Shown: positions 1 to 64,000, counted from the stretch's first letter. The stretch: 64,000 bases of DNA from Trichosphaerium sp. ATCC 40318 (GCA_038496445.1 JALMLS010000612.1:744001-808000), one strand, 5' to 3'. Notes: a model not told the origin generated them from the letters alone. Numbers and translations are program-made.

Positions 1-3000
1 TGGCGTAGGTATGTGTTAACAACCGAAAAAAAAAGTGGCGGGCTTTTATCGTTACTTTTTGGATTTGTTTGAAAAAACCGCAACGAATACTTTTTTCTTC
101 TGCAAAAAAATAACTTTCCTTCAGTTACATCAAATGGAATCAAGACGTATTCCCTTCAGGTGACCCACGGTCCCAGACTCTAGCAATACTAGAGCGTTGT
201 ACTGCGGAATTCCAAGATGAAGAGAAATATAAAAACGATAGAAGGTATCTTAAAACATGGTTTCAATACGTAAGTATACGCGATAAGGTTTATTATTACG
301 TTGTAACTAATAACTTTTGATTTTTTGTAGATTGACTTGAGCACTGAACAAAACCAGATTTTCAAGTTTATGGAGAACAAGCAGATCGCCACAAAGCGTG
401 CTATGTTTTATATTGGTATGTCACTACCGTTGAAGAACGTTAGAGGGCTTTTTGCTTATTCTTTATTCCAGGTTGGGGTAGAATGCTCGAATCCGTAGGA
501 TGTTATAAAAGAGCTGGAAAAGTACTTCAACAAGGCCTTGATCGTGGTGCTGAGCCAACAAAGAGTCTGGAAGAGTACTTTCTTGCATTTCATCAACGGA
601 CAGTTGACAGACCGCAAATGCCTGTACAGTCAAGTACACGAACGCCACTCGGTGCCTTAAGGTATTTTTGAACCTTGTCATTTCTTATGGTTGTAACTGA
701 TCGTTTGTTGTAGTTCTTCAAGGTCCCGAAGTGGTCTTGGTGTACGTGGAGGAACGTCACGTTCTGGACTTGGCAGATCGACTACAAAGCGAAAAGCAAA
801 CTCTAACGGATTTACCGTATACACAGACGATTCCGAAGATAAAGGATCGAGCCATCCATCAAAGAAACAAAGAAGAGATCTATCAAAAGGCCGTGAAGCG
901 TTCAAGCCTGTTTGGGGTACGTGCACGTTCATTTCGTACTTTTTTCTGATCAAACAAGAAAATCGTTTGTTTTCTTCTTTGAAATCATGTCTTTTTTATT
1001 CTTTGCGTCTTTTGCGTCTTTATTAGTGTTAAGTGTATTGTAGACTCCCTAGGAACGGAAAAAGATAGACTTAAGGAAAATACAGTTAACCCAAAACGAT
1101 GGTACGTAGTACTTCTTCAGTGCCCATGTGCTTTAAGTTGCTTCTTTTAACACCTTTTGATTTTAGGACTGAGACTCCACTTTCGATGAATGAACGTAAA
1201 ACAAAAACTGCTCCTACGCCTAAATTTTCTGTCTTTGTTGACCCTAAGACAAAACCGAAAAAAACAAAGAAGAGCTCAAAGAATTCTGGTAAACGTTCTT
1301 TTGATCAAATCAAGAGGGATTTATTAGAAAAGTACCTAACAATGGCAGAAATTAAAAAGCAAGGTAAGCAGCCAAACATCCAAAAAAAAAGTGCCAAAAG
1401 AGAAAGGCCTTTCAAAGATGAGTAGTCTTATTGATTGATGTCTTTTAGGTTATCGAATAAATCATACGAAAAGGACTGTAGAAAAAGCTTGCTATAATAT
1501 TGAACACAATGGCGAGACATACCAATTTGAGGAACTGTAGTACGTTATCTTGACACCACTTTGTTTTCAGGACAAAGTCCAAATAAATTCCTTCTTTATT
1601 CTCATTTCTATTTAGTGCTATGCATAAGGGTTATCCTCGTAGATTTCCACTTGATGACGAAGATGATGAACTACCATCGGATCAATCTGATATGGAGATC
1701 GACTCTGATGATGGTATGGACGATATGGATGGTGATGAAGAAGATGATGAGAACATTGCACCATCTCAATTCTCTAACATTCTAAAAAATGACATTGACG
1801 AGAATGCTCCGCCATCACGATTCTCACTTGTTGCTAATGATGAGAATGGAGACATTGATGAGAATACCCCTCCTTCACAATTCTCTACAAGAACTGAGAA
1901 ACCTTCTCTTTTCTCTTCCACACAATCAACAAACCTTCTCTCACCTCACCGAGAAAACGCACCTTTGTTTGGCAGTAACGCACTCAGTGCTTCTTTGCGT
2001 TCAAAGTTTGGTAACAACCTCTTACAACCTGCGTTGCAGCCGCTCTCAATACTTGTACGTCTATTATTCTATGTTATATTTAGTCCTAACTGAGTTTACT
2101 TGAAGGGTTCTGGTAATGGTAAGAAGCTTCAACCTTTGTCTGATGAGGAAGAAGTTTTTAACCCAGAAGACACAACAAATCAAAACATAACTATACACAC
2201 TAAAGAGGCTCTTGAGGATGTACTTGATATGTTTAATGCTGCAGATGAGACCAGAGATATTTCTCGCGAGCTTAACGTGCCATCTCATTCATTACGTAAC
2301 CCACTACAATTCAATGTGTTCGAGGTACACTTTTTTTCTTTCTTCGTTTTTAAGGTGTATGAAGTAGACTCACGTCAGTTTTAGGATACATCTGACCTCT
2401 CTACAGTACCTTCAGCTGGTAAACCAGCTCCTTTTACTGTCCACGAAGATGAGCCACAGGTACCATAGTTTTGCCTGTGGTTTAAGGTTGCTTAAAGACT
2501 ATTTAGGACAAAGAAAACTGTGATCCTCTTGCTTTGCAACAACTAAACCTTGCACCAAAGAGAAACAACAGCAATAAGGTCCTTCAACCGCTATCAGATG
2601 GATCTTTCCCTATTGAACCAAATAACGCACCAGATAAACTTGTACTCTCTGCTGGTAGCGATACAACATCACCAAACAAGACACCTGTAGCTTCTTTTGT
2701 CGTTCACCAAGATGAACCTTCTAAAAAGCCAGCTCCATTCGCTGTCTTCGAAGACTCGCCTCCTAAGAAGTCTGCCCCTTTCATAGTCTTTAATGATGCT
2801 CCTACAAAACCTAATGGATCATTCACGGTATTCGAAGATTCTAAACCGGCAACAAAGAAGGCACCTTTCACTGTATTTCAAGATGAGCCTGCTTCAAACA
2901 AAGGACTTTCTTTCAAAGTATTTGAAGACAATGCTCCTCAAAAAAGTCTCTTGAAACCACAACAAGGAGGTAAAGCACCTTTCACTGTATTTAGAGATGA

Positions 3001-6000
3001 TGATGTATCTCTTGCTCCTAAATCTATCGCACCATTCACTGTATACAACGATACGTACGTACAAAATTTTTTATTGTTGACAAGTTCTTCTTTCTTGTTA
3101 TTGAATTTTTTTTTTGTTTAGTGAAGACCTCTCGCGCCCTGTAACACGTGAAAACACAATAGTAGCTACGCCTACTAGAACTGGTTTATCGTCTGGCTCA
3201 GAGCCTTCACCCTTTGTAAATCCTACACCTACAAACAGGAGACCACCTTTGCCAATGCTTACTGTCAAACAACCTGTTTTCACAGATACTACAAATGTAC
3301 GTTATCATTTAACAATACCACCAGCCACTTACAATTCTTTTTCAGTCTGAGACTCTCAGTCCTGCACGTAACAACAACATTCCTCTCACACCACAAGCTC
3401 CAGAAACTCCAGAACCAAAGCAGCTTGAGTCAGCAGACAGTAAGTACCATACTTGAAATGATAAAGAATTTAACAAAAAAAATAGTTTCTACGCCGTCAA
3501 AGTTAATGGAAAGCTCTGAATATGATGGAACAAGTACACCTGTTTTACCTAAACTACCACCTACACAGAAACCAAAAGCTAGCTTCTTCACGTACGTTTG
3601 CTTTCTTCTTTTTTTTGGAAACGTTCTTCTTTTTTTCTGACTTTGTTTTCTTTACAGTCGCGCTATGTCCGTGAATACTAGAGAGTTTTTTGGTTTTGGT
3701 ACTCCTGTGGCACCACCAAAATCTTCTAAACAACAAGAACAAGAAGGAAAGGATCTTCAAGATGAAGAAGATGATGTAGCTTCAAAGGACCTAATGGATT
3801 TTGGAAACCTACATTCATTACCTCTTGATGCTCAATCCTCTGACGGCAAATCTGCACTCACCCCAGAAAAACCACAAAAACCGAAAGAGCCAGAAGCGCC
3901 TGAGCAGAAAGAAAAGCCAGTCGAACAAGCCCAACAAGTAGAACAAGCCGAACCAGCTGAACAAGTAGAACAAGTCGTACAAGTCGAAGTCGAACAAGTT
4001 GAACAAGTAGAAACAAAGACACCAGAACCTGTTGTAGAAGAAGATGAAGAGGTCGCTTTCAGCCCTGATGTAGAAGAGGATGTCTTGAAACAAGCTCAAT
4101 CTGATCTTCTACATATGACTGCCTCTAGAGACTCTGCTATGGATGATTTGAATGAACTTGCATCGAGTGATAAGTTATCTGATCCAGTAAAGAAAGAAGA
4201 AGAGGCTGAGTTGCCAAAAGATGAAGCAGCAGAAAGTATGGCTGATTTTATCGCTGAGCTTGAAGACTCGACACCTGAAAACTCTGCTGAAGTAAAGGAA
4301 GGAGCTATTAATCCATTAGACTTGCTAAGCGAGATTGGTGACTTGGAAGGATGTGATCTCGAAGAGCCTATTGAACTTTTCAATGGCGATGAAGACGCCG
4401 AAATGTTTGACATTGTCGCCGACGAAAAATCTCAACTTGACGCTGATGATGACGACGGCGATGATGATGAAGACGACAAGGGTGATGACAATGTTGTCGC
4501 TGGTTCTAGACCTTCTTTAGACTTTTTAATGGATATTGGTGACATGGAAGGAGTCAGGATGATGAACGAAGCTGCTTCAAGTTCACCAGAACGTTCTTCA
4601 TCTGTTGAACTTCTGAATGACCTTGGTGATTTCACGGCTGCTTTTGAAGCTTCCAGTTCTGTTCCTGAACCAGTCGAGGCTGTATCTGATCCTATGGATG
4701 TTGATGAACCTATTGTGGTACAAGAAGCACCTCTAGAGTTAAGAGAAGGCATCGAAACACCTTTTGGTACTCTTGGAAAATTAGTTGGTGAAGGATTATG
4801 GATTTTGTCTCCTGGTGTTTTATTAAAGGTAAAAATCAGTTGTACTCTTATTCTCAGTTATCTAACTTTTCCTACCTTATAGCTTGCAACTTCTTCTAGA
4901 GGAGAAAAAATGTACAAAATGATTAGTGAGCGTATTGAACCAACAAACGTGAGTTTTTGAGAATTTTCTTCTTATTATTTTTTTTTCTCTTCTTTAATGG
5001 TTTTGTTCTTGCTCGATATTAACTTCTTTGTAATAGCTATCAAACATTGCAAAGTATAATAATGCTTGCTCTTTCACAAACCAAACTTGGGCAAAGATTG
5101 ACGTTGACTCTGATGTCCCAGTTACCCTTAACGTACGAGTTCTGAAAAAAACCAGAAAACTTAAGTTGGGGTTTCTTTTTCTAAGTTTTTTGATAGGTTC
5201 TTCGGGATGTTAGAGGTAAATACCCACCTGAGGTGTTGACTATATTCCTTGCCATTGAAATGCTCAGAGTAATTGAAAGTTTCCATTCATCTGGATTTGT
5301 CCATGGTGCTATCACACCACGTAGCTTCCTTATGAAATACAAGACAGAGTATGTTGTTATACTATTTTAATTGACCTTGAATATGTTCCTGATTTGTTTA
5401 TTTTAGTGCTAAAGTTGGTACATGGGCAGTTGATAATGATGCTTGGCGTGTATGGGTGAGTATTTAAAAACTCTTTTTTTTTTCTTCTTTTTTTGTTTTA
5501 ACTCTTTTTTTAGGGCGTTATTTTGTCTAGTTTGGAACACGTGATTGATAAAAATAATGCTGAGCATTCTTCCATAAAATTACCTTCTAATGAACAATTT
5601 CCTCAGCTTGGTGACTGTAGAGGATTTCAGGTAAGCCAAGAACACTTTCAGACTTTTTTTTTCTCATTCTACAATTGCTGACATTTTCTGTTTCAAGCTC
5701 GATTTGTGGAGTATTTGCAGTGTTATTCACCACTTTTTGTATAAAAAACCAATGCAAGTTGCTAAAAAAGAAGACCGATGGCATGTTGCCCTTGAGAAGA
5801 AAACGTACGAACAATGATTTTCCTATTTTTTTCCTAAAGCGTTTTGGATTTTTTTTTTGTTTGGCTTGTTGATTGATTTCTCACATGTCTTCTTCAGGTT
5901 TTATCATTTGGTTCTATGGAACCCTCTATTTGATACTTTATTGAATGCATCAGGTGAAGATATGAGTGTATACAAGACTGGTAGAGCTATTTTGGAAGAT

Positions 6001-6090
6001 TACTTGGAGACTAATGCATCAAGCCGAAAAGGTCTTCAAAGAAGTCTAAAACAGTATTGTAAAGCAGCCCAAGACTTGGCGAAAATGTAA
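1..6090 (+). CDS. BUB1: MadBub (BUB1/BUBR1/Mad3 family) spindle checkpoint protein, 5'-partial, multi-exon, with degenerate kinase domain
   Basis: Spliced translation gives a Mad3/BUB1 TPR region (YIKWNQDVFPSG..LERCTAEFQDEEKYKNDRRYLKTWFQY), ABBA-KEN-ABBA (FTVYTD, LKENTVNPKRW, FSVFVD), GLEBS-like YQFEEL, CD1-like TIHTKEALEDVLDMF and a C-terminal BUB-type kinase fold; stop at 6088-6090. Confidence 0.9.
2310..3055 (+). repeat. Protein-level tandem array of ABBA-like motifs (APFTVFED consensus)
   Basis: FNVFE, FTVHED, FVVHQD, FAVFED, FIVFND, FTVFED, FTVFQD, FKVFED, FTVFRD, FTVYND. Confidence 0.85.
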
Positions 6091-6526
6091 ATTTTAAAAA
6101 GAAATATATAACACCTGAGATGATATAGCTTCATAAGAGGGTTACTTGTACAAGAGGGAATAAATAAATTGATAACATTACAAAAAAAAAAAGGGTCAGC
6201 AGCTTTATGTACAAAGTGCCAAACCATAATTCTGTGCGAGGCCTCGCATATTTAAACCAACGAAATGTATGTAAATATCTTGATGGCATCATTCTATCTT
6301 CTGAGTGTGAACAATATAAAAAATCTTTTAAGTGAAACATATCACTTTAAAAAGGCATAATGTGCAAAACAAATATTTCTCACTGAAGACCAACCAGACA
6401 GTTATTTTTTTCGTTCCAAAAGAAATAGTTTTTAAGAGTCAACAGGCGTTTATTTAAATTCTTGTTTCAGAAAACAGGTTTGTTGACAAAGGTTGTTTGT
6501 TTGCCTTGTATTTTTTTAATTTTTTT

Positions 6527-9513
6527 TTACTTTTTCCTTCCTCCTCTTTCTTTAACACCCAGATCAATAACCATACCATCTGTAGCATTATAAAAGGCTA
6601 AATTATTTGTATCCTTAAAGAATCCTAATCTTTCAACCTTAAGCTTCTGTTTGCTTACAGGCATATTATTTAATTTACTGGATATCATATTTTTCAATTC
6701 TCGAACAGAAGTTTCTAAAAAAACATTAATAAAAAAAACCAAACAACATTCCAATTCACAACGAATGAATGCATCAACAACAAAACAAAATGGAAAAAAA
6801 AAAAGAGTATTAAAAGGCTCATTCAACAAACGAAAAAAGATTATTTCTTCAGAAATTGATTCAAGATGATTTTAACTTAATTTTCTTGTTTTTGGCAATC
6901 GATTGCTACGTACGTATTGGTACTTTGATATCAATACCCTGACCATTTAGTAGCCATTCTGGATGATCTCCTGATTTAGGACAACGTATCGTCACCGTAA
7001 TATCACCCTTTCAAAACAAGTTAGAACCCAAAAAATAAAGTGAAGTCAACATCAAACAAAAAAAAACATACAGGATGTTCCTTGACCCAGTCCTCTGCTG
7101 AGGATAACTTATGTCCTGAGTCAATACGTTGCTTCTTTTGTGGCGGCTGTCCTTCAGCTGGTGGTTTTTCGTGCATCATTTGTTCTAATAAGAACGTTAA
7201 CTAACAACCATACAAGTACTTTAAAACAGAAAAATTAAACTTACGATGTGGCATCATCATTCCTGGAGGTGGTCCCTGCATTGGTGGTCCCTGAGGTGGG
7301 TAGAAACCCATTGGTCCTGGTGGATGCATACCCATACCTGGTGGAGGCATCATACCCATACCAGGAGGTGGTCCAAAATTACCAGGAGCTAAATACCAGT
7401 AAGTCAACGCTAAAAGCTCAAAAACACAAAAGCCATACGTGGTCCTCTGTAACCCATAGGTGGTCCTTGAGGTGGTGGATAACCCATAGGAGGTGGTCCT
7501 CTCATCTGAGGTGGTGGCGGTTGCATACGCATTTGATGCTGTGGTGGGACTTGCATAGGTGGAGGTGCTCGCATTTGAGGAGGAGGTGGTTGTTGATCCT
7601 CAGCTCTTGTTGTCTGAAAAGGAATAAATATTTCAAACTTACAATGCTTCAGAGGCGTACGTATGCGAGTTGTGTAGTTTCTGCTATGGAACTAGTATGT
7701 CCATCCCATATAACCTTCTTAGATCCATCTTCGTCTCTCTTCATTTTCTATTGGAGGTTGGTTAAACTCATGAACAAGTTGGTGATATAAATCAATGTAT
7801 TTACCTCAGTAGTATCACCAAAGATATCCTCACGTTGTGAGGCAAAGTCCTTTAATACTCTAGCCATCTCTTCGCCAGATGCCAGATTATCTGTATAAGC
7901 ACCTGTGGCTACTTTCTTCTTCGCCTCAGGGTTTGAAAGAACAATTTTCATGTGTTCAGATAACCTCTCGTCCTGGATCACCCTACCTATTTAACAACCA
8001 GTTAATATAACATCTCTCAATCTCTTTTTTTTTTTCACGAACCACATACCTTTGAATTGATATTGTACAGTCTCACTCTGTTCAGGACCGTGTCTTTGAC
8101 GTGGATCGAAATTTTTACGAATAGGCAAAGCCTTTGTAAGATCTGTTACAGCTTCAACTTCCATGTCTATTAAAAAAGGTTGTTAAGACATGTGGTCAGT
8201 TAAGTGTCCTCGTACCACTAGTGTCCATGTCAACATCCATATCATCTGATGCTTTTTCTGGTTCTGGAGCAGGTGCTGCCTTTGGAGCAGGAACATTTGT
8301 AGGTTCTGTATCATCAAAACTAATCGTCTCAACAATTTTGAAGTCTTGCCAATCAATTTGCGACATGAGCTGCCTAGAACACTTATAAGAACATGATATT
8401 AAATATTTACTATAAGGAGAATAATGTACATAGCAAAAACGAAATAAAAAAACTCTTTCAAAGTCACGTGAATCAAAGAAAAAAAAAAAGAAAAAAATTC
8501 CAATAAAAACCAAAAAAGACGTACTTTTCTCTTTCTTTAGCTTCATGTATCTCCAGTGCATTTCTTTGTTGATTACGCTCCCAATTAACACGCTTCATAA
8601 CACGATTAATAACAGCTGTTTTATCTGATACTGATTGAGCAAGAGTTTGCTCAATATTCCGAGGTGGCATCATGACACTTTTGTAACTTGATACTAACTT
8701 TGCAAAATAATTGTGTAATGGATGCCCAGCTTTAAGAAATTCAAACTGTGGGTTCTTATATTCCCTATCCATCAAACCAGTATGAAATGGTACGCCATTC
8801 TTTGCTACAAACTGAGCTGCGAGTTTTATAATATCAAGCTCTAAAGCAGTGACCGGTGGCGTCTTTACAGTCCATCTAAAGTCTTCTGGCTTCTCTACAG
8901 TAGTGTCAGGAACGTCAGTAAACTGTATGTACAATAAAACGACGCTTTCCCAGGCGTAACGCCGTTGGAAACACGTTTCTTTTTTAGCGGTTATCACCGT
9001 TTAAACAGGTTAGCGTACCAAGTATAACTCTTGGTCCAGATGGCTTGACTGGCTTCTTTCCGCGTTTCCTTGTGATTGGAATATCTTCGTCGTCGTAATC
9101 ACCCAGTAAGCGTTTTTTTAATCTGAGTTTGTCTCTGGCTGCTGTTTCTGCGGCTTTGTCTTCAGGATCAGCCAAACCTTTTGCAACGCGCACTTCTTTC
9201 ACTTTTTGTTTGTAATAAGCGTAAAATGGGTTGCCAACCTTCATAAACGCGAATCTAGGGTTATTGTGTTCATTCTTCAAGATTTTAGATTCGAAGCCCA
9301 CACCATTTTCCGCCACGAACTCAGCTGTTTTGTCGATGATTTCTAGCGAGTTATAGAACAAAAATGGCAAATATGAAAAAGACGTGTAAATTCCACAGGG
9401 TAGTGGAGTTAATGAAGCGCTAGGATACTTTTGGCATCAGGGGTAGGCTCAATGATGCCAGATGGTCTACCACCTGCCGCTGTCGTAAATGATGATCCTG
9501 GTACGACAGACAT
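6527..9513 (-). CDS. SF3A1: Splicing factor 3A subunit 1 (Prp21/SAP114), multi-exon
   Basis: Two SURP domains (IIDKTAEFVAENGVGFE; IIKLAAQFVAKNG), IDWQDFKIVETI, Pro-rich region, C-terminal ubiquitin-like domain ending LGVKERGGRKK. Confidence 0.95.
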
Positions 9514-10116
9514 GTGTTTACAAGTGCATTTAACAACCGAAAGAGCGAAGGCAAAAATATTTCGCGTTTGACTGCCAAATGCTTCTTTGACATTCTGAAA
9601 TCATTTTTCAATACGGAGTGTACTGCAAACGCCTTTGTATTTGATATTGGGCAGTAACGCTGAATTTAGGCCGAAGCGTTTTACAAAATTTTAAAGATTA
9701 ACTGGTACATGCTATGAGTGGGCTTATTTCACAATTAAGAAGTAAAGGTGGGCGTATATACACCAATCTTGCTACTTTAACGCAACTTTAGGTGTTCTAC
9801 CGTTGTTTGCGTTTGGTATTGTGCTCGCAGTAGGCCCATGCGTACTTTTAATGAAAGATGGTACGTTTTGAATTCATTGCATCGAAATGACAGAATAAAG
9901 GTGTACAAGACTACATGGCACAGCAAGACAGACGCTTTGATGATGCTGTACGCTCAAATGGACAACATTTTTATCTTTGACATATCGTAAAGTATTAACA
10001 AACAATAGTTTACAGAAGCACAAGAAAGACATGATCAAAAACGACAAAACAGAGCCAACCATGAACATAGATTATAAAATAATATTCCAAAAAAAAGTAT
10101 TTATTATTTTACTTTT

Positions 10117-11168
10117 TTAAGCTTTACCCTGGTTAGCTACGGCTTGTTCAGCTGCTTTTACAGTTGCTTCATCAGCAAGGTAGTAATGTTTTACTGGCTT
10201 CAAGTCTTTATCCAATTCGTAAACGAGAGGAATACCAGTTGGGATATTAAGGCCGACAATGTCCTACAAAGAATATTAGACCGAAGACTTTCCAAATAAT
10301 TGTTTGAGTCGCACCTTTTCGCTGACGTTGTCAAGGAATTTTACAAGAGCGCGTAGGGAGTTACCATGAGCAGCAATCAATACTTTTTTACCACTCTTAA
10401 CTAGAGGAGCAATTTCTTCCTCCCACAAAGGCATGAAACGTGCAACAGTATCCTATTTTAACACTTAGAGACTATGAGAGATTTTTGTAGATTTAAAAGC
10501 ACCTTCAAACATTCTGCTTTTGGGAGTTGCTCTGGTGTGAGGTCTGAGTATCTTGCGTCTTTTCCTGGGTAACGTTCGTCATCCTATAACGCACATTGTG
10601 AGTTGCAAAGCAATGATATTTATTGCTTTGGTTTTATCTTTACCTCAGTAAGAGAAGGTGGAGGAACATCGTATGAGCGTCTCCATGTCAAGACCTTTTA
10701 TTGTATGAGTAACTGTATTGATTGCTTTTACTTGGTGACACTTTGTGCACTGTTCCCAATAAAATGAAATGTAACTTTGTCGTACCTGAGCGTCTCCGTG
10801 TTTTTCAGCGGTCTCCTTTTTGTTCAAACCTTGTAGAGCACCGTAGTGTCGCTCGTTGAGTCTCCAACGGCGGTTTACAGGTAGCCAGCATTGATCGAGT
10901 TCTTCAAGAACTAGCCATAGGGTTTTGATCGCACGCTTGAGCACAGAAGTGTAGGCGACATCAAAGGAATAACCATTGTCTTTTAAGAGTTTGCCACCAA
11001 CTTTGGCTTCTTTTACGCCTTCATATACCGTAAGGATTATAATATTGCAAGTATAGCATTACCTTGCTCTGTAAGATCGACGTCAGTCCAACCTGTGAAC
11101 TGGTTAGATTTATTCCACTCAGATTCACCGTGTCTAACAACAACAAGTTTGTATACAGCTTCAGACAT
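10117..11168 (-). CDS. PGAM: 2,3-bisphosphoglycerate-dependent phosphoglycerate mutase, multi-exon
   Basis: [59 protein letters not shown]-terminal VANQGKA. Confidence 0.97.
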
Positions 11169-11271
11169 TTTAGTATGCGTACAATACTAATATTTGACCA
11201 TTTACGTTTTTCTTAGGCGGTTTTTTTTTCGTTTAGTATTTGGACAGTGTCAAACAAGACTACAGTTCAAC

Positions 11272-11807
11272 ATGTACGTTATTGACATAGGATTGTACAC
11301 CTTTGTTCTACTTGGGTGTTGCATAGCAGGAATGATGTTTTGGGACCCTATAACCGTCGCAAAGCCTTATAACAGAGTAGAGTATACGGGTACGCACTAT
11401 TACTTTGTAAATATTTAAACTGACACAGGCGCTGAGTGTTTGGAATCTGAGTACTCAGAGTTCGTTAATAGAGTTATTGTTGGATACCTCCTCACTACTC
11501 TAACTGTATTACACCTTTACGCAGCTATTCGAACTGATATGGACTTGAAACGCTTCGCTATGCGTGTACGTATATGATACTACGCTTAAAACCTTAAAGA
11601 ATCAACACGATTAATGATTTCAAGGTAACTGGACTTCTTGGTGTCATGCAGCTGTCAATAATGTATTATCACCAAAATCTTTTTAATACTACAGGTCTCA
11701 CAGCCAACGGTTGCACGTGGGGCTTCTTTGTGCTTAGTGGAGCTGTCTTTGGATTTCTGCCTGATGGAAAAGCGCATGTAAAGAGAACAATAAACAAGTT
11801 GAACTGA
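11272..11807 (+). CDS. Small multi-pass membrane protein, unknown function (3 exons)
   Basis: Open frame across two GTACG..AG introns; about 4 hydrophobic segments; basic tail KRTINKLN. Confidence 0.65.
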
Positions 11808-11998
11808 GTTATATACGCAGCTAACTCTTAGAAATTTGTGACATTGTTATTACCCTGTTCGTACAGTTGTAACACTCCATCGATTGAATACGCACGTGAA
11901 ATCCCATTCTTATTTTACTCACGCGCACAAGTGCGACTTGTAAGGCAAAAATAACTAAACTTAATTGCAATTGTATTTTTTTTGTGTAGAGACAAAAG

Positions 11999-13440
11999 AT
12001 GGATACTACTGCTCTTTTCTCTCCAATTAATGTTCTGCCGCCAGAAATACTAACTTACATCTTGGAAATGGCCTGCCTGCAATGTAAAACGCGCGTGAGC
12101 ATGCTAAATAGTAGTTGGCAGACGTGTGTAATGAGCAATGCCAACTTTAAGGTGCACAATAACTGTTTATAGCACTAACAGCTCTGAAGCGAGATATTAT
12201 GAATAAACAACCGCCAACAGTTATATTTGACATAGCAGAGCACGAAAAACCTCCACGAGGTGAAGTATATGGACTTGTGGTAGGCCACGGCAAGGTGAGA
12301 TTGTAGTCTGCGCCGTTTTGCAACTTGGCATTTTTATGTAACGCATTTCGTATCCTTTCATGGTTGGTGAACACCAGTACCCTTGGTGTACCCTCACTAG
12401 TCACTGTTCATGACACCAAATGAAGAAATGGGTGTACTTGTTACTGATTGGGCGGGTGTTAAATCCTATCTGAAAACAAGTTTTCTATTGTATTTTTAGT
12501 TAATTCTATTTTTAGCTGTTCATCACAACCAAGAACTTTACGACAAAGAAATTCAGGGTACCTTGATAGTTTTTATTATCTAAGACACAAAGATATCTAA
12601 CTTTGGTAGATATATCAATTAACAATACCAGTTGATGGTAGTGAAGACACATGGTGTAAACCTGAAGTCATTTTGAAAAAAGATGAGAAGCGTGTTTTTG
12701 CTGTAATTCAATTGAATGTTAATGCTTTCGTTTTCCGAACAAATTCCTTTCTACACTTTCGTAGTAAACGTTTCTCATTAATGATGGACATGAGAAAAAA
12801 GAAGGCAAAATGGACAAAAACCAAAGAGTTTTCTGTTCGGATGTGTCATGTAGCTGACAAAGATTATCCCGATGCAATCGCCATGCATAACCATGATAAT
12901 AACAGACTTGATTTATATGATCCAAAAAAGGATCAAATTCTCAAGGTGCGAAGTGGAAGAGAATCCAAAAAGAAATAAAACAACTTACAAACATTCTTCT
13001 TTTTCACACTTCTTTAGAGTTTACCAGTTCCTATGTTCATAGTCCCAGATACAGATTTTGTATACATAGGCGGCACTGAACAACAGCACTTCTTTTTTGA
13101 TGGGTTTGTCTTGGTGAGATACAATAATGGAATAGAGGAAAGATTTGATGTGGTTCCAAACATTGAAAGTATTGCTTGCTTGGGTAATAATGTTGTTGTG
13201 TACAAAGACCGCAATAGCATTATATTTACCAAAACAGTAAAAGATAATTTGCAAGAGTTTCACGTGATTGATGTGTCTAGCAGATTCATTGCATACTCAA
13301 ACTGTATGAGATACAAACTATCAAGTTTCTTGTTTTTTTCACAATTTCTTTGCTGATTCTGATTGTTGTATTTTAGCATGGTGTTACTATGAGCACAAAG
13401 GTAAAATTTTAAGAAAGAGGTGTATACTACCACAATATGA
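11999..13440 (+). CDS. F-box domain protein, multi-exon (3' end approximate)
   Basis: N-terminal INVLPPEILTYILEMA..VSMLNSSWQ F-box motif; downstream exons match ORFs 12673-12978 and 13033-13356. Confidence 0.7.
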
Positions 13441-13791
13441 ACACAAATACAAAGATACATCGTTTCGAAACATGTAGAGAAACACAGAAAAAAGTAAAAA
13501 AAGTTTAAGACTAGTTGTAATTCAATCGTTTATTTTTACCAAAGAAGAAGTCAGTACAACAACACCAAAACCTTATTTATCATTGACGATCACGTTCTTG
13601 TGATTGTTTCATATCCATAATGAGCGCTGTTTTCACCTCATTTTTGTACATGAGGCGCGGCCAATTGAGACTTTTGAGAAGGCCACCGCAGGTTCAGATA
13701 CACTTCGTTGGGTTGTGTACACAAGTGACTGTTGTTATTTCAGCGAATGGAAGGTCAGTTTAACGCAATTGAGTGTTACCACCAAGTCAGC

Positions 13792-14819
13792 ATGGCAGAA
13801 GCTCAAGAAAATCAGGCTCTGGGATTCACTGATGTTACTGACATTAAGAAATGGGCTCTTGTAGGAAAGTTCTTTACTAAAGTACAGTGAAATAAGCGCT
13901 TTACTATCCTTACGCGTATAAGTTCCCTCAAAGCAAGCTTATAAATCGTTTGGGGAAAAATATGTCTTATAACATTCCAAAGATGTCCCCAGATGATCTA
14001 AAGCCGTTATTTACATCTTCAGATACACTGAACACCAAAATATCACTATGGTCAGGTGATATAACGAGGTACAACGGCAATTCCACTTTTTTGTTAAATA
14101 ATTGCTTTTAAAGGCTGTCTATTGATGCCATTGTAAATGCCGCACATCGCGGTCTCACTGGTGGCGGGGGCATTGACGGAGCTATACATACAAAGGTATT
14201 ACATAAATTCGATTTAATGTACATAACACGTGACTAGGCAGGTGACGAACTTATGAAAGCTTGTTTGAAACTAAACGGGTGTGATTTTGGCGAGGTAAGT
14301 TTTTACAGATGTGTGACAGTTTTATGTGACTTACTGAGCTTTTACATTGAATAGTATTGTGGGGTTTCTACAAGCTGACATATTTTCATGTAGGTCAAGC
14401 CAACGGCTGGATTTGACTTGCCAGCCAAACATATATTTCACACTGTTGGGCCAACATCTCCTCTTCCAGGCGTTCTTAAGAGGTGCTATGAGAACTCATT
14501 AAATCTACTGGTCGAAATGGGACTTAGAACAATAGCTTTTCCTTGCATAAGCACAGGACATTATGGATATCCAATAGTAGATGGTAAAACAATTAATGCA
14601 TTTTTTTTGTGGACAGTACTATGTCACGTGCATAATATTGATTTTTGGTTATAAGCAGTCTCTTACATTTATCTTGTAGCTTCAAAAGTAGCTTTAAGGA
14701 CAATACGAGAGTGGCTAGAAGCAAATGAAGACAAAGTTGATAGGATAATAATATGTGTATTTACAGTGCGAGACGAAGTTGTATATGAGGCTCTTTTGCC
14801 AGTATATTTTCCAATGTAA
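13792..14819 (+). CDS. MACROD: MacroD-type macrodomain ADP-ribosylhydrolase
   Basis: [56 protein letters not shown], ends VYFPM. Confidence 0.93.
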
Positions 14820-15106
14820 AAACAACCCTCTAATCAAAGAACGCCTCCACTATTAGAAACATGAAGAACAACAAAAGGTCATTTGCGACTATGTAATTAA
14901 TGAATGAATGATAGTAAGAAGACTAGTTTAAAACTTTTACATAGGTTTTTTTGAGAATACCCAAAAATAGTCACAAAACGGTTTCGCACGTGTTTTGAGT
15001 ACAAACAAATAACACAGTATAGTATTTGCATTATAAATAAATTACATAACATATGTTTAAACACAAAGTGTTAAGAAATAAGAGTCTACATTCGTTATTA
15101 TTCAAG

Positions 15107-18100
15107 CTATTTCAACTCTTCCTGTGTAGATGGTGCTATTGAGGAAGAATCAAACGCCCAAAAGAGTTGTAGCAAGAAGCATTATTAACGTAACATAGTC
15201 ATTGTGCTTAAAAGTTTGTTTTAATTGTACATAGTATTACAAGCTATTAGCATTTGCTACATAAGAAAACAATGAAGGTTGTGATTTACCACTTTTTTGG
15301 GAAGAAGACTTCTTCTTTAAAGTTGGTGTTTTAGACCTTGAAGAAGGTTTTTTAGCTACGAGAACCTTCTTACCATGTGTAAGTTTCTTTGGTAATGTCT
15401 TACGCTTATTTACAGGTGATTGTATCGTATTAGACTTATCAGCAAAGATACGCTTTGAACTCTTCTTTGTGCTTTTAAATCGCTTCAGAGATGATGACGC
15501 ACGCAGTGCACGCTTAGTAGGTGATGTAGAGATAGAAGCAAAGAACTAAGAGTAAAGTATAAGTGAGTGTGGGCTTAAACAAAAAACAAAGAAAAAGGAG
15601 TAAAAAATATGAGTTCGTACGTTTGTTGTTTCTGCAACTTCAACAACTGGTTCCTCATCAAGAAGAGAACCTTGTGATTGAGACATAGCATGTAATATAT
15701 CCCTACTATAATCATCTGCTTCCAAAAAGCTTTGTGAATTGTGCTGTAATAGTAGTGTAAGTCAGAAAGTTCAAAGTAACAAATAAGAAACTTTTAAGAA
15801 AAGTTATTGACATACTAAATCTTGAGCGTGCATCTTGACGCGCATTTTCTCCTTGTAGGCCATACGTCTTTCTTCTCTAGCCTTTTCATGTTCTGCCTTA
15901 TCAAGTGGGGCAAGAACAGAACCAGGACCATCATTAACAACATGTCTGAATAAGCTCAGGCCATCATTGAATTCTTCCTCTTCTAATTGTGAAGCCTGGA
16001 AAAAATTGTTGGCATAAAAATAAACTAATCTTTCACAAACGTACTTCCTTCTGTTTACGTTTCTTGTCTCTCTTGAGCTTTTTATTAGCACGATAAATCT
16101 CTTCTTGTTCTTCGTCTTCATCATCACTATCACAACCATCCAAGCCTCTGCACGAACATGTTAACAAGAAGAGCAGGAGGTTGAGATTTGTTACCTTGTA
16201 ATTGGTAATTCACTCTTTTTACGCCAGTCACCATTTTTGAGGTTAGAATACATTTTTTGCACCTCAGCCTCTTGCTGTTGTCTGAACAAAGACAGATGAC
16301 CTTCGCCAGCCTACAACCGAAGATAAGACAAACGAAAGAAAAAAAAGAACTTCGTACTTTTGTAGGCTCAAATAGAGCTTCTTCATTATCAGAGTTGACA
16401 GCTAGGATGTCTTCATCATCGTCTTCTGAAGATGCATCAGAGTCGTAATCAGATACTTCAGAGTCAGCATCAGAGTCATAGTCAGAGTCAGGCAATTCGC
16501 CATCGAATTCTTCAATATCGAGATTGGCTGCCGTTATCTCAACAGCTAATAAATTGAATAAGTAAATAAGAAAAAAATAAGAAGATGTTTCCCACCTTCT
16601 TCTTCCTTGGAACTAGAGGATTCGCTTGCTTTAGCACTATCGTCAATTTCCATAGCATCTACAGCCATACTTTGTTGTGTTTGCAAAGTAGGTAATACAA
16701 GAGCAAGAGATCCTGGAGTCTCTTGAGGTTCTGAATTTCTTCGTTCGGACTCTTCAGTAAAATCAGCAACATCTAGGTCCTAGAGAAAAATGTTAATTAT
16801 GTGTTGTACAGTCTTGATCTGCTGTGTACCATTTCCATTGTCATTACACCAAGTGTAACTGGTTGTCGCATAGCAGTAATTTGTTGTGGTTGTGGGGTTG
16901 GTGTTTTTTCACCTTCCAAAAATACATCGAATAAATCATCGTCTTCACCTTCCTCAACTAATTCAACCTCAAACTCTTGGCTTTCTTCTGCTTCTTCACC
17001 ATCTTTTTTATCTTCAACAACAACAATAGGTGGACGAGACAACTACACAATGCACAGTTAACCAAAATGTCAAAAGCAAATGAAAAAAAAAACACAACAT
17101 TGCACATACTTTTTCAGCGTTGTTGCGTATCTTGCTTATCAACTGCATGGCAGCGGACTGATATGAGAAGGACTCATCTTTCTTTGGCTTAGGGAATTCA
17201 ACCTTTCTACCACGGATAATCTCTGATTGACCAGCAAAACGTTGAAACTCATCCATCTTTGTTGGTTTTCTAGGCGTTCTAGCTTTTTTTCGTTTTCGGG
17301 GTGTCTTTGACTTAGGTCCTTTTGTAGCATTCTGATGACGCTAATAGAGGGTAAGGACATATAATCGATTATAAAGATCCTTTGTAAAATACCTCAACAG
17401 CACCACCACTGGTTATATTGATTGCTGATAAAAATGGATCATCTTGAAAATCTTTTTCAACGATAACTGTTTTGCCTGTTTTTTTCTTCAACGCTGACAC
17501 AGGCCCTTTATTTGTAGCAATTTGTTCGTTTTCCCATTTTCTACGCTGTAGTAGATAACGTCAATACATAGTCACAATAAAAGCGCGTAATCAAGCGAGT
17601 TTTCTTCAAAACACAAAGAAGAAGAAAAATAAAAAAAACGTACTTGTTTTTCAAGCCATTCGTTATTGCCTTCCTCGTCATCTGATTCCTCACTGTCGCT
17701 ATCAATAATACCAAATTGCTTTAACTCTGCTAAGCGATTATTCGTCTCAGCAGCTGCTTGCTCTCGGCTACAAAGAAATAATTAGAACCATCTCATTAGA
17801 TACAATAAAAATCCCAAAAAGTTCTTACTATTCACGTTCTTTGCGTTGTTTACGCTCATCCATAGTTTCTCGTATAGCTACAAGTTCACTTTCATTTTCT
17901 GGTAGTGGTACACCTAATTTACGCTTCTTTGCGCTCTGTTTTGGAGAAGAATCTTCTCGTTTACCTTTTGGAAAGTAAGCACGTTTTTTTTGTAACGTAT
18001 TTGTCATTATGTTTGAAAGACTCTTTCGTAACTTACGTTTTACAGGTCCTGGTGCGTTTTTCTGGCTTGTTGATTCTTTTTCATCTTCTACCTACAGATG

Positions 18101-18443
18101 TGTAAGTTTCAGACTGTAGAGGCGTATATAGGGCGTATTTCATACTTCGTCGTCTGAAAAGCTTATATCAACATCACTGGAAGCGGGACTCTGCACATTT
18201 TCGTTTTGCGTCCTGTTTGTGGTCAAAACAGTCTCGTATAAGTATAACAGCTATAGCTGCGTATAATAGGAAAATGCGTACACGTCTTTGTTTACAATTG
18301 ATGTATCAAGTGACTGTGTTACTCTAGATAGCGTTACAACATATACAAAGCGAAAAGAAGTGATTGGCGTACTCAGGTAATCGCAAAGTGTCTGACCCTA
18401 TCGCATCTATTGTTGCGATACTAGGAGACTCTATGGAAGTCAT
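15107..18443 (-). CDS. Large low-complexity acidic/basic protein, unknown function, multi-exon (ends approximate)
   Basis: Chain of minus-strand exons with GT..AG borders encoding D/E-rich and K/R-rich stretches; no family recognised. Confidence 0.6.
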
Positions 18444-18635
18444 AACTTGAGGGTTTATAGTTTGAATTTTAACCGCAAGTTTTAGGCGCCGATTTAAAAA
18501 AGTTTAAATATTGGTTTGTCAACGCCAGTATGCAGTGAACAAAACGCACCACGTTACTCAAGGTTAACAGCAATGCTCTTGTAAAGCGTAATGGTATGTT
18601 TTTATTAAATTGTAGTTTGAAATAAGTAAACGGTT

Positions 18636-19515
18636 TTATTCTACTTGTACGTCTACAACGTCTTTTTCGGCCATGAGAGGTACGTAAACTCTCAAAACAC
18701 CCTCATTGTACTTTGCAGAAATATCTGTTACATCAGCATCCTTTGGTAGAACAGTAGATTGGAAGAACTCTCCAGTGTAACGCTCTTTTCTAAGTACGTG
18801 AGATTCTTCTTCTTCATCTTCTTCAAGATCATTTGCGCGTGCGCCACGAATTACTAGAGTGCCTTCGTCTTGTACAGTAATCTTTATATCCTCCTTAGCA
18901 ACGCCAGGAACTAGAAAAAACGTTAAGAAAAAAAACCAACGCGAGAAATTTTTTTGTAGATGATCAATAAACGAGCTGCAAACGCGTATGAGATTTTATG
19001 AGCGTCGGCAGTCTTTTTTGAAAGAAAATAACGTACGATCTACGGTTACTCTAAATTCGTCCTCAGTGAGTGAAATATCCATTGGTGGTTCATGCTCCAT
19101 TGGACGCTTACATAATCATGAGTTTTGCCGTTTGCAACAAAAACAAAAATGTCAATGTTGCGTACTTGTGGGGTAAGATCAGGGTAGTCGTATGGGTATT
19201 CGGCGTCTTCCATCCAGTATGGTAATTCGGGTTCGTATTGTGGTGCTGGCATTGGGTTGTAGCGTGGCCTGTTTTGGTACAAGGCTCTTGGTTGTCTTCG
19301 TAGTCTATTGCCTACTATGTGAGCGTTAAAACAAACCGTTTAATGTCCACCAGTGAAAAACGAACCAGGAATATCGTCTCTGGTCACACCGCTCGTATGA
19401 ATGTATTTAGAGGCCACTTTTGATGCCTACAAATGTATTACTGTCTTTATGTCTTATTTCTGCTTACCTTTGTGGCTGTAGTATATGTAGTACGTAAAGC
19501 GAAGCGTGAGAGCAT
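18636..19515 (-). CDS. Small heat-shock protein (HSP20/alpha-crystallin) with likely mitochondrial presequence
   Basis: PPMDISLTEDEFRVTVD, PGVAKEDIKI, ERYTGEFFQS, ISAKYNEGVLRVYVP; N-terminus MLSRFALRTTYTTATK. Confidence 0.88.
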
Positions 19516-19903
19516 ATTTTCTCGGGTTTCTTAGCGAATAAAAGCAATTTGTAGCTTAAAACTAGTAAGTCACCACTAATTGGCGTAACCACTTCATCAT
19601 AACCGCGTCAGTGCGCTACTTTTGCTTACTTCACGACAAAAGGACGCTAAAAGAGGCACATCTCAGCCAAGTGAGCTCACTTCGCCTAGTACATCAGCAC
19701 TGTAGAAATTCTCGCCGTTACTGCCATTCACTGGCGCTGTTGTCATAGGGAGTGACACGTGAAGGACAAGTATTTTGACGTGGTTCAGTTTTTTCATTAT
19801 AATGTAATCAAAGGTCACAGTTTCATTGTACAATTGTTATTGTTTATGGTTTTGGAGTACAATCAAGCTCTGATTTGTGTATTTTCTTTTATACGGTGAA
19901 CAA

Positions 19904-22900
19904 TCAGTTTGCAGTTGACGTAGCTTGAGCCTTGCGATGATCTTGTAGTGTAAATGGAAAGACTACTTTGCGAAGTGATGGCACACAGAAAATAACAACA
20001 ACTATTATTATCGCTGCTAAAATAACCACAGCAACAACAATACCAATGATGACACCCAACGAACTATCATCACCATCGTCATCAGTATCTTGTGGCGTGC
20101 AATCCCCGGCTTTAATTGAAAAAACACCAGCTAATATCAAGTCAACACGTGACAGTTTCTAAGGAAAGGACACTCACGGAAGGTTTGTTTCTTCAAAGAA
20201 CATTGGTTCACAAAAATACCACTTTCTGACAGTGATGGAGTACCAGTTATCTCACAATCAGTAGTAGAAGCAATTTTAAGGACTTCACCTTTTGTGTTGC
20301 CGTCAATACCATCAATAAGAATAGTTCCATTAATAAATACGCATCCTGATACAGTAATAGTTGTAAAGACTGGCACTTTAAGAACAGAGTTGGGTTCCAT
20401 TGTAAAGTTGCCTATTGCGGTCTTAGTGATGAACAAGTAATTATGATACTAACCTAGGATCTCTACATCTCCTGGTATGAAAAGAGAGGTGCTAACAACA
20501 ACACTTTGAGGTATTTGTACAGGCAGTTGTCTACACATAGGTCTATTCGAACCACTGAAAAAACCAGTGCAATTACAAAGGTAATTATAATCCAAGGTTG
20601 TGGTACAATCATTATCACAATGTGGTTGTCTCGAGTCTGGACACCAAAAGTAATTATCAGAAACGTCTCTATAATAAGTAATATTAAATAATGACTACTA
20701 GTATTAGATCACGCACACAGTGTTCGACACTGCACCTGCAGGTAACTGCCCATATAAGTTATTGTGTGAAATATCTCTAAAAGATAATCAGCTATATTAA
20801 TGCAGATAAGGTTACATTAATCGTTGCATAGGTTCTCTAATGTCGGCCAAATGACATGTGAAGTTGTTGTTAGATAGGTTAAGGAGTGTAATACTGTCAT
20901 CTGATAACAGGCCGGTTGGAATGCATCCTGATAACTCATTATGACTTACGTCACTATAATTTATTAATATCTCAAATAGTGATAAGAAGTACGCACAGAG
21001 CCTCAAGAGTTTGTGTCGGATTTGGTAGCGATCCATAAAATTTGTTGTTTCCCAGGTTGCTTTTTTTCTGGTTAGTTGTATTTGAAGAAAACTGTAAGTA
21101 CTTACATCTTGGTTGCGCGAATCCATGTTTGAATTTCGATAATGTCATCACTGAATTGATTACCATTTAGGTTACTACAGCGGTATTCAATACAATAGAT
21201 TAAACACTGAGATAATCGTACACTTCTGTATACACAGAAAGAAAGGGTTTGAGAGTACCATGTAAAGAATTACCAGAAAGATCTCTAAACGATGAAGTGT
21301 TATACACAAAGAATGAAATGACTAATACCGTACATTCTATGCGGAGCAGACAGAAGAGTGACATTAGGGAGAGTTCCAGTCAAGTTATTATTTGAGAGAT
21401 TTCTAATAATAGGTCAACGTGGTATGTTATTTTCTTGTCCTTGTACATGGTTCCGGGCAGAGATAAAACCCATTCTGGAATTTCACCACTCAAATTGTTT
21501 CCTGATAGGTCTCTACAATGATGTTAGTATTTAGTGCAGAAAGTACGTTGTGGTACAGATTTCTAAATGTGTTATTAAGAGCGGCTGGTATAGAACCTGT
21601 GAGACTTGCGTTTGGGAGAGATCTGAATTTAATTTAATAAATAGTTAAAGATGATTGAATGCAACCAACGTACACAGTTTCTAGTTTTCGATTTAGAAAG
21701 TTGGCAGGAATTTCATCAATTTGTTGCTGTAAGCTCCTAAACAAACAAAAAAATTAGATTCTGTACATAACCAACTATCGCACAGTTGGGTCAACGAGAG
21801 AAAGTAACTTGCAATTTTGGACAAGTTAGCTTTGACGCCAGTATTTTTTAGATTCCTACTCAGTTGGTGAGGTAAGAAAAATCACGTGTACCTTACAGCA
21901 CAGTTATATTGTTAAAGTAAAAGTCATCAGGTAATTCCCCCGATAAACGGTGAGAGCCTTCCAATTCACTCAATGGAACATTAGCTAATTAACAGGTTTC
22001 TTTTACCCCTTACAGTTGCCTCAAACTTCCTGGGAGCATAGGTATATCGCCATACATTTGTGTGTGGGGTAGTGCACTAATGTATTAGTATGTTAGTATC
22101 ATAGTATCTACCTGCGCTGGCGTACATTCTATTGAGATTGAGGAAACGAATATTAGAGAATAGCTCAGTAAAATTACCAGTTACTGAAGAGCTTATCTCG
22201 CTAAGACACCTGTGAATAATATTTCTGACAAAGATTCTTTGTACAACGTAACCAAGTTTGAAGGTACTGATTGCAAAAAAAAACTACTGGAGAGTATACC
22301 TCCGTGTACAGCTTTAATAACACTAAGTGATATGTTAATTGTACCTGCACTTTACAGCATAGACCGTACAGTGTTTTTAGAGTAGGCATTTTGCCAAGAC
22401 AATCAGGCAAGTCGCCACTTGCTCCATTGTTTTCTACCAATGAGCTGTTCGAGTAATAAATAAAGTAAGGTTAAAGTTAGTGTCATCGTACAGTTCTTCA
22501 AGAACACTCATCTCACATATACTTGACGGTATTTCTCCTTCTAGAAGCGTTTTGTATGCGCGGCTGGAAAATAGTGAGAACGAAACGATAACAAAAATAG
22601 TACATTATCGTTAAACGTTGAAAGTTGGATACGGTGTGAAGTGTCCAGTTTATTTTTTGATCTCTAATATCCCTAGAATGTAATTAAGATACCTATTATG
22701 ACATCGAAGTTATTGTACAATACTACCAAGCTGTTGTTCAATTCTGCGATTGAGTCTGGCAGCTTTCCCTTATAGTTCCCAGCTGCCAATGTACTAAATA
22801 TTAAAAATAAATAACGAAACTGACAACTGGTTGTACATGTTGGTTACCATGTCGTTTCCGTCGCATTCTACACCGGCCACTTGACATACCTGGGTATTGT

Positions 22901-23043
22901 GAGCATTTATTACTATTCCATTTACGCACGTGCGAAGCAAAGCCAACACTATCTTTAAACGTTTGTAAGAAGTCTCCACTAAAATCTGACACGCATTGCG
23001 ATACTACAGCAAGCAGTATTGTACAAACCAAACAGAGTTTCAT
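19904..23043 (-). CDS. Type I membrane LRR receptor-like protein (signal peptide, more than 15 LRRs, Cys-rich stalk, TM, short tail)
   Basis: Signal MKLCLVCTILLAVVSQC, LRRNT-like cap (GVECDGNDMV), repeats such as DLSGNNLSGEIP and NLSNNNLTGTLP, TM LGVIIGIVVAVVILAAIIIVVVIF; no kinase. Confidence 0.9.
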
Positions 23044-23815
23044 TTTTAGCTTTATCTAAATCCCGTTACGCCGGTGATGCTTGTTAGATGAATGTTGGTT
23101 CATGAGGGTAGAGAATCTTCTTGATTTTTCAACTAAACAATTACGATTGTGGTACTTTTCTTTAAATTGACGGTAACAGGATACACTAGCCTAATACCCT
23201 CTTCAATGTTCAATTTATGTGAAATCTAACTATTGTGCTTGGAACTTCAATATTTTTGTTCGCAACTGCGTAGCACGTTGGCTTTAAAAAAAACCTCAGC
23301 AGATTTCAGCTAATATTTTCAAAACGTGTGTAGCAAAACAATTGCAAGTTGCATTTTGGATGGTATTCGCTAAATGTACTCACAAGACAAAGTTATATCA
23401 GAGCATAATTCTACAAACTATCACGTGTAGAATAAGCCATTACCTAAAAATACTGTTGTTCAGCTTAAAATATTGCCATGTTTAGCCATGCGTAAACCAA
23501 TGACTTTTCAAGCGTTTGAAAATGCTGGGATATGCACATATATATACCTGTTGCACGAACACTATGCTCTATTTAAGAATCAAACCGTGGCAGCCATGTC
23601 AAAAGAAGACCAAAAACCGATTGACACAAACTAAGTTGTTAGAAATAGCCTACTTCTATTGACACCAACAACAACAATTAAAAGTTGCGATTGTATAGCT
23701 AGTCACGTGAAACGACGATTGGCATTTTATGGAAATGAAGCAAACTAGGTTAAAATTAGAAAAGCCTTGACTTGGACCTAAACACTCTATTAGCTTCAAA
23801 AATAACTAAAAAGTG

Positions 23816-25282
23816 ATGGCAACCACTAAACCTACTACAAAATCGTTTGGCAAGTATGATAAAGTCCGTGTCGGGTTTTTATGTGCTTCACACAAGCTAG
23901 AGCACATGAAGACAATGTTGGCCGTTTTCAAGGAAGCCTTAGACTTGTAAGTCCCGAATTCACGAGAACACTCTTTTTTGAGCTTAAACGGCATTAAGTG
24001 ATCTAAAATACATACACAGCAGCGACTATATCGTTTTAACGCCATTTTAGGACATACGAGTATTCTTTGATCAAAAAAGCTGACTTGAGCGACTATTTAT
24101 TCAAGAACACTACTCCTACAACCCTTACAGTACTCTTTGTAAAACTACGCAAAGAACTATCACTCCTACCAACCGATAGTGACCAGGTACGCATTATTAG
24201 CCTCATACCACTCCACGCCAAAAGGAAGATCAATTAGAATTTAGTTGTGGATTTAATATCCAATTTTGCTTCTTATTACTAACAACACAACAAGGCGCAC
24301 GCATATGCTAAGCAGCTCATGACACTCGTAGAAAAAGCGGAGCAAACAGAGAACATCATTGTACTCGACCCTGTAGTGCCTCAAAAAACGTTAACGGATC
24401 GTGCAGCATGCCTAGCGTTTATAGAGAAAATTACAGAAGCAGTAAACTCAGTACAAGCGTACAAAGGTAACAACATTCAGAAAATTTCAATTCAAAAAAA
24501 AAGATTGAACTCTTTAACGTCTCATTCTGACTTTACGTATTAGATAATCCGCCATTGGAGGCTCCTGCGTCTGGTGTACTAAGGTCTAAAGAGGAAAAAC
24601 TCCCAAAAGATGTTTCCTTGCCTATTGTAGTAAAACCTCTATTCGCTGAGGATCATCAATGTGGTGTTTTATTCGAAGAAAAAGAAGTATTAACGATAGG
24701 TGAAAAATGGAATTATCCTGTTGTTGTACAAAGTTATGTACCTCATGATTCATTTTTAATTAAATTGACATATATTGGTGGTAAATGTCAGACTGCTTTC
24801 CGTGGTTCTATACCTCTTTTTAGAGAAGATACAAAATCGCCAGCAAAAGGTGATGAAATGTTCACGTTTTTAACGAAAGAATACTGTAAGAGATCACTAA
24901 CGGAGGTACCAACATGCTCATATTTCTTGCAATTTTTTTTTTGCACGTGCATGTGATTCATGGTGGATTTCTGTAGGAGGAAAAAGTTGGTAAATTGGGT
25001 ATTGGTCCTGAGTTAATGCAAACCATTGCAGATATGACTCGAAAAGTTACAAACTGTGCTTTGGTTGGTCTTGACTTGATTTTAAATAAAGATACTGGAA
25101 AATGGGTTATAATCGATGTAAATCACTTCCCTAGCTATGTTGGTGCGTCAAATACAACTCTTTATTTACACCAAGCGTCATTACCATAATATTAATAAAT
25201 GAAATTAGGAGCTAATACAGAGATGGTTTCTAAATCATTTGTGACACTCGTTGAAGAAAGCTTGGCAAAATTCAAACAGTAA
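23816..25282 (+). CDS. ITPK1: Inositol-tetrakisphosphate 1-kinase-like ATP-grasp kinase
   Basis: LPIVVKP, PVVVQSYVPH, LVGLDLILNKDTGKWVIIDVNHFPSY match ITPK1 family motifs. Confidence 0.85.
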
Positions 25283-25468
25283 AACACAAAATTTATTTGA
25301 AATCATCTTCGCTGTATCACTACAGAACAAATATTGTACTTAGACCTCTCAGGTAAATATGTACCATTTTCGTATTCGCTGATGATTGCTTGAAATGCAC
25401 TATTGGCTTCAAGATATTGTACAAATGGTTTTAATAAGAACTGTATTAAGAATGATTTAAATGTTGAA

Positions 25469-26778
25469 CTAATTCCTATTGATTTTCTTTTTGTACACGA
25501 GTTGAGGTTTATACTCTCCATATATCATTTTCTTTATTGTCCATCGTTCTCTCGGATGACCTAGAGCATGTTGAATGTATCTATAAAAACTTAGCCCAAT
25601 AACGACATGCAGATCAATGTTTACCTAATGCCTTTAATTGTGACATCCTTATCAAAATGGCTGTGTCCGAAAATATGAACTTTCGGGTTGATAGTCCGTA
25701 TCTGTGTCTCTAATCCAGGTGTGCCAACAACCTATACAATGCAAGAAGTTAGAACTTACATCTTTAAAGCTATCATGAACTACCAGAGGAAGAGTTTTAT
25801 TTGGAAGCCAAAATGTTGCTGGTATTAAGTCTCGTCGAGGCAAGAAATGACTGAAAGTTATGACATCCTTTCCAGGATAAGCTTTAACGTGTTCTAAAGC
25901 ACAAAATCAAACACACTATTTCTAGCATAGTACAACAGAACAAGACGTATAAAAACTGTCAATCAAGGAAGGTTACCTTCATTCAAATCCAAAAAATAAT
26001 CAGCAGGTGCATCTGGATCACGATCAATATCCAACTCCTCAGGCCAAACTACGCGTCTGAAACAGCTATTAATGCTAACAAAACTTGTATAAGCTTTCTG
26101 TAAATCAGTACCTAAAGTCAAGCCAGCGGCGCTGCAATGTAAGTTAGGTTGAGAAGAAAAAAAGCAGGTGACGAACTCTGAACGATGTGTCTCCTTTCCA
26201 AGTTTTATCAAGTGAAGGAGTATGCCATGCTATAAAACGACCTTGGTTAGCTTTTATCACGTGCTTGACTAAACAAGGAAGGTACTACCGAACAATGGTA
26301 CAATGACAACACCATTGAATTCTTTTGGAGAGGTGTATACATCCAACTCATCGCACAGTTTAAGAACTGCTTCAAATTTTTCAACTGAGTTTGAAAACTG
26401 GCTTCTGCGCTTTCGCAATCGGAGCTCATTGTTCCCTGGAACAAAGAATAGGTTGCTACAGTACGATTTAAGCATAGTCAGGGTTTCTGAGTTCTGTTGT
26501 TAGCTCGTACAATAAAACTAATGATCACGTACCTTCTATAACGTCCATATGACTAGAAATGTCTCCAGCGAGTATTAAAACCTAATTTTACAGATAAGAC
26601 AATGATAAAAACAGACCAAAAGCCAATACGTCATCAGGGCGAAAATTAAAGCTGCTCATCGCGTTTATGATGTTATAGTTATCTTCCTCGTCAGTGTGAA
26701 TATCTGTTTACAGTTAAACTAGCCAACATAGACTCTAGGTTTACCTGATATTGAAAAAACTCGCTGAGACGAAGCCAT
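25469..26778 (-). CDS. Calcineurin-like metallophosphoesterase
   Basis: SDIHT, LAGDIS, VPGNNE, FSHFLP and FGHSH motifs. Confidence 0.9.
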
Positions 26779-26977
26779 GGCTACTGTAGTACTCAGGTTG
26801 AGTATAAATTCGTGTTTTCAGTGAATCGAAGTAAACAATGGTTCAAATAACGCCTCTTTGCTAATGATTGCTGCAGGAGTACATGTTATCAATGGACATC
26901 CATATTAATAACTAATGACGTTGAATAAAGCGACTAGTATTTTGATTTTGTACAATTTTGAAAAAGTTGTTCTTTTG

Positions 26978-28625
26978 TTATTGTTCCATTTCTTCAACTT
27001 CTTTTTTCTTTGGTTCTGGAGGTAGCACTGATTGTTCTTCCATTTTTTTAATTTGTTCTTCTGTAAGTTTACCTGCTTTTATTGCCTTGTCATAAGCTGT
27101 CTTGTGTTTCTTTGATGCGCAGTGTGCAACGAACCTTTAGATTTTGATTTGTTAGGTTACTACTTTTTCAAGGCTTGTGTTGGCGTACGTTTTAGCAGTT
27201 TTGAATTTCTTACGGCAACTGTAACAGTGTACAAATGCTGCCTTTTTAGATGCAGTCTTATTTGATCCAGATTTTTGTTGTTTTTTTTGTTGTTGCTCCT
27301 TCTTCTTGGTAGCTTTTTTATCTTTTTCTTCGTTGTAGCTCTGTAATGTTGCCTATAAAATAATCACGTGAGTACGTCTAGAACGTCGAAACAGGCTGTC
27401 AACAAAGACAACTAGAGGTTTTGTGTGTTATGCTAAGGAGGGTTGTGTGAAAAAATGTAGCAACGCAGTTATGTGTCATAAAAAAAATTTACTTGAAATG
27501 CCTGTGTACCTCCATTTGTTCCTCAAGTTGTCTCTGAAATTCTTCATCCTCAGCATCTCCATAAACACCTTCTATCTCCTCAACAAGCTCTTCACCTTTT
27601 TCTTTTAGCTCTTCTTCAAAAGCACGTTGTGCTTCCTCTTGTTGTTTCTTAATTTCTTGGATACGTTTTTCTTGTTGCTGTTTCTTTTTTTTAGTGCTTT
27701 GAAGTTTTGACACCAACCCACCTTAACAACATGTCAACCCCCTTGTTTGCTATTAAAATGCAGTACGTTTTGAAGCTTCTTGGTTGAGACCTCTTTCATA
27801 CGCTTGGTACGCATTAGTGGTCTTGTAAACACTCCACAACCAGTAAACACCGCCAGCCTATTATATTTTTAATCAAATAAATACTAGTGAATTGCAAACA
27901 AAGTAGTTGTTCTGACGTACCCCAAATAAGCCTGCTACAGTTACAGATAGTACAGTACGAACTACATCAAGTTAAAACAACATTTCCGTTAAATACAAAG
28001 AGCGTGTGAAGCAGAAAATTCAGCAAAATAATTCAAAACTGTAAAAAAAAATTGGTACAATACCTAGCTTAGACAGTTCGCTTTCAGGCTCAGGTGGCGG
28101 AGCATCGCGTTTTTCCTGCTCTTCGAAGCGTTCTTCGTCTCTGGCTTTTTTCTTCATTTGGTCCATTGCTATTGTGACACGTCATTATAAGACGTACAAA
28201 GAATACCTAGAAGGGCACAGGGAACGTACCATCTTCGTGTTCGTAGCTCTCTTCGTTGTACTCAGTTGTACCATATTGTAGCAAGCGCTCATAGCGCTCT
28301 CGCTTTTTAGGAGTGCTTAATACGTCATAAACTGTAAAAGTCAGTCTTTTTTTTGTACAAACAAATTAAAATACGCACTAAATGACAAGCGAGTGAATTT
28401 TGCTTGTACTTCTGGGTCTGTTTTGAAGTTTTCGTTTTTATCTGGGTGATAGGCTACAATCTTTTTGAAAAACACCTTTTTGATGGCCTTGGTTGTAGCG
28501 TTCTGTTCTACGCCCAATTCATCAAAGTAATTAAGCTTTCGCTTTTTCTTCTTTTTTTTCGCTTGTACAGTGCAAAATAATACTAAAGCGATCACCAAGA
28601 GCGCAATGGCTACCTTTGTGCTCAT
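26978..28625 (-). CDS. Membrane DnaJ protein: signal peptide, J domain, TM, coiled coil, C2H2 zinc finger
   Basis: MSTKVAIALLVIALVLFCTVQA signal; YHPDKN; hydrophobic segment VLSVTVAGLFGAGGVYWLW; CYSC..H..H finger. Confidence 0.85.
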
Positions 28626-28942
28626 GTTGACACCAATTCACTCTTTTAAGTTTTGGTCAAACTTGTAAGTTGGATGTTGTGGCTTAGAACATTAGTAAAC
28701 GCGAAATGCGCTCGTAATTCTACAGTAGGTGGTTCACACTGAACTTTACAGGCACGTTTATCAAAATCGTTTCAGGCACATCAATGAAAACGGAATTAGA
28801 TGTCTCCATAATCTGCAAACAATCTCAAGACATCAGCCATAATGGTTTTTGTTTCTGGCGCGTTTATGTAAAAGTGTAAGGCGCGAAATTTGACTGTAAC
28901 TTGACATTTTACAAAAACACAAAAGTTGTACTTGGAATTAAG

Positions 28943-31001
28943 ATGCAGAAGCTACCGCAACCATTACGCACAGAATTAAATGGCTCTATTCACGGCATTA
29001 CAAAAGAGCAGGCAAGACTCATTGTTGAGGAAAACGCTCTAAGGCGTAGAATGGCTTCTGGAGAGAACGTTAGAGAATCTGATATGCTTGTTGATGTGTT
29101 TGACAACGTGCCTCTACTTATTCGTCAACAACGCACTGTTGCCGAACAACAGATACCTTACCTGCTCACACAAGCTTGTAAAAACAATTATAACTGTTCA
29201 ACAATTGTTTCGCATCAAGAATTTTTACAACGCTGGAACACCTTCACAAATGGTACGTAGCATTGTAAATACTATATCCACGGCGTTAGTACCTCGCTAT
29301 AAAATTCTTAGAAGCTGTTTAACCCACTTTTAGGTTTACTTGACGGACTAAACTGGGACGGTCTCTTCCTAGCTGGTGGATCTATTCTCGCGTGTCTTTC
29401 TCAAGATACGGATTTGGGTAACATTACATGAAGCTTTTTTCGCCAGCTATTCACTCATGTATTGCTTAGCTGACTTTAAACGAAATGACATTGACATTTT
29501 CTTTGTTGGACATGGAAGAGAAAATTATCAAGGTAAAACCCTTTCAAACTCTTTAACCAAATACTTATTTTACTTCTAGAGCAATGTGACGCAAAATTGA
29601 ACCATATACTAAGCGTTATATCAGCTAACTCGAACACGCAAGGGAGATTGGGTACAGTATACATGATTTTATTGTATCTAACTCAGAATCAGTGTGTACA
29701 AACAGAGCTATTACAATTCCAAACGTCAAGGAACATAGGCCAGTACAAGTAGTATTAAGATTATTCCAGTCGCCGTTGGATGTACTACTAAGCTTTGATG
29801 TTGATGCTGGATGTGTTGGTTTTGATGGGGAGAAAGTATGGGCTACAAAACGATGGATAAGGTACTACAAGGTTCAAAGTAAAGCGTGTTAACACCTTAA
29901 TAGGGCCATGACAAAAGGCTACAACTTATACATGCCATCTGAGTTAACCATACCAGCACGATATGAATACAGACTCTTCAAATATAGTAAGAGAGGCTTT
30001 GCTGTACGTCCAGTACTTGAAAGAAAAAATTTATCTTACGTTGTACTAGACTGCTGTTCCTCGTTTTGATCCATCTCTTGTTCATCAAGACGTTTGGGAT
30101 CGTAAACTAAGAGAAGTTGAGGTGTGGAATCCGAACTGAAAATAGTACTAACTTGAGTTAAGGGCGTCAACAAGCTTGTTCTTTGGGATGTTATTGCAAA
30201 GAGCCCTTGCAGACATTATGTTGTCAATAGATGTGATGATATTGATTTATGCCTGAAGGGAGGAAAGATGTATTGCACTCACTGCAAAAAGCATATAGAT
30301 GCTTCAGAAGTTGCAGATAGGCCAGATGTTATTGAGCGCTTTTCTAAGCCTTTACCTTGGATGTCAGAGAATACAGTTTACCAAGACTACGAGAAAGGAA
30401 AGTTTAAAAGGTATGTAGTATTGTAGGCTCAAAGAGACTCTGGAGCCATTGCACTGAAGCTATTAACACCTGGTTTAGAATTTTGAACAGCGCTCCTATT
30501 GACTTGAACGAGGATTGGTCCCATGGAGTGTACACAGCGCCAAATAGATTTGAGAACCTTGGTAAACACAAGGAACCTGAAGAGGATGAAGAACCTGCAA
30601 AAGAAAATCCACTGTTGTCTACAAAGCGAGGATATACTCGAGACGAGATACGTGATAGAGAGGATGCAATATTAAAAGCTAGAGATGATTTCAGTGAGCG
30701 TATTCGGTTGAGGAAAATACAAGAAGCTGAAGAAATTAAAAAAGCTGGTATTCCACCTTATGTTGCTATGCAAATGAAGAATTGTTTGGCAAAGATTGAG
30801 TTGTGCTACAACTCCAATTATCTAACACAAGATTTACGGTAAGAATGTTCAGTTGAAGAGAATGTCATCTAATTTTGGGGTTTTTTTAGAGAACAATTTA
30901 CAGAAAGAGTGCAACGTGCTGATGCGTCCCTACTTGATATGTCGTTCCTACCAGACGACGTAGATGAGATATGCCAGTATTTGCAAGCATCTCTAGAATG
31001 A
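28943..31001 (+). CDS. Pol-beta-like nucleotidyltransferase-fold protein
   Basis: FLAGGSILACL..NDIDIFF (GS plus DxD), VQVVLRLF..VLLSFDVD, YEYRLFKYSKRGF. Confidence 0.7.
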
Positions 31002-31235
31002 GGACATGATGGTAGTATTCAGTAGTTAACGTTCCGGACAAAAAGATCAAAACGTGTAAAATAAAATAATTTTCTGTAGATCAAAAAACAGAGAAGTTGC
31101 TTCTGTGGTTACAATATCACGTGGTTGTAAAAAAGGCGAAAAAAGGGAACAAATAGCTACTCTATAATAACGGGCTCACAGTTTCAAAATAAGAAAAAAG
31201 CGGAGTCTATTTAGAGTCAATCATTGTGTCACAAC

Positions 31236-34200
31236 ATGGCTGAAGCTCCAAATGACACCGCAAGTGAGGAGGAGAGTATGGTTATACGCCTAACAGACTC
31301 TTCCAATATAAGTGGTGGGAAAAGTGACAATATACGCTCTTCGCTCTACGTTAGTACCACAGGGCCTAATTTACTAAATGGAGGCGATAAGGACAAGCCA
31401 AAAACTGCAAAGCCAGATAGTGGGCGATTAAACTCATATCACTTGAGCCTATCTGCAAATACCATTCGATTTAATATTAGCGAAGGAAAACGTTTCTGGG
31501 ACTCAACCAACAAGGAAGTTATATTTTACACCAAAGAATTATTGACAGTGGTGAGCTACGACCGATTACAGGAGCGTCGTAGAGTGTTTGAAAAATCTGC
31601 GTGCGTCTACTTGTCACCTAAATATTTTTAACCATACAACAGCCTTGTGGGCTTCCCAAAGGCAGATGACATCGAAACGTTGAAGTTTTCACCTGATCAT
31701 ACACTATTATGCTATAAACTAATAGATCGATCTACCAATCGTAAATTACGCGATGACATAGTATCCTACACCAAACCTACCATTTTTATAATTTTTTGTA
31801 TGATTTTCTAACACTTCCCTAACTCTCAAGTACTTCTATAACCTTTCCGCTGGAAGGAGTACGCGACAAAGCAGTTTAAAAGTAAACAAAACATACAATC
31901 GCGTGTTGGGATTTTATTGGACGAATCGCTCGAATATCGTTTATGTGACGTCCAATGGACTTGAATTTTATGCGGTACGCATACCCCGTTATCCCTTTAT
32001 AATACACATTGCGTTCAAGAGTGTCACATTATTCATTGTGACGCTGGAGGATGTTTTTCGTAAAAAAAGTGACTGAAACTGGAATTTTTTTTGAAGAACT
32101 TTTCGTGTACTTCTACCTTGTTTGTGGCTTACTCATATGTGTTTTAGTGTCATAAAGGAACTCTTAAATTTGTTAAAGAGTATAAACATCAAGTTAATTG
32201 GCATGTGTACTCGGTACGAAATGAACATCCTTTTGTTCCCTCAAAAATTTGAGATGCAAGTTAACCTTTTTTGACATTTCGTCTTGATTTTACTTTGGGT
32301 TTTTTTTCGTACGAAGCAGATAATATAAGTCAGTACAATTTTTATACCACATTTTGTGGTTTATTCCATTTTTGATATGTTTTGGCGGTATCTTTTGGAG
32401 ATTCTTTTTTTTTTTTTTTTGCTTTTTTTTCTGAGTCCTTTTCTAGCCGCAAGTAAGAATTCTTATGATATCAACTGGGAGTAAGAAAAATGTTTTATAC
32501 GGGTATCATTTTACATTAAGACCAAATAATGTTATCAAACTACCAAAATTTGAAATACAAATGCCAACAAGAAGCGCAACATTAGAGGCCAAACATATAC
32601 GCATAAGTCAAATGTATTACATTAACTTTTTTTTTTTTTTGAGCTTCATGTAAATAACCCCTTTATAGATATAGTCGCGTATTTTGTATCCAAACAGACC
32701 CACATAATAAGCAGCTTGTGTTGTATAAACTAACAAAAGAAAAAGTATTAAAGTACGCCAATACTACAAACAAAACAATCGATACAACAAAAAATCTGAC
32801 TTTTGTTTTTAGGAGCTTAACAATTGATCTCCATGCGCCTGGTATATATTTTTTATTTCATTAAGATATGTACGTATGTATACCTAATTGATATCTATAG
32901 GTGATGTAAAGATCAACATACTAGATAATCTACTTGTAGTACATAACATTGACCAAAAGGTGATATTGCGCTTTTTGAAAAAACCAAAGTATTGAAAGAA
33001 TTAACACTGTTCTTCTAGATCTCTATGATGTTTGATACTAAGCTCAAAGGGAATCCAAAAGATTTAAGATTAGACTTTCCAATCGCAGCACCTCTACCTC
33101 TAGCACCTACCAAGCTTGATGGGAATCTAGTAGATCTTTGTATCCACAAGTTACCTTTTTTTATCTTCCTCAGATCTTCACCCTTTTTTTCTCCTTGACG
33201 TTCAGACTCAAAGTGGAATTTCGCTCTGCCAGATTATGTTATCGATTTGAACACTAACGGATGTGTATGGCAACTGGATATGGATCTGAAATTCATTGCA
33301 ATCTCCTTCAGTGATAGATACAAACTTGTCAACTTTCTGCTAAGAAGAGAGAATTCAAAACGACAACTTATTGATGTTTTACGGTAACTTTAATAGTGCC
33401 TTTTGTGTTTAATACTGACTACATATAAATAGTATGATAATCCAACAAGGAGAGGAATTACGTGTTATAACAACTATTTTCGATACGCTCAATGGAGTTC
33501 TTGCTAGCTATATTGAAAGTAAAAAGTGAGTCAGCTCTTTTCTTTTAATCTATTTACAGCTCAATCATTCAACATGTTGCTCCTTTCCATACACTTTCCT
33601 ATTTTTGCATACTATTGTTACCATGTGAACAGAAACAACGGTTTTTTAGCGGAGTTGAAGGAAGAGCAACTTTGAACTACAAAGTGTGCGACAATTTTAA
33701 TACTCACTGGTTTTTTTTTACAGGTCAACCAATAAAACTACACCTGGTTCTCCTAGAAAAGTAAAGTTCTCTCCAGAGCTTATAAGAAGATCAAACTCTG
33801 CAAGCGCTAGTGATCAGGATCTTGCATCATCTACATCAGAACAAATGTATGATGCATTCACAAGAGGGAAAACGCTTGATTTTTGGAACAAATTTATTAC
33901 AACTGAAGAACAAGCACTTAATAATTCGACTGGAAGTAATAAAGATTCGAAAGGGTGCGTATACGATCTGAAAATGATAAATTAGAGTCTTTAAAACAAA
34001 ACACATGTGCCATGTCGGCTGATCTTTTTTGTTTCTTTTTTTTTGTGTTGTTTTTTTTTTGGGTTTGTTATCTGACACGTTTGTTTTATTAAAAGGGGCC
34101 AACATAAATCACAATCTTATGACGTTGATTACGCGTTTCTAGATGAAAAAAATACAATCGATGGGCATGTTATCATTAAACAAGAAGAGATGTATGCTTT

Positions 34201-35344
34201 CGTATTTATGCCAGTAACAGAACGCAGCGTAAGTGTACACTAGCTTCTTCTTTGTACCATCGAAAACTATCTTTTTCTTGTATTCTTCTTTCTTGGTACC
34301 ATCACATATGAAGTCTATTAATGTTATCATTCTTAGGACGTTGATACAAAGTATATGGTTTCAGTACTATTGGAGTATATTCGTAGCTTGAATTTTCATC
34401 ATATTACAGTCCATTCTTTCCTTTATGAGTTATTAATTAATTTACTCGTAAATGCTGAGCGATACTATCAATTAAGACAGTTCTTACAAGTACGTCATTC
34501 TACAGATAAAAAAAAAAAGAAAACAAAGTCTATTGTTGTTTGTCATTTCTCCAATGCTAGCTCTCTTGTATAGCTGTTAATATTTGACTTAAACCAACAT
34601 TGAGAATGGCTGTGTTTTGTTTTTCCTCTCAAAACGCCGAGTACTCGAGGTTTCGACAAAAACAGTCTTTGTTTTTTTTTGATTTCTTCAAGAATTTTTT
34701 TCTCATTTTCTTCTCATAATAATGGTGTTAGTATCACGTGATTTCTGATTCGATGCATGTTGCTTGTCAATTGTTATCTCTAGAGAATAGTTACCCACCA
34801 GCATATCAACTAGCACTTGATATGTTAAAAAGGTTATCAAAAACTGAAACAAAAGTTTTAGATCAACTTGTTGATATTTTACTCATAAAAGGACAAGTAC
34901 GTACCTTACTCTTCTTCTTTTTTTTTGTACAAAACCTCCTTATCCACCCGTATATTTCTTAAAAAAACCTGCTGTAATCTTTGAGGCCTTCAAATTGCGA
35001 CATTCCGAGTCTTGGCATGCACGGCTTGTCAAAACATTTTTGAACAAAAAACCAAGCTCGACATTGTCATGGTTCTTAGTCTGAGCCTCGATTTTTTTTA
35101 TAAAGCCTTGGTGTTTTGCAAGTACTTACGTTGTATTTATTAGGTTTTACAAGCTCTACGGTTTGTTAAGACTCATAAAATTCCAGCAGTTGCAAAAAGA
35201 TTTTTAGAACGTGCAAAAATGTTGAATGATGATACACTGTTTTATATGGTATACAATTACTTTAAGGCTCGTAAGGAATTGAATGATAGTTGTTCAGAGT
35301 ACACTGCTTACTACAAGAAGCAGTTTTCTCGTAAAAATTTTTAA
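31236..35344 (+). CDS. RMC1: Regulator of MON1-CCZ1 complex (Mic1/C18orf8), multi-exon
   Basis: Mic1 domain: LLEYIRSL, YYQLRQFLQYHVISDSMHVACQLLSLENSYPPAYQLALDMLKRL; N-terminal LKFSPD and LGFYW propeller motifs. Confidence 0.9.
31761..31830 (+). other. Putative U12-type intron in RMC1
   Basis: Donor GTATCCT; branch TTCCCTAAC 7 nt before the 3' end; no pyrimidine tract after it; removal restores frame. Confidence 0.75.
33140..33205 (+). other. Putative U12-type intron in RMC1
   Basis: Donor GTATCC; branch TCCTTGAC followed by GTTCAG; removal restores LYSKW. Confidence 0.8.
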
Positions 35345-36257
35345 AAAGAAGCTCATAAGAAAGCGAAACAATAAAAACACAAAAAAAGAAAAAAGCACCT
35401 TTGCTTGATTATTTTTTTTGACTCAGACACCGATTCCAAAAAAAAAAAGAAGTAAAGGCGGACCGGTAACAGCACAACATTAGTTCGCATTGTGATTTTC
35501 ATAATATAAAGAACTGTTAAAAGTAAGTACAATGGACGAAAGGAAATTCACGTTTTTTTTTTGCTCATGTGCAACAAAACAGTTTGAGTTTACACTTATT
35601 TACAAGAAATCACGTTTTTAGCGAACTACACCACAAAGGATTCTAAAAATAGCCACACAGTCAAATCTTCAGGGTCAAGGAGTGTTCACACAGAATGTGT
35701 ACATGCAAACAAACATGTCGTGAAAGGGATGGGTAAGCTAGTACTACAGAAAAGTCTACACAGCCAGTCTAAAAAAGAATGTTTGGTAGGTTTTTTGGAC
35801 ATTTGAACAGACAAAGACCGAAGCTCTGTTGTATAACTTGGTACAAATTGTAGTTAACAAAATAGTCATAATATGTCAATGAAATGAGAATATACAGCAT
35901 TAATATCGTCTTCACCGTGATTCCTTAGTTTGTGTTGTAACATTACTTTGAACCTGGTCACTTGTACAATTGTTTTTTTTTGCACTTTTGCACTATTTCT
36001 CCGACAGTACCCAATATCTAAGTTGCGCTTTTTGTGTTCCTTGTTGTCTCGAGTACAAAATACGCTGAATCGTAACGTATCAGACTAATCGAGTTCCTAA
36101 CAAAAAGACACTTAACCTATTTTTATATTAAGTCTTGTTTAATTTTCGTTATGCTTTGGCAGCCAAAGGACTACTATCACGGTTTTTAAGTAATTTTTTA
36201 TTATTAATATTGTACAATGTGTGCCTCATTTGTTTGTTTTGTAAGGGTTTTCGTTTC

Positions 36258-37398
36258 TTATGTATTATTGTCTTTATTCTCTTGTTCTTTCTTGGGAACG
36301 CGACCAATCAATTGTTGTGTAATATCGCCAAAAAAATCTTGTACATTTTCACCTGACTTTGATGACATCTCCATGTTCTGTAAATTCCTTGCATTACAGT
36401 ATTCTGTAGCCTACGTATACAGTAATGAGTATAACATACAATATCATTGATAATAATCACCTCTTCAAGTGTAACTTGGCGATCTTCTTCAACGTCTATT
36501 TTATTTCCAGCAACAAAAATTAAGCAGTCACCAACTTGGGATCTTAGCTCTTTATACCTTTATTAAAAACCGTCAAAAACATGCATATATTAATACCACA
36601 GTGTGTATAAAGCTATGCACAATATATCTGGTACAGCTGAGTACGCGTGGAACGTATATTTTCAAGAAAGAAAAAAAATGAACATAAGCCTTTTCGTACC
36701 AGTAGTTTACCTCGGTGAAACTCTCTTTAGATGTTATATCGTACACAAGAACAGCTGCATCTGCTACCCTATAGTATATTGGCATCATTGCTTTGAAACG
36801 TTCTTGTCCTGTAAAGGTGTCAACAAAGAAAAAATAAAAAACTGAGTTTTTTGGGGATCTGAGCTAAGATACTGTTGTGTAATATTGTTCATTTGGTTCG
36901 TACCAGCCTATTCAAGTATTAGTGATACTTTAAACATTGATTGGTGTAAGTTTGTATTTTAAAGTCGTTTTGTTTTTATATTTTATTTTAACAAAGGCGT
37001 ATGGCGTCTACGTACTGTATCCCACATTTCTATCGTCATCATTTTATTGTCCGGTGTTTTTATGGTTTTAGTTGAAAATACTGCACCAATGGTTGAATCA
37101 ACAGTTGGATGGAATACCTCTACGCATTGTTAGTTGTACAGTGAAACAATTAGAGTCTGTACGACTGATAACATTTTTAATGTACTAACGGTCAGAAAAT
37201 ACAGCCTGGTCGCTAGGAGTTGAATTGTAGCGTACCTTGAGAGTATCGCATGAGAATAGAGGTTTTCCCAACACCTGACTTCCCCAAAAAAACTATTTTG
37301 TACGTTTTAACATCTAGAGGAGATGCATGTCGTGTTTTGAAAGGTCGGAATCGCGCAGCGACTTGTTCGCTTGTTTCTTTATCGTTTAAGCACCCCAT
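36258..37398 (-). CDS. Rab5-group small GTPase with N-terminal MGC and no C-terminal Cys
   Basis: GKSGVGKT, STIGAVF, WDTAGQERF (via 4-nt micro-exon), YYRVADAA, GNKID, SSK. Confidence 0.9.
36904..36907 (-). other. 4-nt micro-exon (GCTG) of the Rab gene
   Basis: Flanked by TAG and GTACGA; required to build WDT-AG-QERF. Confidence 0.9.
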
Positions 37399-37564
37399 TG
37401 TATCAGAACACTCTTAATTTCGTTCGGGGAACCAGTATTAGCCGTATCTATTTAAATTTACGAATAAAAAGCGCTGTCGTTACTCAAAATACTGTCAGAG
37501 TCCACTAAATAAGTATAAAATACGTACAAACGCTCTGCTTCTTGCTATGAAAGTTGTTTTGTGG

Positions 37565-39393
37565 CTATGTGGAATTCTGTGGACATTTTGGTATAATAGC
37601 TATCACTGAAGCCGATAAAACAACCTCTGTGTCTAATGCTTTTAATTTTACCCTTGTACGCGTACTAGTACAGCCTAATAATGTAACCTACATGTATTCA
37701 AAAAACCAAAAAGCAGTTCTATCAGTGAAAGGTAGAAACTAGTTTGTAAGCTAACCGTTGGCAGTTGTAAGGTGTTTATACGAGGTAACTCATTTAATGC
37801 ATGTTTTGACACGGCGAAGCCTGTAGCAAAACAAGTTCTGCACGTTTTCAAGTAAATACCGACCATTGGGTACATGATATCTACTGTGCGATATAAATAC
37901 TAGCCCGCTTGTGCTTACCACTTGAAAGGAATACATGAGTTTTCTCAAAGAAATACATGCCAAGAGTTCCAAATTAGCTAGTACTTCTTGAATATTAATC
38001 ACGTGCGTTGCCAAATATTTATGATCCCTATCATTCTTGCAAAAACAAGAAAGGAGCCAACATGTAATAGCAATCAAAAATATGACTGACAAGGGAAGCG
38101 GTTCACTTGAATGTTTTCAAAGTAGCATTTAGTACTTTTGCCATTTGGACTCTTTCTACTGTTTCTCTATCTGTTTTTTCATCTATAGGCTCTATTCTCT
38201 TATTAATCTCTATCATTGCATCTTGTACTTTATCATATAGTATCTCTCCTGTATCAGATAATAAACCTTCCCTTTTCAAGAGTGTATCCATTGCTGGAGT
38301 TCCTGTGGCTATACAAGAAGCACATGAAGAGTCATTAATAATTGCTAATAAAAAAGTTAGAATTAATGTTGCACAGATTTTGAAAGGTACCTTTAAGAAT
38401 GCTGTAGTTAATTTGTTTGGTATTGGAAACATTTACAATCCATTTAGGTAATGAAGTGAAGCCGAGACCTTATTTTTTTGGTTAATCATTAATTACACTA
38501 AAGAAAAAGTTCAATTTAAAAATAGATTTAAAAAAAACCAAACTAAACAAAGTATAGGTTACCAGTGTCTATGTAATTGATACCATATCCATAACACCCA
38601 ATGATATCAATGCTGAGCAAATAATCTTTATGCATTTGCGCTTTGATAAGTGAGAAAGGCAGCAAAATACCTGTCTGCAGCGTTGCTATTTTTAGCAGAT
38701 TAATTTACTAATACATAGACTAAGTTATACTACCTCCCCATGGTATCATTTCACACTCTATAAAGGCTATATGCGTCAACACAGTATACTTTGTTCTTCG
38801 TAACTCTACAGATACTATCGTTAATGAATTATAAACTCGGATTTCTTGATAATGGATTAGGAAGAATATTTTTTAAAACACCTTTTAAAGCTTTGCTATT
38901 CTCGAATTGTGCAGGATCGTCAATTAACGGTAGTCTCCAGTACTCATCATACTCCCCATATCTACGTTGTGGTTTATAAGGAAAGCGCATTTTGCCTGTA
39001 AATAGCATAGTTCCTGGACATTTTGTAAATAGTACACAACGGCACTTTTTGTACCAATAACGCTGAGCGTGAAGCCGTCCAATTTCTTTTTTCGTATCTG
39101 CGAGCACAGTAAAACCAGTATTCAACCGTTTATTATTAAATTCAATGTACCGTTATTGAACTGACGTTTGGGAATACTCTGAAGAGCGCATGTAGCTTTT
39201 TAATGCCTTTGGGTATGTAAGGTGACAAATCGAGTTTTGTAGTACTTGAAACAATATACTCTTTCCAATACTTAGATACACGCATACAAGAGCGTTTAGA
39301 ACGTAAATTATCAACAAACGACAAGACATGATAAATAACCTCCGGTGGTAACTCTGGAAGAGGCACAGTACTCCGTGACCTTCTGTTACCCAT
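37565..39393 (-). CDS. F-box domain protein, multi-exon
   Basis: LPELPPEVIYHVLSFV..CMRVSKYWKE F-box; downstream exons not assignable to a family. Confidence 0.75.
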
Positions 39394-39679
39394 AGCTACA
39401 CGCCTGTAAACACAAAACACAATCCAGTTTTTGACCGACAAAACACTGCATGTCAAAAACCACCTTTAATTAAACTGTCCCAAATTGATTCGTAGGTTTT
39501 GTTCTCTTTAGCCAATGCAATTATTTTGTCACTTATGAGACAGACTGACACTGTATATGACTGAACAGAAAGAATAAAACAAAGCAACATTTATGACAAG
39601 TGGGTAACATCTCTGTTGTATTCACGTATCTGTGCCATAAGAGCTATATCTACAATGAATTCTTAATTAAAAATTTTAT

Positions 39680-40976
39680 TTACAATGCATCTGCAGGGCG
39701 TCTATCATATCTAGATCCAATAAGACCTTCTTGCTCCTTCTAAAAAATTAGATCTTTCCCAGAACAAAAAATGATTGTTGGCCAAGTTTATACGTCTGAC
39801 GTACATCATTTATAGATAATTTGCCCTCTGTAGATACGTTACGACTTTTTAAAGCGTCAATGTGGTGTACTTGGTACACAATATACAATTCACGAAGTTC
39901 TGAGGCAAATGTTGCAACATACAGCAAAAATGATAAGCTTAAGCATATCTCGGCGCATGCATTGATTGTGACAAAGAGTTTTGTTAAATTTTGTGTCTTC
40001 GTGAATTGTCTAAGACATGCTACTGCAATAACTTGAAAATTAAGTCAAATACAAGTGGTATAAACAACCCTTTTGTTCAATAAAAAAAAAAGAAAAAAGA
40101 AGGAAAGAATAGAAGGTTGTGGATACATGGAATGAGTGTTAGTGTTGCAACTACCGCTATTGTACATCTCAATACTTTTAATATCCATGAAGCATATCCA
40201 AGCGCGAAGCCAAGTCGTAAATCAATGAAAATGTATATCTGCCACAATGTGTCACATTTCATGTCATATGGTTTTTCTGTTTTGATTGTTTTTTTTTTGA
40301 ATTTTTTTTTGTGAAAACAAATGCTCGTTAGGGACGTACCAATGATCCTCCAAAACAACATGCTATTGATACAACATGTGCATAGAACACAGCCTTAATA
40401 ATACAATGAGATTCTACGCCTATGATGGACGAAGAGGATAAACAACTTTCTAACCAATAAGCCGTACACTGTATTGAAATGATGCCGCACCAACGAGTGA
40501 TATAGCAACGAAGAATCCGAGTACGAGTTGAAAAAACGAAACTGACTTCAAAACTGTGAAACGCAGTTAATATTTGAGAATGGTAATTATTTGGAGATGT
40601 AGATAGTTGTAAGACAACGTACATGCGTCAGGTCTTTGTGAGAGCTTTTCTTTGTAAGCGAATAATGAGTGTAAATGTCTGTATCGACTCAAAACCATTA
40701 TAGATAGAATAAACGCTGTGACGGTGAGTCCGAGAGTGCCTATACAGCTTTCTGGTGCTTTATCAATTACGGAGCTAATGTAAGTTACATCTATTGTTCT
40801 TTTTAGTGTTTATTGATGCTGTAGAACGCACACTGATCCGATGACTTGCGATGAAACGCAATACCCCAACACGCGCCAATCGTTACGACAGGAACGATCA
40901 CTAGCATTATGGGAACCCATATCAAGCGCATACCAGACTTCCTGACAGACGCCATCCCATAATTACGGCTTGACAT
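39680..40976 (-). CDS. Frag1/DRAM/TMEM150-family membrane protein
   Basis: TYISSVIDKAPESCIG signature after first TM; several hydrophobic helices. Confidence 0.75.
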
Positions 40977-41111
40977 TTGTTAAAGTATCTCGGAGTGCTT
41001 TAAACAAGCACAACCCTACAGAATAAAAAAAGCTACACCATTTTGTGCGTTCAATCAATTTCCTCAAAAAGTCATAACTTTTTGGAACCTCCAAGAACCT
41101 ACAATTGTAAC

Positions 41112-42967
41112 ATGGACGCCGCCACTCTTCAGTCCTTCCAATGCGCTTATGTATTTCAACATGTAAGCGTTTGTTTAATTAAATTATACTCAAAGCGCAT
41201 CTAATAGGAGGCACCAGTAAATTCTATAGATTTTTTACCCAATGGGCAGAAAGTAAGCACCCAATACGCATTTCTAGGCTTGTTATTTTTAAACTAATAA
41301 TTACGCTTATTAGATGGTTGTATCAACAAATAACGCTCAAAGTACGCGTATTTCAGCATCTTTAGCCTTTCTTACGTCAGACTAGTTATAACATACGACC
41401 CAAATGATTCAGAACCTGTGTAAGACTACTTTATATTACCTTGAATCGCCATCGAGTTGTTAACGGAATGTTTTAGTGAAAAGAGAAAGTTTTTCTGTAA
41501 AACGCACGGTGTACAAAATCTAAGGCTCACACACGCTCCGAATACGGTATTTAATAATCTCAAACTTGTATGGTTCGTCCTTAGTCATATATCTATCTAG
41601 GTGCTTACAGCAACAGACCCTAACTTTGATCGCATGGGAACAGGCACGTGGTTTTAAAAGTCTGAGCTTGAGATGTGTTACTTTTGTATGACATCTGATT
41701 ACTGACTCATTGTTCATCTGTAGATGCAATTCGATATTTGTCTTTGCATGATAATACTTATTTACGCATTTTCAGAGGTCATACTGACAAGTACACGCGG
41801 TTTTTATTTTTAGACGGCTGGAAGTAACAAAAGTTTTTTAGAGTTGTTGATTTGGATGTGTCACCAGTAAAAGATACATTTATATCAGCTAGTTTAGATG
41901 AGACAGTACGGTACGAATACTGCGATTGTACTGGTCATTATATAGCTCAGTTTTACTACAGGTTCTGGGATATCAGATCACCTAGCTGTGAGGTGCAATA
42001 TGACTTATTGTGGTGGTTGTAAACGCTCACTTTTCTTTTTTATCCAGGCAATTCTCAGACGTAAAGGGCGACCTTCTATTGCTTACGGTCCTCAGGGAAA
42101 AGTTTTTGCGTTTGCCACTGGTGTAAACACTATATTGATATACAATTTGGCAGAGTTAGCAAAGGTACAAGAAAATTTGCAAGTTTTTTGCTTTAGGTTT
42201 GTTTTTTTATTTACAAGAATTAGGGACCTTTTAATACAATCACAGTTGATGCTCCTACTCAATTATCATGGGCTGGAATCAAATTTAATAATACTGGAAA
42301 GTTAATAGTTACTTGGTCTACACAAGGACACGTGTTTGTACTTAACGCTTACTCTGGAGAGGCTGTACGTTGACAGGTTCTAAAAATTGACATGATTTTT
42401 TCCTCAAATTTCCACTGGAAAGTTTCTTTTGCAACGCTGTCACGTGAAAGGTCTTAGATAATTCTAAGGTGTTCCAATTTTCTTTGAATACTGAGTCTCA
42501 AGATATAATACCTGCATTACCACAAAGCGATTTAGAATTCACACCAGATGGCAGATTTTTATTGGCTGGTAAGTTGTACACCTAGTTAAAAGTGTTAATG
42601 TTTTTTTTTGCAGGTCATCATAGTGGTAATATACAAGTACGTCATTTGTAGTTGTGACTATATATTTCATAATAATAATACCTATTCTAGGTGTGGGATA
42701 CAGTCACGCACAATAAGGTACAATAACAGAGTAGCAATACAAAGAAGTTTTTTTCTGATTTATTTTTTTAGATTGCTGAATGGACAGGACATCCTGGACC
42801 AGTTCATGCTATAAAGTTCCATCCAAAGAGCATGCTTGTACGTTGTTATATATAAAAAATTTGTAAACAGCCATACAGTTAATGACGCATTGATTTAGGT
42901 AGCAGTAGCAGACTTGAACAACACACTGGCATATTGGATTCCAGCCAAACCTCAAAATACAGAGTAG
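41112..42967 (+). CDS. WDR82: WD40 protein WDR82/Swd2 (COMPASS subunit)
   Basis: [50 protein letters not shown]. Confidence 0.9.
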
Positions 42968-43651
42968 CACGTTGTACCTTAGCTTGTATTTGTACCTTAA
43001 TATCAGTCAATAAACATAAAGTTCGCGTACATTCCACCGTTATAAAAGGCTTTTTGGTTGTGTGACATTCCTACGCGATTGAATCTTTCTTGCACACTAT
43101 GACAAAAGTTTTAAGTGTTTATTTGTTAGTAAACGATGTTGTTCGGTTTGGATAGACTTGACTTCTCAACTGCGTAGCCTACTTTTTAAACGCTACCTCC
43201 TATTTGTAGCAAGCACGTGGCTTTCTACTCTTAAAGTCACATTAATAAAGTGCGCCATTGGATACACTAATGGGATAGCTTGCAGAGTTGCACAAGGCTA
43301 CCTATGACCAACTGTCCAATACTAACACAAGTCACTGGCCCTCTTTTAAACGCAAACTTCCCTACGTCCAGGATTGATGGTACTACTGTGAGGTCCAATT
43401 ATTCATTACAGAGAACTGCTGAGGTGGTATTTTGAAGCTTGCGCACTAGGCTTTCACAACACGCAAAACCGGTGACAAGTGGCTATACAATGCCTCATAG
43501 CAGGGATAAAACGAAACAAAGGTAATAAATCATTATTAATACTCGTTTATGTTCCAGGTTTCTACCAAAACAAAATACTATCAAATATACAATAAAAAAA
43601 TAAGTCAATATACAAATTAAACGAGTCCATCTTTTGGGGGTGTGAAATAAA

Positions 43652-45890
43652 TCATGAGCTTCTCTTGTAACAACAACGTATTTCTTTTCCTCCTGGACAG
43701 ATACCGATCTTGAACTGTTTTCCATGTTGTACGCAAGTATTAACATTCATACAAACACCTTGGAATCCATATGCATAACAAGTTTGATCGTTATCGAAAT
43801 TTCCAGCATAGTAGTTACCAAAATATAATCTGGCTTCTTGGACACGACGCCAAGTAAGACCAGCTACTCTTCGTCCTCTTACTTTGTTGAATAACACATA
43901 AGCCTTGGTGAGCTTGGCTATTTAAATGGATTAGATGAGCTACATGCGCGCGGAGAACAACAAACAAAGAAAAAAGTTGGTCAGCGCACCTTCATTTCTT
44001 TCGCCTGCGTTAACCAATTTGAGCACTGTTGATGTTTTGAATTGTTTTGTACCAATGTTGAATGCAAGTGAAACTAGCGAATTAAACTGGTTTTGGTTTA
44101 ATTTTTTAGTTACGAGTGTTCTAAAACAAACATCAGCAATTTGATGAGAAAATAACGAGAAAAAAAAAACGGTGTTCGAAAAAAAAAAGTGTGAGGTACC
44201 TCACAGCATTTGAGTATAACTCAATATCAAGACGAAGAATGTCTTCAGCTTGTCTGAGGGTTATGTGATCATTTGTCATCTTGATAGCGTAATTCTTAAT
44301 AAGGTAATAAGTAAAACGGACAATCAAGATTGAGGTTAAAGAAAAAAGCCGTACATGTCCTTTTGAAGTCATTCCTTTGATGTTTTGACAATCTTGAGCT
44401 CTACAACTGTGTCCGAAACCAATGATACGTGTACCACTTACACCATAGTAGAATGATGGTACGAACTTTTCTGTTCCACGCAAAAACTTGATACCAAAAG
44501 CATCAATGTACATTCGTGCGTTAACATTAGTTTTGACTATAGGTCTGTATTGTGTCAACTCTTCTTCTTTCTTATCAAAGTCTGGTTTCGTAGATCTACA
44601 ATAAAACGAATAAGAACAAATACACAACAAGAAAAAACACGTGAGTGACTCCATAAAAAGACCAAAAACAAACAAAAAAAAACGTTCAAAAGGCGAAAAA
44701 ACCTGAAGAATAAAGATTTTCTTCTAACTTTTCTTCATAAGTTTAAACTTGATGTTACGTACTTTTTTTGTATGCAACATTGGATGTTAGAAGGACCAGG
44801 ACAAAAACCAGGAGAAGGTACTCCTTTTTTAGAATAGCAATCAGAGGTTTTAATGCAAGAACCCTTGCTGCTACCAATAGTGCAAAAACCGTAGGTTGGC
44901 GCATTTGTAGGTCTTGGCTGCCAAGGTTTTTTTGTTGGGTTTGTTGGGTTTGTGGGTTTTGTAGCGCCACCACCGCTATTATCTTCATTATCACCATTGG
45001 ATTGTGAAAGAGGGACGCAAGGAGGTTCGCGAGCAAAGCCAGATGCAGGAGTTCTGAGAATGGCATTATCTGTTTCGCCATTTTCGGTCCATAAACCGTC
45101 TACTTTGATTTGTTCATTTGGGTGGTTGTAATTCCACAATACTTGAAAAACCCTGACAGATTCACCATTAATGCGTTCGCTTGGATTAGGACGAATGGAG
45201 TAATGTGGAACATCACGTGATCCCTTCCATACAAAACCCGCATTCCTTAAAGGATCTTTGACAGAGCTACACCAGCCACAACCCACATCAATGGCCATAC
45301 CAAGCATATGGTCACTGTAACCTACTCACGTACTTAGAACACCACTAGGGAATTAAAAAAAATGATAATACGCACCAGGTCTTGCTGCAAGTGAAATGCC
45401 GCAACTTCCTTGCCAATGCCAGAACAAAACAGATTGTGGAAAAGATCGGAGTCCTTGTGTTAAAGTAAAACGACCACCAGCGGCAGTAGCTCTTCTTAAT
45501 GCTTGTGCAGCACGCGGTTGAAGCCACCTAAAGGTGGTGAGTAGAAATACAGCATCAAAGGCACATACGGATAAGCACTTTCACCAAAGGTTAGGCCTGG
45601 AACATTTGCTATGTTTTCAAATACGCCTGGGAGCCTACACAAAGTATGCTTGATGAGTTGCTCGGTCAACCCTTTGACAACTATAGAACGGCAGGAGGGT
45701 CTAGGCCTTCTAAGAGCATCTATAGCAGCATAATATTAGTATACGCTAAAAACTAATAAAACGCGTATAGCTGCTACGTACACCACCCAACGGTTCCTGA
45801 GATTAACTGCGATTGCGTAGGTAGAGCAGTAGAGAGATGCATGAAAGCTAAAAAGCAAACACACAACCCTAACGTAATAGTTGTCTGCAT
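43652..45890 (-). CDS. Secreted multidomain peptidoglycan hydrolase: M15 peptidase, PG-binding-like domain, 6-Cys module, GH24 lysozyme, 6-Cys module
   Basis: Signal peptide; GLRS, SDHMLGMAID, DVPH (M15); FQVLWN..VDGLW; GH24 motifs IGFGH, ITLRQAEDILRLD, LNQNQFNSLVSLAFNIG, GLTWRRVQEA; in-frame join across intron 44596-44762. Confidence 0.85.
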
Positions 45891-46624
45891 GCGTTGCAAC
45901 TTTCGTTTTTTCTTTTTGTTTTTGGTGGAGTGGAGACTATATTCAGTAAGCGGCGGGCATTTTTGTAAATTGAAAGTTATTACGTACTATAGCGCTACCT
46001 GATACCTTTCTACCTCACTATAGTACCTTTAGGAATTGCGCTTACAGAATTCTTCTCCCTTAACTGAGAATTATGCTTAGCTTTGTCTGGTACCGTACCA
46101 TGAAACTCAATATTAGTAGTTCGACTTATAATGTCTGAACGTTAGCTATTTCAATAAGAACTACCTTTGGTTTTTCGAGAAGAGCGAAAATAACTTATCC
46201 AAGGGTGTTGTGACAAAGTAATACCTGAAAGGTTTTCGAAACACTTTGTGCACGAAAAGTGTACTCCACTAATTATTACGAGATTTTGGCGAAATTTGGT
46301 CTTTGTTGATTTGAAATCATCGCTTTAACTTTACCCTTCGCTAGCTATTACATTGTAGACATAAAGAGTTTTGTTTTGGGCTATGACTTGGTCATAAAGT
46401 AAAATAGCTTGCTCAAAGTTGTAGGGCACAATAAATTACGCCATCCACTGCAATATATAGAAAAAAACGGAATTAAACATACACCTCAAGTGAATAAAGA
46501 AAGTTTCAATTGAAAAAGGAAACAATGTCAACATAGCTATTGTACATCTTGTTTTAGTTTACACAACCTGTATTTCCGTCATCTCACTCGTAGTGAAGAT
46601 GAAAGAAAAAAGCATAAAAGGTTT

Positions 46625-48960
46625 TTAACGGCGAAATTTTGGTAAAACTTTTACATTGCCACCTATTGTGTCACTTGGTTTGTATGCTGTACAAGGCATT
46701 TTGAAAGGTGTCATTACTTTCCTATCCGTCACAGAACCAGGTTTAAAGTAAACACCAAGTTCAAAGTTCTTTATCGCAGAAGTGGACGAAGTGTTACCCC
46801 AAGCGCTTAAAAAAAATTCAGAATAAAAAAAAAGTTATTTTGTGGGCTACTGGACGCATAGGTTTTTTGATAAAATGTATAAAATAATACTCTTGATGAT
46901 AGGTCAATGATCTCAAAGATCAAAGATACTCACAAAGCATTGTGACAGAAAGGATTTGATTTGGTTTTGCTTCTTTCTTCAAAAAAAAAACCATGGAACG
47001 AAAATCCTTAACTGCGTTCGTCTTACCTTCTAGTAAAGTTATGAGAACCAATGTAACACCATTGATCTTCATCCGAGCTATCAATGGGAAATATCACCTT
47101 GCTATGGAGTAATACTGGCTTATCGGAAATGTCTTCACATTTCATAATGCTAACAGTGTCAAGTTGATCTCTATGTAGAAAAGCGATTGCATCTCCTTGA
47201 TAAGAGTCAGTTAGATTGTAGTTTACTTATTTAAACGTACCATAAAGCCGTGTCTTTTTAACATAAGATTCAGTAGGATACACAATCTAAGATAAACATT
47301 AAAACTGCAATTGTAACAACTAATTTTTTTTTCACGAATATTTGGAAATAAAATAAAGCTAGGGTAGTAGTACTAGCTTGTAACACCAAATCTTTCGCTA
47401 AGAAGCTGGAACGACAGTCTCAAATAAAAGAGATGAAAAAGAAAGCACTTTCGAGAGCAGAGAAGAGTTTACTTTTAAAAAAATGGTACCTGAGTGTCAC
47501 CTGACTTAACACCGCAAACATTCTTTACAAATGCACGGGTCCAACTCACATTAGCTAAGCTTATTGTATTCGCCTATTATAAATAACAATTAGCTTATAA
47601 AAGCACCAAGAAGTCTGGCTTAAAAAGGTTGTACTTGGTAAAGTAAAGCTGTTGCTTTTGTGCTCTTCTTGTTTTGACTAACCAATTTTTTAAGACGAAG
47701 TGCACCATAGTTACTATCTTTAGTATCTGGTACACTACCCACTAGATTTACTTTAGCCTGAGAAAAATCGTATGTCCTAAAGGAATTCTATTAACAAAAA
47801 CATGCTGGTTTGTGTTATTTTTACAAACGTACTTTAGAAGCTTGAGATGGGATGTAGGTATCTTCATACTACCCAAAAATCGATTTAGGTAGTCAATAAA
47901 TTCGCAAGGAGATGATGTATCTGTTGGAGCACAGCGAGGAAAATCTTGATACCAAAGAACCTTAACGTCAACATCAATCTAAAACAAGCATGTACAAAAA
48001 AAAAAAAGGAGTTATTTTCTCAATCAGATATCACGTGATTTGTATCGTACCTGTCTAAGTTGTTTCCACTCGATACGTGTTAGATTGCCTGACATGATAA
48101 TTACGCGAACGCGACTAGGACAAGATGAACAACCGAAAAGAAAAAAAAAGGTGAGGATAAAAAATCGTACTCTGGGTAAAAAAGAATCAAGAACTTCGAA
48201 TGCACTAATCCCTTTACAAATAATACTCTCCAAGAAGCACTACCACTAACGTGTTTAGGTACTCCCGTTATGCGATTGAATTGTAATTCATCTGTGATGC
48301 CACGAATGATGAGTAAGTCTTCGCTTAAACGAAAGAAACTCTGTAAATCGCGATAATCATCCAGCATCCCAGAGGCAATTGCACAATCCAATTTTTCCTT
48401 TTTAGATTGTAAGAACGCAAGCAGCCTTTGGATAGTATGTTCTACCGTACATGATCAATGAGGGATACGAGATCTAGGCGATTTGGTATTGTTACATCGT
48501 TTTCTCCTATAATATTCATGCAAGGGCCGCTACCCGACCAACAGCGGTTTTCAACCTTTTTTGTAGATTGGCTTGAGTTACTACACCTGTCAGAATTGGA
48601 GACAAGTGTCGTTACGCACGTAAGCTTCGCTCTTTTTGCTGTGGCTGGTGTATTATTAAATTGAGCGTGCTTTTGTTTGCGAATAAGGCGTAATTGCTCA
48701 AAAGGTGACAGCTTGGTAGTTAATGGCTCAATTGGTGGTGCTGTGTCACGTACAGGCACTATACAAATTGTTACATTGTTACACGAATTTGTAGCGTTAC
48801 CGTTATTCTCGTCTGCGAAACTCTCAAGGGATAGCTTTATAGCCTCCTGTAGAGCAGCATCTTCGTTGTCAGAATCAACGAGGTCAATGCTGTAAAATAC
48901 GATTACTTAGAGGTATGTAGGCTGTAATACGCACAAGTTACGCCTATTTACTGTTGACAT
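46625..48960 (-). CDS. TDP1: Tyrosyl-DNA phosphodiesterase 1 (3' end approximate)
   Basis: Two HxK..N motifs (VHSKFLIL..SGNL; LHSKVI..GSHNFT), WYQDFP, SAWG, KNFELGV. Confidence 0.92.
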
Positions 48961-49165
48961 TCTTAACGCGGGAGAAGACAACTGAGTGTTTAAGTTTGTG
49001 CAGTCCTTAACAGTAAATTTTTTGACACGTGATACCTTTCACTGTTTCCATAGCGCCTCCATAAGTTTAACATCCATATTTCAGTGCTATTGTCTTCATT
49101 TTTAGTTGCAAGTGCGAGCAAGTATGTTTGAAACTCAAAAAATTTATATGCTTCGAAATCAACAT

Positions 49166-51407
49166 TTACAAAACTTTTATTCGCTTGCTTGTGAATTTGA
49201 TATTATTGTTCAACTTAAATGCAGCGTTTTCTTTACATAAGAATGGACCTTTACAACCAGCTTGCCTCTTTGTCAGCTTAAACAGTGCCTTTCTTATTAC
49301 TTTAATATCAAGATTTGTGCCCTTCTTCAGATCAGCAAAGTTATGTGTTTCTTCGTCTTCGAATAGGCATAAAACAATCATAATCGAAGTGGTTGTTACT
49401 AAAGTACATTTTTGATTTTGCCCCAAGTCTACCTACAGCCACGAGATGAGTAAAACAAAGAAAACATGCGCAAGAACAAATTCAATGGTTGAAGTCAAAA
49501 AATCATACCTGAATTTCACAGTTTCCGTACTGAGGAACTACACAAGTTTTTCTACCTGCATTTTGATTCTCATAGAAGGTTTTGAACTTATGCCATTGTT
49601 GTGCGGCATACAAGGGAAGTATTGGTTTCGATGCAATCAACTGAAGATTAATTGCAACAGACTTATAAATATTCGCTTCAGAAGTGTCTGTTAGGAGACT
49701 ACCCGCAGGCCACACATGTCCAGTTACAACCACGAAGTTAACAGGTAATTTAGACACACTGCCCTGATAAACAAGTTAATAAACAATAAAGGAGAACCAA
49801 AACACATGACTAGAAGAATTCTTTTTTCATAAAATGGCATGTGCTTTGAAACAAGTACCTTGTATTCGTTCATTGTGTGAGATGATATTACAATATCTTT
49901 ACGCATATCATTCAGTTTGTTGCTCAAACCATCGAAGCCTTCCTAACACAAAGGATTAAAAATACTGTACGTTGTCGTCATAAACTCACACTTTTAAATC
50001 TGTCAATGAAAGCAATCTCATACATTTCTTTGGATGTTCCTTCAAGTAATCTCCGTCCAAAAAAGCTTACGTACTCCGACTCAAACACTCTCGTGTCTGG
50101 CATAAGCAGGACACTTTGTACACTTTTCTGTATGACATCACCTACACGTGATTAAATAGACGTTAATCCATAGTCCGAATAATCCTTACTTGCTTGAGTT
50201 TCGGATAGTTTTTTGAACTGTGCAACAAAGAGATGATGAATATAAACTACAAGGAGTTTTGAACGCTCTCCAGTTGAAAACAAGTATCCAAGCCCTTGAA
50301 CTACTGCATTTCTACAACCTTGTGTATCCCCTGGGCTCACCAATCCGCAAGAATCGAGTATACCGTAACATTCTTGTATCAAGGTAAACGCTTTGTTGAT
50401 GTAATTTACAGCGACCTTGTAAATTGATGTGTCAATATTCTCTTGTATTCAAGAAACTGTACCTGTACGGATTTGGGCTTATCTTTGAGCTCCTCTGAGA
50501 GAGTTAATGCTTTTTGTTTAACGTGCTCGTACAACGCAAGTCTTAGCATACATAAGATACGTCTCTCACTGCATAGACGTAACGCAATCTTACGAATGGC
50601 TATTTGGTGTTAATTTTTTAACAAGTATTTATCACGTGTAGTTGTAACCGTACCTAGCCAATCCTGTTTCTCAAACGAAGTTTCGCAATGATAAAAGAGT
50701 GAATTAGCATGTTGTGCAAGTGCTTGGTTTACTAGACTTTGGACACCATCGAAGGGCCTCAAGCCAACAATTTTTGGTGTGAGCATGCGTCTCATTCCAT
50801 GTGCTTTGTTCTGTTGTACAAACTTGTTAAAAAAACATTAAACTTGAAACTCGTGCCTCCATTGATGTTGTTTTGAATATTGTTTTTTCAAAAGCGTGTA
50901 GTTGTAGCATAAAGTTTGGGTTTGGATCAACTGAAGGCCTTCTCATCTAAAACATGGTAAGTAGTGAGGTATCGCGATAAAATCACCTTGACATGTCTGT
51001 AGGCTTCGGTTAACGAGCATTTCATATTTTTCATTAAATACGCAATTACAATCGATGAAGACCTTGATTTTCCTGATTTACAATGCACTAGGCATCCCAG
51101 GCCTGCAGTTCGAGCTTTTTCTACAAAGTGTCAGTTCAAATAACAGTAAACGCTTACCTATAAGATTACAGCACGCGTCGAAGTACTGGAGTATGTCTTG
51201 TTCTTTTGTATCATATACACAAGCATACATGTACGTAAAGCTCTTAACTTCGCTAAGGAAATGGTTTTGGCATTGAGGGTAGCCCATATTGATAATATAA
51301 CGAATATTTTGTGCTACAAGCTGATCCTTTGCGCAACAGTTATACTCATCGCCCAGATACAAGTTTGGAAGTATGTATGAAGCCGGTGGCGACTCCTCTA
51401 CTTCCAT
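49166..51407 (-). CDS. Dual-specificity phosphatase fused to truncated cullin
   Basis: ILPNLYLGD, VHCKSGKSRSSSIVIAYLM, PNPNFMLQL, then cullin-like motifs VFESEYVSFFGRRLL, KLNDMRKDI, FKTFYENQNAGRKL, FKLNNNIKFTSKRIKV. Confidence 0.75.
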
Positions 51408-51673
51408 GTTAGGCTCACCAAGTACAATACAATCACTTATTCAATAGTAACTTAACGTTCGAACTTGAAACGTGCGCGTCAAAATTTGTGAAATGTCACG
51501 GACAAGCGAGATAGGCAAAGTGTATAAAGCAAACAACATATTAATTTATGTACAACTTGTTGATACAACAGTGCATTATTGGTGTTTTTAGGCTAAATGT
51601 TAAGCATGCTGAGGTGCATAAAACACGCCAAACTGATGTGAGAACAAAATCTTCCTTAGCACTAAAGTGCTGT

Positions 51674-64000: not shown

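Follow-up and report, generated by a model that had tools for sequence, protein, structure and literature searches.

Dual-specificity phosphatase and cullin remnant without a neddylation domain, possibly joined in one protein, in Trichosphaerium sp. ATCC 40318

A locus of Trichosphaerium sp. ATCC 40318 encodes an active-looking dual-specificity phosphatase (DSP) domain and, on the same strand downstream of it, a very divergent cullin remnant. We consider the two most likely to be joined as one protein by a short phase-0 intron, a reading to which we give a probability of about one half. The best explanation for the locus itself is that it is transcribed and selectively maintained, with a DSP of ~155 residues and a cullin remnant of ~425 residues. 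An intact DSP, colinear cullin pieces, seven introns with spliced RNA, the signals at the junction and a spacing of 32 nt between the two frames speak for one protein. Against it stand the end of an RNA contig at 50756, the lack of a phosphatase contig in two of three RNA runs and the tight packing of the genes.

The window, i.e. the whole stretch of DNA that was analysed, is 64,000 nucleotides long (GCA_038496445.1 JALMLS010000612.1:744001-808000), and positions are counted from its first letter. By direct reading of the sequence, the feature occupies the minus strand from 51407 to 49166 in ten exons, with its start ATG at 51407 and its stop TAA at 49168-49166. The joined exons form an open frame of 583 residues, or 585 if the intron joining the two parts uses a GT donor. 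The DSP catalytic domain, of the MKP type, is encoded by exons 1-3 and the cullin-like region by exons 4-10, as follows.

Exon 1, 51158..51407, minus strand: first half of the DSP domain, with the general-acid loop (..CVYD..); Pfam DSPc 1-66
Intron 1, 51121..51157, minus strand: 37 nt, GTAAGC..TGTAG, phase 1; joint 51120/51158 in the X2 contig
Exon 2, 50987..51120, minus strand: catalytic P-loop VHCKSGKSRS and the next helix; Pfam DSPc 69-111
Intron 2, 50947..50986, minus strand: 40 nt, GTGATT..TTTTAG, phase 0; predicted by sequence reading
Exon 3, 50857..50946, minus strand: C-terminal DSP helix followed by a short tail (..KTTSME)
Exon 3 in the GT-donor form, minus strand: end at 50851 (..MEAR), by sequence reading
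Exon 3 in the unspliced form, minus strand: reads on to the TAA at 50830-50828, by sequence reading
Candidate joining intron, GC-AG form, 50811..50856, minus strand: 46 nt, phase 0, donor AG/GCACGA
Candidate joining intron, GT form, 50811-50850, minus strand: 40 nt, phase 0, donor GTTTCA
Exon 4, 50654..50810, minus strand: start of the cullin-like region; holds the ATG at 50795, a possible start of a separate protein; no Pfam match
RNA of exon 4, 50654-50756, minus strand: in the X3 contig, spliced to 50599
Intron after exon 4, 50600-50653, minus strand: 54 nt; joint in the X3 contig
Exon 5, 50463..50599, minus strand: ..LYEHVKQKA.., helical-looking, unrecognised; no Pfam match
Intron after exon 5, 50416-50462, minus strand: 47 nt; joint in the X3 contig
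Exon 6, 50190..50415, minus strand: ..SKLLVVYIH.., unrecognised; joints in X3, in X2 as a loose end
Intron after exon 6, 50142-50189, minus strand: 48 nt; in a spliced RNA contig
Exon 7, 49990..50141, minus strand: ..VFESEYVSFFGRRLL..; the Pfam Cullin match sets in here; joints in X1 and X3
Intron after exon 7, 49943-49989, minus strand: 47 nt; in a spliced RNA contig
Exon 8, 49859..49942, minus strand: ..KLNDMRKDI..; joints in the X3 contig
Intron after exon 8, 49764-49858, minus strand: 95 nt; in a spliced RNA contig
Exon 9, 49509..49763, minus strand: strand VNFVVVTGHVWP and FKTFYENQNAGRK; cullin alpha/beta region; joints in X1 and X3
Intron after exon 9, 49433-49508, minus strand: 76 nt; in a spliced RNA contig
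Exon 10, 49166..49432, minus strand: final cullin segment ending ..KRIKVL-TAA; Pfam Cullin 541-618

The 100 nt upstream of the DSP are intergenic. The 3' end of the upstream gene lies at ~51523, compared with the DSP start ATG at 51407, and all genes between 46 and 52.5 kb are on the minus strand with very short spacers.

Three public RNA runs (X1, X2 and X3), drawn from three studies, provided assembled contigs, at least 99% alike, over 48300-52300. Spliced joints are present in these contigs for seven of the nine introns, and the locus is thus transcribed and spliced as modelled. The cullin part is represented in all three runs (depth 4-10) and the phosphatase in X2 only, by a contig from 51414 to 51158 spliced to 51120 (depth 3.5); neither such depths nor holes in contig cover amount to proof, and depths cannot rank gene parts. 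X3 contributes a contig of depth 10 that breaks off at 50756, ~40 nt downstream of the ATG at 50795. No contig from any listed run covers 50757-51086, the stretch with intron 2 and the joining intron, and a second search restricted to this stretch returned none. At the 3' end the contigs reach 49183, with the final 17 nt and the stop codon outside their cover. All coding differences between contigs and window (6/6) are synonymous, four of them in the DSP part, in exon 1, and two in the cullin part. This small sample is consistent with selection on both parts.

That the DSP is intact had been claimed in an earlier note on this DNA, and the claim holds: HCKSGKSRS and CVYD are both present, and they fall within matches to Pfam DSPc and to solved phosphatases. 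Exon 1 matches positions 1-66 of the DSPc profile (PF00782) and exon 2 positions 69-111 (E 1.6e-13), the latter reaching on its own 51 bits, above the cutoff of 33.5. The best solved relatives are DUSP10 (MKP5) for exon 2 (E 2.6e-10) and DUSP4 and DUSP1 for exon 1 (E about 2e-4, 1.8e-4 at best). HCKSGKSRS lies opposite HCQAGVSRS of DUSP10 and agrees with the signature H-C-x-x-G-x-x-R-S/T. The general-acid Asp of ..CVYD.. lies opposite the Asp of ..VED.. in DUSP4 and DUSP1, and in the spliced protein it precedes the catalytic Cys by 32 residues (~30 expected). With its catalytic site intact, the phosphatase is active-looking as far as its sequence can tell. Splicing of intron 2 joins ..AYRHVK to MRRPSVDPNPNF.LQL..FE, which we take to be the usual C-terminal motif of the DSP family, and the occurrence of this DSP-like motif in exon 3 supports the predicted intron. 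Exon 3 alone has no Pfam match. The domain starts at about residue 10 of the ORF, without an N-terminal rhodanese-like MAPK-binding domain, and it appears to be an MKP-like catalytic domain rather than a full MKP.

The cullin part is recognised in three colinear pieces of the Pfam Cullin profile (PF00888, 620 positions), namely in exon 7 (395-432, E 0.14, 11.3 bits), exon 9 (476-536, E 0.0048, 16.1 bits) and exon 10 (541-618, E 1.7e-6, 27.6 bits). Each piece scores below the cutoff of 33.2 bits, and their simple sum is 55 bits. In a language-model feature search of an atlas, the nearest neighbours of exon 10 were cullin/Cdc53 Cullin_AB clusters (top 0.97). This family set is shared by 26 of the 40 atlas matches of exon 10, and clusters carrying ANAPC2 came below the plain cullin clusters, at 0.84-0.87. 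Going by textbook cullin structure, profile positions 395-618 presumably correspond to the four-helix bundle, the RBX1-binding alpha/beta domain and the first winged helix. Exon 9 holds the strand VVVTGHVWP inside the Pfam match 476-536; it fits V-L-T-x-G-x-W-P, the cullin strand that forms a sheet with the N-terminal strand of RBX1. From this conserved strand motif alone, we infer that the cullin part may bind RBX1. An F.FY....GRK motif is present as well. The cullin-like motifs quoted in the earlier note are all found on the minus strand and in the order given there, with one misreading, FKTFYENQNAGRKT having GRKT and not GRKL.

The cullin homology can be regarded as real and distant. A phmmer search of exons 7, 9 and 10 against the PDB matched no solved cullin, and one of exon 10 against 1.84 billion representative proteins, a collection without the organism's own protein, returned two low-complexity false matches only. 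Exon 9 found nothing in bacterial and archaeal genomes, an unsuited collection for a eukaryote gene, and neither the exon 9 protein nor an exact exon-3 DNA word was found in JGI metagenomes. AlphaFold2 on exon 10 alone gave a pLDDT of 42, too low for a fold search.

At the N-terminal end of the cullin part, the first ~185 residues (exons 4-6 and the start of exon 7) have no Pfam match, and the atlas search with exon 6 gave no match (best 0.76). Judged by eye, these residues may correspond to repeat 3 of CUL1 together with the last part of its repeat 2. In cullins, repeat 1 carries the adaptor-binding helices. The absence of adaptor-binding repeats, another claim of the earlier note, is borne out: only these ~185 unrecognised residues precede profile position 395, and repeat 1 is not recognised.

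At the other end, the frame stops 12 residues past the last matched Pfam Cullin position (618 of 620). Canonical cullins run ~100 residues further, through helix 29 and the WHB (Cullin_Nedd8) domain with its neddylated lysine. Neither exon 10 nor any ORF between the stop and TDP1 (~260 nt to its coding exons) contains Cullin_Nedd8, and the TAA at 49168-49166 is real, in agreement with the previously claimed loss of the WHB. A spliced WHB exon downstream of the stop was ruled out, nothing WHB-like being present before TDP1. A consensus-like donor, GTAAAT, overlaps the cullin stop codon; a spliced C-terminal extension is formally possible, with no sequence resembling a WHB within its range. The best explanation of the cullin part would be a lineage-specific, very divergent remnant of ~425 residues without repeat 1 and without the neddylated WHB.

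How the two frames meet is the central issue. The TAA of the DSP frame at 50830-50828 is separated by 32 nt from the first ATG of the cullin frame, at 50795 on the same strand, which lies five codons past the putative acceptor. The earlier note had proposed a phase-0 intron of 40-46 nt here. Both forms are indeed in phase 0 and keep the frame, and the bypassed TAA is real; the donor of the 40-nt form, GTTTCA, is poor. The joining intron would probably be the 46-nt GC-AG form, whose donor AG/GCACGA fits the local GTA[AC]G consensus everywhere but at +2. A TTAAC branch-like motif precedes its ACAG acceptor by 16 nt, and its length falls inside the range of the confirmed introns (37-95 nt). All ten nearby donors that RNA confirms begin with GTR, most of them with GTA[AC]G, and none belongs to a GC-AG intron. 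Enumeration yields several possible in-frame GT/GC..AG pairs at the junction, and an in-frame splice solution is therefore weak evidence.

GC-AG donors appear to be used in the Trichosphaerium genome, judging by one homology-supported case at 57727. It is a putative 55-nt intron (57727-57781) in a 7TM gene at 56.7-58.0 kb, for which the donor CAA/GCACGT is the best solution, and its removal joins ..PLQ to GFFIF... In PDB searches, the two flanks matched adhesion GPCRs best, one at TM6 and the other at TM7 (each with E about 1), and GT alternatives that keep the frame come with poor donors and part of TM7 would be lost. Of four statistics on the use of GC-AG and GTT donors in the window (ORF-bridging, branch-site), none set even known donors clearly apart from background. 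A candidate GC-AG intron at 24943, in an ITPK1-like gene, was rejected in favour of a good GT-AG solution (donor 24906, 71 nt).

It is also possible, at odds somewhat short of even, that the locus comprises two separate, tightly packed genes: a 167-residue DSP ending at the TAA at 50830-50828 and a mini-cullin of ~420 residues starting at the ATG at 50795. The mini-cullin transcript would then begin inside the 3' end of the phosphatase gene, and the splice-like signals would be due to chance. The end of the X3 contig at 50756 together with the lack of a phosphatase contig in X1 and X3 is the pattern expected of a cullin-only transcript starting at ~50800-50850. The proximity of the ATG to the putative acceptor and the very small spacing among neighbouring genes also agree with two genes, and a 167-residue DSP would be similar in length to solved DUSP catalytic-domain chains (144-197 residues). 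The junction would offer several in-frame splice solutions regardless, and the GT donor GTTTCA departs from the local consensus. However, 32 nt could not accommodate a 3'UTR, a promoter and also a 5'UTR without overlap of the transcripts, and an in-phase AG/GCACGA is unlikely by chance, GCACG occurring 69 times on both strands of the 64 kb. Moreover, no ATAAAT or AATAAA signal is found within 195 nt after the DSP-frame TAA. Of three neighbouring genes, two carry ATAAAT close to the 3' end, the upstream gene at 26 nt ahead of the 3' end observed for it and the cullin at 19 nt past its stop; as TDP1 has none, the missing signal after the DSP is a weak point. A further difficulty with separate genes is that a cullin remnant deprived of a substrate-recruiting part has no obvious route to ligase activity. 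In that case, it would most likely be an RBX1-binding regulator or sink, or use another partner.

The signals at the junction and the RNA pattern (cullin in three runs at depth 4-10, phosphatase in one at 3.5) could be reconciled if both forms existed, a low-level long mRNA encoding the fused protein and a commoner short mRNA with an internal start encoding only the cullin part. Short and long form could then compete for RBX1. We hold this mixed case to be quite possible, at low odds; contig depths cannot rank gene parts, and transcript ends are not directly seen. A bicistronic read-through RNA without the joining splice, with its two frames translated separately, seems very improbable. The arrangement of the genes between 46 and 52.5 kb, on one strand with very short spacers, would suit such an RNA, and the acceptor-like site before the ATG at 50795 might serve other RNA processing. 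Yet no contig crosses the boundary between DSP and cullin, and the contigs reveal neither a spliced leader nor a loose end at the acceptor, the acceptor site itself being outside contig cover.

If the two parts are joined as we favour, it is tempting to speculate on how the protein might work, and we infer the following steps, RBX1 binding among them. An RBX1-type RING protein would be bound by the alpha/beta domain of the cullin part, at the VVVTGHVWP sheet. The phosphatase would take the place of the adaptor and the receptor, bringing in phosphorylated clients. As the phosphatase is MKP-like, these clients would plausibly be activated kinases, MAP-kinase-like ones among them. Without a WHB, there would be no switching by NEDD8, CAND1, DCN1 or the COP9 signalosome, and dephosphorylation and ubiquitylation of one client would be coupled. 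A single-chain E3 scaffold of this kind, independent of NEDD8 and CAND1, with an active MKP-type phosphatase that serves as receptor and hands clients to the RBX1-bound E2, is a speculative proposal that we hold to be improbable. The fused protein may be a member of a set, specific to this lineage, in which targeting domains are attached directly to cullin remnants.

Several known systems share some of these features. Like the canonical cullins (CUL1-CUL5, Cdc53), the remnant has Pfam Cullin positions 395-618, VVVTGHVWP and F.FY....GRK; unlike them, it has no recognisable repeat 1 or 2, no helix 29 or WHB and no neddylation lysine, and it is possibly fused to a phosphatase. APC2 offers a parallel in being a divergent, non-neddylated scaffold with cullin homology and a bound RING subunit, but it keeps a C-terminal winged helix (ANAPC2) and a long N-terminal repeat arm, neither of which was found here. 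CUL7 and CUL9/PARC show that a cullin-homology region can be part of a multi-domain protein. Both are very large and retain the neddylation region, and their additional domains are DOC, CPH or RBR and no phosphatase. As for DUSP10, DUSP4 and DUSP1, their P-loop and acid loop align with those of the DSP, whereas the rhodanese-like MAPK-binding domain is missing here. With laforin and malin, a dual-specificity phosphatase recruits substrates for an E3 ligase. The analogy is functional only, that of a DSP as the substrate-selecting partner of a ubiquitin ligase, as the pair consists of distinct proteins, of which malin is a RING-NHL ligase and not a cullin and laforin binds glycogen via CBM20. 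In full cullins truncated in the laboratory, whose adaptor arms are intact, loss of the C-terminal region is reported to release the RING and to have the effect of neddylation, and a natural WHB-less cullin might behave alike.

The current view of cullin-RING ligases is that they require a modular adaptor arm, RBX1 and activation by NEDD8 on the WHB. An expressed cullin remnant that has kept its reading frame, without the arm and the WHB, prompts one to ask if the RBX1-binding core is able to function, or to regulate RBX1, alone. A full-text literature search for an architecture combining a cullin and a dual-specificity phosphatase retrieved nothing relevant, and one for natural WHB-less cullins nothing specific. 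If fused to a working phosphatase, the remnant would be part of the first natural protein known to us in which dephosphorylation and cullin-type ubiquitylation are hard-wired together, and it would offer a natural test of whether a cullin becomes constitutively active once its WHB is lost. If the genes are separate, an orphan mini-cullin lies beside an ordinary small phosphatase, and with no visible substrate recruitment it would be better seen as an RBX1-binding regulator.

The gene that follows the cullin stop, TDP1, has a weak Tyr-DNA_phospho/PLD match on one exon piece and, by eye, two HKD-like motifs in its translated exons. Its candidate ATGs, at 49075 and 49050, lie ~90-115 nt from the cullin stop.

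A GC-AG intron in a 7TM receptor gene supports, as judged from the sequence, the use of GCACGT donors in this genome. The exons on both sides of it have adhesion GPCR TM6 and TM7 as their best PDB matches, and splicing it out restores ..PLQ/GFFIF.. across the joint (the slash marks the splice site). The features considered in this respect are as follows.

57727-57781, + strand: GC-AG intron, 55 nt, donor CAA/GCACGT, in the 7TM receptor gene (~56700-58000)
26230-26264, - strand: candidate GC-AG intron, 35 nt, GCACGTGA..GCTAAC..TTTTATAG, separating two ORFs
24531-25186, + strand: ITPK1-like gene, with Ins134_P3_kin matches on two exon pieces

The two ORFs around the 35-nt candidate belong to a gene that is possibly BLTP1-like; the downstream one gives only a weak Pfam hint (E 0.13). 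As for the ITPK1-like gene, GCACGT at 24943 was rejected as its donor, as a GT-AG intron fits best (donor 24906, 71 nt).

Four successive reading frames occupy 46600-52300 on the minus strand, coding for an upstream basic protein, the dual-specificity phosphatase, the cullin-like part and TDP1. The spacers from stop to next ATG among them are ~30-270 nt long, and ATAAAT lies close to the 3' end in two of the four. A consensus-like phase 2 donor, GTAAAT, overlaps the cullin stop codon (49164-49169, -); its phase fits the TDP1 exon beginning at 48896, with a predicted skip of 273 nt. TDP1 also has candidate starts of its own at ATG 49075 and ATG 49050. The RNA contigs, assembled from three public runs, leave 48890-49182 uncovered. 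Immediately downstream of the cullin-like gene, the N-terminal region of the adjoining TDP1-like gene harbours a ubiquitin-interacting-motif-like stretch (..DSDNEDAALQEAIKLSLE.., 48801-48895, -).

The ESM-atlas neighbours of exon 10, the last cullin segment (49169-49432, -), include a Cullin_AB cluster (score 0.84) with 55% Nucleocytoviricota members. Comparing this cullin remnant with giant-virus cullin-like proteins may be of value.
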